A stretch of DNA of 52,915 nt from Candidatus Nealsonbacteria bacterium. Its GTDB lineage: Bacteria > Patescibacteriota > Minisyncoccia > Minisyncoccales > PWPS01. A program made the position numbers and the translations under genes. A model generated the notes under the pieces. It was not told the origin of the DNA, did no database searches, and saw only the letters and a list, made by a program, of their open reading frames with translations. Below are positions 1 to 52,915 of this stretch, piece by piece; positions within the stretch are counted from its first letter, which is position 1; each line of letters begins with the position of its first letter. Where the stretch lies: assembly GCA_003560665.1 (NCBI GenBank), contig PWKK01000028.1, positions 1-52,915 of the forward strand, written 5' to 3'.

Positions 1-73
1 GCTCCGCGGGTAGGATTCGAACCTACGACCAAACGCTTAACAGGCGTCCGCTCTACCACTGAGCTACCGCGGA
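1..73 (-). tRNA. tRNA-Asn(GTT), 3' end at window edge
   Basis: Reverse complement folds as a cloverleaf: acceptor TCCGCGG/CCGCGGA, anticodon loop CT-GTT-AA, T-loop GGTTCGAATCC. Confidence 0.93.
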
Positions 74-153
74 ATGTTTAAGTTTTCAATAAGAAACAAT
101 ATCTCATCAAAACATCATTATTTTAGCACAATTTAAAACTTTCTCAACTTTTC

Positions 154-1434
154 TCAATAACCTTCAAGGCGCTCTAATCTTTGGTGTTTTCTGATTTTTT
201 CTAGGGCTTTTGCCTGGATTTGTCTTATTCTTTCACGCGTTACGCCAAATCTTTGCCCCACCTCCTCTAGTGTGTGTGTTACCCCATCTTCCAACCCAAA
301 CCGCATGGCTAAAATGTCTCTTTCTCGTGAATCAAGGTCTATCAAAATATCATCCAATCTTTCTTTTAAAAGTTTTCTTGCTGCCGAAACTGAAGGAGAA
401 ATTGCCTTTTCGTCTTCAATAAAGTCCGCCAATGTGCTACTGTCGTCTTCATCTCCGACAGGAGCTTCAAGAGAAGTGGCTGTTTGATATATTTTGATAA
501 TATGTCTTACCTTTTCTATTTCGAGTCCCATCTCGGCAGCTATTTCTTCTGCAGAAGGTTCTCTTCCCAGGCTCTGAAAAAGTTCTTTTCTCGCCTTAAC
601 ATATTTAGAGATCTTTTCAACCATATGGACCGGGATACGGACTGTTCTTGATTGATCAGCTAAAGCACGGTTAATAGACTGCCTTATCCACCAAGTAGCA
701 TAGGTGGAAAACTTGTAACCTCTTCGCCAGTCAAACTTTTCTACTGCACGAAAAAGGCCCAGGTTACCTTCTTGAATAAGATCCAGAAATGAAAGTTTCG
801 GAGACCTCCCAATATATTTTTTCGCAATAGAAACTACCAAGCGTAGATTTGCTCTAATCATTTTCTTTCTTGCTCTTTGATCTCCTTTCTCTATTTTTTT
901 TGCCAGCTCAATCTCCTTCTCTGAATCAAGAAGGGGTTCAACAGCAATTTCTTTTAAATAACTTTGAATAGAATCAATGCTTATTCCTATCATTTCTTCT
1001 ACCTCTTTTTGTGCTTCGTCACTCAGAAAACTTCTCTCTTCCATTGTTTTAATCCCTCTTTTCCTCAGCCGGACAAGCAACTTTCCAAGTGCTTCCTTGT
1101 CTCTTTTTAACTTCGGAAAAAATTCATATATATCAGTGAAGTAAAGAACGCCTTTTCTCCTCTCTGCTCTTTGAAAAAGCTTTTCTAATTTTTTTTCGGA
1201 AAACAATTCCTTTTTCTTTGTAGAGGTCTTTTTCTTAGGTTTTGCCCCTTTCCCTCGAGAAGCAACTTTCTTTTTTGTCTTTACAGAAGCTTTTGCTTTC
1301 TTCGGAGAATTTTTTTTCTTGACGTTTTTTTTAGTTGTTTTTTTCGGAAGAGTTGTTTTCTTAGCACTTTTTTTCACCTTTTTTTTGGCATCGTCCTTTT
1401 TGTCAGTCTTTTTTTTGGTTTTTTTTGAGGCCAT
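154..1434 (-). CDS. rpoD: RNA polymerase primary sigma factor with Lys-rich N-terminal extension
   Basis: Region 2 motifs [35 protein letters not shown]; region 4 [19 protein letters not shown]; downstream of dnaG. Confidence 0.97.
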
Positions 1435-1459
1435 ATTTACTGTTTTTTATAGTTTATGC

Positions 1460-3184
1460 CTAAAGAGCTTGAAGTTCTTTAGATTGATCTCTAAATCTTT
1501 TGACAAGTTCTTCTTCTTTTTTTTCATCTCCCTCTTCTTCGGCTTTTTTTATCATTTCTTCCGTTTCTTTCAGCTTTTTTTTAATAGTCTCTTTTTTTAT
1601 TTCTATAAGGCACTGCTCCACTTCTTTTTCCACATCAACTTCTTCCTCAATAAAAGGAAGCATGGAAAGATAGTTTAAAAGATCTTCTTCTTTTGTGGTA
1701 AGTGAATCTCTTTCTTTTTTCAAGAAAGAGAGAATACCACCGATCTCTTCTTCCAAAAGAGATATTTCTTCTTTTTTTAATCTTTTGAGGGCTTTTTTAT
1801 CTTTAATGCAAAAACAAGCAATTCTCTCTTCGAGAAGCTTTTTTCTTGTTTTTTTCTCCTTCGAAGGTTTCTCTGCGGAAGCAGTTTCGTTTTTTTCTTC
1901 ACCCCTATCTTCTTTTAGCTTTTCCAGCTCTTCATAGACGGCATTTTCACTTACTCCTAGTTTTTGTGAAAGTTCAGAAACAAAATGCGACCGCTCAATA
2001 CTGTTTTTTATTTTTCTTATTTCCATCAAAAGCTCTTTTGCCGCTTTTCCTTTTTCGTGAGGATCAGACAAGTCGTGTTTTGAAAGAATGTTCTTAAAGT
2101 AAAAATTAATCACCGGCTTTGCCTCCTTAACATACTTTTCCCACTCTTTCGGTTCTCGTAAGATTATATCGGCCGGGTCTTCTTTTTCCGGCATCATAAT
2201 TACTTTTACATCAAATTCTTTTTCTAGTGCAATATCGATTCCCTTTTTTGTCGCTTTTCCTCCCGCATCATCCATGTCAAAAGCGGTTAAAATTTTCTTT
2301 GTATAGCGGCCCAGTATATCAAGTTGCTTTGAGGCAAGTGCTGTCCCCGAAGAAGATATTACGTTATCTTGTCCCACTTGATGGCACATGATAACATCCG
2401 TATATCCCTCGGTAATAACTGCGAATCCTTTTTTTCTTATACCAACTTTTGCTCTATGCATCCCGTACATTATTGCGCTCTTGTCGTAAAGAGTGGTCGC
2501 CGGAGTGTTTATATACTTTGCTCTTTCGTCTTTTCGATCAAAAACTCTTCCGCCAAAACCGACGGGATATCCGCTTAAATTAAATATTGGGAAAATTATC
2601 CGAGCCCTAAAGCGGTCAAAAGAGTAGTTTCCTTTTCCCGTAGAAACTCCTGCCTCTTTTATTTCTTCTTTTCTGTAGCCTTCACCAATTAAAAATTTGG
2701 AAAGCGAATCTTTTGCAGTTGGTGCGTAACCGACTCTCCACTCTTTGATGCTTTCCTCGGTTACCCCTCTTTCTGACAAATATTTTTTTATCTCCTTCCC
2801 GTTTTTTGATTGCTGCAGTTGTCTCTCATAGAAAAGAGTGGTTATTTCACAAATATCAAAAAGGCGTTTCCTTTTTGTCTCCACTTCCGGGTTTTGCTTC
2901 TTCAATTCCACTCCTGCCTTTTTTGCAAGTATCCGCAAAGCATCTCCAAACTCCACTCCCTCGATTTTCATTACAAAACTAAACATATCTCCCCCCTCAC
3001 TACAGCTACCAAAACACCTCCAAATCTGTCGTGCCTGATTAACAAAAAAAGAGGGTGTTTTTTCGGGATGAAAGGGGCAAGGCGCCCTGTAATTAGACCC
3101 TGCTTTCTCTAGATTGACATACTCTCGCACCACATCCGTGATGTCTAGTTTATTTTTTATTTCTTCAATAGGAGAGTCGGTCAT
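1460..3184 (-). CDS. dnaG: DNA primase
   Basis: Zn finger CPFHPEKTPSF...CFGSC, KYINTPAT, TOPRIM EGYTDV and FDMD; dnaG-rpoD order. Confidence 0.97.
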   Translation of the reverse strand: MTDSPIEEIKNKLDITDVVREYVNLEKAGSNYRAPCPFHPEKTPSFFVNQARQIWRCFGSCSEGGDMFSFVMKIEGVEFGDALRILAKKAGVELKKQNPEVETKRKRLFDICEITTLFYERQLQQSKNGKEIKKYLSERGVTEESIKEWRVGYAPTAKDSLSKFLIGEGYRKEEIKEAGVSTGKGNYSFDRFRARIIFPIFNLSGYPVGFGGRVFDRKDERAKYINTPATTLYDKSAIMYGMHRAKVGIRKKGFAVITEGYTDVIMCHQVGQDNVISSSGTALASKQLDILGRYTKKILTAFDMDDAGGKATKKGIDIALEKEFDVKVIMMPEKEDPADIILREPKEWEKYVKEAKPVINFYFKNILSKHDLSDPHEKGKAAKELLMEIRKIKNSIERSHFVSELSQKLGVSENAVYEELEKLKEDRGEEKNETASAEKPSKEKKTRKKLLEERIACFCIKDKKALKRLKKEEISLLEEEIGGILSFLKKERDSLTTKEEDLLNYLSMLPFIEEEVDVEKEVEQCLIEIKKETIKKKLKETEEMIKKAEEEGDEKKEEELVKRFRDQSKELQAL

Positions 3185-3239
3185 ATTATTTTATGAGTAT
3201 GTATCAACGAAAAAGATACCTCTTTTTAAAGGTAAGTGT

Positions 3240-3268
3240 ATTATAATGAAAATCACTCTCCTTTGCAA
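3240..3268 (-). promoter_or_regulatory. sigma70 promoter for dnaG-rpoD
   Basis: Minus strand TTGCAA (3268-3263), 17 bp, TATAAT (3245-3240). Confidence 0.65.
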
Positions 3269-3288
3269 GTGCAACTACTTTTTTTAAT

Positions 3289-3317
3289 TTGACGAAAATG
3301 AAAAAAAATGATACAAA
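3289..3317 (+). promoter_or_regulatory. possible sigma70 promoter for rpsT
   Basis: TTGACG, 17 bp, TG-A-TACAAA; divergent from the dnaG promoter. Confidence 0.45.
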
Positions 3318-3337
3318 TGAGCATTAAAATAAAAATT

Positions 3338-3592
3338 ATGCCTATCACAAAGTCAGCAAAAAAAAGATTGAAGCAAAGCGAAAAGCGTCGTGTTTTGAAT
3401 TTAGGTTACAAAAGAAGGATGAAGAAGATTGTAAAAGAGATAAGAGATCTTGTCGCCAGCAAGAAGAAAAAAGATGCACAAAAACTTCTTCCCCAAGCTT
3501 ACAAAATAATCGACAAGGCAGCAAAAAGAGGAGTGATAAAAGAAAATACAGCTTCTCGCAAAAAATCACGCTTAACAAAAGCGACCAGCTAA
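3338..3592 (+). CDS. rpsT: 30S ribosomal protein S20
   Basis: MPITKSAKKRLKQSEKRR...IDKAAKRGVIKENTASRKKSRL; start moved to ATG 3338. Confidence 0.95.
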   Translation: MPITKSAKKRLKQSEKRRVLNLGYKRRMKKIVKEIRDLVASKKKKDAQKLLPQAYKIIDKAAKRGVIKENTASRKKSRLTKATS

Positions 3593-4524
3593 TCTTTGAA
3601 AAGAATCAAGTGAAGTGCCAATACGGGATCAATCTGTCCCGTTTTTGCTTTCAAATCCATTTCAAAAAGGCTATTGTATTTTCTCTTCAACTCTTCAGAA
3701 GAAAAGAGCTTTACCTGTTTGTAGGTTTTTCCGAAAACAAAATGATGGAGACCGCTTTTTGATTTTGCAGCATCATATGAATACTTTCTCTCAACGAGGT
3801 CGCTAACGGAAATCAAATTACGGAACTGATAGGTAATCATCGAAAGGATATAAAGAGGGTTGTCTCCTTTTTGTAAATGGTCATAGAGGAGAAGCAGTGC
3901 ATCTTTTTTTCTTTTTTCTGCTATCGCATCAATTGTCTGGAAGATGTTTATCTCAACGCCGATATTTACCATGTAATCAACATCTTCTTTCTTTATCCTT
4001 TTTTTATAAAGCGCTAGCTTTTCCATTTCATTTTTTATTCTCCAGAGATCTTCGCCGGTTGCTTCCTGCAACCGATAGATTGCGTCCGTGTCTGCCTTAG
4101 CGCCACTACTCTCAAATTCTTTTTTTATCCAAGAGAAAAGCTTTTTCCCGGAAAGAGGTTGGAACTCTTGAATCATAATTTTCCCCTTTTCCTCTAAAAA
4201 CGCCTTTAGAAGCCTGTCGTTCTCTTTTATCTCCCCTTCTTCGTAAAGAACAAAAATATTTTCCGAAATAATTATTTTTTCGTAGTTTTCAAAAAAATCA
4301 TTTTTAGTGCTCTCTGAAGAAAAAACCTTGCGGACAACAACAAGCTTCTTTTCACCGAACATGGATGCCTGCTTGTCGTAATCACAAAGATCTTTAAAGG
4401 TTTCTTTCTCTTCCAAGAAAATTATATTGAGCCCGCTCTTGTATTTCTTTTTGTACTCCTCGATAATCTCCTCCAGTTTTCTTTTGGAGCGGTATGTGTC
4501 TTTTCCGTGGAGAAGTATAATCAT
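3589..4524 (-). CDS. holA: DNA polymerase III delta subunit
   Basis: MIILLHGKDTY start, SMFGEKKLVVV, GEDLWRIKNEMEKL, NIFQTIDAI; convergent with rpsT. Confidence 0.9.
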   Translation of the reverse strand: MIILLHGKDTYRSKRKLEEIIEEYKKKYKSGLNIIFLEEKETFKDLCDYDKQASMFGEKKLVVVRKVFSSESTKNDFFENYEKIIISENIFVLYEEGEIKENDRLLKAFLEEKGKIMIQEFQPLSGKKLFSWIKKEFESSGAKADTDAIYRLQEATGEDLWRIKNEMEKLALYKKRIKKEDVDYMVNIGVEINIFQTIDAIAEKRKKDALLLLYDHLQKGDNPLYILSMITYQFRNLISVSDLVERKYSYDAAKSKSGLHHFVFGKTYKQVKLFSSEELKRKYNSLFEMDLKAKTGQIDPVLALHLILFKD

Positions 4525-4536
4525 ATTATTTAAGCT

Positions 4537-5394
4537 TTATTCTTTGTCTTTTTGGCACCTCGGACAGTGATATGTCCCTCTTCCTCCAAGAACAGTTTTT
4601 TTTATAATTTCTCCACAATCAAAACAGTCTTTTCCCTTTCGTTGATAGACAAGATGATGGTTTTGATATTTTCCCTTTTTCCCGTCTAAGTGGCGATAAT
4701 CACTAGTGCTGTCTCCCTGAAGTTTAATTGCTTTTTTAAGAATACTTTGCGTAAAGTCATATATTTTTTCAATCTCTTTCTCTGTTAAAAGGGATGCATT
4801 CTTCGCGGGGTTTATCTTCGCTTTAAAAAGAATTTCCGCAGCATAAATATTTCCTATTCCGGAAACAAACTGTTGGTCCATTAAAAGTGTTTTTATTTTT
4901 TTCTTTCTTCCCTTGAAAAGATCGATAAACTCATTTTTTCCCAACAAAAGAGGATCGGGGCCGAGTTTCTCGATATAAACTTTTGCTTCTTTTTTAGAAA
5001 AGAGAGCAACCTTGGCAAACTTTCTCGGATCAGAGAGCGCAAGCTGCTTTCCGTTATCTAAAAAGAAAACATATCGCAAGAATCCGTTTTTCCTTTCCTG
5101 CATAATTTTTTCTTTACTTTTCCACTCTTCCTTCCCGGTAATAGTATTTTTCTTCATTTCCCAATTTCCAAAAAGAAGATGCCCCGTCATTCGTAAGTGT
5201 ATAAAAAGAACTTTTTCGTTATCTAAAAAAAGAAAAATACCCTTCCCAAATCTTTCAACACTTTCAACCCTTCTTCTGATTATATTTTTTAGCTCTTTTT
5301 CTCCTTTCTCATCCCATACACGAACAAAGGCCCTCTTTAAGGCCTTTTTTCTTAACGATGAAACGGTAGTTTCTACTTCCGGTAACTCCGGCAT
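4537..5394 (-). CDS. mutM: formamidopyrimidine-DNA glycosylase
   Basis: N-terminal PELPEVET, HLRMTG, DPRKFA, H2TH LLMDQQFVSGIGNIYAAEIL, C-terminal Cys4 zinc finger. Confidence 0.96.
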   Translation of the reverse strand: MPELPEVETTVSSLRKKALKRAFVRVWDEKGEKELKNIIRRRVESVERFGKGIFLFLDNEKVLFIHLRMTGHLLFGNWEMKKNTITGKEEWKSKEKIMQERKNGFLRYVFFLDNGKQLALSDPRKFAKVALFSKKEAKVYIEKLGPDPLLLGKNEFIDLFKGRKKKIKTLLMDQQFVSGIGNIYAAEILFKAKINPAKNASLLTEKEIEKIYDFTQSILKKAIKLQGDSTSDYRHLDGKKGKYQNHHLVYQRKGKDCFDCGEIIKKTVLGGRGTYHCPRCQKDKE

Positions 5395-5413
5395 AAAGCA
5401 GAGCTGCTTAGAG

Positions 5414-5776
5414 CTACATTATCTCTCTTATTTTCTTGACAATTTCTGCAGGAGTAAAGTGAGCTTTGATAAGGAAATCAACCGCACCAAGATTTAATCC
5501 TCTTTCTACCTCGCTCTTTTGACCTAAGTTAGAAAGAATAATCACCGGTATCTCGGAAACATCAGGGTCATTTTTTATTCTCTCTAAAACCTCGAATCCG
5601 TCGATTCCCGGCAAAATCAAGTCAAGAAGAATCAAATCTGGCTTTTCGGCCTTTGTTTTTTCTTCTCCTTTCTCACCATCAACAGCCTGAATCACCTCAT
5701 ATCCTTCTTTGTCCAGTTTGCGAGAAATCATTTCCCGGAGAAACTTGTCGTCTTCAATAACTAATATTTTAGACAT
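5414..5776 (-). CDS. single-domain response regulator (receiver only)
   Basis: KILVIEDD, DLILLDLILP phosphoacceptor, LSN, conserved Lys in FLIKAHF; no output domain; start moved to ATG 5776. Confidence 0.93.
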   Translation of the reverse strand: MSKILVIEDDKFLREMISRKLDKEGYEVIQAVDGEKGEEKTKAEKPDLILLDLILPGIDGFEVLERIKNDPDVSEIPVIILSNLGQKSEVERGLNLGAVDFLIKAHFTPAEIVKKIREIM

Positions 5777-5804
5777 ATTCGACGCTTTTTTAAATATTTT
5801 AATA

Positions 5805-6191
5805 CTATTCTTCTTTTTTCTCCCCTTCTCCGATTTGTACAATGACCTTATCTATCACTTCCTGAGGATCAAACTCTGTTTTTACAAGCCAGTCCTTTGC
5901 TCCCAGTTTTTGAGCTCGATCAATTTCAACAGGTTGCCCGGAGTTAGAAACAACAACAACAGGTATTCCACGAAGATTATCATCTTTCTGCATTTCTTCT
6001 AACAACTCGAAACCCCCCATTTTCGGCATAATAATGTCCAAAAGAATAAGATCCGGCCTGTTTGCTCTTATCTTTGAAAGTCCCTCTTCTCCATCCTTTG
6101 CTGTTTCAACTTGATACCCTTCTTCTGTAAGTTTTTTCTCTAAAAGACTGCAGAGTACTTCCTCGTCTTCAATGATAATAATCTTCTTCAT
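5805..6191 (-). CDS. single-domain response regulator (receiver only)
   Basis: KKIIIIEDE, DLILLDIIMP, VSNS, WLVKTEF; no output domain. Confidence 0.93.
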   Translation of the reverse strand: MKKIIIIEDEEVLCSLLEKKLTEEGYQVETAKDGEEGLSKIRANRPDLILLDIIMPKMGGFELLEEMQKDDNLRGIPVVVVSNSGQPVEIDRAQKLGAKDWLVKTEFDPQEVIDKVIVQIGEGEKKEE

Positions 6192-6261
6192 ATTTGTAGG
6201 ATTTGTAAAATTTAAATTTTGACCTTTTTTGTATTCTATCTGTATTAAAAGATAATGTCAA

Positions 6262-8016
6262 CTAGAACGCTTCGAAAAAGCTGTCTATCTCTTCTTTGTT
6301 TGCGGGAAGAGTAAAATAAAACGTACTTCCTTCTCCTATTTTAGAGGTAAATCCGACTTTTCCACCATGAGCTTCAACAACGTTTTTAGCGATAAAAAGA
6401 CCCAGCCCCGACCCTTCCGTATCCATTCGTTGTACATTTGCGGCTCGAAAAAACTTGTTGAACATTCTTTTTTGTTGATCATCCGGTATTCCTACACCTG
6501 TATCCGTTGTTGAAACTTTAACCTTTCCGTTAATGCTCTCAACTTTAAAAATTATCTTTCCTTCTTTGGTGTACTTCATGGCATTGTCTAAGAAGTTTTG
6601 CACTACCATGGTTATCTTTTCTCTATCTACCTTAACTTTAGGCAGTTTTTCAGCCGGCTTTTGGACTTCAAACTCGATTTGTTTTTTTCTGATATGGTCT
6701 TTGTAAGCTTCTATAACAGGGTCTACTATTTCCATAAGATCCGTCTCTTCCGGTTCATAAATGTATCTTCCCTCTTCAATACGTGTTACATTTAAAAGAT
6801 CATTTACCAGATTTACCATGCGATCGTTTGCTTCGTACGCCTTCCGAATAAAGCTCATAATTTCTTCGGGAATCTCAGCACTGTCTTCTTCTTCTAAAAT
6901 AGTTTGCAATGTCCATTTTATACCGGAAAGAGGTGTTCGAAGCTGGTGAGCTGCAACAGAAACAAACTCACTCTTTATCTTCTCAATACCCTTTTCTCTG
7001 GTAATGTCATGGATGTTAACAAGTGTTCCCACATCTTTAACGGGAATAGTGGTAACTTCCAAAAAAGCACCTTTTTCCGTAGCAATCTCTTCACGGAAAA
7101 TCTCTTTTAATTCTTCACCGACAAGATCAACAAACGGGTCAAGGGCGGGAAAGGATTTGAGTTCTTTCACCGATTTTCCAATTACATCTTTTAACTTTAT
7201 TCCGAACATCTTTTCCGTTTCGGGGTTTATTAAGGAAACTTTTTTGTTTAAATCAAAGAGAATCAATCCATCCACAAAGTTTTTGATAACCGCCAGTGTT
7301 TTTTCTTTTTCTTTTTCTGCGTCCTTAGAGGCCTTGTCCGTATCTTCTGCTAGATTTAACAGAGCTGTTTGTGTCTGCCTCATTTCTTCTGCTTTTTTTT
7401 CGAGCTCTTCTGCTTTTTTCTCAATCTCCCGTGTTCTTTCTTTTACCTTCTCTTCTAACTTTTCATTTATTTCTTCCAGTTCTTGAGTGCGAGCCATAAT
7501 CCTTACCTCTAAAACTTTTTCTGACTCCTCTAGTTTTTCTTTTGCTTTTTGTAGTTCTTTCGTTCTTTCTTTTATCTTTCTTTCCAGTTCTTCTTCAAAT
7601 CTTTTTGTTTCGGTAATATCACTGATAGTAAGAAAATATCCAGAAAAATTTCCTTCATCATCTTTTCTAGAAAGAGCAGAAATTCTAACCGGTATCTCTT
7701 TTTTCCCCTTTGTGACAAGAGTTACCTCTTCCTCTACTACGGAATCTTTATTAGCAACCCGTGTACTGAACATTTCTATCTTTCCTTTGTCCTTGTCCTT
7801 AAACAAAAAGTCAATGTTCCTTCCGATAGTCTCCATTTTTTCGTACCCAGAAACATCCCGAAACGCATGATTGCAGTCAAGGATATAATCCAGCGGATTT
7901 ACCATGCAAAAAGCCAAAGGAAGAAATGATGTAAAGTCTTCTATATAGCGCCGGAGATCTTCAAGCTCTCCGCTCTCGTTTTCGATTACTTCTTCTTTTG
8001 TTTCTTCTTCCATCAT
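6262..8016 (-). CDS. cytoplasmic PAS-coiled coil-PAS sensor histidine kinase (HisKA + HATPase_c)
   Basis: H box FVSVAAHQLRTPL, N box NFLDNAMKYT, G1 DTGVGIP, F box, G2 EGSGLGL; two PAS-like segments; no transmembrane helix visible. Confidence 0.94.
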   Translation of the reverse strand: MMEEETKEEVIENESGELEDLRRYIEDFTSFLPLAFCMVNPLDYILDCNHAFRDVSGYEKMETIGRNIDFLFKDKDKGKIEMFSTRVANKDSVVEEEVTLVTKGKKEIPVRISALSRKDDEGNFSGYFLTISDITETKRFEEELERKIKERTKELQKAKEKLEESEKVLEVRIMARTQELEEINEKLEEKVKERTREIEKKAEELEKKAEEMRQTQTALLNLAEDTDKASKDAEKEKEKTLAVIKNFVDGLILFDLNKKVSLINPETEKMFGIKLKDVIGKSVKELKSFPALDPFVDLVGEELKEIFREEIATEKGAFLEVTTIPVKDVGTLVNIHDITREKGIEKIKSEFVSVAAHQLRTPLSGIKWTLQTILEEEDSAEIPEEIMSFIRKAYEANDRMVNLVNDLLNVTRIEEGRYIYEPEETDLMEIVDPVIEAYKDHIRKKQIEFEVQKPAEKLPKVKVDREKITMVVQNFLDNAMKYTKEGKIIFKVESINGKVKVSTTDTGVGIPDDQQKRMFNKFFRAANVQRMDTEGSGLGLFIAKNVVEAHGGKVGFTSKIGEGSTFYFTLPANKEEIDSFFEAF

Positions 8017-8017
8017 T

Positions 8018-8578
8018 TTAACCCTCCTTATTCCTCTTTAGCTTCTTTTTTAGTTTGTTTATTTCTTCTTTGAGTTCTATCATTTTAAGCTCTCTTCCTA
8101 TGGTTAGCTTGTTTATTTTCTCCAACTCTTCCACTTTTTCTCTTAATTTTTCATTACTTTCTTTAACCTTTTTTTCCTTTTCTTCTACCTCTGTAAGATC
8201 AAAAAATGAAAGAAAAGCTCCGTTTACTCCCTCTCCTTTAATTTTTCGGCTTTTGGCAAAAACTGTAACCGGCAAAACTCTTTCATCCTTTTTTTTTATC
8301 TTCGTTTTTTCTCTTTCAACCAGTCCCTCTTTTATTGTTTTTTCTAATATCTCTTTGGCATTTTTTTCTTCCATAAAAAGGGTCAGATTCTCTCCCACAA
8401 CATCATACTCGTCATATCCCGTTGCTTTGACAAATGCAGGGTTAACCTCTAAAACCATTCCCTTAGGATTAACAAAACAAAGAGGAAGGGGAGTAAAAGA
8501 AAAGAGATCTTGAATATATGTTTCAAGTAAAGATATGTCCTCTGTAAGTGTTTTTATTTTCCCGTCATCATTTACCAT
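8018..8578 (-). CDS. stand-alone PAS domain protein with C-terminal coiled coil
   Basis: PAS motif VNPKGMVLEVNPAFVKATGY..VVGENL; C-terminal GRELKMIELKEEINKLKK; resembles the adjacent kinase N-terminus. Confidence 0.85.
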   Translation of the reverse strand: MVNDDGKIKTLTEDISLLETYIQDLFSFTPLPLCFVNPKGMVLEVNPAFVKATGYDEYDVVGENLTLFMEEKNAKEILEKTIKEGLVEREKTKIKKKDERVLPVTVFAKSRKIKGEGVNGAFLSFFDLTEVEEKEKKVKESNEKLREKVEELEKINKLTIGRELKMIELKEEINKLKKKLKRNKEG

Positions 8579-9174
8579 TTGATTGTGAATTCGTGATAAT
8601 CGTCTCCCCGATGATTACACTTCACCTCTTCGCACTTTGTTTCTTTTCCAACTCCCATCTTGATAACAGAAGAGAAGTATCCCTTCAAATAATCACACAA
8701 TATCGGATGGAGATTAATATCGTAAAGACGGGCTGTCATAAATCTTTCTTCAGTGCTCATTTCTACAGGTTCCAGTTTTCCGACAGTGTAGTGCTTTTCC
8801 CACATCTCTCCCGCTTTCTCCATGATTTTTTCCGGTGAAAGGAAGTATCTCATAAAAAACTTTATCATTAGAGAGAACTTAGGAGCGTTGGATCCCATTT
8901 GCATCAAACTTTCTTTTTCAAGATTTAGTGCACGAGATATTGCAACAAGAGAAAGAACCCTCATTCCAATCGGATAAAAACTCATATTGTCCGCTTCTTG
9001 GTTATAATCAAAGGGGCACCTCATTTCCTTGAGCTCTTCTTCTACTTTTTTCAATCCTTCTTCTCCTTTGCTATCGACTATAAAGCGCCGATCGGTTTTA
9101 AAAACCACACCCCTTACTTCTCCCTCAGCGTTTAATATTTTATTGATTTCTTCGTCTGTTATTTGATAGGCCAT
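8572..9174 (-). CDS. V4R/H-NOX-fold putative ligand-binding protein, paralog 4
   Basis: GEVRGVVFKTD, FYP, HPILCDYLKGYF, EEVKCNHRGDDYHEFTIKW; motif-level similarity to V4R, H-NOX and TIGR02265/DUF2378-type proteins. Confidence 0.75.
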   Translation of the reverse strand: MAYQITDEEINKILNAEGEVRGVVFKTDRRFIVDSKGEEGLKKVEEELKEMRCPFDYNQEADNMSFYPIGMRVLSLVAISRALNLEKESLMQMGSNAPKFSLMIKFFMRYFLSPEKIMEKAGEMWEKHYTVGKLEPVEMSTEERFMTARLYDINLHPILCDYLKGYFSSVIKMGVGKETKCEEVKCNHRGDDYHEFTIKW

Positions 9175-9194
9175 ATTTTTCCCCCTTAGGGGGT

Positions 9195-9812
9195 TTAATT
9201 ATTACTCTCCGTATTCCAAGTTAAATAAAACTCGTGATAGTCGTCGTTATTAAAAAGACACTTTGTTTCTTTCGCTTCAACTTTTTCTGCTACTACCATA
9301 GAAACAATGGAAGAAAAATAGCCAAGCAAATAACGGCAAAACACTGGATGAAGATTCACTTCATGAAGACGGAAAACAGCCCTCCCTTCATCTTCGCTTA
9401 CTTCTACCGCTTCTATTCTTCCTTTTGTATAGTGCTTTGCCCACATCTCTGTTACCTTTGCAAGTGTTTGCTGTGAAGACATAAAATACTTTGTAAAAAA
9501 CTTAATCAGAAAAGATGCTCTTGGAGCATTTCTTCCCATTTCTTTTATCTCTTCTTCTCCGTAATTAAAGGCCTTACTTATTGCAAGAAGGGAAAATACT
9601 CTTAAATTCAGAGGATAAAAATCCATTCTATCAATGCTTTTATAGTCTATAAAAACACCCATCTTTTCAAGTTCTTCTTCCACCTTTTTTAACCCTTCTT
9701 CTCCCTTTTCTCTTAAAATATAATTTTCGTCTGTCTTGAAAACAACTCCTCTAACCTCTCCTTCGACTTTTTTTAACCTCTCTATTTCTTCTTGATTTAT
9801 GCTATAGGTCAT
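9195..9812 (-). CDS. V4R/H-NOX-fold putative ligand-binding protein, paralog 3
   Basis: GEVRGVVFKTD, FYP, HPVFCRYLLGYF, ETKCLFNNDDYHEFYLTW; start moved to ATG 9812 by alignment with paralogs. Confidence 0.75.
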   Translation of the reverse strand: MTYSINQEEIERLKKVEGEVRGVVFKTDENYILREKGEEGLKKVEEELEKMGVFIDYKSIDRMDFYPLNLRVFSLLAISKAFNYGEEEIKEMGRNAPRASFLIKFFTKYFMSSQQTLAKVTEMWAKHYTKGRIEAVEVSEDEGRAVFRLHEVNLHPVFCRYLLGYFSSIVSMVVAEKVEAKETKCLFNNDDYHEFYLTWNTESNN

Positions 9813-9816
9813 ATTT

Positions 9817-10422
9817 TTAGTTTTCCCAATTTGCCTTAAACTCATGAAACTCTCCCCCGTAAAAAGGACATTTTGTTTCTTTTACAGTTACTTTTTTTGA
9901 AATGGTCATTGAAATAATGCCCTCAAGGTATCCTTCCATATAGGCGCAGTAAACGGGGTGAAAATCAACTTCTTTAATAATAAAAATCGCACACCCCTCT
10001 TCTTCGTTTATCTTCTTCGCTTCCGCTGTTCCTGTTGTCGAGTGCTTTTCCCAAACTTCTCCCACCTTGTTTAAAGTTTGCTTTGTGCTTAAAAAATGTT
10101 TTGTAAAAAACTTAACTAAAAAAGAAGACTTCGGTGCAGCCCTTCCCATCTTTTTTACCCCCTCTCTGTTTAAATCAAATACCTTTGAAATCGCAATAAC
10201 CGAAAGAAGTCTTGTTCCAAAAGGATAAAACTCAGTTGCATGAACGTCTTTATATTTTAAGGGATAGCCCATTTCCTCCAATTCTTGTTCAACTTCTTTT
10301 AGCTTTTCTTCTCCCCCGTTTTGAAGAACAAAAAGACCATCTGTCTTAAAGACCGTTCCCCGGATATCTCCCTTCATATTAATTATTTTTTCCGCTTCTT
10401 GTTTGGATATATTGTAATTCAC
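9817..10422 (-). CDS. V4R/H-NOX-fold putative ligand-binding protein, paralog 2
   Basis: GDIRGTVFKTD, FYP, HPVYCAYMEGYL, ETKCPFYGGEFHEFKANW. Confidence 0.75.
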   Translation of the reverse strand: MNYNISKQEAEKIINMKGDIRGTVFKTDGLFVLQNGGEEKLKEVEQELEEMGYPLKYKDVHATEFYPFGTRLLSVIAISKVFDLNREGVKKMGRAAPKSSFLVKFFTKHFLSTKQTLNKVGEVWEKHSTTGTAEAKKINEEEGCAIFIIKEVDFHPVYCAYMEGYLEGIISMTISKKVTVKETKCPFYGGEFHEFKANWEN

Positions 10423-10430
10423 AATTTATT

Positions 10431-11033
10431 TTACCACTTTAATAAAAATTCATGAAAAAAACTTTCACCTTTAAAATAGCACTTTACTTCTTCACAAGAT
10501 ACTTTTTCCAAACCTCCGTTTTCCGCAATCGCCGCAAAATAACCGCAAAGATAGTCGCAAAAAACAGGATGGAAGTTAAGATTGTACAGGCGTAAAACAG
10601 CCCTTTTTGCATCACTGTCCGTCTCTACCACCTCCAACCTTCCGACTGTGTGATCCTTTCTCCACGCTTTAGAAGCTTTTTTAAATATTTTTTCTACTGT
10701 AAGAAAACGTTTTGTAAAAAGATTTACTAAGAAAGAATTTTTCGGTGCAGCTCTTCCCATCTCTTCGACCTCTTTCTTGCTCATACTAAAAACTCTGCTT
10801 ATCGCAATAAGAGACAGTGCTCTTCTTGCCCACGGATAATATTTTTCACTCTTTATCTCTTCATAGAGAAAAGGGCACGCCAACATATCAAGCTCTCTTT
10901 CTATCTGGTCTATCTTTTCTCTTCCTCCTTTTTCCAAAACAAAGAGCTCATCATCCTTAAGAACCCTTCCCTTTACTTCCCCAGGAGAACTCATCATTGC
11001 ATTTATGGTCTCTTTGTTGACTTCGTAATGCAT
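10431..11033 (-). CDS. V4R/H-NOX-fold putative ligand-binding protein, paralog 1
   Basis: GEVKGRVLKDD, YYP, HPVFCDYLCGYF, EEVKCYFKGESFFHEFLLKW. Confidence 0.75.
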   Translation of the reverse strand: MHYEVNKETINAMMSSPGEVKGRVLKDDELFVLEKGGREKIDQIERELDMLACPFLYEEIKSEKYYPWARRALSLIAISRVFSMSKKEVEEMGRAAPKNSFLVNLFTKRFLTVEKIFKKASKAWRKDHTVGRLEVVETDSDAKRAVLRLYNLNFHPVFCDYLCGYFAAIAENGGLEKVSCEEVKCYFKGESFFHEFLLKW

Positions 11034-11957
11034 TTAGTTAAGGTTGAGTTTTAAATTATTTTCTTCTTTTTCTAAAAAACGCTTTGCAAGGCTAACAAAT
11101 CCCAGATCGTTTAATGCATCTATTATTTTTTCGTTTTCAAGGGAAAAATAAAAGTTAGAAAAATCAAATTCACTGAAGTCGTTTTTGTTTATCAAAGCCA
11201 AATCTCTGCTCAAAAAGGCTTTTTCTTTGCTTTCTTTAATTTTTGTTAGGATTCGTTGACTAATTCCCGAAACCGATTCTTTCTGTAGCTCCTCTTGATC
11301 TAAAAAAGAGTATAAATTCTCTAAACTCCCGAATTTTTTAATAATCTTGATAGCGGTTTTTTCTCCAACCCCTTCCACTCCCGGAATATTGTCAGACTGA
11401 TCTCCCTGTAATGCTTTTACATCCGCTATCTTTTGTGGGGGAATTCCATCATACTTCTCCTCAACCTTTTTTATATCATAAAGAACGGTTTCTTTAATGC
11501 CCCTCTTGAGAGTATATACTTTTGTTTTTTCATTGACAAGTTGTAAAATGTCCATATCTCCGGTAACGATTATCGTTTCAACCTCTCGCGGGGCAAAAGA
11601 AGATATTGTCCCCACAATATCGTCCGCCTCAAGTCCTTTTTTCATTAAAATTGTAACACCTATCTTGGAAAAAACTTCGCTTGTTTTTTTTATCTGAGAA
11701 ATCAATTCATCGGGAGCTTTGGGGCGGTTCGCCTTATATTCTTTATACTTTTTGTGCCGAAAAGTCTTTCCCGGGGAGTCAAAAGCAGCCGCTACATACT
11801 GCGGTTTAATCTCGGATATTATCCTAAAGAAAGCAAGAAGGGATCCGTAGATCGCCCCACCAGGCTCTCCTTCTCTGGTTTTCAGGGGTGGAAGAGCGTG
11901 GAAGGCACGATGAATAATAGAGTTGGTGTCAAAAAGTAGAAGTTTTTTTCTTTCCAT
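11034..11957 (-). CDS. 5'-3' exonuclease (isolated DNA polymerase I N-terminal domain)
   Basis: LLLFDTNSIIHRAFHALPPL, AAFDS, YKANR, EADD, TGDMDILQL, H3TH GDQSDNIPGVEGVGEKTA; ends at 307 aa without a polymerase domain. Confidence 0.92.
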   Translation of the reverse strand: MERKKLLLFDTNSIIHRAFHALPPLKTREGEPGGAIYGSLLAFFRIISEIKPQYVAAAFDSPGKTFRHKKYKEYKANRPKAPDELISQIKKTSEVFSKIGVTILMKKGLEADDIVGTISSFAPREVETIIVTGDMDILQLVNEKTKVYTLKRGIKETVLYDIKKVEEKYDGIPPQKIADVKALQGDQSDNIPGVEGVGEKTAIKIIKKFGSLENLYSFLDQEELQKESVSGISQRILTKIKESKEKAFLSRDLALINKNDFSEFDFSNFYFSLENEKIIDALNDLGFVSLAKRFLEKEENNLKLNLN

Positions 11958-12014
11958 GCTAAAACTATATCACACCGGTAACATAATACAAAGAAGAGAG
12001 CCTCCTTTCATGTC

Positions 12015-12043
12015 TTTAAATCCGATGAAAAATTTGCTATAAT
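12015..12043 (+). promoter_or_regulatory. sigma70 promoter for tRNA-Pro/tRNA-Gly
   Basis: TTTAAA, 17 bp, extended -10 TG-C-TATAAT. Confidence 0.55.
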
Positions 12044-12073
12044 GTGTAGCGTCGCTCGGGGTATATGATAATT

Positions 12074-12147
12074 CGGGGTATGGTGTAATGGCAGCACGCT
12101 TGCTTTGGGAGCATGTAGTCTCGGTTCAAATCCGGGTACCCCGACCA
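12074..12147 (+). tRNA. tRNA-Pro(TGG)
   Basis: Acceptor CGGGGTA/TACCCCG + A + encoded CCA; loop TT-TGG-GA. Confidence 0.92.
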
Positions 12148-12183
12148 TTTATTAGAACTTTATTAAATTAATTTTTAATTAAT

Positions 12184-12257
12184 GCGGGAGTAGCTCAACT
12201 GGCTAGAGCATTTGCCTTCCAAGCAAAAGGTTGCGGGTTCGACCCCCGTCTCCCGCT
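12184..12257 (+). tRNA. tRNA-Gly(TCC)
   Basis: Acceptor GCGGGAG/CTCCCGC + U73; loop CT-TCC-AA. Confidence 0.94.
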
Positions 12258-12262
12258 CAAAC

Positions 12263-12297
12263 AAAAACCCCTCAGCAGATATCTGCGAGGGGTTTTT
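12263..12297. terminator. bidirectional intrinsic terminator between tRNA-Gly and rny
   Basis: AAAAACCCCTC-A-GCAGAT/ATCTGC-GAGGGGTTTTT inverted repeat flanked by A and T runs. Confidence 0.8.
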
Positions 12298-12319
12298 CGT
12301 AAGTAGATTTGGATTCCGC

Positions 12320-13849
12320 TTACTTGGCGTACTCTACCGTTCTCTTTTCTCTGATCAAAGTTACCTTTATTTCTCCGGGATACCTTAATTCATCTTGAAT
12401 CCTGTTTGCCACATCGCGAGCCATTTTTTTTGCTTCCAGATCACTTACTTCTTCCGGTTTAACAAAAATTCTTATTTCCCTTCCTGCCTGAATAGCGTAG
12501 GCTTTTTCCACTCCCGGGAAAGAGTCAGCAACACCTTCCAGTTCTCCTAGTCTTTTTAGATAGTTTTCCAGTGTATCCTTTCTGGCTCCAGGTCTCCCTC
12601 CGGAAATCGCATCTGCAGTCTGAACAATAACCGATTCAACGCTCTCATAAGGATACTCTTCATGATGTGCCTTCATCGCGGTTATTACCTCTTCTTCGAC
12701 ATCAAACTTTTGCAGAATTCTTGTTCCGATGTCTACATGAGAACCTTCAACTTGATGATCAAGTGATTTTCCAATATCGTGCAGAAGACCAGCCTTTTTA
12801 CAAATTGATGTGTTTGCTCCTATCTCAGCGGCAATCCCCTCTGCTAAAAAGCTGACTTCAAGAGAGTGGTTTAATACATTTTGCCCGTAACTGGAGCGAA
12901 AGTGTAGTCTTCCTAGGAGACTTACTATTTTAGGATCAAGGTCTATAATCCCCGTTTCGTATACTGCCCCCTCTCCCGCTTTTTTAATCTGATCCGATAT
13001 ATCTTCTTCTGCTTTCTCTACCATTTCTTCAATTCTTGCCGGCTGGATTCTTCCGTCAAAAATCAACTTATCGAGTGCTGTTTTTGCAATCTGCCTTCTG
13101 ATAGGATCAAAACTGGAAATGATAACCGTTCCGGGAGTATCATCTACAACAACTTCCACACCGGTCAGTCTTTCTAGTGTCTTTATGTTCCTTCCTTCTT
13201 TTCCAATAATTCTTCCCTTTATATCATCGTCGGGAATATTTACGTTGGTTGTTGTAAGGTCCTGGACCTGCGAGGAAGAGTACTTCTGGATGACCGACGA
13301 GAGTATCTCTTTTGCTCTACCCAGGTATCTTTCTTCCCCTTCTCGCTCCAGCTTATTAATTCTCTCTAAAACATCTGCTTCATAATCTCTTTCTAATGCT
13401 TTGTACAGCTCCTCTTTGGCTTCTTCTCGAGAAAGACCAGAAATCTTCACCAACTCTTCTTCGGCCCTTTCTTTCATCTCGTCTACTTCCTCCTTAATCT
13501 CTCTTAGCCTTTTTACTTTTTGGTTAAAGATTTTTTCCTTTTTTTCGTGATCAGACAATTTCTGATCTAATGTGTTTTCCCTCTTTAGGAGAAATTTTTC
13601 TCTTTTGAACAGCTCTTCGTTTTTTTCTTCTGTCTCTTTTCTTGCCGTTTCTATCATCTGCGCGTGCTTTTCTTTTGCTTCGATAATAATATCCTTACTC
13701 CTTTTTTTGGCGTAATCAATTCTCTTTTGTACCTTTGTTTCTAGTGCTTTGTGGTCTCTTTTTGCAATCGATTGTCTGGCAAAATATCCCAGCCCCGCAC
13801 CAACAATCAAAGAAACCGTACCGATTAGTAATAAAATTATCTGTTCCAT
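12320..13849 (-). CDS. rny: ribonuclease Y
   Basis: N-terminal TM, coiled coil, KH domain KGRIIGKEGRNIK, HD domain LLHDIGK, ADAISGGRPGAR. Confidence 0.97.
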   Translation of the reverse strand: MEQIILLLIGTVSLIVGAGLGYFARQSIAKRDHKALETKVQKRIDYAKKRSKDIIIEAKEKHAQMIETARKETEEKNEELFKREKFLLKRENTLDQKLSDHEKKEKIFNQKVKRLREIKEEVDEMKERAEEELVKISGLSREEAKEELYKALERDYEADVLERINKLEREGEERYLGRAKEILSSVIQKYSSSQVQDLTTTNVNIPDDDIKGRIIGKEGRNIKTLERLTGVEVVVDDTPGTVIISSFDPIRRQIAKTALDKLIFDGRIQPARIEEMVEKAEEDISDQIKKAGEGAVYETGIIDLDPKIVSLLGRLHFRSSYGQNVLNHSLEVSFLAEGIAAEIGANTSICKKAGLLHDIGKSLDHQVEGSHVDIGTRILQKFDVEEEVITAMKAHHEEYPYESVESVIVQTADAISGGRPGARKDTLENYLKRLGELEGVADSFPGVEKAYAIQAGREIRIFVKPEEVSDLEAKKMARDVANRIQDELRYPGEIKVTLIREKRTVEYAK

Positions 13850-13859
13850 ATTTAAGGTT

Positions 13860-14064
13860 TTGGAACTTGAGCCACTACAAAAACCTTTGTCCGATTTTAG
13901 AGCCTACTAACACCCTCAAAGAGAAGTGCTCTGTTGTGAGGATAAGAATCATTCACTTTTATATCAGTAGTAAAATGCTTTTTTTGCATAAAATTGCAAT
14001 ATTTTGCGCTAAAATCAGAAAATCTTTTCGGACAAGTGGGATGTTTGTGTATTTCAAGTCCAAC
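13860..14064 (-). ncRNA. structured ~205-nt RNA upstream of rny (6S RNA candidate or rny leader)
   Basis: Four nested long-range helices found by eye (see finding); own consensus promoter; 6S genes lie upstream of rny in several phyla. Confidence 0.5.
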
Positions 14065-14091
14065 ATTAACTGTTTATATTATAATTATCTT

Positions 14092-14120
14092 ATAATACCA
14101 AAACCCGGCAAAATTGTCAA
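14092..14120 (-). promoter_or_regulatory. near-consensus sigma70 promoter for the structured RNA/rny
   Basis: TTGACA (14120-14115), 17 bp, TG-G-TATTAT (14097-14092). Confidence 0.8.
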
Positions 14121-14147
14121 AAAAACAAATTCCCGTTTTCACGGGAA
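14121..14147 (-). terminator. intrinsic terminator of the nusA-clpP transcript
   Basis: TTCCCGT-GAAA-ACGGGAA hairpin followed by TTTGTTTTT on the minus strand. Confidence 0.8.
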
Positions 14148-14182
14148 TATTTTCCTAACGTCATAGCTTTAACAAATTTTCC

Positions 14183-14773
14183 CTATATTTTTCTCTTTTC
14201 TGTAATCACTTCGTCGATGACTCCATATTTTTTCGCCTCATCGGCGGAAAGATAAAAATCCCTGTCAGTGTCTTTTTGGATCTTAGAGAGAGACTGTTTT
14301 GTGTGATCAGAAATAATTTTGTTTAACTTTTCTTTTATTTTTAAAATCTGTTTTGCTGTTATCTCTATTTCCGAAGCGGCTCCCTGAGCACCTCCCATAA
14401 CTTGATGTAAAAGTATTTCCGAGTTAGGAAGGGCAAAGCGTTTTTTGGGGGCTCCTGATGCGAGGAGAACTGCCGCCATTGAACCGGCCATTCCCACACA
14501 AACCGTGGAAACATCACACTTCACGTACTGCATCGTATCGTAAATCGCCATTCCGGCAGTAACAACCCCACCGGGACTATTAATGTAGAGACGAATATCC
14601 TTTTCTGAGTTTTGACTGGCTAGAAAAAGCATTTGTGCGATAATTGCGTTTGCAACACTATCACTGAGAGGAGTTCCTAAAAAAATAATTCTCTCCTTTA
14701 AGAGCCTTGAATAAATATCGTAAGCCCTCTCTCCATATTGTGTTTTTTCTACTACTGTTGGAATTAAATTCAT
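14183..14773 (-). CDS. clpP: ATP-dependent Clp protease proteolytic subunit
   Basis: [23 protein letters not shown], catalytic Ser region [17 protein letters not shown]. Confidence 0.97.
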
Positions 14774-14791
14774 GGTTTTTTGTTTATTAGG

Positions 14792-15961
14792 TTATTTTTC
14801 TTCTTTATTTTCTCCTTCCGCCTCGTTTGCTTCCGCGGTCTGTTCGATCTCCTCTTTTCCGATTGCTTTGATATCAATTCTCCATCCGGTAAGCTTTGCG
14901 GCAAGACGAACATTCTGTCCCTCTTTGCCGATAGCAAGAGACAGTTGGTCTTCGGGAACAGTGACAATCGCTCTTGTTTCTTCTATCTCTACTTCTGATA
15001 TCTTTGCCGGAGACAAAGCGTTTTTAATAAAATCTTCCGCTTTTTCCAAATATTCTATGATATCTATTTTTTCTCCTCCAAGCTCGGAAATAATCGCTCC
15101 TACGCGAGATCCTCTCTGTCCAACAGCGGTTCCTACCGGATCAACTCCTTCTTCTTCCGAGTAAACGGCAACTTTTGTTCTTGACCCAGCTTCTCTGGCA
15201 ATAGATTTTATCTCCACCGTTTCGGCGGCAATCTCGGGAACTTCCAGTTCGAAAAGTTTGGAAACAAACTTCGGAAAAGCACGAGAAAGAATAATATTTG
15301 GACCCTTTGGGCTGTCTTCTACGCTTAAAACATATGCTTTGTACCTTTGCCCCGGGCGGTAAAGCTCTCCGGGAATCTGCTCTTCTTTGTGTATCACACC
15401 TAAAACTTTTCCGACATCAAAAAGAACGTTCTTTCCTTCAACTCTTTGTACAATTCCGGAAATCACTTCGTTTTCCCTTTCTTTGTACTCGTTGAAAATA
15501 AGCTCTCTTTCCGTTTCTTTTATTTTTTGCAAAATAACCTGTTTTGCCGTCTGTGCGGCTATTCTTCCAAACTCCTGTTTTGAATCAAGCTCGTTTTCTA
15601 CTTCTTCACCAACTTTAATTTTCTTTTCTATTTTCTTTGCCTCCTCCAGCGTGATGTGTCTTTTAGGGTTAAACCTTACTTTTCCTTCTTCTGTTTCTTC
15701 TTCCTCTGCTCCGGAGTGCTCTTCTTCCCCCTCATCGGGAAAAATCGCCGTATTTTCATCAACTACCGTTTTCACCAACCAAAACTTTGCCTCACCCGTT
15801 TTCGGGTCAAGTTTTGCTTTTATTACTTCTCCTTTCTCCCGATACTCTTTTTTGTAGGCAGTAGCAATTGCTTGTTCGATGATATCAACCACCTTCTCCT
15901 GTGGTATCTCTTTCTCGGTCGCAATTTGAGAAACTGCAGAACTAAATCCTTTTATATCCAT
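14792..15961 (-). CDS. nusA: transcription termination factor NusA
   Basis: FGRIAAQTAKQVILQKI, S1 domain, KH motifs AREAGSRTKVAV and AIGKEGQNVRLAAKLTGWRIDI. Confidence 0.97.
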   Translation of the reverse strand: MDIKGFSSAVSQIATEKEIPQEKVVDIIEQAIATAYKKEYREKGEVIKAKLDPKTGEAKFWLVKTVVDENTAIFPDEGEEEHSGAEEEETEEGKVRFNPKRHITLEEAKKIEKKIKVGEEVENELDSKQEFGRIAAQTAKQVILQKIKETERELIFNEYKERENEVISGIVQRVEGKNVLFDVGKVLGVIHKEEQIPGELYRPGQRYKAYVLSVEDSPKGPNIILSRAFPKFVSKLFELEVPEIAAETVEIKSIAREAGSRTKVAVYSEEEGVDPVGTAVGQRGSRVGAIISELGGEKIDIIEYLEKAEDFIKNALSPAKISEVEIEETRAIVTVPEDQLSLAIGKEGQNVRLAAKLTGWRIDIKAIGKEEIEQTAEANEAEGENKEEK

Positions 15962-16055
15962 AATTAAAAATTAATGTCCGTTTCTAGACGGACAGTTGTA
16001 TTATTCTACCTTTACCACTAACCACAGGATAGCAGACTATCTCGATTTGTCAAAT

Positions 16056-19201
<3,146 letters not shown>

Positions 19202-19460
19202 TTAAATTATCTGCTTCACTAATTTCCTGAATTGTCTCTCTGTCGATTCCATCACAGAAGAAAAACCTCGCCTCTGCTATATCTGTTAGATTAATACTAT
19301 TTTTCAAACACCCCCTGTTTTTTCTGAAAATTAATCCATTTCTCTTAGTTGTTTTCCATGACAGTACCTGATTTTCCGGTTAGAGTAAACTCCGTCAAAT
19401 TTCCATTTTTTTCAAGCAATCTTGATCTGTGTCTCACGGAAAGAGTAAATTGCTTTTTCC

Positions 19461-20234
19461 TTAATACAATGTACAGTTCAAGTAAAGCTCCACTATTTGT
19501 TCCCCATAAAAATATGCTATCAGTGTACCTATTATGAGGAAAGGCCCAAAGGGAAGCTGGCTTTTCATTCCTTTCTTCCCTAAAACAATCAGTGCCACTC
19601 CTATTGTAGCACCTAAAAGAAAAGAAATAAAAAGCCCTGGTAATATTTCGGGAAAGCCCAAAAAAAGCCCCATAAAAATTACAAATTTTACATCCCCAAA
19701 TCCCATCCCCTTTCCTTTTGTGAAATAGTGAAGAGCAAAGAAGAAAAGAAAAGTTGCCATGGCAGAAAAGAAACCATGCAATAAAACACTGAAGTCATTT
19801 TCCAAAAGAGAAAAAAAAGCGAGATATAGTGCGGATATTACGATAAGAGAAAAGTTGGCAAAGTCAGGGATAATGTAATGCCTCAAATCATAAACGAAAA
19901 TAAAGATCAAAAAGAAAAGAACAATAAAAAGGTAAGCTAACTCAACGGACAACCCCGTCACAGAAAATGCAAACAAAAAAAGAATTCCAGTTAAAAGCTC
20001 TACCAATAGATACTCAACGGATATCTTCTCCTTGCAGTATCTACACTTTCCCGAGAGAAAAATATAGCTAAAAACCGGCACTAGGTCTTTACAGGAAAGT
20101 TGGTGTTTACACTTCGGACAGTATGATTTTCCTTTCGGTTTTTCCTTAATAGCGAAACGATAAAGGACACAGTTTAGAAAAGATCCGATAGAAATCCCGA
20201 AAAGAAAAATTATTGTTGCCAAGAATAAGTCCAT
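19461..20234 (-). CDS. pilD: prepilin peptidase / N-methyltransferase (A24)
   Basis: GSFLN, SYCPKC...GKCRYC Cys pairs, YDLRHYIIPD, GMGFGDVK, LPFGPFL. Confidence 0.94.
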   Translation of the reverse strand: MDLFLATIIFLFGISIGSFLNCVLYRFAIKEKPKGKSYCPKCKHQLSCKDLVPVFSYIFLSGKCRYCKEKISVEYLLVELLTGILFLFAFSVTGLSVELAYLFIVLFFLIFIFVYDLRHYIIPDFANFSLIVISALYLAFFSLLENDFSVLLHGFFSAMATFLFFFALHYFTKGKGMGFGDVKFVIFMGLFLGFPEILPGLFISFLLGATIGVALIVLGKKGMKSQLPFGPFLIIGTLIAYFYGEQIVELYLNCTLY

Positions 20235-20418
20235 TATTTGTATCCACAGTGAAGAAAATTATCCTCTGCCGAGATTTAATTTTTCTAACTAACCGCAACT
20301 TATTGGCTGTGTCATTACAACCACTTTTTTCTTTCTCTTTGCAATAAAACTGCACCCTTCTAGACGCTCTTTCCTTTTAAGCGATAATTTTATAACTTCT
20401 TTCTACTCTAAAATTAGA

Positions 20419-21501
20419 CTATCCCACCATCCTTTTAAGCTCGGTGGGGTTTCTTGAGTAACTCAGTGCACTTTTTAGTGTAATCTCTTTTTCTTTAACA
20501 AGGTTAAAGAGTGATTTGTTTAGGCTAATCATTCCTTTTTCACTGGAAGTTTCGATTACCAGATCAATTTCATGAACCTTGTTTTCTCTAATCAGGTTGG
20601 AAATAGCAGGGCTTGCAGTCATAATCTCACAGGCAGGAACGAGTCCTCCCTTGATTCCGGGAATAAGTCTTTGTGAGATAACACCGATGAAAGTTGATGA
20701 CAGCTGTGATCTTATTTGGCCTTGCTGTTCGAACGGAAGAGTATCGATAATACGATGGATCGTCTGACTTGCCGAGTTGGTGTGTAATGTCGAGAACACG
20801 AGATGTCCCGTTTCCGCAGCGGTAATTGCCGTAGAAATGGTAACCGGGTCTCTCATTTCTCCAACCATAATTACGTCAGGGTCCTGACGAAAAACAGACT
20901 CCAAAGCTCGGGGAAAAGAAAGTGCATCCTGGTGAATTTCTCTTTGATCGACAAGAGAACAACCCTCTTTAAAAAGATACTCTATCGGATCTTCAATGGT
21001 AATAATGTGCTTAAAATTTTCTTTGTTTATTTTGTTGACAAGAGCAGCAACAGTGGTTGACTTTCCATGTCCTGTTGGTCCGGTAACAAGAACAAAGCCC
21101 TGAGCGTATTCACAAAGCTCATAAAGAGAGGTCGGCATCCCAAGCTCTTCGAGAGTTGGAATTACACTGGGGATGAGACGCATTGCACAAGAAACTTCCC
21201 CTTTTTGAAAATAAACATTTACTCGGAAACGAGCTACCCCTCCGTAATTGTACGAAAAGTCGATCTCGTAGTTTTTCAAGAATTTTTCTTTTTGCTGGCT
21301 ATTCATCATCTCCATCACAATCTCCTTTGCATCATGAGATGTGATAGGAGCTTTTTTGGTGAGCGTAACTAGTTTTCCGTTTATTCTGATTATCGGTGGA
21401 CGAGAAACCGAGATGTGCAAGTCAGACGCACCTTCGTCAAGAGTTATTTGCAAAAGCTCTTCTAAAAAATTTTTATATTGATTTCCTTTTTCCATATGCA
21501 C
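20419..21501 (-). CDS. pilT: type IV pilus retraction ATPase
   Basis: Walker A GPTGHGKSTT, TIEDPIE, Walker B VGEMRD, His box STLHTN, AIRNLIRE-like AISNLIRE. Confidence 0.93.
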   Translation of the reverse strand: MHMEKGNQYKNFLEELLQITLDEGASDLHISVSRPPIIRINGKLVTLTKKAPITSHDAKEIVMEMMNSQQKEKFLKNYEIDFSYNYGGVARFRVNVYFQKGEVSCAMRLIPSVIPTLEELGMPTSLYELCEYAQGFVLVTGPTGHGKSTTVAALVNKINKENFKHIITIEDPIEYLFKEGCSLVDQREIHQDALSFPRALESVFRQDPDVIMVGEMRDPVTISTAITAAETGHLVFSTLHTNSASQTIHRIIDTLPFEQQGQIRSQLSSTFIGVISQRLIPGIKGGLVPACEIMTASPAISNLIRENKVHEIDLVIETSSEKGMISLNKSLFNLVKEKEITLKSALSYSRNPTELKRMVG

Positions 21502-21544
21502 ATACTATTTATTGAGCATAACGCCCCTTTTTTTTGCATTCATT

Positions 21545-22615
21545 TTATTGTGGATATTTTTCTCTTTCTCTTCCGTTAAGAGCTACCCCGAGAGCAGTAG
21601 AGTGCGAGCTGCTTATTCTCTCCAATTCTTCTCGTAGTGTTTCTGGGTAATTTAATCCTTCAAAACAACTCTTTTTGCTTACTTTTTTACCCACATCTTT
21701 TTCTGCATAATCAATCATGCCAGGAAGAAAAGAAAACTCTCCGGTAACAAGAACTTCATCAATCTTTTTTCCTTCCTTTTCTTCAAAAGAACTTATAACA
21801 TGCGAAATTTCCGAGAAAAGAGATGTAAGGGAAGGGAAAATAATTTTTTTAATCGTTTCTTCCTCTGCTCCATATTCCAACAACACATCTCTTGCTTCAT
21901 TGTATTCTATTTCAGCGTACTTTGCAACTTGTTTTGTCATCATACTTCCGGTAACTTCCAACCTCTGTGTCTTTTTCAAAGACCCGTTTTCGGCAATAGT
22001 AAGCATTGTGCCCTGCTCTCCGATATTAATAATGGCCGTTGTTTCTTTGATGTTCCCTGCAAGTGCTCTTATAAGAGAAAACATCTCTCCCTCAAGAGAA
22101 ATAATCTTCACCCCGGAAAGCCGAGATATCTCCTGATACTGACTAATGACTTTGTTTGGTATGGCGATAAGGTTAACCTTCCTTGGCTTTCCCTCCTCTT
22201 CTTCTTCCAAAAAACAGTCCAGTGCTGCATCTGAAACAGGAAAGGGGATGTACTGGCGGGAGTGAAGTTCAATCGCAGAAACAACCTCTTCTCGTTTCAT
22301 CGGTGGTATCGTAAAAAAAGCAAAAAAACTAACAAAATCAGGAATGGAAAAATATGCGTTTCTTGCTTTAATCTCCGCTTCTTTGAGGAGGTATTTCATT
22401 GCCTCTGCAATTTCATTGCTTGAATAAAAAAGAGACCATTCTGATTCTTTAACAGGGCTCTTTCCGGTAAAATCACGCATAAAAAGCTCTCCGTAGTTTT
22501 CTAAAGTTATTTCTTTCTCTCCTGATATTTCCACTATCTTTAGAGATGATTTTCCGATGTCTACTCCCAAAAATGTATTGGTCGAAGACTTTGAAAAAAA
22601 TGGAGTATTAAACAT
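21545..22615 (-). CDS. pilM: type IV pilus assembly protein PilM
   Basis: Actin-like fold LGVDIGKSSLKIVE, QYIPFP, INIGEQGT, VLVTGE; start moved to ATG 22615. Confidence 0.85.
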   Translation of the reverse strand: MFNTPFFSKSSTNTFLGVDIGKSSLKIVEISGEKEITLENYGELFMRDFTGKSPVKESEWSLFYSSNEIAEAMKYLLKEAEIKARNAYFSIPDFVSFFAFFTIPPMKREEVVSAIELHSRQYIPFPVSDAALDCFLEEEEEGKPRKVNLIAIPNKVISQYQEISRLSGVKIISLEGEMFSLIRALAGNIKETTAIINIGEQGTMLTIAENGSLKKTQRLEVTGSMMTKQVAKYAEIEYNEARDVLLEYGAEEETIKKIIFPSLTSLFSEISHVISSFEEKEGKKIDEVLVTGEFSFLPGMIDYAEKDVGKKVSKKSCFEGLNYPETLREELERISSSHSTALGVALNGREREKYPQ

Positions 22616-22777
22616 ACAGGTAGTTGTCTTTTTAAGAATAGATGATTCCCACAATATTGCAATAGAATTACTCTATAATCCTACGTCTTTTTTCTTTAAA
22701 AGAACCCTGCTTCTCGCAATTTTTCCGAAAAAATAAGCACCTTTAGAGTGCTTATTGTTTTTGTCTGTGATCTTCTT

Positions 22778-24166
22778 TTATTTGAGAAAATTAATCCCCA
22801 ATTCTTTTAGGTGTTCTTTGTCCAGCTTAGAGGGAGACCCCATCATCAAGTCCTTTCCTTCTCCCGTTTTCGGAAAAGCAATTACTTCTCTGATATTTGG
22901 TTCGTTTTGGAGAATCATAACAATACGATCAATTCCGGGAGCAAATCCACCGTGTGGGGGGGTTCCGAATTTAAAAGCCTCCAACATGTGCCCAAATCTT
23001 CGCTTTTGTTCTTCTTTGCTCATTCCAAGAAGTTGAAAAACACGCTCTTGCATGTCGGACTTGTGGATTCGAATACTTCCCGAGCTTAGCTCATAGCCAT
23101 TCAAAACAAGATCATACGAGTTTGCACGTATTGAAAATATATCTTCTCCTTTCATGAACTTCTCTTCATCTTCTTCTTTTACGGAACAGAAAGGGTGGTG
23201 TGTCGTTGTAATCTTCCCTTCCTTGTCCTTCTCAAACATCGGAAAATCGGTAATCCAGGCAAATGCAAGTTCATCAGGATTGCTCTTATCTTCACGAAGG
23301 TCGGGCTTATCGTTTCCGTGTTTTTTTATTACTTCACTATAGGTAATTTTTGGGAAAGGCTTGGCGGTTATCTTTTTTTTAGGATACAAGGTCTCTACAA
23401 GCTTAGTAAACATTTCTTCGGTAAATTGCAACACATCTTCTTGCTTTACAAAAGCCATTTCATAATCAAGCTGTGTAAATTCGGGTTGGCGGTCTCCTCG
23501 TGTGTCTTCGTCCCGAAAACACCGGGCTACCTGGAAATACTTTTCAAAACCCGCAACCATGCACAGTTGCTTAAACTGCTGCGGAGACTGAGGAAGAACA
23601 TAGGCTTTCCCTTTTTCCAGTCGTGACGGCACCGCATACTCTCTCGAGCCCTCGGGAGTTCCTTTCATTAAAATCGGTGTTTCTATTTCCACAAATCCAG
23701 CAGCGTGCATATATTCACGAAAAAAACTTATTATTTTGTCACGCATCCTGATGTTTTCCTGCAATCGCGATGTTCGCAGATCAAGATAACGGTATTTTAA
23801 GCGCACGACCTCATCAACACTTGAGGTGTCTTCGGCTAAATCAAACGGTGGTGTTTCCGCCTCGTTTAATATTTCTATTTCTTTTATCTCTAATTCAATT
23901 TCTCCGTTTTGTTTGTCTTTTTGAACGTTTTTCTCGGGTCTTTTGTTGACGCTACCTTTGATCTTCACCACAAATTCAGGTCTGATTTTTTTTCCAGTTG
24001 CCATCGCTTCACTTCCGGGAAGAACAACGCCTTGTACCCATCCACTTCCATCACGAATGTCAAAAAAAACAAGTTTCCCTTGATCTCGACGAACACTGAT
24101 CCACCCTGAAACAGAAACTTGTTCGCCTACACATTTATTTAGATTTTTAGTTAATGTTCTTTTCAT
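22778..24166 (-). CDS. aspS: aspartyl-tRNA synthetase, short form lacking the GAD insert
   Basis: OB fold RRDQGKLVFFDIRD, motif 1 EIETPIL, motif 2 CFRDED..DRQPEFTQLD, motif 3 PPHGGFAPGIDR; start could be 24166 or 24181. Confidence 0.95.
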   Translation of the reverse strand: MKRTLTKNLNKCVGEQVSVSGWISVRRDQGKLVFFDIRDGSGWVQGVVLPGSEAMATGKKIRPEFVVKIKGSVNKRPEKNVQKDKQNGEIELEIKEIEILNEAETPPFDLAEDTSSVDEVVRLKYRYLDLRTSRLQENIRMRDKIISFFREYMHAAGFVEIETPILMKGTPEGSREYAVPSRLEKGKAYVLPQSPQQFKQLCMVAGFEKYFQVARCFRDEDTRGDRQPEFTQLDYEMAFVKQEDVLQFTEEMFTKLVETLYPKKKITAKPFPKITYSEVIKKHGNDKPDLREDKSNPDELAFAWITDFPMFEKDKEGKITTTHHPFCSVKEEDEEKFMKGEDIFSIRANSYDLVLNGYELSSGSIRIHKSDMQERVFQLLGMSKEEQKRRFGHMLEAFKFGTPPHGGFAPGIDRIVMILQNEPNIREVIAFPKTGEGKDLMMGSPSKLDKEHLKELGINFLK

Positions 24167-24194
24167 AAGTATGTTTGGCAAAAAGATTTTTTTG

Positions 24195-24277
24195 CGGAGG
24201 GGGTGAGATTCGAACTCACAAGTCCTTGCGGACGGCGGTTTTCAAGACCGCTGGAATAGCCGTTATCCGACCCCTCC
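24195..24277 (-). tRNA. tRNA-Ser(TGA)
   Basis: Acceptor GGAGGGG/CCCCTCC + G73; loop CT-TGA-AA; long variable arm. Confidence 0.92.
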
Positions 24278-24375
24278 TCTTTTTTAGATGAAGAAGGTAG
24301 AATTCGCTCAGAATTCCGCTGGTTGCACCCGATAAAAATATCGAACACACATCTTGTAGAAGAAAATCCTGTATG

Positions 24376-24461
24376 CGGAGAGGGAGGGATTCGAACCCTC
24401 GGTGCGTATTAGGCACAACACCTTAGCAGGGTGCCCCGTTCGTCCGCTCCGGCACCTCTCC
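24376..24461 (-). tRNA. tRNA-Ser(GCT)
   Basis: Acceptor GGAGAGG/CCTCTCC + G73; loop CT-GCT-AA; long variable arm. Confidence 0.93.
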
Positions 24462-24591
24462 TAAATCGTTGTTATTATATCACATTTATCTAAAATATCC
24501 ATGAAGATTCCTTTGAAAGTCTAACTCCTTCCCTGTGAAGAATTGTAAAAACAGCCCTTTTCCGTTATAATTACAAAGATTAAAAGAGCTT

Positions 24592-24663
24592 GTCCCTGTA
24601 GTTTAATGGATAAAACGTGGCCTTGCGGAGGCCATAATCGAGGTTCGAGTCCTCGCGGGGACA
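24592..24663 (+). tRNA. tRNA-Arg(GCG)
   Basis: Acceptor GTCCCTG/CGGGGAC; anticodon stem TGGCC/GGCCA with loop TT-GCG-GA. Confidence 0.92.
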
Positions 24664-24673
24664 CTACAAAAAT

Positions 24674-26773
24674 ATGAATTTCTCTACTCCTGTTTCGAAA
24701 ATTCCGAATATCGGTCCGGCCTATCAAAAAAAGCTGGAACGATTAAAAATTAGAACTGTTGCCGATCTTCTCTTTCACTTCCCTTCTCGTTACGAAGACT
24801 TTTCGAAAAGAGATTCTATTTCATCTATCTATCACAAAGGAAGATATACTGTCTTGGGAAAAATAACACAAGTTTCGTCGGGAAAAACCGCACACCGTAA
24901 ATTCTCCTTTGCGAAAATTACGATAAAAGATTCTACCGGCAGGATAGGAGCCATCTGGTTTAATCAACCCTACCTAACAAAAACACTCGAAAAAGGCGAT
25001 CAACTTCTGCTTTCGGGGAATGTGGATTACTCTAAAGACGGATTGCAGTTTATAAACCCTTTCTACGAAAAGATAATTAAAGGAAAGACGCTGGAAAACA
25101 AAATTGTTCCTGTTTACCCGGAAACCGAAGGGGTTTCTTCAAAGTGGCTCCGTTTTATCATTAAACCGGTTCTCAACGAAATAGAAGATAAAATTCAAGA
25201 AACCCTTCCCGAAGAAACAGTTAGAGAGAAAACCCTTTACTCTCTTCCCAGAGCATTAAGGGAAATCCACTTTCCTTCTTCCTCTTCTTCTCTAAAGGAA
25301 GCACAAAGAAGAATTTCTTTTGAACGCTTATTCCTTCTGCACCTCTCTCTTTTAAGGCAAAAAATAAATCTTTCTCGGCAAAAGAGCGTCCCTATCCCGA
25401 CCGATATCGAGAAAGTGCAAGACCTTGTTTCCAATCTTCCTTTTTCTTTAACCGATGGCCAAAAAAAAGCTTCTTGGCAGATATTGAAAGACATGGAAAG
25501 AAAATTTCCAATGAATCGACTTTTGGAGGGTGATGTCGGTTCAGGAAAGACGATTGTAGCCGTTATCGCCGCCCTTGTCGCTATTAAGGCGGGTCACCAA
25601 GTCGCTTTCATGGCTCCCACCGAAGTTTTAGCTCGCCAACACTTTGACGAAGTTGCCAAACTTCTTTGGCGCTTTAAAATTGATGTCGGCCTTCTCACCG
25701 GAAAAAAAGACAAGCTTCGTTCAAAAAAACTAAAAGGAGATACCGTGGAAATATCAAGAAAAAAACTTGTTGAAAAAGCAAAAAGGGGAGACCTTGACCT
25801 CTTGATTGGTACTCATACTCTTATCCAAGATTCGGTAAAATTTAAAAGTTTGGCCCTGGTTGTACTAGATGAACAGCACCGTTTCGGAGTAAAGCAACGA
25901 GCAAAACTTTGCCTTAAAGAGGATTCGGGAATTCCTCATCTTTTGTCAATGACGGCAACCCCAATTCCGAGAACCCTAGCTCTTACCGTTTACGGAGACC
26001 TTTCTCTCTCTGTAATAAGCGAGATGCCGAAGGAGAGAAAAAAGATAATCACAAAGCTTATTCCTCCAAAAAAAAGGAAGGAGGCGTATCTTTTTATAGA
26101 AGAGGAGATAAAAAAAGGAAGACAGGCTTTTTTTATCTGTCCGAGAATTGAAGAGGGAGAAGACAAGGCGAATTCTCCTTGGTCTGACTTAAAGTCAGTA
26201 GAAGAGGAGAAGGAGAGACTGGCAAAAGAAGTTTTTCCCGATTTCAAAGTGGAAATGCTTCACGGAAAAATGAAAGCAACGGAAAAAGAAAAAGTAATGA
26301 ACGAATTTAAGAGAAAAAAAACAAACATTCTTGTTTCCACTTCCGTTGTAGAGGTGGGGATTGATATAAGGAATGCGAGCGTGATGGTTATTGAGGGAGC
26401 AGAAATGTTCGGCCTAGCACAACTCCACCAGTTTCGAGGAAGAGTAGGAAGAGGAGAGTTCCAATCATACTGCTTTTTATTTACCACCTCTACCAGTGAA
26501 AAGACACGGAAAAGGTTACGAGCCCTTCTTACATCGGAAAACGGTTTTCAACTTGCGGAAAAAGATTTAGAAATTCGCGGACCGGGAGACTTCTTGGGAA
26601 AAAGGCAGTGGGGATCCGCAGACTTCACAATGGATGCACTTAAAAATCGTCCTTTAGTTGAAGAGGCAAGAGAAGCGGCAAAAAAAACTTTAGAAGAAGA
26701 CCAACAATTAAAAAACCACCCTTCTTTGAAAAAAAGAGTGGATTCTTTGAAAGAAAAACTTCACCTAGAGTAG
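24674..26773 (+). CDS. recG: ATP-dependent DNA helicase RecG
   Basis: Wedge domain, NRLLEGDVGSGKT, APTEVLA, DEQHRFG, MTATPIPRTL, QLHQFRGRVGR, DLEIRGPG. Confidence 0.97.
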   Translation: MNFSTPVSKIPNIGPAYQKKLERLKIRTVADLLFHFPSRYEDFSKRDSISSIYHKGRYTVLGKITQVSSGKTAHRKFSFAKITIKDSTGRIGAIWFNQPYLTKTLEKGDQLLLSGNVDYSKDGLQFINPFYEKIIKGKTLENKIVPVYPETEGVSSKWLRFIIKPVLNEIEDKIQETLPEETVREKTLYSLPRALREIHFPSSSSSLKEAQRRISFERLFLLHLSLLRQKINLSRQKSVPIPTDIEKVQDLVSNLPFSLTDGQKKASWQILKDMERKFPMNRLLEGDVGSGKTIVAVIAALVAIKAGHQVAFMAPTEVLARQHFDEVAKLLWRFKIDVGLLTGKKDKLRSKKLKGDTVEISRKKLVEKAKRGDLDLLIGTHTLIQDSVKFKSLALVVLDEQHRFGVKQRAKLCLKEDSGIPHLLSMTATPIPRTLALTVYGDLSLSVISEMPKERKKIITKLIPPKKRKEAYLFIEEEIKKGRQAFFICPRIEEGEDKANSPWSDLKSVEEEKERLAKEVFPDFKVEMLHGKMKATEKEKVMNEFKRKKTNILVSTSVVEVGIDIRNASVMVIEGAEMFGLAQLHQFRGRVGRGEFQSYCFLFTTSTSEKTRKRLRALLTSENGFQLAEKDLEIRGPGDFLGKRQWGSADFTMDALKNRPLVEEAREAAKKTLEEDQQLKNHPSLKKRVDSLKEKLHLE

Positions 26774-26809
26774 GTAAGATCTATAAAACTCAACCGTTAT
26801 CTGCCTAAA

Positions 26810-26887
26810 TGGTGACCCCAAGGGGATTTGAACCCCTGTTACCAGGATGAAAACCTGGCGTCCTGGGCCAAGCTAGACGATGGGGCC
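26810..26887 (-). tRNA. tRNA-Glu(TTC)
   Basis: Acceptor GGCCCCA/TGGGGTC + A + CCA; loop TT-TTC-AT. Confidence 0.93.
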
Positions 26888-26975
26888 CGATAAAAAGTCA
26901 AAACTACATTTTGTAATTATGCAAGCGGTATTGTAGTATAAGTCAAGAAAAAATGCAACTTTATTCTAAAAGAAA

Positions 26976-28127
26976 ATGATTATTTTAAGCATTGAGACAT
27001 CTTGTGACGATACGGGAATTTCTCTTGTTGAAAAAAGGAAAGGAGTTTTAAAAGCTCTTGCGAGCACTGTTTCCTCCCAGGACGAAATCCATAAAAAATG
27101 GGGAGGTGTTTATCCGTCTGATGCAAAAAGGGAGCACCAGAAAAACATCATCCCCTCTCTTAGAAAAACACTACAAAGCGCCGGTTTTTTATCAAAAGGA
27201 TCCGTTCCCATGCCAAAACAAATTCCAGAAATTCTTTCCCGAGAAACAATTCTTTTAAGAGAAGTTAAAAAATTCTTTGCCAAATACCACGTTAGTAAAA
27301 AAATAGACGCTGTCGCCGTTACCATCGGCCCGGGACTTGAACCGTGTTTATGGGTAGGAGTCAACTTTGCACGCGCACTTTCCCTTTATCTAAACACTCC
27401 GATTATTCCTGTAAACCACATCAAGGCACATATTCTGTTTTTCTTGTTTGAGAAGAAGAAAATTGACCTTCCCGCAATAGCTCTTATCGCCAGCGGAGGC
27501 CACACAGAGCTTGTTTTGATGAAATCTTTCTCTTCTTACAAGCTCATTGGAAAAACAAGAGATGATGCAGCCGGCGAATGTTTTGATAAAACAGCTCGTG
27601 TGCTGGGCTTGGGCTATCCCGGAGGACCTGCTATCTCATCGAGAGCCGGCAGATTCAACCCACAAAAATCAAAGTTTGAAATAAAACTACCGAGGCCGAT
27701 GAAGCACGCAAAAAACTATGATTTTAGTTTTTCAGGGTTAAAAACAGCTGTTCTTTATGATTTTCTCTCACGTAACAAAAAAACAAAAAACAGTGCAGAA
27801 TACATCTCTCAAATGGCTTACGAAGTGGAAGAGGCGGTAACCGATATCCTTGTTTTTAAGCTAAAAAAAGCAACAGAAGAAAAGGGCGCAAAAACATTGA
27901 TTTTAGGCGGAGGAGTAACCGCAAACAAAACTCTTCAAGAAAAAATAAGAAGAATGAAGAAAGATTTTCCGGAAATCGACTTTTTCGTTCCTTCTGCTGG
28001 CCACGCGACAGACAATGCAGAAATTATCGGAGCGGCAGCCTCGGTCGACAAAACCAGAAAAAAACACCATGAAGTGAGGGCGAATGCGAATTTAAAAATT
28101 TATGGTAGTATAAACACGGATGATTAA
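26976..28127 (+). CDS. tsaD: tRNA t6A37 threonylcarbamoyltransferase
   Basis: ILSIETSCDDT, GPGLEPCL, NHIKAH, SGGHT, DDAAGECFDK, FSFSGLKT, TDNA. Confidence 0.96.
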   Translation: MIILSIETSCDDTGISLVEKRKGVLKALASTVSSQDEIHKKWGGVYPSDAKREHQKNIIPSLRKTLQSAGFLSKGSVPMPKQIPEILSRETILLREVKKFFAKYHVSKKIDAVAVTIGPGLEPCLWVGVNFARALSLYLNTPIIPVNHIKAHILFFLFEKKKIDLPAIALIASGGHTELVLMKSFSSYKLIGKTRDDAAGECFDKTARVLGLGYPGGPAISSRAGRFNPQKSKFEIKLPRPMKHAKNYDFSFSGLKTAVLYDFLSRNKKTKNSAEYISQMAYEVEEAVTDILVFKLKKATEEKGAKTLILGGGVTANKTLQEKIRRMKKDFPEIDFFVPSAGHATDNAEIIGAAASVDKTRKKHHEVRANANLKIYGSINTDD

Positions 28128-28133
28128 TTTTTT

Positions 28134-28838
28134 ATGATTTATTTTTCCCTTTTTGTTTTTGCCGTTCTTCCCAGCTTCTTGTGGCTTCTTTACTGTCTTA
28201 AAAAAGATGTTCACCCTGAACCGAAACACCTCATTCTTTATGTTTTCATCACCGGAGCAGTATTTGCCGTTATCGGTTATTTCTTCCAAAAAACAGTTGC
28301 TTCACTCCTCTTTTCTTTTTTTGAAAATATTCCTCTCTTAATATTATTTGCTCCTTTTTTTTATAAGTTTGTGGTAGTTGCTTTTTCTGAAGAACTTTTA
28401 AAATACCTGGCCTTCTTTTTTACCATTAGCAATCACCCCGAATTAGACGAACCAGTGGATCTTATAATCTACATGATTACCGCTGCTCTCGGCTTTGCGG
28501 CGCTAGAAAACTTCATCATCCTTTCATCCGTGGATATTTCCATGCAGGAGATGGCGAAAATTTCCGTCATCCGTTTTTTTAGTGGTACTTTTTTGCACGC
28601 CCTCACTTCCGGAATACTGGGAGGGTTCTTGGCTTTTTATTACCATTACAGTAAAAAATCAATACTGGTTTGGGGGATTGTTCTTGTTTCTTTTTTGCAC
28701 GGTATCTATAATCTGCTTGCTGAGAGAATCGATCAACTTCCTTTCTTTTTCCTTCTCCTTTTCTTCTTTTTTCTCCTTGCAACAGCCCTCACTCTGCTTA
28801 TCGAGAAAACAAAGAAAATGAAAAGTGTTTGCCAATAA
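28134..28838 (+). CDS. PrsW-family intramembrane metalloprotease
   Basis: Polytopic; EELLK, ALGFAALEN, HALT, HGIYN motifs. Confidence 0.9.
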   Translation: MIYFSLFVFAVLPSFLWLLYCLKKDVHPEPKHLILYVFITGAVFAVIGYFFQKTVASLLFSFFENIPLLILFAPFFYKFVVVAFSEELLKYLAFFFTISNHPELDEPVDLIIYMITAALGFAALENFIILSSVDISMQEMAKISVIRFFSGTFLHALTSGILGGFLAFYYHYSKKSILVWGIVLVSFLHGIYNLLAERIDQLPFFFLLLFFFFLLATALTLLIEKTKKMKSVCQ

Positions 28839-28906
28839 GCTTAGACCGAAAAACTTGTCTTTTCTAAGAAAAAATGTTAGTTTTTAAGTGTTAACTAAAT
28901 TTAATT

Positions 28907-29305
28907 ATGAAGAAAAAAGAAGAAGAAAAATGGGAAACGGAAGCGGTTGAGGTTAAAAAGGAGGAAAAATCTTGGTCTAAAAAAGGTGGTCAACTTGCAG
29001 TAGATGTTTATGAAACAGAGGAAAGCATTATTATTCAAGCACCGGTCGCAGGGGTAAAGAAAAACGATTTAGAGATTGTCACCGAAAAGGACATGATAAT
29101 TATTAAGGGGAAAAGAGAGAGGCCCGGAAAAAAAGACATAAAGTGCTTTTACAATGAAGAGTGTTTTTATGGAGAGTTTCAAAGAGAGGTTATTTTGCCC
29201 GAAGAAACCGACCCTTCTCGTATTGAGGCTACGATGGAAGAAGGGGTGCTGATGATAGAGGTTCCCAAAATCGAAAGAGAGAAAAGAAGAAAGGTGGATA
29301 TATAG
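28907..29305 (+). CDS. Hsp20/alpha-crystallin small heat-shock protein
   Basis: VDVYET, APVAGV, IKGKRE, ECFYGEFQREVILP, ATMEEGVLMIEVPK. Confidence 0.93.
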   Translation: MKKKEEEKWETEAVEVKKEEKSWSKKGGQLAVDVYETEESIIIQAPVAGVKKNDLEIVTEKDMIIIKGKRERPGKKDIKCFYNEECFYGEFQREVILPEETDPSRIEATMEEGVLMIEVPKIEREKRRKVDI

Positions 29306-29323
29306 AATAAGTTGATAAATTAT

Positions 29324-29356
29324 AAAAACTGCGGAAAGAGAAACCGCAGTTTTTTT
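29324..29356. terminator. bidirectional intrinsic terminator
   Basis: AAAAACTGCGG...CCGCAGTTTTT between convergent hsp20 and tRNA-Leu. Confidence 0.8.
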
Positions 29357-29359
29357 GTG

Positions 29360-29443
29360 TGCCGGAGGGGAGACTTGAACTCCCACGGGGTTTCCCCCAC
29401 TGGCTCCTAAAGCCAGCGTGTCTGCCAATTCCACCACCCCGGC
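29360..29443 (-). tRNA. tRNA-Leu(TAG)
   Basis: Acceptor GCCGGGG/CTCCGGC + A73; loop TT-TAG-GA; long variable arm. Confidence 0.93.
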
Positions 29444-29464
29444 AAACCTACGTTATTATACAAC

Positions 29465-29496
29465 AAAACATCTCGGCCTAAAACCCGAGATGTTTT
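29465..29496 (-). terminator. terminator-like hairpin downstream of the pilin-like genes
   Basis: AAAACATCTCGG...CCGAGATGTTTT perfect 12-bp inverted repeat. Confidence 0.7.
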
Positions 29497-29516
29497 AACT
29501 AGCAAATTTCTCTTTT

Positions 29517-29846
29517 TTATGCTCCCCGAAGAAAGTTTTCCAGTAAAAGCATTACACCTCCGGCCATCAACATCACTACAATTCCTACAATTGACCACAT
29601 CACCATTTTCCTCGCTTGACTTATCTTATCATCATTACCCGCTGCAGTTATAAACATAAATCCCGCATAAAGGAACATTAAAACAACGAGAATTCCCAAA
29701 ATGGTCCACACATATCCCAAAATACTGCTTAAAAGGCCTACCAACTGGTCTGGGTGCGTTATAATCGGGGGTGGTCCTTGTGATAAAGCCTCACCTGCAG
29801 AAAGAAGCAGTAATCCAAGAGCTATAATAAAAAAGGTTTTTTTCAT
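29517..29846 (-). CDS. TrbC/VirB2-like pilin-family membrane protein
   Basis: Signal peptide plus two hydrophobic helices; AGFMFITAAGNDDKISQARKMVMWSIVGIVV. Confidence 0.75.
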   Translation of the reverse strand: MKKTFFIIALGLLLLSAGEALSQGPPPIITHPDQLVGLLSSILGYVWTILGILVVLMFLYAGFMFITAAGNDDKISQARKMVMWSIVGIVVMLMAGGVMLLLENFLRGA

Positions 29847-29903
29847 ATTTTCTTTATTTTTTTCAAGCGACCTTTCTTGTTTTTAACCTTTAACTTGTGC
29901 TTA

Positions 29904-29932
29904 ATGGTAGTAAAAATATCTCTCCGCGTCAA
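29904..29932 (-). promoter_or_regulatory. internal sigma70 promoter for the last pilin-like gene
   Basis: TTGACG (29932-29927), 17 bp, TACCAT (29909-29904). Confidence 0.6.
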
Positions 29933-29934
29933 GT

Positions 29935-30252
29935 CTACACTTCAAGAATGCTTTGAACAAGGAGAACCATTCCTCCCGAGAGCAATGCTACAACAACACC
30001 GATAACTCCGTATAAAACCATCTTGTTGGCCCTGGCAACTCTCTCAGGATTTCCCGCCGCTGTAATATAGAAGAATCCGGCAAAAAGAAACGCAATTATC
30101 GTTGCAACCATGAACACCCTCCAAAGCCAAGAAGTAATGTTCTCTAATACTTTAATGACGTCCTCTCCCGACTCAATTGCAAATGCAAAAAGAGGAAAGA
30201 AAAGAAACAGTAAAAGAACTAACTTGCCCTTTTTTATCAATATGTTTTTCAT
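29935..30252 (-). CDS. TrbC/VirB2-like pilin-family membrane protein
   Basis: AGFFYITAAGNPERVARANKMVLYGVIGVVVALL; paralog of its neighbours. Confidence 0.75.
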   Translation of the reverse strand: MKNILIKKGKLVLLLFLFFPLFAFAIESGEDVIKVLENITSWLWRVFMVATIIAFLFAGFFYITAAGNPERVARANKMVLYGVIGVVVALLSGGMVLLVQSILEV

Positions 30253-30271
30253 AAAAAATTAACCTTTTCTA

Positions 30272-30640
30272 TTAATTTAACAATAACAATGAATACGGGT
30301 CCGTATCCACTCCCATAATATCGGTGATGACCGCCGTAATTCCGTTGGCAACAAGAATAATGGCGAGCCCGATGAGTGTCCATTTTATCATATTGGTTGC
30401 GGTTTTTGCCTTCTCCGGATTACCACCGGCAAAGTAATACATAAGTCCGGCGATTATAAAAATAATGGGAGCAATCATTAAGGCAACATTTCTAATAAAG
30501 CTGATTATCGCGTGGATTAGTTCTCCGAACGTGTCGTATCCAAGCGGATTTGGTATGGTTACCTGACCGATAACAATTATCGGAACGAGCAACAATAAAA
30601 GAACTGTTGTTACTTGTAAGCTTTTCTTATATCTTTTCAT
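30272..30640 (-). CDS. TrbC/VirB2-like pilin-family membrane protein
   Basis: IPNPL, AGLMYYFAGGNPEKAKTATNMIKWTLIGLAIIL; start moved to ATG 30640. Confidence 0.75.
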   Translation of the reverse strand: MKRYKKSLQVTTVLLLLLVPIIVIGQVTIPNPLGYDTFGELIHAIISFIRNVALMIAPIIFIIAGLMYYFAGGNPEKAKTATNMIKWTLIGLAIILVANGITAVITDIMGVDTDPYSLLLLN

Positions 30641-31121
30641 AAAAATTTGCGAAGTGATTTTTCCCCGCATTAAATTTTTTAATTTTTAGGAAACCGTTTT
30701 CTTTTATCTCTTTTTCTATCAACTCTTCCGCGCTATCTCCCGTGACCATATCAACAACCAGCAAACGTCCTCTTTTCTTAAGAACACGGTGCCCCTCCGT
30801 GATAACACTTCTTTTATCTTCTACTTGAAAAAGAAGATTAGACATAATGACCAGTTCAAAATATTCATTCTGTAAGTCGGTTCCTCTTTCTACGTCACGG
30901 TGTAATGTGCGGATGTTATAAACTTTTTCCATCTCTGCGCTGCTCTTGAGTGCCGAAAGTGCTTCCTTTAAAACATCTATTGCGTATATTTTCCCACATT
31001 TTATTTTTTTTGCAAGGGGAATAACCCATCCACCCGAACCACAACCGAAATCCGCAACATTCATCTCTTCTTCTAGTGGAAGTTCGTTGATTATTTTTCG
31101 AGGATTTAAAAAATCACTCAT
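30627..31121 (-). CDS. class I SAM-dependent methyltransferase
   Basis: Motif I VADFGCGSG, IYAID, VLKKRGRLLVVD. Confidence 0.9.
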   Translation of the reverse strand: MSDFLNPRKIINELPLEEEMNVADFGCGSGGWVIPLAKKIKCGKIYAIDVLKEALSALKSSAEMEKVYNIRTLHRDVERGTDLQNEYFELVIMSNLLFQVEDKRSVITEGHRVLKKRGRLLVVDMVTGDSAEELIEKEIKENGFLKIKKFNAGKNHFANFYEKI

Positions 31122-31125
31122 TTTA

Positions 31126-33633
31126 TTACATACAAATTATTGATGCCAACCCGTCACCCTTGTCCATTTTCATCAACCTCACTCCTTGCGTTACGCGTGA
31201 TTGTTCAGATATATTTTTTAGTTCCATTCTAATCGCTTTTCCTTTGCGAGAGATTGCGATGAGGTCTTTTTCTTTTACAATCGTCCTTAGTGAAATAACC
31301 TCCCCCACCTTTTCGCTGTTTTTTATCGTTTTCACTCCCACCCCTCCTCTTTTTTGTGCACGGTAGTTTTTTACTTTTATCCTTTTTCCGTATCCGTTTT
31401 CCGTCATCAAGAGAAGGAATGCTTTTGTCAAATCTTCCTTTTTAATAATAGTCACATCTGCGACCTCATCTCCTTTTCTAATATTTACGCCCTTCACTCC
31501 TCCTGCCTGCCTCCCCATTGTGCGTACATCCTTCTCTCCAAAACGAATGATTTGTCCTTTTTTTGTTACAATCGCTACCTCGTCTTTTCCGGATGTTTTT
31601 CTTACTCGGCAAACCTCGTCGTTTTTTCTTAACGTGATAGCGATAAGTCCGGACCGCCGGATATTACTAAACTCTTTCAACGGTGTTTTTTTGATAACTC
31701 CTTTTTTTGTTACTACCACCAAGTTTTTGTCCTCTTTTTCTTTTTCGGCTTGGGCAACTTCTTGGCTTTCAAGGGGGATAACCGTAAGCACTTTTTCGTT
31801 TGAAGATATCTCTAAAAAGTTCATCAATCCTCTCCCTCTTGCTGCCCGTGCACCCTCGGGGACTTGATAAACGGGCACTCTGAAAACTCTCCCACTATCG
31901 GTAAAAAACAACAAAAAATCGTGGGTCATTGCTTCAATAAAATGGTCGACAACATCATCTTGTCCTGTCTTCATTCCCAACATTCCTTTCCCTCCTCTTT
32001 GTTTAGATTTATAAGTGGAAGGGTTAACTCTTTTGATGTAACCTCCTTGCGTAATAGTGACAATCGTTGGTTCTTGAGGAATAAGATCGAGGTCGTCTGT
32101 CTTTTTCAGTCCTTCTTCGTAAACTTTTGTTTTTCTCTTATCGGCAAACAACTCCTTCATTTCCAAGAGTTCTTTTTTAACAACATTTTCAATCTTTTTC
32201 TTGCTCTTTAAAATAGCCGTAAGCTCTTTGATGATTTTTCTTTTTTCTTCCAATTCGTTTTCTATTTCTTCTCTTTCAAGTTTTGCCAATTTCTGTAACT
32301 TCATCTCCAAGATAGCATTCGCTTGAACTTCGGTAAAATCAAACTTCTTCATCAAATTCTTCTGGGCATCATCTCTGCTTTCGGATTTTTTTATCGTTTT
32401 GATTACTTCATCGATGTGTGAAAGCGCTTTATGCAAACCTTCTAGGATATGCGCTCTTTCTTTTGCTTTTTCCAAATCAAACTTTGTTCTTCTCGTTACC
32501 ACCTCTTTGCGGTGATCAATATAGTGTTGCAAAAGCTCATCAAGACCCATCACTCGTGGCTGTATTCCATCAACAAGAGCAATCATATTGATATGAAATG
32601 TTTCTTGAAGAGAAGAAAAGTTGTAAAGACGATTGAGAATTTTTGCCGGATAAGAGCCCGATTTCAAGTCCAAAACAATACGCATTCCCTCTCTGTCGGA
32701 TTCGTCTCTTATATCTCGCACCCCTTCCAGTTTCTTTTTTTGCACCATTTTTGCAAAGTCTTCCACCAGTTTTGCTTTTCGTACTCGATAAGGTATCTCG
32801 GTGATAATAATCTGGCTTTTTCCTTTTTCTTCAACAATCTCCGCTTTTCCACGAACCGTTATTGATCCTTTTCCCTGAGAGTAAGCGGCAATAATGTCTT
32901 CTTTGTTGTATATCTCTCCTCCGGTCGGAAAATCAGGGCCCTTTACAAAACGAAAAAGGTCTTCCGTGTCCGCCTTAGGGTTGTCAATAAGGTAGATTGA
33001 AGCGTCAATAACCTCTCCTATATTATGTGGAGGGATGTTGGTGGCCATTCCAACGGCAATTCCCAAAGAACCGTTTAAGAGAAGCTGCGGCACCGGAGAA
33101 GGCAGAACAGTAGGCTCTTTTCTTGTCCCGTCGTAGTTAGCGATAAAGTTCACCGTTTCTTTTTGTATGTCTCGAAGCATTGCTTCTCCAATTTTTGACA
33201 ATCTCGCTTCACTGTATCTTTGAGCAGATGGAGGATCTCCATCAACCGAGCCAAAGTTTCCTTGTCCCTGTACGAGAGGATAGCGCATCGAAAAATCTTG
33301 CGCCATAATCACCAAAGAGTTGTATACCGCCATATCTCCGTGAGGGTGGTAGCGGGCCAAACAAGTTCCTACAACGCTTGCCGACTTTCTATACTTCGCG
33401 CTATGCGTTATTCCGTCCTCTCTCATTGTGTATAAAATTCTACGGTGCACCGGTTTCAGCCCGTCACGAACATCGGGAAGAGCCCTTCCAACGATAACAG
33501 ACATCGCATAATCAATATAGGAGTCTTGCATCTCTTGAGTAATGTTTCTTTCTTTTACATAACCAATATCTGCTCCGATTTCTTTTTTCTTTTCGTCTCC
33601 TTCTTTTTTATTTTTGTTGTTCTTCTTCGCCAT
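31126..33633 (-). CDS. gyrA: DNA gyrase subunit A
   Basis: [22 protein letters not shown], catalytic AQRYSEA, GyrA-box-like QRGGKG, beta-pinwheel CTD repeats. Confidence 0.97.
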
Positions 33634-33934
33634 TTTTCTCTTTTATTAATTTTTCTTTTTCCTCTTCTTCCAACTGCTCAATCATTTCTTCGTCTATTTC
33701 CCAGGAGCTTGTTATCTCCTCTTTCGCGCTCTGATACATTTCTCTTATTACATCACCTCCCTCTTTTATTCCTTCTGTTGTTTTCTCTGTTTGCGATGAG
33801 GGGAAAAAGCTGAAATCAGCTCTTTCCATCTTTCTTTTTGTCGCAAAAAACTGTATGGAAATTAATGTCACTCCTGCAAAAACCACCAAAAAATAAAAAA
33901 GTGTTTTTCGTTTGTCAAGAAAAGTTTTTTTCAT
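33608..33934 (-). CDS. hypothetical membrane-anchored acidic protein
   Basis: Single N-terminal TM followed by an acidic tail; fills the gap in operon orientation. Confidence 0.65.
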
Positions 33935-33937
33935 TTT

Positions 33938-34615
33938 TTACTTTAAGGGCTTTGATTGAGAAATAAGAGGCACAACTCTCATTTCCCCGTCGGGAAGGTT
34001 TTTCTTCTGCACGGTAAGTTTTTCCTCTGTTGTGGCCTTCTTTTCCCCTATTGCTTTTAAGAATGGGCTTAAATCGTCCAGCTTTATCTTTAATCCCGGT
34101 ATTTTGTAGTGCATCGGAATGACTATTCGTGGCTCGATTTGAGATATTACTTTCGTCGCTTCTTTCGCGTCTACCGTATAGACTCCACCAACCGGAATCA
34201 TAAGCACATCGACTTCCCCGATCTGCCTTAACTGTTCATCCGTTAATTCTTCTTGCCCAAAATCCCCCATGTGACACATCCTCATCTCTTCTGCTTCAAT
34301 GGTGTATATCGTATTCACCCCACGCTCTTCGCCTTTTTTTTTGTCGTGAAAAGAAAAGATACCTTGAATAAAAATATCGTGCATCTCGTACTCTCCGGGA
34401 GATTCGATTACAAAACTGTTTTTTTGGGCTATTTTTTTATTATTATGATCCGCGTGATTGTGCGTAATCAAAATAATGTCCGCCTCGTTTTTGGGCGGTT
34501 TTAATCCCGTGTTTTCGTCGTATGGGTCAATCACCAAAACCGTTGATTGTTTTGATTTTTTTTGCCCCTGAAAAACAACACGGAAACATGATTGTCCGTA
34601 CCAGATTATGTTCAT
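33938..34615 (-). CDS. MBL-fold metallo-hydrolase (lactamase_B_3-like)
   Basis: WYGQSCF, IDPY, LITHNHADHN, CHMGD, VIPMHY. Confidence 0.92.
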   Translation of the reverse strand: MNIIWYGQSCFRVVFQGQKKSKQSTVLVIDPYDENTGLKPPKNEADIILITHNHADHNNKKIAQKNSFVIESPGEYEMHDIFIQGIFSFHDKKKGEERGVNTIYTIEAEEMRMCHMGDFGQEELTDEQLRQIGEVDVLMIPVGGVYTVDAKEATKVISQIEPRIVIPMHYKIPGLKIKLDDLSPFLKAIGEKKATTEEKLTVQKKNLPDGEMRVVPLISQSKPLK

Positions 34616-34698
34616 AAATTAAACTAAAAAGCGTTTTTCTGTTTGCATTTTACCACTCCTCTTGAAAAAATCAAGAAATTGTGTAAAATGGGGAGGCT

Positions 34699-35751
34699 AT
34701 GAAACAACAACTAAAAGAAAAAAACTTACTGGAGATCCCCAAAGAGGGAGATATTGTCGAGGGAAAGATAGTGGGAAAGGGGCGCGCGTCAGCATTTATT
34801 GATCTTGGTCCTTTTGGAACCGGAATTATATACGGGCGTGAGTTTCAACTTACCAAAGACGAACTTAAGGATTCAAAGGACGGAGATATCGTCCAGATAA
34901 AAATCATTTCTTTGGATTCTGAAGATGGATATGTCGAGTGCTCAAGAATACAGGCAAAAAAAGACATGGCGTGGGATGTTCTTGAAAAAACCAAAGAAGA
35001 AGGAGAAACGATTACCGTTAAGATAGAAGGGGCAAACAAAGGAGGTCTTCTTACAAAAATTTCTGGCATTCCTTCGTTTATTCCGTCTTCTCAGCTTTCT
35101 TCAGAAAATTATCCTCGCGTAGAGGGAGGGGACTCTTCAAGAATATTGAAAGAACTACAAAAATTTATCGGAAAAGAAATAAGTGTTCGTATTCTTGATA
35201 TATCAAAAGAAGGGGAAAAGATAATCCTCTCGGAAAAGGCAAAAGAAAAAGAAGAAAAACAGATATCTCTCGACACCTACAAAGAGGGAGATGTTGTTGA
35301 GGGAGAGGTAACGGGAATTGTTGATTTTGGTGCTTTCATTCGCTTTGGAGATGGCGTAGAGGGACTTATTCACATCTCGGAAATGGATTGGAGTTTGGTG
35401 GAAAATCCTCACAACGTGCTAAAAGAAGGGGAAAAGATAAAGGCAGAGATAATAAAAATCACAGATGGAAAGGTCTTTCTTTCTTTAAAATCCCTGAAGA
35501 AAGATCCCTGGAAAGAGGTTCAGAAAAAGTATAAAGAAGGAGATGTTATCCGGGGTGTTGTGTCAAAATTTATTTCTTTTGGAGCTTTTGTCGAGATTGA
35601 AGAGGGCATTCAAGGTCTTTGCCATATTTCTGAATTTCAAACTCGTGAAAAGATGGAAGAATCCTTGGAAATCGGAAAAAACTACGATTTTAAAATTCTT
35701 TCTATTAGCGCTCCCGACCACCGCCTTAGCTTAAGACTGGCAAAAGAGTAA
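34699..35751 (+). CDS. rpsA: 30S ribosomal protein S1 (four S1 domains)
   Basis: Repeated S1 motifs (FGAFIRFGDGVEGLIHISEM; FGAFVEIEEGIQGLCHISE). Confidence 0.88.
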   Translation: MKQQLKEKNLLEIPKEGDIVEGKIVGKGRASAFIDLGPFGTGIIYGREFQLTKDELKDSKDGDIVQIKIISLDSEDGYVECSRIQAKKDMAWDVLEKTKEEGETITVKIEGANKGGLLTKISGIPSFIPSSQLSSENYPRVEGGDSSRILKELQKFIGKEISVRILDISKEGEKIILSEKAKEKEEKQISLDTYKEGDVVEGEVTGIVDFGAFIRFGDGVEGLIHISEMDWSLVENPHNVLKEGEKIKAEIIKITDGKVFLSLKSLKKDPWKEVQKKYKEGDVIRGVVSKFISFGAFVEIEEGIQGLCHISEFQTREKMEESLEIGKNYDFKILSISAPDHRLSLRLAKE

Positions 35752-35831
35752 CACCTTTACCTGTTAAAAAAGAAGGTTGGAGAGGTCCGTCCTCTTCAAT
35801 TTTTTTTGGAAACAAATCCCCCTAGACCTAT

Positions 35832-35860
35832 TTGACCGCTTTTTGCTTTACTATTATAAT
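35832..35860 (+). promoter_or_regulatory. sigma70 promoter for tRNA Arg-His-Arg operon
   Basis: TTGACC, 17 bp, TATAAT, about 20 nt before tRNA-Arg. Confidence 0.75.
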
Positions 35861-35879
35861 ATGAGGAGCAAAAAGAGCC

Positions 35880-35953
35880 CTCTCCGTAGCTCAACTGGAT
35901 AGAGCGACTGCCTTCTAAGCAGTAGGTTGCAGGTTCGAGTCCTGCCGGAGAGA
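35880..35953 (+). tRNA. tRNA-Arg(TCT)
   Basis: Acceptor CTCTCCG/CGGAGAG; loop CT-TCT-AA. Confidence 0.94.
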
Positions 35954-35959
35954 CAAAAT

Positions 35960-36031
35960 GGTGCCCGTAGCTTAGTGGTAAAGCTTTCGGTTGTGGTCCG
36001 AATGTCGCGAGTTCGATTCTCGTCGGGCACC
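35960..36031 (+). tRNA. tRNA-His(GTG)
   Basis: Encoded G-1, acceptor GTGCCCG/CGGGCAC, C73; loop TT-GTG-GT. Confidence 0.93.
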
Positions 36032-36042
36032 CACTTTACAAC

Positions 36043-36115
36043 CTCCTCGTAGCTCAACAGGATAGAGCAATTCCCTCCTAAGGAAAAGATGGGGGTTCAA
36101 GTCCTCCCGAGGAGA
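36043..36115 (+). tRNA. tRNA-Arg(CCT)
   Basis: Acceptor CTCCTCG/CGAGGAG; loop CT-CCT-AA. Confidence 0.92.
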
Positions 36116-36440
36116 CAATGCCTGTAAGGGACTTATCCGCATCAGCAATTTTCAGAATTTTTTTAAAAAAAGATATTGTTTGCTTTCTAAATCGCCTCAC
36201 TTTTACCCACATTTCCCAAAAATATTTGCTTTTTTGAATCGAGGCAAGTAAAGTGTTGCTCAGACTAACTCACAACAAAATAAAGGGTCGATTATACAGG
36301 GAATATTGTGCTCTCTGTAAGTAATAGATACACGGGATAATTCATTTCCTTGCCGAGTAATAATTCCTTTTAGCTCCCGAATAAAGGATATCCACTGAAA
36401 ACGAAATATAGTTATTCCAAGTCTGTTTCCTGCTTGGTCC

Positions 36441-36469
36441 TTTAAAATTATCAACTTTTATGATACTAT
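36441..36469 (+). promoter_or_regulatory. sigma70 promoter immediately before ftsH
   Basis: TTTAAA, 17 bp, TG-A-TACTAT; ATG 8 nt downstream. Confidence 0.55.
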
Positions 36470-36476
36470 CTGTTTG

Positions 36477-38333
36477 ATGAAAAAAATAACAAAAAACTTT
36501 AGTGCCAACGTCCTCTCCTTTATTCTACTACTCTTTGCAGTGGTTGTTTTGTTTGGAATTATTGCTTCCGATTCTTTTCAAGAAGTGGAAAAAATCAGCC
36601 TCAATAATTTGGCAAGCTCCATCAATGAAGAAGAAGTGGAAGAGATTGTCGTTACCGGTTTAAATATCGATGTTTTGTTTAAAGACGAAAGTGTCGCTGT
36701 TGCAAAGAGAGAGCCAGACGTTGCAGTCTTTGAGTCCCTTAAAAACTGGGGAGCGGAAGAAGAAAAAATAAGAGAGATTGGTATCGACTTTCAAGAAGAA
36801 CAAGACTGGTCTTTTGTTTTAACGTTGATGATTATCGCTCTTCCTCTTCTTTTTCTTCTTTTTATCTTCAGTTCTATATTTAAGCAGGCAAAAGGGGGGG
36901 CGATGCAAGCACTTGATTTTTCAAAGGCAAAGGCACGAGTCTTTGGAGAAGAGGGATCTCCTAAGTCCGGTGTTACCTTTGCCGATGTAGCGGGATTAGA
37001 CGAGTCGAAAGAAGAGCTTAAAGAGATTGTTGAGTTTTTAAAAGAACCTGCACGCTTTTTAAAGCTAGGTGCTCGCATACCAAAAGGAATTCTTCTTACC
37101 GGAAGCCCCGGAACAGGGAAAACGCTCATGGCTAGAGCGATTGCCGGAGAGGCAAACGTTCCCTTTTTTGAAATTTCCGGCTCGGAATTTATAGAGCTTT
37201 TTGTCGGAGTTGGATCGGGAAGAGTAAGAGATCTTTTCTCCAATGCAAAGAAAAAACAGCCCTGTATTATTTACATCGACGAACTGGACGCAATTGGCAG
37301 ATCCAGGGGCACAGGACTCGGAGGAGGACATGATGAGAGAGAACAAACTTTAAATCAAATACTTTCAGAAATGGACGGTTTTTCTCAAGATGCACAGATA
37401 GTAGTTCTTGCCAGCACCAACCGCCCCGATGTCTTAGACTCCGCACTTCTTCGTCCAGGACGCTTTGACCGTAAAATAATTCTTGATCTTCCCGACAAAA
37501 AATCACGAAAAAGTGTTTTAAAGATACACACTATAGGAAAGCCTCTCGAGCCAGGAGTAGATCTAAAAGAGGTGGCAGAAAGAACACCCGGTTTTTCAGG
37601 GGCGGATCTCTCCAATCTGGCCAACGAGGCGGCTATTCTTGCTGCAAGGAAACATAAAACAAAGATAGGCCAAAGTGAGTTTTTAGAAGCAATTGAAAAA
37701 GTTCTTTTGGGACCGGAAAGAAAAAGTTATGCAATGAGTCCTAAAGAAAAAGAACTCGGAGCATACCACGAAGCAGGTCATGCCGTGGTTTCTTCCTTTC
37801 TTCCCGACGCAGAACCAGTCCGAAAAATATCTATTGTTGCTCGAGGACAAGCAGGAGGGTACACAATTAAGATTCCTTCTGAAGAAAGCAGGATAAAAAG
37901 AAAATCCGAGTTTCTTTCGGAAATAGCTGTTCTCTTGGGGGGTTACACAACAGAAAAAATAATCTTCGGAGAAGTTTCCACCGGAGCGGTTAACGATCTT
38001 GAAAGAGCTTCCAGTTATGCACGCAAACTGGTTAAAGAGTTTGGAATGTCCTCTTTGGGTCCAATTCATTTTAAGGGAGAGAAAGAGCACGTCTTTCTGG
38101 GAAGAGAGGCCTTTGAAGAAAAAAATTATTCTGAAGAAACCGCTTCAAAGATAGATCACGAAATAGCTTCTTTTATAGAAGAAGCTGTAAAGACCGCAGA
38201 ATCAATTATTAAAAAAAGAAAGAAAATTTTAATCAAAGTGGCGGAAACATTGATAGAAAAAGAAACCCTTGAAAGGAAAGAGTACGAAAAGATTATCGGA
38301 AAAAGAGATACTAAAAAACCTCCAAAAAAGTAG
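36477..38333 (+). CDS. ftsH: ATP-dependent zinc metalloprotease FtsH
   Basis: Two TMs, Walker [44 protein letters not shown]. Confidence 0.97.
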
Positions 38334-38372
38334 TAAATCTCTCTTTTTTGTGTTATAATATCCCTCACTTAT

Positions 38373-38446
38373 GCGCGTGTAGCTCAGCTGGTGAGAGCGC
38401 AGATCTTATAAGTCTGAGGTCGATGGTTCGAGTCCATCCACGCGCA
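38373..38446 (+). tRNA. tRNA-Ile(TAT)
   Basis: Acceptor GCGCGTG/CACGCGC + A73; anticodon stem CAGAT/GTCTG with loop CT-TAT-AA; TG-T-TATAAT at 38351-38359 upstream. Confidence 0.9.
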
Positions 38447-38500
38447 CAGAGCTGGTCTTTTTCATTATAGGGTAGTATTGAAAGAAACAAATAGTTGTCC

Positions 38501-38577
38501 GGGCGCGTAGCTCAGTTGGCCAGAGCGTCTGCTCGACACGCAGAAGGTCCCCCGTTCAAGTCGGGGCGCGCCCACCA
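38501..38577 (+). tRNA. tRNA-Val(GAC)
   Basis: Acceptor GGGCGCG/CGCGCCC + A + CCA; loop TC-GAC-AC. Confidence 0.92.
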
Positions 38578-38601
38578 CACCTTAAACAAAACTCAAGAAA
38601 C

Positions 38602-39288
38602 ATGACTGAAATAATATACGAGAGTAAAGATGTTATCGCGGTAAACAAGCCTCCGGGAGTGATTGTTTTTCGCCAATCAGAAAACGATCAAAAAAACATA
38701 TCTCTTTCTCTTCTTCTCGCTGTTAAATTTCCAGAAATTAATGGTGTTGGGGGAGAAAGAAACGGCGCTGTCCACAGAGTAGATAAAGACACCTCCGGGG
38801 TTGTACTTTTTGCCAAAAACGAAAAAGCACTTTCCTTTTTGCAGGGCCAGCTACTTGAACAAAAAGCAGAAAAAAGGTATATTACTCTCGTCTTTAAGGC
38901 ATTAAGAGAAGATGAGGGTGAAGTTTGCACTTTCATGACTCGTTCACCGAAAGACAGAAGAAAACAAAAAGCATACGAGGGGGTCTCGGGAAAAAGAAAG
39001 GCTGTTACTTTTTTTAGGGTAATTAAGAGATTTCAGGAACACTCTCTTTTAGAAGTTATACCGAAGACCGGGAGAAAGCATCAGATAAGATGCCACCTCT
39101 CTTTCCTCGGACACCCGATTGCGGGAGACAAGCTTTATCGCTTCAAAGATCAAAAGGATCCTGAAGGATTAGAAAGGCAATTTCTTCACGCAAAATCAAT
39201 TAAAATCACTGTTCCCGGAGGAGAGAAAAAAATATTTTCAGCACCGCTTCCGGATGACTTAGAAAAAATTTTAAATCAATTACCATAA
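38602..39288 (+). CDS. RluA/RluD-family pseudouridine synthase (no S4 domain)
   Basis: VNKPPG, VHRVDKDTSG catalytic Asp, TGRKHQIR, GHPIAGDKLY, LHA. Confidence 0.93.
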   Translation: MTEIIYESKDVIAVNKPPGVIVFRQSENDQKNISLSLLLAVKFPEINGVGGERNGAVHRVDKDTSGVVLFAKNEKALSFLQGQLLEQKAEKRYITLVFKALREDEGEVCTFMTRSPKDRRKQKAYEGVSGKRKAVTFFRVIKRFQEHSLLEVIPKTGRKHQIRCHLSFLGHPIAGDKLYRFKDQKDPEGLERQFLHAKSIKITVPGGEKKIFSAPLPDDLEKILNQLP

Positions 39289-39299
39289 GCTAAATAAAT

Positions 39300-39632
39300 A
39301 TGTCTGTTAAATTGGATGAATTCAAAAAAGCGCAAGAAAAAAAAGTTTTTCCAAGTTTAAAAACGGGAAACACTGTTAAAGTCACTCAAAAGATAAACGG
39401 AAAAACCCAATCTTTTGAAGGACTTGTTGTCGCCAAAAAACACGGAAAAGGCCTTTCGGGAACAGTTACCTTAAGAAAGGTTATTGATAAGGTGGGAGTA
39501 GAAAAGATTTTTCCTCTTCACTCTCCAACCATTGAAAAGGTAGAAGTGGTGAAAGAAGGAAAGACAAGAAAAAGAAAAATTTACTACATTCGAGAGAAAA
39601 CAAAGAAGGTGGCCAGAAAGAAAATCAAGTAA
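39300..39632 (+). CDS. rplS: 50S ribosomal protein L19
   Basis: GNTVKV, QSFEGLVV, VGVEKIFPLHSP, KIYYIRE. Confidence 0.95.
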   Translation: MSVKLDEFKKAQEKKVFPSLKTGNTVKVTQKINGKTQSFEGLVVAKKHGKGLSGTVTLRKVIDKVGVEKIFPLHSPTIEKVEVVKEGKTRKRKIYYIREKTKKVARKKIK

Positions 39633-39644
39633 TTTCTTTCTTTT

Positions 39645-39730
39645 GCGCGGGTGGTGGAACTTGGTAGACACGCTACGTTGAGGTCGTAGTGCCCGTTTAG
39701 GGCTTGGAGGTTCGAGTCCTCTCCCGCGCA
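39645..39730 (+). tRNA. tRNA-Leu(GAG)
   Basis: Acceptor GCGCGGG/CCCGCGC; loop TT-GAG-GT; long variable arm. Confidence 0.93.
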
Positions 39731-39739
39731 CAAGACCGA

Positions 39740-39812
39740 GGACGGTTAGCTCAATTGGCAGAGCATCTCGCTTACATCGAGGGGGTTGCAGGTTCGAGTC
39801 CTGCACCGTCCA
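39740..39812 (+). tRNA. tRNA-Val(TAC)
   Basis: Acceptor GGACGGT/ACCGTCC; loop CT-TAC-AT. Confidence 0.93.
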
Positions 39813-39834
39813 CCCCGAAAATAAATAAACGGGC

Positions 39835-39909
39835 GCCGCGGTAGCTCAGTGGTAGAGCGTCTCTCTGAAAAAGAGAAAGTCGTCGGTTCAATTCCGACTC
39901 GCGGCACCA
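39835..39909 (+). tRNA. tRNA-Phe(GAA)
   Basis: Acceptor GCCGCGG/TCGCGGC + A + CCA; loop CT-GAA-AA. Confidence 0.93.
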
Positions 39910-39914
39910 TTTAT

Positions 39915-39986
39915 GCGGGTGTGGTATAGTGGCTATTACACGTCCTTGCCAAGGACGAGATGGCGGTTCAACTCCGCTCACCCGCT
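39915..39986 (+). tRNA. tRNA-Gly(GCC)
   Basis: Acceptor GCGGGTG/CACCCGC + U73; loop TT-GCC-AA. Confidence 0.93.
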
Positions 39987-40004
39987 CAAAATCACAAAAA
40001 ATCC

Positions 40005-40033
40005 TTGACTAATTTTGCTTACTGTGATAAGAT
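40005..40033 (+). promoter_or_regulatory. possible sigma70 promoter upstream of the 3D-domain gene
   Basis: TTGACT, 17 bp, TG-A-TAAGAT. Confidence 0.5.
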
Positions 40034-40041
40034 GGAGCAAC

Positions 40042-40065
40042 CTCCCTCGGAAAAGGGAGTTTTTT
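40042..40065 (+). terminator. terminator-like hairpin (tRNA operon terminator or attenuator)
   Basis: CTCCCT-CGGAAA-AGGGAG followed by TTTTTT. Confidence 0.65.
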
Positions 40066-40135
40066 ATTTACTAAGTAAACGAAATTAATACAATCTCAAC
40101 AGAATTTTATCTTCTGTTGAAAATATATAGCTGTT

Positions 40136-40729
40136 ATGTCTAAACAAAGCAGTTCGCTGGATGATGGTAGTCTTAACATCGCCTTCTTTTCAGTCTTGAT
40201 TGTTTCTCTCTCTCTTCTCTTTATTTTTTCTGAGGGAGAGGCACTGCCAAAAGAAGGCGAGAAAGAATTATCTATCTTAGCTCCAATAGAAAGCGAATTA
40301 AAAGAAGATGCAGAAAGCGAAGAGATAGCTCTTTACAACGAAAATACACTACTTACAAAATCGCCCCCGGTATATCACAAGCCGCAAGTTTTATCGGTGA
40401 AAGAAGAAGAGAAAGAAGAAACAAAGAAAATTTGGGTGCGGTTAACCGCCTACGCGCCTCTTGATCCCAACGCTACAGAAGGCATGTGTTTCTCTGGAGA
40501 TCCGAGAATAACCGCCTCTGGTTCTAATGCAAGAGAAGGTATTGTTGCGGCAAACTTTCTGCCGTTCGGAACGGAAATAAGAATTCCTTCACTCTACGGT
40601 AAAAAAGTTTTTGTTGTTGAAGACAGGATGGGCGCCAGCTTTGTCAATACTGTTGACATTCTGGTTTCTTCCAGGCAAGAGGCGTTCAATTTTGGAAGCC
40701 AAAAGGCTTTCATCGAGATTATCAATTAA
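40136..40729 (+). CDS. membrane-anchored 3D (Asp-Asp-Asp) domain protein, putative cell-wall lytic enzyme
   Basis: N-terminal TM; LTAY, ITASG, IVAANFLPFGTEIRIP, VEDRMG, VDI. Confidence 0.88.
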   Translation: MSKQSSSLDDGSLNIAFFSVLIVSLSLLFIFSEGEALPKEGEKELSILAPIESELKEDAESEEIALYNENTLLTKSPPVYHKPQVLSVKEEEKEETKKIWVRLTAYAPLDPNATEGMCFSGDPRITASGSNAREGIVAANFLPFGTEIRIPSLYGKKVFVVEDRMGASFVNTVDILVSSRQEAFNFGSQKAFIEIIN

Positions 40730-40747
40730 GAGAAGAATCATCGCTAC

Positions 40748-40780
40748 AAAAAAAACAGGGATTAAATCCCTGTTTTTTTT
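40748..40780. terminator. bidirectional intrinsic terminator
   Basis: A8-CAGGGAT-TAA-ATCCCTG-T8 between convergent units. Confidence 0.8.
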
Positions 40781-40819
40781 ATAGGCTATCTTTTCCTCTT
40801 CGCTTTCACAATCTAAATG

Positions 40820-40903
40820 TGCCGGGGGTGGGACTCGAACCCACACGCCCTTTCGGGCAGGAAGTTTTAAGCCTCCAATGTCTACCTGTTCCATCACCCC
40901 GGC
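40820..40903 (-). tRNA. tRNA-Leu(TAA)
   Basis: Acceptor GCCGGGG/CCCCGGC; loop CT-TAA-AA; long variable arm. Confidence 0.93.
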
Positions 40904-40933
40904 TTTGATGCAAAATCATGGCCCTCTCTTGTG

Positions 40934-41005
40934 AGGCCACGGGGAGAATCGAACTCCCGAATAGAGGTTTTGCAGACCTCCGCCTTACCACTTGGCTACG
41001 TGGCC
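40934..41005 (-). tRNA. tRNA-Cys(GCA)
   Basis: Acceptor GGCCACG/CGTGGCC + U73; loop CT-GCA-AA. Confidence 0.94.
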
Positions 41006-41015
41006 ATAACTTCTT

Positions 41016-42506
41016 TTACAGTTTTCTTTTTACTTTCTCTTCTTTATAAGGAACGAGAACATCTCCTTCTTCCACCCTTTCCTTGCTCTCTAGAAGCATT
41101 CCAAACTCTTCGTTTTCCAAAATCCTTTCGACGTCTTTTTCTTCTTTTTTGATGTTTATTAATTTCCCTTCTGTAATTTTTTCTTTTCCTCTCCAAACCT
41201 CAACTTCTCCTCCTTTTTTTACCTCACCTTTTGTCACTCTTCCACCAATTATCTGTCTATTCTTTTGGGTGCGAAAAATAGCAAGAACCTTTACTTTTCC
41301 AATTTCCGTTCTTACTATCTCGTCTCCCAACATCTCTTGAGCACTTTTTCTTACTTCTTCGATAAGCTCATAGATAATATCAAATTCTTTTATATCGACG
41401 CCCTCTCTTAGCGCCGTTTTTTGTGTTCCTTTTTCGGTTTTAGTTCGAAAGGTAAATATTCTTGCATTCATCGTCTTGGAGCACTCTATGTCCGATTCTG
41501 TTACGTTTCCGATTTCCGCTTTCAACACCCTTATCTTCACATCATCTTGAGGAATCTTTTCCAGTGAACTTTCAATCGCCTCAAGAGAGCCTGCCACGTC
41601 AGCCTTAATAATAATGTTGAGTGTTTTCTCGCTCGGGGACGACTCTTTCTCTTCTTTTTTCTCTCCACCCTTTTCTGCAAACTTTTTTGCCTCCTCAAGT
41701 TTTTCGAAAACAAAAAACTCTTCTCCGGCGTCGGGGCATCCTTTCGGCCCTGTAATTCTTACGGGCGTAGATGGTCTCGCCTCATCTACATCTTCTCCGA
41801 GAAAGTTTTCCATCTTTCTCACTTTTCCATAAGACCCTCTTGTTGCAACAGAGTCTCCTTTTTTTAACATCCCACTTTTAACTAAAAAAGTTGCTATTAC
41901 CCCCTTTTTTGCATCTCGTTGGGTTTCAACAACAACTCCGCTAGTACAATCTGCCTTCTTGTCCGTTACTTGTTCTATTTCCGCAAGAAGAAGAATCATC
42001 TCTAAAAGATCTTCAATTCCCTTTTTTTCTTTTGCCGAAACATTTACCGAAGGAACGTTTCCTCCATAAGACTCTACAAACACATCTTCCTTGGAAAGGT
42101 CTTCTTTTACTTTTTCAATATCGATGTTTTTTTTATCTATCTTATTGATCGCTACAAGAAAAGGCATTTCTGCTTCTTTTAAATGATTGATGGCCTCTTT
42201 TGTTTGTTCTTTAATGCTTTCGTCTGCGGCAACAACAAGGATCCCGATGTCAGCAAGTTTTGTCCCTCGCGACCTCATGGCAAAAAAAGCTTCGTGCCCG
42301 GGAGTATCGACAAAAGTAACTTCTTTCCCTTTGTGAGAAGCAACATAAGCTCCGATGTGTTGAGTAATCCCTCCTGCTTCTTTTTCTGTAATTTTTAAAT
42401 CTTTGATCGCCTCAAGAAGAGAGCTTTTTCCGTGATCAACATGTCCTAGTATAACAACAACCGGTGGCCGTGAAACATTCCCCTGTTTTTTTTCTTTATT
42501 TTTCAT
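41016..42506 (-). CDS. infB: translation initiation factor IF-2 (no N-terminal domain)
   Basis: RPPVVVILGHVDHGKSSLL, GITQHIGAY, DTPGHEAF, NKID, IIKADVAGSLEAI. Confidence 0.96.
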   Translation of the reverse strand: MKNKEKKQGNVSRPPVVVILGHVDHGKSSLLEAIKDLKITEKEAGGITQHIGAYVASHKGKEVTFVDTPGHEAFFAMRSRGTKLADIGILVVAADESIKEQTKEAINHLKEAEMPFLVAINKIDKKNIDIEKVKEDLSKEDVFVESYGGNVPSVNVSAKEKKGIEDLLEMILLLAEIEQVTDKKADCTSGVVVETQRDAKKGVIATFLVKSGMLKKGDSVATRGSYGKVRKMENFLGEDVDEARPSTPVRITGPKGCPDAGEEFFVFEKLEEAKKFAEKGGEKKEEKESSPSEKTLNIIIKADVAGSLEAIESSLEKIPQDDVKIRVLKAEIGNVTESDIECSKTMNARIFTFRTKTEKGTQKTALREGVDIKEFDIIYELIEEVRKSAQEMLGDEIVRTEIGKVKVLAIFRTQKNRQIIGGRVTKGEVKKGGEVEVWRGKEKITEGKLINIKKEEKDVERILENEEFGMLLESKERVEEGDVLVPYKEEKVKRKL

Positions 42507-42546
42507 ATAACTTAATTTTGAAAAGTGAAACCTGTATTCTTTTGCT

Positions 42547-42918
42547 TTAGCGTTCAGATTTCAATGCTTCTTTTATCACTTTTTCTTCTTCCTGCGAAAG
42601 AGAATACTCTGACTTTCCATCTTTGATCGGTTTCCCATACACCCTGTTTCCATCTTTTGTATAAAGGCTTGTAACGGCAACTCCATCACCTTTTTTGTCT
42701 AAAAAAGCAACTGAGAAGCTTTGGTTTCCTCCCTCTGTTTGAAACGGATTGAATCTTATCATTCTTACCTTCTGCAGGCAAAGCTCTTGTTCTTTTTTAA
42801 TTCTCACCAACTCTCTTTTTAGTTTTTCGTTCTCACTTTTAACAAGCTCTATCTCCCTGATTACCTCATCGATGTTTTTCGGTATTTTTTCGTTTTTTTT
42901 CTTTTTTAAATTAAACAT
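42547..42918 (-). CDS. DUF4446-family protein
   Basis: Coiled coil followed by IRFNPF...GGNQSFSVAFLD..GDGVAVTSLY...NRVYGKPI..GKSEYSLSQEE. Confidence 0.8.
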   Translation of the reverse strand: MFNLKKKKNEKIPKNIDEVIREIELVKSENEKLKRELVRIKKEQELCLQKVRMIRFNPFQTEGGNQSFSVAFLDKKGDGVAVTSLYTKDGNRVYGKPIKDGKSEYSLSQEEEKVIKEALKSER

Positions 42919-42973
42919 ATCTGTTTTTGAAATAAATCTTTTTCAATGACAGAAAAGCACCCTCATTAAACAG

Positions 42974-43057
42974 CGGAGAGGGTGGGACTCGAACCCACAC
43001 GACCTCTCGGTCACCGATTTTCGAGATCGGCGGAATGGCCAATTATCCGACCTCTCC
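42974..43057 (-). tRNA. tRNA-Ser(CGA)
   Basis: Acceptor GGAGAGG/CCTCTCC + G73; loop CT-CGA-AA; long variable arm. Confidence 0.92.
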
Positions 43058-43108
43058 TCTTTCTTTAGTCTTTTCTTATGGCTCCTCTTCTCACAATTTT
43101 TTTGACGG

Positions 43109-43181
43109 TGGACCGTACCGGGATTGAACCGGTGACCTCCTCCATGCCATGGAGGCGCGCTCCCAGCTGCGCCAACGGCCC
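43109..43181 (-). tRNA. tRNA-Ala(GGC)
   Basis: Acceptor GGGCCGT/ACGGTCC with G3:U70; loop AT-GGC-AT. Confidence 0.93.
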
Positions 43182-43185
43182 CTAA

Positions 43186-43653
43186 TCAAAGAAAACTGCC
43201 GTTCATTATACCACCATCGTCTTCCACTATCAACCTTCTCTTTTTCAGGCTTAAAAAAGAAAAGAAGATTTTTACAGCTTTCTGAGGAATCTTTTCCTCA
43301 ATATTTTCGCTCCACTCTGTGGCAATAATATTTTTCGGCTCCTCAACTATCTTTTCAAAGCCCAAGAGAGCCAGATCCTTTCCCTCTATTCTATATGCAT
43401 CAAAGTGGTAAAAGTTTTTCTCGTCTTCCGCCTTGTATTTTTTGTATATTAAAAATGTTGGGCTGGTCACTTCTTCTTTCACTCCGATTCCCTCTGCAAA
43501 TCCCTTAAGAAAGGTTGTCTTCCCACTTCCTAAATTACCATATAGAGCAAGAAAAAATGTTTCCTTTCTCGAAAGAGCTTTTCTTCCGAACTTTTTCCCT
43601 ATTTTTTTTGTTTCTGCTGGAGAAGCTGTTATGATGTTTTTTTCTTTCTTCAT
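43186..43653 (-). CDS. tsaE: tRNA t6A biosynthesis ATPase
   Basis: LYGNLGSGKTTF, VTSPTF, YHFDAYR, ATEW. Confidence 0.94.
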   Translation of the reverse strand: MKKEKNIITASPAETKKIGKKFGRKALSRKETFFLALYGNLGSGKTTFLKGFAEGIGVKEEVTSPTFLIYKKYKAEDEKNFYHFDAYRIEGKDLALLGFEKIVEEPKNIIATEWSENIEEKIPQKAVKIFFSFLSLKKRRLIVEDDGGIMNGSFL

Positions 43654-43777
43654 TGGTGCTTTATTTGCGCTCTTTTTATCTCTAATCTTTAAATTGACTA
43701 AAAGCTTAAATTAAGGTAAAAATACAATACATTTCTTGCTCGGTTATTCACAATTTTTATATTACATATTACCCTTT

Positions 43778-45085
43778 ATGCTGGAAAATTCCAATAATAT
43801 AATGGGCGAGGTCAGAATTCCTCTTGAAATCATTAAAGATGGAGAAAGAGACCTAAACAACATCCCCGCAATAAATCAAAAAATAAAAGGTTCTTTTGAA
43901 AAAGATATTTCAAAAACTCTAGAGATTATTATGGCCGGTGGTTTGTTTGCCGGATCTTCGGATATTCATATTGAGCCGGAAGAGGAGGGCACAAAAATGA
44001 GAATGAGATTAGATGGCATTCTTCACGATGTAATCACTCTGGAAAAGAATACTGCTCGCCGTCTTACTTCAAGGATTAAATTAATTTCAAAAGTGAAGCT
44101 TAATGTAGAAGACCGGCCTCAAGACGGAAGATTTACCGTTTCTGTCCCTTTCCGAGACGACCCTCTCGAAATCGAGATAAGAATGTCCGCTCTCCCCTCA
44201 GAGCACGGAGAAACTATTGTGTTAAGACTTCTTGATCCGAGAAAATTAATTGTTCTTGAGGATTTAGGCTTAAGAAAAGACCTTTTCCGTATCTTTAAGC
44301 AGGAAATAGAGAAACCAAACGGAATGGTGATTGTTACCGGACCCACCGGTTCGGGTAAGACGACTACACTTTACGCTTTCCTGAAAACCATTAATAAGCC
44401 CGGAGTGAAAATAATTACTATTGAAGATCCGGTAGAGTACCATCTGGGAGGAATATCACAAACCGAGGTAAACCCTGAAAGAGGGTATGACTTTGCAAAC
44501 GGATTAAGGGCTATTGTTCGTCAAGACCCGGATGTAATTCTTGTCGGTGAAATAAGAGACCTTGAAACAACCCAGATAGGCATGCAGGCTGCTCTTACGG
44601 GTCACCTTGTTTTCTCAACACTGCACACAAATGATGCTCCTGGAGCAATATCCCGGCTCACATCTCTAGGAGAGCAGATGGCTAGTATTTCCCCGGCAAT
44701 AAATATGGTTATCGCTCAACGATTAGTACGAACCGTTTGTTCTGCTTGTACAAAGCTGGAACAACCCGATTCTTCTTTGGTTGAAGAAATAAAAAAAGAG
44801 ATGGAAGCGGTTAAAGAAGAAGTCTTTTCCCTTCCCTCCTCTATCAACTTCCCCCAGGTCGTGGGTTGTAAGGAGTGTAGCTTTACGGGCTACAAAGGAA
44901 GGGTGGGAATATTTGAAGCCTTCCTTTTAGATGAAGAGATGGAAGATTTTCTTTCCTCTTCACCCTCTACCGCGGAAATAAGAAAAAAGGCGATCGAAAA
45001 GGGGATGGTCACCATGCGGCAAGATGGGATTATAAAGTTACTGGAAGGAAAAACAACATTAGAAGAAATCAACCGTGTGACATAG
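43778..45085 (+). CDS. PilB/GspE-family assembly ATPase lacking N-terminal N1 domain
   Basis: SDIHIEP, RPQDGRF, GPTGSGKTTTLY, TIEDPVEY, RQDPDVILVGEIRD, STLHTN, Cys4 (CSAC...CKEC); start uncertain (43736/43778/43801). Confidence 0.9.
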   Translation: MLENSNNIMGEVRIPLEIIKDGERDLNNIPAINQKIKGSFEKDISKTLEIIMAGGLFAGSSDIHIEPEEEGTKMRMRLDGILHDVITLEKNTARRLTSRIKLISKVKLNVEDRPQDGRFTVSVPFRDDPLEIEIRMSALPSEHGETIVLRLLDPRKLIVLEDLGLRKDLFRIFKQEIEKPNGMVIVTGPTGSGKTTTLYAFLKTINKPGVKIITIEDPVEYHLGGISQTEVNPERGYDFANGLRAIVRQDPDVILVGEIRDLETTQIGMQAALTGHLVFSTLHTNDAPGAISRLTSLGEQMASISPAINMVIAQRLVRTVCSACTKLEQPDSSLVEEIKKEMEAVKEEVFSLPSSINFPQVVGCKECSFTGYKGRVGIFEAFLLDEEMEDFLSSSPSTAEIRKKAIEKGMVTMRQDGIIKLLEGKTTLEEINRVT

Positions 45086-45093
45086 ATTCCAAT

Positions 45094-46098
45094 ATGAAAA
45101 AAAAGAAAAAAGTTTCGCCTATTTTCACGGAAGAGGATAAAACCTTGGATCTTGCATTGAGACCTCAGTCATTTAAAGATTACATCGGCCAGACAAATAT
45201 CAAAAAAAACATCCGTGTTATTGTGGAAGCGGCAAAGCGAAGAAAAGATCCTTGCATTGAACACCTTTTGTTTTACGGAAACTCGGGACTTGGAAAAACA
45301 ACTCTTTCTTATTTAGTCGCAAAAGAAATGAAAGTGGGAATCCGCACAATAGCGGGTCCGTCGATTAAAAAAAGTGGTGACCTGGCGGCAATTCTTACTA
45401 ATTTAAGAGAGGGAGATGTTCTTTTTATCGATGAAATCCACCGAATGAACAGAACTTGCGAAGAAATAATTTACCCCGCAATGGAAGAGTTCCGCCTAAA
45501 TCTTATCATTGGGAAAGGTCCTATGGCACGAACAATGAACTTAAAAATACCTCGTTTCACCCTTATCGGCGCAACAACGCGTCTCGCCCTTCTTTCTTCT
45601 CCTTTAAGAAGTCGTTTTGGTGCCACTTTTCGACTCGATTCTTATACCACTAAAGAGATTGAGCAGATAATTAAAAGATCTGCCTCTCTCTTGGGGCTGA
45701 GAATGGAGCAAGACTCAATCACAACAATTGCATCCCGTTCTCGCTTCAATCCACGTGTAGCAAACCGTTTGTTAAAAAGAGTGCGCGATTTTTCGGAAGT
45801 AAAAGGAAGCAATGTCATTAAGAAAAAAGAAGCAGAAGAGGCTCTTTCTTTTTTAGACATTGACGAAGCAGGCCTTGAATCCGGCGATAGAAAAATTTTA
45901 CAAGTTCTTCTTTCTCGCTTTAACGGAGGTCCGGCCGGACTTCAATCACTTGCTATCGCGTCCTCGGAAGAAGAAGAAACAATTATTGAAATATACGAAC
46001 CGTACCTTCTACAATCTGGCTTTATTCAAAGAACCCCTCGGGGGAGGGTTGCTACGGAAAAAGCAAGAAAATATATCGACAAAAGAAGAAAAATTTGA
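45094..46098 (+). CDS. ruvB: Holliday junction branch migration helicase RuvB
   Basis: LRPQSFKDYIGQ, GLGKTT, LFIDEIHR, GATT, IYEPYLLQSGFIQRTPRGR. Confidence 0.97.
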   Translation: MKKKKKVSPIFTEEDKTLDLALRPQSFKDYIGQTNIKKNIRVIVEAAKRRKDPCIEHLLFYGNSGLGKTTLSYLVAKEMKVGIRTIAGPSIKKSGDLAAILTNLREGDVLFIDEIHRMNRTCEEIIYPAMEEFRLNLIIGKGPMARTMNLKIPRFTLIGATTRLALLSSPLRSRFGATFRLDSYTTKEIEQIIKRSASLLGLRMEQDSITTIASRSRFNPRVANRLLKRVRDFSEVKGSNVIKKKEAEEALSFLDIDEAGLESGDRKILQVLLSRFNGGPAGLQSLAIASSEEEETIIEIYEPYLLQSGFIQRTPRGRVATEKARKYIDKRRKI

Positions 46099-46117
46099 TT
46101 TTGCTAAAAATTGTCTT

Positions 46118-46786
46118 ATGCGTTTTACTCTTTTTTTTATTTTATTTTTCGTTCCAGCTTTTGTCGATGGGTTGATTATAACTGAAGTTCAGGTTGAGGG
46201 AGAAAAGGCCGATGAGTGTTATATAAAAATCCACAACTCTCTCGATGACGATATCGACATTTCAGGATACAACTTGCGTAAAAAGACTTCCACCGGAACA
46301 GATTCTTCGGTAAGAGTTTTCCCCGAAGGAAGCATTATCGAGAGTAGAAACTATTTTATCTGGGCCAGCTCAAGAGATAAAAATTTTCCCGAAAAAGTAG
46401 AAGCTGATGTTTTTTCTACTCAGTATCTTTCTTATAACAACAGTGTTGCTCTTTTTAACAAGGAAAGAGATTTAATTGATGCTGTTGCCTGGGGGGATGG
46501 AGATAATCAGTACTTCTTGGGAAGGCCCTTAGAAAATCCAGAAAAAGGACAAGTTATAAAAAGGTTGAAAACTAACGGGAATTATAGTATAAAAAAAGAC
46601 AACTCTGTTGATTTTTCTCTTTATCCTCCCCCATCATCTCCGTTGCAAATAGAAGATTTCTATACTGAAAAAGAAGAGAGTGATAGTAAAAATTACTTTT
46701 TTACCTCTTTTTTCCTATCTTTAGTAATGGCAACTATTATTTTATTGTTAAAAAAATGGCAGGACACAGCCACGCAAAAAATGTAA
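46118..46786 (+). CDS. secreted, C-terminally anchored lamin-tail-domain (LTD)-like protein
   Basis: Signal peptide MRFTLFFILFFVPAFVDG, then LIITEV...ECYIKIHN...DISGYNL...IDAVAWG and a C-terminal TM; start moved to ATG 46118 (longer ORF overlaps ruvB). Confidence 0.7.
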   Translation: MRFTLFFILFFVPAFVDGLIITEVQVEGEKADECYIKIHNSLDDDIDISGYNLRKKTSTGTDSSVRVFPEGSIIESRNYFIWASSRDKNFPEKVEADVFSTQYLSYNNSVALFNKERDLIDAVAWGDGDNQYFLGRPLENPEKGQVIKRLKTNGNYSIKKDNSVDFSLYPPPSSPLQIEDFYTEKEESDSKNYFFTSFFLSLVMATIILLLKKWQDTATQKM

Positions 46787-47457
46787 AAAGAAAAAAGGAG
46801 GCAGGAGATAAAAAAAGAGCTGCTGTCTTTTCGAGGATCTCTCGCCTTATTATTTCCGCCGTAAGGGAGGGGGGAAAGGATCCCTCTTCAAATCCTACTC
46901 TACGCACCGCCATGGAAAAAGCAAAAGAGGCGGATATGCCAAAAGAGAATGTTGAGCGAGCCATAAAAAGAGGTGCGGGAGAAGGAGAAGAGGGAGAATT
47001 AAAATCCTTTTTCTTTGAGGCGTATGGTCCGGAAGATGTTGCAATAATCATTGAAGGCTCTACCGACAATAAAAACCGCACTCTCGGAGAAATAAAAGAT
47101 TCATTAAAAAAACACAGCGGAAAGCTTGCTGATCCCGGATCCGTAAAATGGCTTTTTTCACCAAAAGGAGTTATCGAAGTAGAAAAAAAAGAAATTACTG
47201 AAAAAACATCCCTTGAGTTGATTGAAGCGGGGGGAGAAGATATAGATGAAACGAGTGACACCTCTTTTCTTTATACTTCTCCTGATAATCTTGAAAAAAT
47301 AAAAAGATTTCTTTTGGAAAAGAGAATCAAGATTTCTTCTTCTCGTCCGGGGTGGAGAGCAAAAATAACCATCAGCCCGAAAAAAAATCTTTACAAAGCT
47401 TTATTAGAAGAGCTTCGCGGATGTGAGTCCGTAGAAAATATTTATACAAATACATGA
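46756..47457 (+). CDS. yebC: YebC/PmpR-family protein
   Basis: MAGHSHAKNVKRKK, SNPTLR, EAYGP, TDNKNRT, GSVKWLF; precedes ruvC. Confidence 0.93.
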   Translation: MAGHSHAKNVKRKKEAGDKKRAAVFSRISRLIISAVREGGKDPSSNPTLRTAMEKAKEADMPKENVERAIKRGAGEGEEGELKSFFFEAYGPEDVAIIIEGSTDNKNRTLGEIKDSLKKHSGKLADPGSVKWLFSPKGVIEVEKKEITEKTSLELIEAGGEDIDETSDTSFLYTSPDNLEKIKRFLLEKRIKISSSRPGWRAKITISPKKNLYKALLEELRGCESVENIYTNT

Positions 47458-47933
47458 TTGCAATCGGAATAGATCCAGGAACCGCAACTACCGGTTTCGG
47501 AGTTGTTAAAAAGGATGGCAATGATTTCTTTTGTTTAGAATACGGAGTGATAAAAACAGACAAAAAAGACTCTCCCTCTTCTCGTCTTCATACTTTACAC
47601 AAAGCTGTTTCCTTGATAATAAAAAAATACTCCCCCGATTTCTTAGCTGTTGAAAATGTTTATTTTTTCAAAAATTTAAAAACCGCCCTTCCCGTAAGTC
47701 AGGCCAAGGGGGTCGTAATGCTCACTGCGGAAAAGGCTAAAATATCTGTTTACGAGTTCACCCCTTTGGAAGTTAAAATGACAATCACCGGTTATGGTCG
47801 AGCGGAAAAAAAACAAGTTCAAGAAATGATTAAGGTTACTCTTAAATTGAATGAGAAACCAAAATCCAAGGATGCAGCCGACGCCCTCGGAGTGGCAATC
47901 TGCGGCCTCATAAAAAACACTTCTGCTTTCTAA
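47454..47933 (+). CDS. ruvC: crossover junction endodeoxyribonuclease RuvC
   Basis: IGIDPG, LAVE, EFTPLEVK, GYGRAEKKQVQEM, DAADAL. Confidence 0.96.
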   Translation: MIAIGIDPGTATTGFGVVKKDGNDFFCLEYGVIKTDKKDSPSSRLHTLHKAVSLIIKKYSPDFLAVENVYFFKNLKTALPVSQAKGVVMLTAEKAKISVYEFTPLEVKMTITGYGRAEKKQVQEMIKVTLKLNEKPKSKDAADALGVAICGLIKNTSAF

Positions 47934-47962
47934 TTTTAAAAGATTGAGTTAGAATAAGAAAC

Positions 47963-49837
47963 ATGAAAAAGAAAAAGAAAGAAAAAATAAAAAGAATAAT
48001 TATCGGTATTTTTTACGTCTCTGTTATCCTTATCCTTGTAGGGCTCCTTTTTGTTTTTTCTCTCTTTATTTACTTTGCTCGTGATCTTCCTCGACCGGAA
48101 AGATATACCGATCGTCCGATTACCGAACCCACAAAAATATATGACCGGACCGGAGAAAACGTTCTTTATACGATTTATGGGGAGGAAAAAAGAAATATAA
48201 TAAGTTCCGAAAATGTCCCACAACATTTTATCGACGCTCTTTTAGTTGCTGAGGATGCCAATTTTTACGAACATATCGGTATCGACATTCAAGGAATTAT
48301 GAGATCATTTCTCGTTAATTTACAAGCAGGAAGAACTGTTGCTGGGGGATCAACGATATCACAACAGTTCGTCCGCTCCGCACTCCTTACTCCCGAAAGA
48401 GTCATCATGAGAAAGGTAAGAGAAATAATTCTTACTTTAGAGCTGGAAAGAAGATATTCAAAAGATGAAATTCTTGAATTTTACCTCAACCAAATTCCTT
48501 TTGGGTCAAACTCTTATGGAATAGAGTCAGCAGCTCAAACATATTTTAACAAATCTGCAGAAGAGCTATCTCTTGCCGAATCATCAACTCTTGTTTCTCT
48601 TATTCCCGCCCCCAGTTATTTTTCTCCTTACGGCGATAATTTAGAAGAATTAATGAATAGAAAAGATCGTCTTTTAAATAGAATGTTTTCTCTTGGATTA
48701 ATAAACGAAGAAGAGTTAGAAGAGGCAAAAGAAGAAGAGCTATCCTTCCATATTTCTCGAACCTTTCTAAGAGCTCCTCATTTTGTAATGCAAATTAAGA
48801 GTCGTTTAGAAGACCAGTATGGTAGTTCATTTTTAGAAGAAGAAGGGCTTAGTGTTTACACTACTATCGATTTTGAAATGCAAAAAAGGGCTGAAGATTT
48901 AATAAAGGCAAGAGTGGCAAACAACTACCATCACAACGCTTATAACGCAGCAATGGTTGTTATTGATCCTCACACAGGAGAGATTTTAGCTCTTGTGGGC
49001 TCCGCTGATTACTTTAGAGAGCCCCTTCCTGAGGGATGTTCCCCGGGAGTTAACTGTAAATTTGATCCTTTTACAAATGTAACCACCAGAAATAGACAAC
49101 CGGGATCGGCTTTCAAACCCTTTGTTTATGCTACCGCATTTGAAAAGGGTTACCGCCCAGAAGATATAGTTTTAGACGAAATGACAAACTTTGGAACCCC
49201 CCAAAATCCTTATATTCCAAGAAACTACGATGGTTTATTCAGGGGTGAAGTTACTTTAAGAGAAGCACTCGCACAATCATTAAACGTCCCTTCAGTTAAA
49301 GTTTTAAAGGATATGGCCGGACTAAGAGAGAGTGTAGAAAATGCAAGAAAATTCGGCATTAACCTTGCCCACTCCCATGATTTTTACGGACTACCTCTCG
49401 TCTTGGGAGGTGGCGATGTAAAGTTATTAGAAGTAACATCCGCTTACGGTGTTTTTGCAACCGATGGTTATAGAAATAATCCTGTTTCTATTTTGAAAAT
49501 TATAAATAAAGATGGCCAGGTAATAGAAGAAAATAAAAGTACTTCTCGTCGAGTTTTACAACCACAAGTAGCGAAAGATATTACTGATATACTATCAGAT
49601 AACAATGCTCGTGCCCCTGTTTTTGGTTGGAACTCTCCACTTTATTTCCCCAATCACAAAGTTGCGGTGAAAACCGGTAGCACGCAAAATTTTAGAGATG
49701 CGTGGACCGTAGGTTACAGCTCTGATATAGTAGTAGGAGTTTGGGTTGGAAATAATGATAATAGTTCAATGTTTAACGCCCCGGGAGTAACCGTCGCTGC
49801 CCCTCTTTGGAGATCCTTTATTGAAACAACTCTCTAA
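47963..49837 (+). CDS. class A penicillin-binding protein (PBP1A family)
   Basis: N-terminal TM, transglycosylase EDANFYEH, GGSTISQQ, RKVRE; transpeptidase RQPGSAFK, SLN, KTG. Confidence 0.94.
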   Translation: MKKKKKEKIKRIIIGIFYVSVILILVGLLFVFSLFIYFARDLPRPERYTDRPITEPTKIYDRTGENVLYTIYGEEKRNIISSENVPQHFIDALLVAEDANFYEHIGIDIQGIMRSFLVNLQAGRTVAGGSTISQQFVRSALLTPERVIMRKVREIILTLELERRYSKDEILEFYLNQIPFGSNSYGIESAAQTYFNKSAEELSLAESSTLVSLIPAPSYFSPYGDNLEELMNRKDRLLNRMFSLGLINEEELEEAKEEELSFHISRTFLRAPHFVMQIKSRLEDQYGSSFLEEEGLSVYTTIDFEMQKRAEDLIKARVANNYHHNAYNAAMVVIDPHTGEILALVGSADYFREPLPEGCSPGVNCKFDPFTNVTTRNRQPGSAFKPFVYATAFEKGYRPEDIVLDEMTNFGTPQNPYIPRNYDGLFRGEVTLREALAQSLNVPSVKVLKDMAGLRESVENARKFGINLAHSHDFYGLPLVLGGGDVKLLEVTSAYGVFATDGYRNNPVSILKIINKDGQVIEENKSTSRRVLQPQVAKDITDILSDNNARAPVFGWNSPLYFPNHKVAVKTGSTQNFRDAWTVGYSSDIVVGVWVGNNDNSSMFNAPGVTVAAPLWRSFIETTL

Positions 49838-50955
49838 TTTTTAATCGGCATCACTACATAAAGGAAGTCACTCTTTCCCACTGGTTTTATGACACCCGGG
49901 CTGTTTTCATCACTTGCTTCAAATATAATTTCAGAGCTCTTTATGTTATTTAATCCATCTAAAAGAAATCGGTAATTAAAAGAAATATTTAATTCATCGC
50001 CCTCCGCTCTTCCTTTTATTTTCGTTTCGTAATTTCCTAAATCTTTATTATTACTTTTGATTATTACTTCTTCTTCATTGGGAGAAAAAACTAAGTTGAT
50101 CTCATTGACTTTACTTGTAAAAACACTTGCTGCTTTTACCCTATTAAGGAAATCATCTTTATCTAGTATTATTTTTGTTTTTGTTTTTTTAGGAATTATA
50201 CTTTCATAGTCAGGATAATTTCCTTCAATAACTTTAGATGTGAGTTCAATATAAGGCTCATTAGTATCTTCTATTTTAACTCTAAAAAGAATCTGATTTT
50301 CTCCAAAAATAATTTCTACATCCTTGTTTATTTCTTTAAAAATATTAACAACCTCCCTCGCTGTTCTTTGTGGAATAATAAATGAAAAATCATCTTTATT
50401 ATTTTTTTTAAAAGATATCTTTTTTTCTGCTAATCGATAACTATCTGTTGCCACTAATTTTAATTCCTTTTCCTTAAAGGAAAAAAGAATTCCTGATATT
50501 TCCGGCTTTACTTTAGATAAGGATGGAATATCGATAATTTGCAACAAGCTATCACTTAAAAAAGAACTATTAATGATTATTTTTTCTTTTTCCTTTATTT
50601 TAGGGATAATAGGGAACTCTTTGGCACTGATTCCGTTTATCTGTGTTTTGTAATCTTCACAATTTATAAGAAGATTATTGTTTTTAATATTTAAATTTAT
50701 TTTTTTATTAGGGAGGAGATTTATAAAAGAGGAAAAAGAATTATAAGGAACAGTTAACTCACCTTCTTTATCAACTTTTACTGGTGTCCACCATTTTATT
50801 CCTATCTCTAAATCAGTTGCCGATAAATTTAAGAAATTATTATATGTTTTTAAAAGAACATTTTTTAATATCGGGAGGGATGTTGATTTTGAAGAACCTC
50901 TTCCAATAATATTTAAACCTTCCTTTAATTTGTTTTGTAATATATTAATATTCAT
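49834..50955 (-). CDS. dnaN: DNA polymerase III beta clamp
   Basis: LPILKNVL, ATDLEI, VATDSYRLAE, IEGNYPDY, FNYRFLLDGL, YVVMPI; downstream of dnaA. Confidence 0.96.
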   Translation of the reverse strand: MNINILQNKLKEGLNIIGRGSSKSTSLPILKNVLLKTYNNFLNLSATDLEIGIKWWTPVKVDKEGELTVPYNSFSSFINLLPNKKINLNIKNNNLLINCEDYKTQINGISAKEFPIIPKIKEKEKIIINSSFLSDSLLQIIDIPSLSKVKPEISGILFSFKEKELKLVATDSYRLAEKKISFKKNNKDDFSFIIPQRTAREVVNIFKEINKDVEIIFGENQILFRVKIEDTNEPYIELTSKVIEGNYPDYESIIPKKTKTKIILDKDDFLNRVKAASVFTSKVNEINLVFSPNEEEVIIKSNNKDLGNYETKIKGRAEGDELNISFNYRFLLDGLNNIKSSEIIFEASDENSPGVIKPVGKSDFLYVVMPIKN

Positions 50956-51131
50956 ATATTTATATTTATTATGATAATAATAGTTGTTGATAACTTTTAT
51001 TTTAAGTTTAATTAAATGAAGAAAAAAGTCTTCAAAAGGGGTTTAAAAAAGAGGGGAAAATAGAGGTATTTTTTAGGTTATACTTTCTCCAACATTTTTA
51101 CTTTAATTTTTCACACCCTTTTTCACAACTT
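50956..51131. other. oriC candidate: dnaA-dnaN intergenic region with DnaA box, DnaA-trio-like repeats and AT-rich element
   Basis: TTATCAACA (minus, 50993-50985) next to TAA-TAA-TAG (50975-50983) and a stretch that is almost entirely A/T. Confidence 0.7.
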
Positions 51132-52478
51132 TTACACAGACATTAAATTCTCTTTTATGTGTGAAATCTCTTCTTTTATTTCGTTGTTTTTTTGTATTTC
51201 CTTTTCTATTTTTGAATAAGAATAAATAACGGTTGTGTGATCTTTCCCACCTATTTTTTTTGCAATATAAGAATAAGAGTAGTTTAAATCTTTTCTTAAA
51301 AAATAAATAACCACTTGTCTTGATTTCACAACCTCCCTTTTTCGAGAAGAACCCATAACATCTCTTTCACCAACATCATAAAAATCAGTTACTGTTTTTA
51401 AAATTTTATTAAAAGTAAAAGAAACAGTTGATAATTGATTTATATCATCAAATATTTTTTTTGTAGTATTAATATCAATACTTTTTTGTGTTAATTGTTG
51501 TTGGATAATTAATTTATTAAGAATACCTTCTAGTTCACGAATACTTTTTTGTATATTTTCTGCGATATAATAACAGACTTCATCATCAAGGGAAAAGTCT
51601 TTTTCTTGGGCTTTCGTTTTTAAAATCGCAGCCCTTGTTTCTGTATCAGGATAACCGATATCGGCGATCATGCCACCTTCAAACCTTGATCGTAATCTGT
51701 CGGTTAATGCACTGATTGATTTTGGGTGTCTATCAGAAGAAAGAATTATTTGTTTGTTTTTTTCATACAATTCATTAAAGGTGTGAAAGAACTCCTCCTG
51801 TGTTTTCTCTTTTCCTGATAAAAACTGAATATCATCAATAATAAGAACATCTATATCTTTATAGCGATATTTAAACTCATCCATTTTATTATTTCTTATC
51901 GCAGAAATAATTTCCGATATGAATTTTTGAGCAGGGATATAAAAAACTCTCTTCTTCTTTATATTATTCTTAATCTTATTCCCAACAGCCTGTAATAAGT
52001 GTGTTTTTCCTAGTCCGGTTTTACTGTATAAAAAAAGGGGATTATAAATAGACCCCGGGCTATCGGAAACAGCTGATCCGGCAGCGTGAGCAAGTTCATT
52101 AAAAGGACCTATTATAAAATTATCAAAAGTGTATTTAGGATTTAACCCTGTTTGGTGGTCTGTTGCAATCTCCTGAAACTCCATCTGATTGATTATCTTT
52201 TTATCCTCTTTATTTTCTTGGGGGGTTGTTGTGGAATGACTAACAATATAATCTACACTTTTAATACTTTTATTTAGATCTTTTAAAGATTTTAAAATTA
52301 TTTTATGATATTTACTCTGAATCCACTCTTTCACGAAAGCGTTAGGAACCGCAACAACAGCTTTATCTCTCTTAAGAGTGGAGATGTTTGTTTCCTTAAA
52401 CCAGGTATTAAAATTTGCCTCGGAAATATCTAACTGAATTTGAGCAAGAGCCGTTCTCCAAAGATTTTCTTTTTTCAT
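51132..52478 (-). CDS. dnaA: chromosomal replication initiator DnaA
   Basis: LNPKYTFDNFIIG, NPLFLY..TGLGKTHLL, LIIDDIQF, RSRFEGG, RELEG, domain IV GGKDHTTVIY. Confidence 0.97.
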   Translation of the reverse strand: MKKENLWRTALAQIQLDISEANFNTWFKETNISTLKRDKAVVAVPNAFVKEWIQSKYHKIILKSLKDLNKSIKSVDYIVSHSTTTPQENKEDKKIINQMEFQEIATDHQTGLNPKYTFDNFIIGPFNELAHAAGSAVSDSPGSIYNPLFLYSKTGLGKTHLLQAVGNKIKNNIKKKRVFYIPAQKFISEIISAIRNNKMDEFKYRYKDIDVLIIDDIQFLSGKEKTQEEFFHTFNELYEKNKQIILSSDRHPKSISALTDRLRSRFEGGMIADIGYPDTETRAAILKTKAQEKDFSLDDEVCYYIAENIQKSIRELEGILNKLIIQQQLTQKSIDINTTKKIFDDINQLSTVSFTFNKILKTVTDFYDVGERDVMGSSRKREVVKSRQVVIYFLRKDLNYSYSYIAKKIGGKDHTTVIYSYSKIEKEIQKNNEIKEEISHIKENLMSV

Positions 52479-52525
52479 AAAATAAATAAATTATATCAAA
52501 GGCAGTATAGCATATAGAAGGAAAT

Positions 52526-52584
52526 TGGGGAAAACCCCATAAAGATGAGGAAAAGAGAAAAACCTGTGGAAAACCTGTGGAAAA
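52526..52584. repeat. four co-oriented DnaA-box-like 9-mers upstream of dnaA
   Basis: TGGGGAAAA 52526, TGAGGAAAA 52546, TGTGGAAAA 52565 and 52576 (reverse complement TTTTCCNCA vs consensus TTATCCACA). Confidence 0.65.
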
Positions 52585-52655
52585 TAAATTGTTTTTTTAT
52601 TGAGATCTAGTATAATGAAAACGTCTTCTTATTGTAAATAATAATTTTAAAAAAT

Positions 52656-52915
52656 ATGGACAAGAAAAAATACATTACTCTTGGAGTTACCATAATTTTC
52701 TTATTCTCGCTTTTTATTTATTTCACAGTAAGAGAAGAAATAGATTTAGATAAGGAAGAAGTTGTTTCAGAGGAAAGAAGGGAAGAATTGGAGGAAATGA
52801 AGGACAAAGATTTTTACAAAGATCCTCTCTTGGACCATCTTGGATGGACAAAAAAAGAGTTGATTGAAAGACATGGAGAACCGGACATAGTCGAACCTCA
52901 CTATTACGGCGAAGA
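52656..52915 (+). CDS. partial membrane-anchored hypothetical protein (runs off window)
   Basis: ATG 52656, MDKKKYITLGVTIIFLFSLFIYF TM, open to the window end (LGWTKKELIERHGEPD); TATAAT at 52611. Confidence 0.7.
   Translation, partial: MDKKKYITLGVTIIFLFSLFIYFTVREEIDLDKEEVVSEERREELEEMKDKDFYKDPLLDHLGWTKKELIERHGEPDIVEPHYYGE

Follow-up and report, generated by a model that had tools for sequence, protein, structure and literature searches.

A conserved Patescibacteria kinase-receiver cassette with tandem H-NOX/V4R-fold proteins as candidate accessory sensors

The window analysed here is a stretch of 52,915 nt (contig PWKK01000028.1, positions 1-52,915, to which all coordinates refer) from a genome of 679 kb (about 0.68 Mb). 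It carries eight co-directional genes, all on the minus strand, and both their places and the spacing claimed for them in a sequence-only reading of this DNA agree with the ORF list. In order of transcription they encode four paralogous proteins, P1 (10431..11033, 200 aa), P2 (9817..10422, 201 aa, with a GTG start), P3 (9195..9812, 205 aa) and P4 (8572..9174, 200 aa); a PAS-only protein of 186 aa (8018..8578, Pfam PAS_9); a soluble histidine kinase of 584 aa (6262..8016); and two receiver-only response regulators, REC1 (5805..6191, 128 aa) and REC2 (5414..5776, 120 aa). The sequence, read directly, has the stop codon of an exonuclease gene abutting the start of P1 (TAA/ATG, 0 nt), P4 and the PAS gene overlapping by 7 nt in ATGGTAA, and 1 nt between the PAS gene and the kinase gene (TAA-A-ATG, with AAGGAGG upstream). 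Gaps of 8, 4 and 20 nt separate the paralog genes, 70 nt the kinase gene from REC1 and 28 nt REC1 from REC2. The P3 reading frame extends to an ATG at 9845; the family profile begins at the ATG at 9812 and the P2/P3 gap is therefore 4 nt, as originally proposed. The REC2 reading frame reaches back to a TTG at 5842.

The 5'-3' exonuclease gene (11034..11957, minus strand) codes for the N-terminal domain of polA only (Pfam 5_3_exonuc_N and 5_3_exonuc). The transcription unit starts with this gene, which is syntenic in relatives and marks a conserved left border for the cassette; upstream of it, between the unit and rny, lie two plus-strand tRNA genes (12074-12258). The conserved right border is formed by fpg (4537-5394) and holA (3589-4524), both on the minus strand and assigned by synteny and by eye from a zinc-finger Fpg signature and a DNA polymerase III delta-like translation, respectively; their orthologues at one related locus match Pfam Fapy_DNA_glyco and DNA_pol3_delta. 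All three border genes are also co-directional and closely packed with the eight, and fpg and holA are probably co-transcribed with the receiver genes.

Pfam and NCBIfam give the kinase a PAS-coiled coil-PAS-HisKA-HATPase_c architecture, and Pfam recognises both receivers as Response_reg proteins (REC1, E=6e-26, syntenic; REC2, E=2e-26), in line with what had been read from the sequence. No hydrophobic segment was found in the kinase in 19-residue Kyte-Doolittle windows. All sampled genomes of the genus have a full-length orthologue with 57-75% identity, and such orthologues also occur in two sister genera; in a third genus of the same taxonomic family, and in other families, the match begins only at about residue 190. 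REC2 is 84-88% identical across the taxonomic family. Directly 3' of the kinase stop codon is a promoter-like site, TTGACA-17-TAGAAT (6233..6261, minus strand), which agrees with the consensus at 11 of 12 positions and is kept in 10/10 loci of the same taxonomic family and absent from three loci of other families. Because they have this conserved promoter-like site of their own, the receiver genes do not seem to be strictly co-regulated with the sensor genes.

P1-P4 are 38-52% identical in pairwise comparison and match their family profile at E-values from 1e-75 to 1e-98 (P1, 3e-75; P2, 1e-78; P3, 5e-90), so the six motifs that all four share in the alignment, G-[ED]-x-[RK]-G-x-V-[FL]-K-x-D, Y-P, M-G, H-P-x-x-C-x-Y-x-x-G-Y, E-x-K-C and H-E-F-x3-W, lie far beyond chance. 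As had been noted, none of the eight proteins has a TM helix (their maximum Kyte-Doolittle mean in 19-residue windows is 1.62, whereas membrane proteins encoded in this genome reach 2.3-3.0). The proposed relationship of the C-terminus to V4R also stands: there are sub-threshold Pfam V4R and NCBIfam MsvR matches and an alignment to MopR over the zinc site. Across the family the V4R match ranges from sub-threshold to threshold, with P1 at 19 bits, P2 at 25.8, P3 at 14.7 and P4, at 30.0, just under the cut-off of 31; some members bear the JGI name 'predicted hydrocarbon binding protein'. A suggested membership of DUF2378/TIGR02265 is not supported, with zero matches even at E<=10, and neither is one of H-NOX/HNOB at the level of sequence, where Pfam gives no HNOB match and the hhalign probability is at most 3%.

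The likeness to H-NOX proteins lies in the predicted fold. The AF2 model of P4 (pLDDT 94.1, pTM 0.90) finds its best full-length PDB matches by Foldseek in the H-NOX proteins of Nostoc, Shewanella and Thermoanaerobacter and in sGC beta1 (E 4e-8 to 1e-5, TM 0.55-0.76), followed by the V4R sensor domains of DmpR, PoxR and MopR and by TRAPPC3 (Bet3), so the V4R/H-NOX fold that had been anticipated is recovered with H-NOX first. A zinc site is predicted from the P4 sequence, C160-x22-E183-x2-C186-x7-H194, with spacing identical in the alignment to C155/E178/C181/C189 of MopR. The zinc ligands of Shewanella oneidensis H-NOX are C139/H161/C164/C172 (PMC7108781), and a check of that sequence gives the same x2 and x7 with x21 before the second ligand. 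Redox-active Cys206/232/240 of MaMsvR (PMC3729527) have the P4 spacing too, and it is through this zinc site that heme-free Vibrio cholerae H-NOX detects oxidants and inhibits HnoK (PMC7108781).

The heme H-NOX proteins at the head of the structural matches raise the question of whether P1-P4 are themselves heme-based sensors of NO, O2 or CO. In the family alignment W125 of P4 never varies and H128 is conserved to at least 90%; H128 falls on the proximal histidine H102 of Tt H-NOX in an hhalign alignment that is collinear and statistically insignificant, and outside P1 it is found in 93-100% of the kinase-linked members. Yet most P1 orthologues have this histidine one residue away, an antiporter-linked clade has tyrosine in its place, and in another clade only 47% of members have it. 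The YxSxR propionate motif, moreover, is not conserved in any register in P1-P3, and there is the HNOB result given above. Heme synthesis is, to our knowledge, generally absent from Patescibacteria. Heme-based gas sensing is thus a very improbable function for these proteins.

The PAS gene product, earlier called an adaptor and identified as a PAS protein by Pfam, is a paralog of the PAS1 domain of the kinase (E=4e-18). Its AF2 model (pLDDT 91.8) consists of an N-cap helix, a PAS core and a single C-terminal helix of 57 residues (129-185), and it has no output domain. The helix ends in a conserved tail encoded at 8024..8134 on the minus strand ('LTIGRELKMIELKEEI'), in which all 46 homologues compared keep G161, R162, E163, M166 and K170. 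This RELKM tail is found in 119/120 PAS-only homologues and, as GRELKMxELK, is common to PAS-only and TM-HAMP proteins; the adaptor is thus one member of a broader group of sensors that lack an output domain. P4 and the PAS gene are inherited together: both are present in the cassette in 11 genomes of the genus, this one included, both are missing from the cassette of one genome that keeps P1 alone there, the PAS gene comes directly after members of the P4 orthogroup in nearly every case, and a P4/PAS pair away from the kinase still has the ATGGTAA overlap. An exception is a genome with the PAS gene and zero family copies in its cassette. In an unbiased sample of the phylum, tail-bearing proteins occur in 42/401 genomes and in 5/5 of those that carry the ~200-aa family; in these same five the family gene abuts a tail-bearing gene (5/5). 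Many genomes have tail-bearing sensors and no family member, so a partnership between the two is not obligatory.

Comparison of 41 relatives bears out the expectation that co-location with the kinase is conserved. Nearly all have exo-[inserts]-kinase-REC-REC-fpg-holA, where the exo-kinase interval holds 0-4 family proteins and/or output-less sensors (PAS or TM-HAMP); the core stays fixed as kinase-REC-REC, with the sensor genes as an insert that varies. The arrangement exo-[V4R x1-4]-[PAS]-HK-REC-REC-fpg-holA occurs in eight further genomes of the genus (the array of one, G013, ends at a contig edge) and in another genus, and the same order is seen in at least six other families of the taxonomic order and in metagenome contigs. 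Among Patescibacteria, the cassette is a conserved feature of one order with tiny genomes. At five loci (from four other families of the order and one family outside it) a V4R-like gene follows the gene of a TM-HAMP protein that carries the RELKM tail; it overlaps or abuts the kinase gene in four, and in the fifth a PAS gene lies between. Much of this synteny reflects shared ancestry, since the flanking housekeeping genes are syntenic too. Four genomes have the kinase cassette with no family member upstream and another, G012, has the kinase and zero family copies genome-wide; the family proteins are therefore dispensable for the kinase.

That many loci place the ~200-aa proteins exactly between tail-bearing sensors and the kinase would also suit ligand-independent subunits or inhibitors of the kinase complex, comparable to Sda, KipI or FixT, whose zinc would be purely structural and which would couple or insulate output-less sensors and kinase with no sensing of their own. 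The zinc site of MopR and DmpR is regarded as structural, the most conserved residues of the family alignment are the zinc site and the glycine turns, and no orthogroup-specific residues were found at a strict threshold. In the tree, however, P1-P4 are four old orthogroups (support P1 100/99, P2 100/98, P4 100/97), kept at 38-52% identity in a 0.68-Mb genome, and duplication has recurred at the same place, with an independent triplication in G021; diversified inputs fit this better than a single structural role. The characterised relatives of the fold are, besides, all sensors. We regard such a structural or inhibitory role as quite unlikely.

The genome devotes seven copies to the family, and relatives up to 18, which justifies its earlier description as a large investment for a small genome. 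By hand count in the 41 genomes, ~37 of ~150 family matches sit a few kb upstream of the orthologous kinase and about three quarters have no kinase nearby. One whole clade forms tandem arrays of up to 10, whose neighbours encode serpins, a membrane protein of the Wzy_C-TPR type, an ABC exporter, DUF218 or an HlyD-like protein. Such company, next to exporters, serpins and envelope genes and not signalling genes, together with kinases that by gene content work without the family in some genomes, would suit carriers or buffers of hydrophobic molecules (lipids, tetrapyrroles or other host-derived compounds), for which the kinase-side position is just a tolerant site of insertion and duplication in a conserved block. 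The fold does bind hydrophobic molecules: heme in H-NOX, phenols in MopR and DmpR, and palmitate, held covalently in the solved structure of TRAPPC3. V4R, likewise, is thought to bind hydrophobic ligands (PMC2253512). A carrier role nevertheless sits badly with the 7-nt overlap that is kept between family genes and the PAS or kinase gene, with the co-inheritance of P4 and PAS and with the 5/5 adjacency to tail-bearing genes in the phylum sample. The kinase-linked copies, moreover, form their own part of the tree, and there is one natural fusion protein in which a receiver domain and a family member are combined. We judge that role unlikely.

We favour, at a probability of roughly 0.55, the reading that the ~200-aa proteins serve the soluble kinase as detachable accessory sensors, in what would be an undescribed version of H-NOX/HnoK signalling; the searchable literature yielded no description of the cassette, as the sequence-only reading had supposed. 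The fold, zinc site, operon, synteny, enrichment, repeated expansion, P4/PAS co-inheritance, phylum sample and fusion all argue for it. Counted against it were the shared-ancestry synteny, the sensor-free kinase cassettes, the many copies with no kinase, the tail sensors in genomes lacking the family and the separate receiver promoter.

Such accessory sensors would make the cassette a two-component system with several inputs, assembled from parts that are encoded separately, with the soluble PAS-PAS kinase and two receiver-only proteins as its core and accessory inputs, varying by lineage, encoded upstream in the same operon. One type of input would be the stand-alone H-NOX/V4R-fold protein with its Cys-Glu-Cys-His zinc site, of which there are four here; the other would be the output-less sensor ending in a long helix and GRELKMxELK tail, a PAS protein here and a TM-HAMP protein elsewhere. 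As the sequence-only reading proposed, P1-P4 may differ in specificity and may all control this one kinase. A signal, perhaps oxidation or a small hydrophobic molecule that could be a tetrapyrrole, may be taken up in the H-NOX-fold pocket or at the zinc-thiolate site and change the shape around the helices bearing W125/H128 and C160. The H-NOX-fold protein could then bind the helical stalk of the kinase dimer, directly or via the tail-bearing PAS protein, which may be made with P4 by coupled translation. Binding would shift the kinase between autokinase and phosphatase states, and the phosphoryl group would pass to REC1 and REC2, which may act on partners by protein-protein contact.

A stand-alone H-NOX of ~190 aa is encoded beside the soluble histidine kinase HnoK, which feeds more than one receiver (PMC4436077). 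Our cassette resembles H-NOX/HnoK of S. oneidensis and V. cholerae, the latter with an H-NOX that also has a heme-free, zinc/cysteine redox mode, in the full-length fold match, in having a stand-alone protein next to a soluble kinase and in a predicted zinc site at the equivalent position of the structure. It differs in having no detectable HNOB sequence relationship or YxSxR, in its zinc ligands (Cys-Glu-Cys-His against Cys-His/Gln-Cys-Cys), in its one to four paralogs per operon, in a further tier of output-less sensors that share a tail and in receivers that all lack output domains. With V4R proteins (PF02830, COG1719; XylR/DmpR/MopR/PoxR and MsvR) the family shares the C-terminal V4R matches, the zinc-ligand alignment to MopR and the cysteine spacing of the redox-active residues of MsvR; unlike them it is stand-alone, with no fused AAA+ or HTH output, has His and not Cys as the last zinc ligand and gives no XylR_N match in its N-terminal half, and the P4 model is closer to H-NOX (TM ~0.7) than to DmpR/MopR (TM ~0.5). 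The PAS-only protein is built like short LOV and other PAS-only sensor proteins such as PpSB1-LOV, with a PAS core, N-cap helix, long C-terminal helix and no effector, but it lacks the flavin-binding cysteine motif, has the tail that it shares with TM-HAMP proteins, and its gene lies between those of a candidate sensor and a kinase. The folds of NosP/NahK, HbpS/SenS, PII/NtrB and Sda or KipI with KinA are unrelated to those described here, and these systems have neither tandem paralog arrays nor tail-bearing output-less sensors; what the cassette would have in common with them is the logic by which a small separate protein modulates a histidine kinase in trans.

The eight genes of the candidate signalling system lie on the minus strand, and both our ORF calls and the junction sequences agree with the coordinates, strand and junctions first proposed for them. 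Four tandem paralogs of about 200 amino acids come first: P1 (10431-11033), P2 (9817-10422), P3 (9195-9812, in an ORF that reaches 9845) and P4 (8572-9174). The genes for an output-less PAS-only protein (8018-8578), a soluble histidine kinase (6262-8016) and two receiver-only proteins, REC1 (5805-6191) and REC2 (5414-5776), follow. P1 begins directly at the stop codon of a 5'-3' exonuclease gene (TAA then ATG), the P4 and PAS genes overlap by 7 nt (ATGGTAA), and the PAS and kinase genes are joined as TAA-A-ATG with AAGGAGG upstream. Two opposite-strand tRNA genes, tRNA-Pro(UGG) and tRNA-Gly(UCC) at 12074-12258 on the plus strand, separate rny from the exonuclease gene, so the transcription unit begins at the exonuclease gene; the window as a whole has 21 tRNA genes. 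The paralogs are 38-52% identical in pairwise comparison and every shared motif listed for them was found in all four. Pfam assigns PAS to the supposed adaptor, PAS-PAS-HisKA-HATPase_c to the kinase and Response_reg alone to each of the two receivers. The claim of the sequence-only reading that transmembrane helices are absent is borne out by the lack of any hydrophobic stretch of membrane-helix strength in the eight proteins. A run search found the locus in four sequencing runs, all of them DNA, from salt and soda lakes, and no RNA run holding it.

The kinase (HisKA 54.5 bits, HATPase_c 93.5 bits in Pfam) has a visible H-box, AAHQLRTPL, and the receivers (Response_reg, 91-93 bits) a visible acceptor region, DLILLD; by these features the three proteins make up a two-component system with a kinase of the class I HisKA type. 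The 70-nt gap between the kinase and REC1 genes has, straight after the kinase stop, a promoter-like element, TTGACA-17-TAGAAT (6233-6261, minus strand), matching at 11/12 positions. The element and much of its spacer (TTATTTTTTAATACAGA-like) are kept in all ten of the loci examined from the same taxonomic family, and the conserved spacer could be an operator; the element is missing in three loci of other taxonomic families, where the gap is short. Promoter and terminator counts for the region as a whole were not above those of shuffled controls, and of these predictions we used just the conserved site after the kinase gene. From that element in the kinase/REC1 gap, the receivers thus appear to be driven by their own promoter, which fpg and holA probably share. 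The genome encodes four kinases and six receiver proteins. All six receivers lack any effector or DNA-binding domain recognisable as an output, and because they are receiver-only, save for one with a short CxxC...CxxC zinc-ribbon-like C-terminal tail, the output of the system is probably exerted by protein contact. Further signalling loci in the genome lie at C19:183-806 (minus strand), C2:13534-13905, C11:14124-14516 and C1:108062-109152, and a 236-aa minimal kinase is encoded by a gene that runs into the receiver gene after it.

We surveyed the neighbourhood by calling ORFs in 54 fetched loci and labelling them with the window's proteins and a profile of the paralog family. A cassette of the form exo-[inserts]-kinase-REC-REC-fpg-holA, in which exo is the exonuclease gene, was found throughout the order. 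The kinase is matched at E<=1e-40 in 40/41 genomes, and three of the taxonomic family's four genera have full-length orthologues (57-75% identity). The inserts are variable. There is none in G016, G019, G027 and G029; elsewhere the insert is the PAS protein alone (G006, G035), one family member alone (G009), a family member with the PAS protein (G004, G005, G034), three or four members with the PAS protein (the present genome, G001, G002, G003, G008, G010, G021), a TM-HAMP protein with a family member (G028, G031, G066, G265), or two large PAS proteins with one member (locus L070). G038 has two family members and no visible gene of the tail-bearing kind described below, its array ending at the contig end, and G039 has several tail-bearing proteins and no family member. 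The PAS gene comes after P4 orthologues with an identical 7-nt overlap, and it does so in G007, G011 and G022 too, although their pair lies away from the kinase. G009, with P1 as its only copy there, has no PAS gene, and G006 has the PAS gene in a cassette empty of family copies.

The proposed co-location of the family with the kinase extends through the genus, the taxonomic family and at least six further families of the order; it was also seen in two lineages elsewhere in the phylum and on contigs from metagenomes. It is not universal, being missing in G012, G016 and G019, the first of which keeps the kinase and has no family member anywhere in its genome. By hand count, about 37 of about 150 family matches lie upstream of the one cassette kinase. 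These data bear on the main rival to a role as accessory kinase inputs, namely that the family members are carriers or structural subunits: the many copies away from kinases, and the kinase cassettes without family members, both speak for it, and the recurrent linkage just described speaks for kinase inputs.

The PAS protein ends in a feature that links it to other proteins. It is predicted to fold as a PAS core preceded by an N-cap helix and followed by a single unbroken helix of 57 residues, and resembles the PAS modules of FixL, NifL and short-LOV proteins; the PAS domain of this protein and the kinase's first one are paralogs (E=4e-18). Within the long helix is a C-terminal tail (8024-8134, minus strand) with a consensus close to E-L-E-K-[FI]-x-[KR]-L-[TMA]-[IV]-G-R-E-L-K-M-[IV]-E-L-K, which PAS-only and TM-HAMP proteins have in common; in the present genome it recurs at C21:7054-7164 (plus strand) in a 439-aa TM-HAMP protein without an output domain. 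The tail is carried by 119 of 120 PAS-only homologues, and the invariant residues of a set of 46 PAS-only homologues cluster in it (G161, R162, E163, M166, K170). It always lies close to the C-terminus and was never found in kinases. Its profile matches in 42/401 genomes of the phylum (39/320 genera), in ORFs of roughly 100-1200 aa apart from a few shorter fragments. All five family-bearing genomes of the phylum sample have the tail, and in 5/5 a family gene abuts a tail-bearing gene; the co-occurrence statistic (about 1e-3) is modest because the five genomes represent just about three independent lineages besides the present one. We considered whether GRELKM is a degenerate form of the SHELRTP H-box of a DHp helix and found this unsupported: in hhalign, 145 tails and 40 DHp regions align at the PAS domain's end alone, and the spacing between the PAS D-x-T and Arg162 is 15 residues off the corresponding spacing to the His in the kinase, which is not a whole number of heptads.

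The fold assigned to the paralogs by the sequence-only reading, V4R/H-NOX, is right at the level of structure as far as the predicted model goes, and the profile resemblances proposed with it fared less well. With 88 family sequences as input, AlphaFold2 gave a confident model of P4 (pLDDT 94.1, pTM 0.90) with a predicted H-NOX fold, a distal helical subdomain joined to a proximal subdomain of helix and four-stranded sheet. In Foldseek its best full-length PDB matches were H-NOX proteins (Nostoc, Shewanella, Tt and sGC beta1; 188-201 aligned columns, E 4e-8 to 1e-5, TM 0.55-0.76). Next came the V4R sensor domains of DmpR (6iy8), PoxR (5fru) and MopR (5kbe), with E of about 3e-5 to 6e-5 and TM 0.43-0.51, and TRAPPC3/Bet3 ranked with these, after H-NOX, at TM of about 0.5. 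The Pfam V4R profile (PF02830) gave P1 19.0, P2 25.8, P3 14.7 and P4 30.0 bits against a gathering score of 31, over just the C-terminal 35-40 residues; a tandem-fused homologue, P0121, exceeded that score with 35.2 bits. NCBIfam MsvR matched weakly, down to E=5e-5. None of P1-P4 matched HNOB (PF07700) in Pfam at E<=1. Membership of DUF2378/TIGR02265 is not supported, with no Pfam or NCBIfam match for the paralogs at E<=1 and zero matches to PF09536 across the whole genome even at E<=10. No specificity-determining positions separated P1-P4 at a strict threshold, a comparison that is uninformative with so few sequences.

The C-terminal match contains a putative metal site. In a profile search of PDB sequences, paralog residues 158-195 align with MopR 154-191, such that C160, E183, C186 and H194 fall on the MopR zinc ligands C155, E178, C181 and C189, the last ligand being Cys in MopR and His in P1-P4. 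The four residues are kept in all four paralogs and in most of the family. H-NOX of S. oneidensis (C139, H161, C164, C172; sequence checked) shares the x2 and x7 spacing, and its second ligand comes one residue sooner. In S. oneidensis and V. cholerae, heme-free H-NOX inhibits the kinase HnoK by way of this zinc site, which acts as a redox switch (PMC7108781). The redox-active Cys206/232/240 of M. acetivorans MsvR are likewise spaced as in the paralogs (PMC3729527). In P0210, a natural fusion of 354 aa, a receiver domain (Pfam 30.9 bits) is joined to a family member that has partly lost its zinc ligands (Cys, Glu, Lys, Asn).

Canonical heme binding by the family is unlikely, to judge from its residues. 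The proximal histidine on helix alpha-F is absolutely conserved in H-NOX (PMC7108781). Three PDB-verified H-NOX sequences were used for comparison. When the family profile was compared by hhalign with Tt H-NOX or an alignment of five H-NOX sequences, the probabilities were 0.2-2.9%, which is not significant, so a sequence-profile link to H-NOX was rejected and the collinear alignment (residues 20-200 against 1-178) serves as a hint alone. In that alignment the nearly invariant H128 lands on the proximal histidine of Tt, H102, and YxSxR, the heme-propionate motif, falls on R149-L-Y-D-I; anchoring on the zinc-site Cys and C-x4-G gave YxSxR no counterpart in the paralogs. Position 128 is His in 100% of the P2-P4 orthogroups and 93% of other kinase-linked members, has its His displaced by one residue in most P1 orthologues, is Tyr in an antiporter-linked clade and is His in 47% of the remaining clade. 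H128 and W125 are candidate pocket residues.

The family is lineage-restricted and locally expanded. An exhaustive profile search gave 955 clusters (at 50% identity) at E<=1e-3, 324 of them at 1e-30, nearly all of members of about 200 aa; the exceptions include two tandem fusions and one receiver fusion. It was found in 29/41 relatives, with 1-18 matches per genome, and in just 5/401 genomes of an even sample of the phylum (E<=1e-10). The present genome (679 kb) has seven copies: four in the window, a tandem pair at C1:51839-53052 (minus strand), downstream of which are encoded an unknown protein of 124 aa, a transglutaminase-like protein and DUF218, and a divergent single copy at C21:11525-12118 (plus strand), which lies some 4 kb away from the gene of the tail-bearing TM-HAMP protein and whose clade has the Tyr at position 128. 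A maximum-likelihood tree of 85 members divides the family in two. One clade, never kinase-linked, takes in the long arrays found in G021 and G015 as well as the C1 pair, whose neighbours are the small unknown protein and DUF218. The second holds all kinase-linked members and a long-branch group, including the C21 copy, that is flanked on one side by a DUF1614 gene and on the other by a gene named by eye as Na+/H+ antiporter-like. P1, P2, P3 and P4 are four orthogroups within the genus (support 96-100); the quadruplication is therefore old and was differentially lost. G021 triplicated its copy independently. The arrays (L054 in G021:C56, L055 in G015:C12) comprise 8-10 tandem family genes in genomes of 0.6-0.8 Mb, and their neighbours are a Wzy_C-TPR membrane protein and two serpins, all three named by Pfam, and an ABC exporter and a PIF1/RecD-like helicase gene named by eye from translations. 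Decaying copies with stop codons occur in G018:C5. In the sister genus g2 (L028, L030, L034, L035) a single copy adjoins, up- or downstream, the gene of a HlyD/MacA-like membrane-fusion protein of about 480-500 aa and not a kinase.

Ultra-small Patescibacteria have very few regulators. The present genome devotes seven genes to one small sensor-like family, and relatives up to eighteen, despite having few kinases and receivers. A bolder reading, which we rate at roughly one in four, is that Patescibacteria of this and other lineages build a sensor kinase non-covalently from tail-bearing sensors and a soluble core kinase. Transmitter-less sensors, whether PAS-only, TM-HAMP or other, all ending in the GRELKMxELK helix, would plug in trans into the core kinase; in one order, H-NOX-fold proteins with a zinc site but no heme may serve as exchangeable couplers, or as additional inputs, between tail and kinase. 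A minimal genome would then diversify its sensing by duplicating a 600-bp module and not whole kinases. If the proteins are detachable kinase inputs, the H-NOX/V4R/Bet3 fold gains a third, zinc-only signalling branch, minimal genomes gain a cheap route to multiplying inputs, and the system can be tested in vitro, all its parts being soluble (about 200, 186, 584, 128 and 120 aa). With the tail in about 10% of the sampled genomes of the phylum, this common end of output-less sensors may flag a wider, unrecognised receptor class. Full-text literature searches on the architecture, the family, Patescibacteria two-component systems and the tail motif gave no description of such a system. By analogy, the data are consistent with a fixed core kinase with variable accessory inputs, in the manner of H-NOX and HnoK, for which we infer ligand, binding steps, direction of control and output; the system in the window differs from H-NOX/HnoK in having a heme-less zinc-site family, several paralogs and a second class of output-less sensor.

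Follow-up and report, generated by a model that had tools for sequence, protein, structure and literature searches.

In the usual description of two-component sensing, perception and phosphorylation are carried out by a single polypeptide. The locus studied here lies in a 52,915-nucleotide stretch of DNA from a Candidatus Nealsonbacteria bacterium (GCA_003560665.1 PWKK01000028.1:1-52915), analyzed as a whole and referred to below as the window. It encodes a small PAS protein, P0001, immediately ahead of a histidine kinase, P0002, whose own N terminus carries a related PAS domain. What could such a protein contribute to a kinase that already has a PAS domain in the same position? A sequence-only reading of the window had proposed a pseudo-subunit that either heterodimerizes with the kinase or bridges the neighboring V4R proteins to it. 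Judged from its sequence relatives and its gene neighborhood, P0001 probably plugs into P0002 as an extra input.

Organization of the cassette

The cassette occupies the minus strand and consists of eight co-directional genes downstream of a 5'-3' exonuclease gene. Four V4R-like paralogs come first, at positions 10431..11033 (paralog 1, 200 amino acids [aa]), 9817..10422 (paralog 2, 201 aa), 9195..9845 (paralog 3, 216 aa as listed), and 8572..9174 (paralog 4, 200 aa). Paralogs 1, 2, and 4 were assigned with Pfam, and phmmer comparisons between the paralogs, which supplied the assignment of paralog 3, yielded E values of 1e-50 to 1e-68. They are followed by the gene for P0001 (8018..8578, 186 aa), an open reading frame (ORF) with Pfam matches to PAS_9, PAS, and PAS_8 only, and by that for the cytoplasmic histidine kinase P0002 (6262..8016, 584 aa; Pfam). 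The last two genes encode receiver-only response regulators. The first (5805..6191, 128 aa) matches the Pfam family Response_reg with an E value of 6e-26. The second is an ORF from a TTG codon (5414..5842) in which the Response_reg match covers residues 26 to 139; from its sequence, the ATG at position 5776 (MSKILVIEDD) is the likelier start. Two receiver-only genes were also found downstream in the CPR cassettes fetched for comparison, wherever the sequence reached far enough.

The junctions on both sides of the P0001 gene are as tight as had been claimed. The start of P0001 (ATG) and the end of V4R-like paralog 4 (TAA) share 7 nt (8572-8578), and the TAA of P0001 (8018-8020) ends 1 nt before the kinase ATG (8016), which has AAGGAGG just upstream. 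The assigned start of P0001 agrees with that of its orthologs, which open with MV[NE]. A scan of the cassette for promoters and terminators returned 18 sites, with 14.5 +/- 3.4 expected, and was at chance level.

Anatomy of P0001

In P0001, an N-cap helix precedes the PAS core, and a helix of 57 residues follows it. The protein was modeled by AF2 from 29 homologs with a mean pLDDT of 91.6, and its PAS domain comprises five strands plus helices. The N-cap helix (residues 4 to 28; 8495..8569, minus strand, as are all P0001 and P0002 features below) was delimited by the model, by the columns of the 29-sequence alignment of the family (A1), and by hhalign. It is common to P0001 and the kinase N terminus, with L18, Y21, F28, and P30 conserved in A1. 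The PAS core, defined by Pfam, AF2, and Foldseek, spans residues 33 to 127 (8198..8482). The C-terminal helix, residues 129 to 185 (8024..8194), is single and continuous in the model, with a block pLDDT of about 92. Within it, alignments A1 and A2 mark the core of a putative docking tail at residues 151 to 176 (8051..8128), ELEKINKLTIGRELKMIELKEEINKL.

The PAS assignment is secure, with scores of 47.1 bits against PAS_9 (PF13426; cut-off, 27) and 35.8 bits against PAS (PF00989; cut-off, 22.6). Foldseek matched P0001 with a probability of 1.00 to many PAS structures, FixL and short LOV proteins among them; the best structural matches were generic PAS domains, and short LOV proteins were among the closest in overall architecture. 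A search of Pfam and NCBIfam for a catalytic or DNA-binding output domain found PAS alone, in agreement with the earlier description of a small protein without a catalytic domain. Pfam gave no HisKA or HATPase match at E<=0.01, and P0001 was accordingly not classed as a histidine kinase or a RocA-like pseudokinase.

Two further assignments were tried and rejected. P0001 is not a LOV photoreceptor, as the flavin-adduct cysteine motif (GxNCRFLQ type) is absent from the corresponding stretch, VVGENLTLFMEE; the NCBIfam model YtvA_fam, for which the cut-off is 250 bits, scored only 18. Membership in HNOBA (PF07701) was also dismissed, with no Pfam match at E<=0.01.

A conserved C-terminal tail

The most conserved part of the P0001 family is the tail, not the PAS domain. 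In the 29-sequence alignment, whose members are 31 to 89% identical to P0001, invariant columns concentrate in the last 35 residues, and G161, R162, E163, M166, and K170 are invariant. The family consensus reads ELEKxxKLTxGRELKMxELK, and nearly all residues are invariant across phyla over approximately 10 consecutive positions. All 169 homologs of near-equal length, mostly 171 to 227 aa long and down to 30% identical, end in the tail. P0001 itself carries GRE[LVM][KR]M at residue 161 of 186 and scores 65.7 bits against the tail profile (A2).

To follow the tail beyond this family, its peptide pattern was scanned in one genome per GTDB species, and at least 598 matches were obtained in many bacterial and archaeal phyla. 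In 80 fetched loci, the motif lay 12 to 40 aa from the end of the ORF, apart from one exception at 101 aa; the value of 12 aa derives from a gene cut by a contig end. The proteins ranged from 138 to 1152 aa, and the tail was positioned near the end regardless. It should be noted that these loci were chosen by the tail pattern, which itself accounts for part of the conservation of the core; this bias does not extend to the flanks or to the profile search. The profile, of 53 positions, was searched against 1.84 billion representative proteins and matched 14,863 clusters at E<=1e-3 and 1,508 at E<=1e-10. The lower-scoring share of the 14,863 clusters may include generic coiled coils. Among 150 proteins listed, 149 were new in this search, and the tail ended no more than 30 aa from the C terminus in 142 of them.

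A profile search of the tail had been suggested as a way to learn which domains it accompanies. Across many phyla, the answer was sensor-only proteins: arrays of one to eight PAS domains, dCache_1, HAMP, and multi-TM proteins, REC-PAS, and SBP-PAS. An output domain was never seen among the carriers examined. Used alone as a query for longer proteins, the 47-aa tail returned just seven matches, because E values are weak against 5.8 billion sequences. Searches of PDB sequences with the tail profile and with that of the partner motif described below matched no solved structure, and a full-text literature search for the two motif strings returned nothing relevant.

The socket motif of the kinase

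P0002 is arranged as PAS1, an S-helix coiled coil, a motif that we term the socket, PAS2 (residues 242 to 343), HisKA, and HATPase_c, and NCBIfam describes its core as WalK/PnpS-like with scores below the cut-offs. The coiled coil (7387..7608) contains three S-helix-type ERT/ART signatures, KERTKEL, ARTQEL, and KERTREI. The putative socket follows at residues 210 to 245 (7282..7389), just before PAS2, and was located by a six-frame scan and an alignment of CPR kinases (A4). Its core, TALLNLAED, corresponds to residues 217 to 225, within TQTALLNLAEDTD at residues 215 to 227.

The general form of the motif is xALLNxLED, of which A, L, N, and D are invariant in the 23 CPR kinases of the alignment. 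Seventeen CPR kinases of the P0002 architecture carry one socket each, 16 with the strict pattern and one with ALTNMLED (locus L050). The CPR form is a single internal socket, which in P0002 lies between the PAS1 coiled coil and PAS2-DHp. The socket-bearing kinases found next to tail genes outside CPR, where complete, have no sensor domain and carry one to six tandem repeats of approximately 22 aa ahead of HisKA or HisKA_2, with the consensus [TQ]Q[RK]A[IVM]LN[IL]LEDFxxEKxRLE.

Tail and socket occur together

A socket-bearing kinase was present in 77 of 79 fetched tail loci, and one of the two exceptions is explained by a contig end. All 52 non-CPR loci contain a socket-bearing ORF near the tail gene; its start is nearly always at, or a few bases from, the stop of the tail gene, mostly as an ATGA overlap. 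The socket is missing from 51 other kinases encoded in these loci. P0001 conforms to this arrangement, with a socket kinase starting 1 nt after its stop. A six-frame scan of the 679-kb genome to which the window belongs found two tails, one socket, and four kinases. The second tail belongs to a 439-aa dCache_1-TM-HAMP-tail protein encoded on another contig (C21), and the one socket is that of P0002.

Among 201 Patescibacteria genomes, sampled evenly across the phylum, the tail was found in 25, the socket in 16, both in 15, and the socket without the tail in 1 (Fisher p 3e-15, a value overstated by uncorrected relatedness). In 14 of the 15 genomes with both, the motifs lay within about 3 kb of each other. 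The ten remaining tail-positive genomes gave no socket at E<=1e-5, and at least one of them (G008) has the variant AAQNVFED. The stoichiometry is uneven, with one tail protein to two to six socket repeats outside CPR and one to three tail proteins to one socket within it.

In one protein, P0240, the two motifs are naturally fused, in the order tail, linker of approximately 20 aa, socket repeats, and HisKA. Folding of P0240 from an unpaired alignment gave a tail helix, a low-confidence linker, and a socket helix; the model provides secondary structure and no contacts, with a pTM of 0.35, and for this reason says nothing on docking. The co-occurrence of tail and socket could be explained by conserved operons alone. 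A functional link between P0001 and the kinase, as judged from these comparisons, is supported by gene neighborhood and co-occurrence.

Common origin of P0001 and the kinase PAS1 arm

The proposal that the PAS domain of P0001 is a paralog of the N-terminal PAS domain of the kinase was borne out by BLASTP, profile comparison, and a PAS tree. PAS1 of P0002 spans residues 20 to 136 (7609..7959). BLASTP aligned residues 18 to 181 of P0001 with residues 21 to 192 of P0002 at 35% identity over 173 columns (E value, 2e-22). The alignment had been described as gap free, which is true of the first approximately 60 aligned residues but not further on, where gaps appear. The D-[LI]-T-E motif does close both PAS cores and is followed in each by a helix, as had been noted.

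When the stand-alone family (A1) was compared with the kinase N termini (A6) by hhalign, the two matched with 100% probability and an E value of 1.7e-56 over 158 columns. The match covers the N-cap, the PAS domain, and the coiled coil; its last residue is the one that immediately precedes the tail in one family and the socket in the other. The two motifs therefore stand at equivalent positions on homologous scaffolds, and, by the extent of the alignment, one module makes up both the free protein and the PAS1 arm of the kinase, ending differently in each. Such a shared module is compatible with in-register parallel pairing. Strict positional identity was rejected, as 34 residues separate DxT from the tail and 85 separate DxT from the socket in this pair of proteins.

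The tree was built from 105 PAS domains over 122 columns, and its fine detail is poorly resolved. Stand-alone PAS domains of CPR and kinase PAS1 domains form one clade (SH-aLRT 87), separate from kinase PAS2 (SH-aLRT 100) and from the tail-adjacent PAS domains of other phyla. The two kinds are intermixed inside the clade, and the PAS domain of P0001 nests in a set with a support of 98, composed of 12 kinase PAS1 and 4 stand-alone PAS domains.

V4R-like proteins and variation among cassettes

The V4R label of the upstream paralogs is below threshold. The best score, that of paralog 4, was 30.0 bits against a cut-off of 31 (PF02830), and the match is confined to the C-terminal 40 aa. Fifteen of the 34 members of the family match V4R at E<=0.01, also below threshold. 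A PDB search found no sequence relatives of these proteins; their Atlas neighbors were unnamed CPR clusters, followed by DUF2378 and V4R at 0.93.

The sequence-only reading had staked its adaptor idea on the presence of the PAS gene in orthologous cassettes. About 12 of 27 CPR cassettes lack a PAS-tail gene and have a TM, HAMP, or dCache tail protein instead, with PAS1 kept. In genome G026, which belongs to the same taxonomic order as that of the window, the kinase is accompanied by a V4R-like protein and a TM-HAMP-tail protein but by no PAS-tail gene. G053, also from this taxonomic order, has a PAS-tail protein of another PAS subtype and a GAF-socket-PAS-kinase, and no V4R-like gene. With roughly half of the orthologous cassettes lacking it, the PAS-tail gene is an optional input, not an obligatory adaptor.

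The association of the V4R-like proteins with the PAS subtype of P0001 is stricter. V4R-like proteins occur in 4 of the 201 genomes, and copies of the PAS subtype scoring above 130 bits occur in the same 4, with the next best score at 68 bits. An adjacent V4R-like gene was found in all 27 CPR loci fetched through this subtype. Its carrier varies: G021 has it on the free tail protein alone, G026 and G089 have it on the kinase alone, and the window has it on both. A relay from V4R-like proteins to PAS is plausible on this evidence, with four independent lineages as its main support. Of the sequence-only reading, the paralogy and the link to the kinase by neighborhood and co-occurrence stand, and what is left of the bridge idea is the co-occurrence, exceptionless in these samples, of the PAS subtype and V4R-like proteins. 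An obligatory adaptor for the latter is contradicted by the absences and by G053. Since tails also occur on dCache, HAMP, and multi-TM proteins that have no PAS in common with the kinase, the conserved partner feature is the tail/socket pair and not only PAS-PAS similarity.

Alternative explanations

The kinship of P0001 with the kinase N terminus invites the explanation that it is a decoy, which would heterodimerize with the PAS1 arm through PAS, N-cap, and coiled coil, replace the partner of a protomer, and inhibit or retune the kinase, with the tail being a coiled-coil end. The homology, which takes in the PAS domain, the N-cap, and the first part of the coiled coil, fits this explanation, as does a single CPR clade with repeated exchange, and translational coupling across a 1-nt gap favors coassembly. 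However, dCache, HAMP, and multi-TM proteins, which are unable to heterodimerize through PAS, end in this tail as well, and outside CPR the kinase behind a tail protein lacks any PAS and has socket repeats only. In G021, moreover, a free PAS-tail protein is present, yet the kinase frame carrying the socket has no match to the PAS subtype of P0001. We regard inhibition or retuning of this kind as unlikely. Pairing through the PAS arm and docking of the tail on the socket can coexist.

PAS proteins that consist of one domain and its flanking helices, with no effector known, do exist, as the short LOV proteins demonstrate, and with two receiver-only genes downstream P0001 might be a small sensor in its own right. 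Its tail would then be a homo-oligomerization coiled coil, or serve another partner such as the receivers or V4R-like proteins, and its place beside the kinase would reflect operon history only. We give this little chance: tail invariance over approximately 10 positions exceeds the need of a two-stranded coiled coil, the socket is found on HisKA and HisKA_2 kinases only beside a tail gene, and the two motifs are naturally joined in P0240. That P0001 resembles the kinase N terminus and abuts the kinase gene could also suggest a functionless N-terminal piece of a kinase gene broken by a stop codon or frameshift. This has next to no probability. P0001 has its own conserved start and stop, its near-length homologs all retain the tail, and the downstream kinase has a complete N terminus and a Shine-Dalgarno site of its own; conservation of the family rules out a broken fragment.

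Proposed mechanism

The reading that we favor, and consider fairly probable, is that of a split two-component sensor in which P0001, having no kinase part, is the input module and its putative tail docks on the socket of the neighboring kinase. The PAS domain of P0001 may have been duplicated from, or exchanged with, kinase PAS1. P0001 would probably dimerize through its N-cap and its long C-terminal helix. The PAS module would be acted on by V4R-like proteins or by a ligand; a V4R-PAS contact is suggested by gene association, with V4R most likely upstream. The signal would pass along the long helix, and the last approximately 35 residues would dock on the xALLNxLED socket helix beside PAS2-DHp, in a geometry that we propose from the position of the motifs. 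The state of the free PAS domain would bias the kinase/phosphatase activity of P0002 in trans, beside the fused PAS1 arm, and the output of P0002 would go to the two receiver-only proteins. The dCache-HAMP-tail membrane sensor of contig C21 may use the same single P0002 socket.

Comparison with known systems

H-NOX with HnoK and the chemoreceptor-CheW-CheA arrays are cases in which perception and kinase are placed on separate polypeptides encoded side by side. RocA has been discussed as an accessory protein of CovS (PMC7028121). The proposed arrangement resembles H-NOX/HnoK, RocA/CovS, and the CheA arrays in that sensor and kinase are split, their genes are adjacent, and several inputs serve one kinase. 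Unlike those systems, which use globular contacts or a dedicated adaptor, the connector here appears to be a short linear helical motif that is portable between sensor domains of unrelated kinds and between two families of kinases.

The short LOV proteins (PpSB1-LOV, PF5-LOV, and W619_1-LOV) are also stand-alone PAS folds with an N-cap, a C-terminal helix, and no effector, and Foldseek gave target-normalized TM scores (TMt) of 0.70 to 0.79 for 7r5n, 7a6p, and 5luv against P0001, which places them among its top matches by this score. P0001 differs from them in having no flavin-binding cysteine motif (the equivalent stretch reads VVGENLTLFM), a C-terminal helix about twice as long, and a conserved tail whose partner motif is linked to it in the genome. 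For short LOV proteins, the literature searched gave no partner of this kind. Caulobacter MopJ is another single-domain PAS protein and is described as acting on cell-cycle kinases; it is similar to P0001 as a regulator in a histidine-kinase network (PMC4432633).

The S-helix is a parallel coiled-coil linker that follows PAS or HAMP, has an ERT signature in its central heptad, and almost always lies between two signaling domains of one polypeptide (Anantharaman, Balaji, Aravind 2006, PMC1592074). Heptads of the ERT type (KERTKEL) likewise stand directly ahead of the socket in P0002 and of the tail in most tail proteins. In contrast to the S-helix, the helix of the tail proteins is terminal, with the domain that would come next carried by a separate polypeptide; in P0001, residues 129 to 185 end the protein. 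The ERT signature is absent from the P0001 clade, where E-S-N replaces E-R-T, so that P0001 reads K-E-S-N-E-K-L and its relatives E-R-T-K-E-L.

Implications

More broadly, and only tentatively, we propose a noncovalent sensor of three tiers, in which a V4R-like protein would act on a dedicated PAS subtype that in turn signals by way of its coiled coil, in cis (PAS1) or in trans (PAS-tail). The tail and socket could then be a general, portable connector for unrelated detached sensors in bacteria and archaea, serving HisKA and HisKA_2 kinases. If this is true, a portable helix-to-helix connector would account for the "orphan" PAS, Cache, and HAMP proteins without output, which number in the thousands. 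Organisms with very small genomes, such as the 679-kb genome with four kinases studied here, could integrate several inputs, and those who engineer pairs of sensor and kinase would have a natural plug to work with. The V4R-like proteins, a family of unknown function, become accessible to concrete tests through their strict pairing with one PAS subtype.

V4R-like proteins and terminal PAS-tail modules

Regardless of whether the PAS domain was free or fused to a kinase, one PAS subtype and the V4R-like family of 200-aa proteins co-occurred strictly, in 4 of 4 genomes of the 201-genome Patescibacteria sample and at 27 of 27 loci. The positions concerned are window 8572-11033, contig C1:51839-53052 of the window's own genome (G000), and fetched loci L001 to L025. 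The V4R-associated subtype carries the N-cap signature LExYIxDLFxFxPLPLCFVxP. V4R-like paralog 4 (window 8572-9174, minus strand) gave a weak NCBIfam match (23 bits, far under the cut-off) to the C-terminal half of MsvR, an archaeal redox regulator, and its Atlas neighbors include DUF2378 clusters.

Besides the stand-alone PAS-tail protein of the window (P0001), G000 encodes a single tail protein, a 439-aa dCache_1-TM-HAMP-tail protein (contig C21:5890-7209, plus strand; L081:2891-4210) in which an ERT coiled coil precedes the tail GREMKMVEIK. Its gene adjoins serS, with no kinase gene nearby, and a seventh V4R-like gene of G000 (C21:11525-12118) lies 4.3 kb downstream.

In the window, a sigma-70-like site (TTGACA-17-TAGAAT, 11/12 match; 6233-6261, minus strand) directly follows the kinase stop and precedes the first of the two receiver genes. 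This site may act as an internal promoter, although the promoter scan overall is at chance level.

Outside CPR (loci L023 to L080), the final PAS domain and tail were nearly identical between Acidobacteria, Deltaproteobacteria, Chloroflexi, Planctomycetes, and Methanomassiliicoccales, and end branches in the tree were mostly 0.01 to 0.25. Such near-identity points to one of two causes: the terminal PAS-tail module is under extreme constraint as a whole, or it is often transferred horizontally.

Tail and socket variants

Among the fetched loci, the sole nonterminal tail was that of a HAMP-tail protein (L050:6255-7298), which continues for about 85 aa in a Cys-rich extension with ten Cys (spacings including CxxxxxC, CxxC, and CxxxxxxC). 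P0138 (945 aa) combines an internal socket-like LAMINLLED with a variant terminal tail (LGRELDMIEMKKRIN), an arrangement hinting at daisy-chained sensors. In P0240 (568 aa), tail, socket, and HisKA are fused in that order, and the C-terminal half of this protein appears frameshifted. Socket repeats also precede the kinase domain of HisKA_2/HWE-type kinases encoded just downstream of tail genes (L031, L053, L055, L062, L068, L070, L074, and L079); the socket is therefore portable between kinase families.
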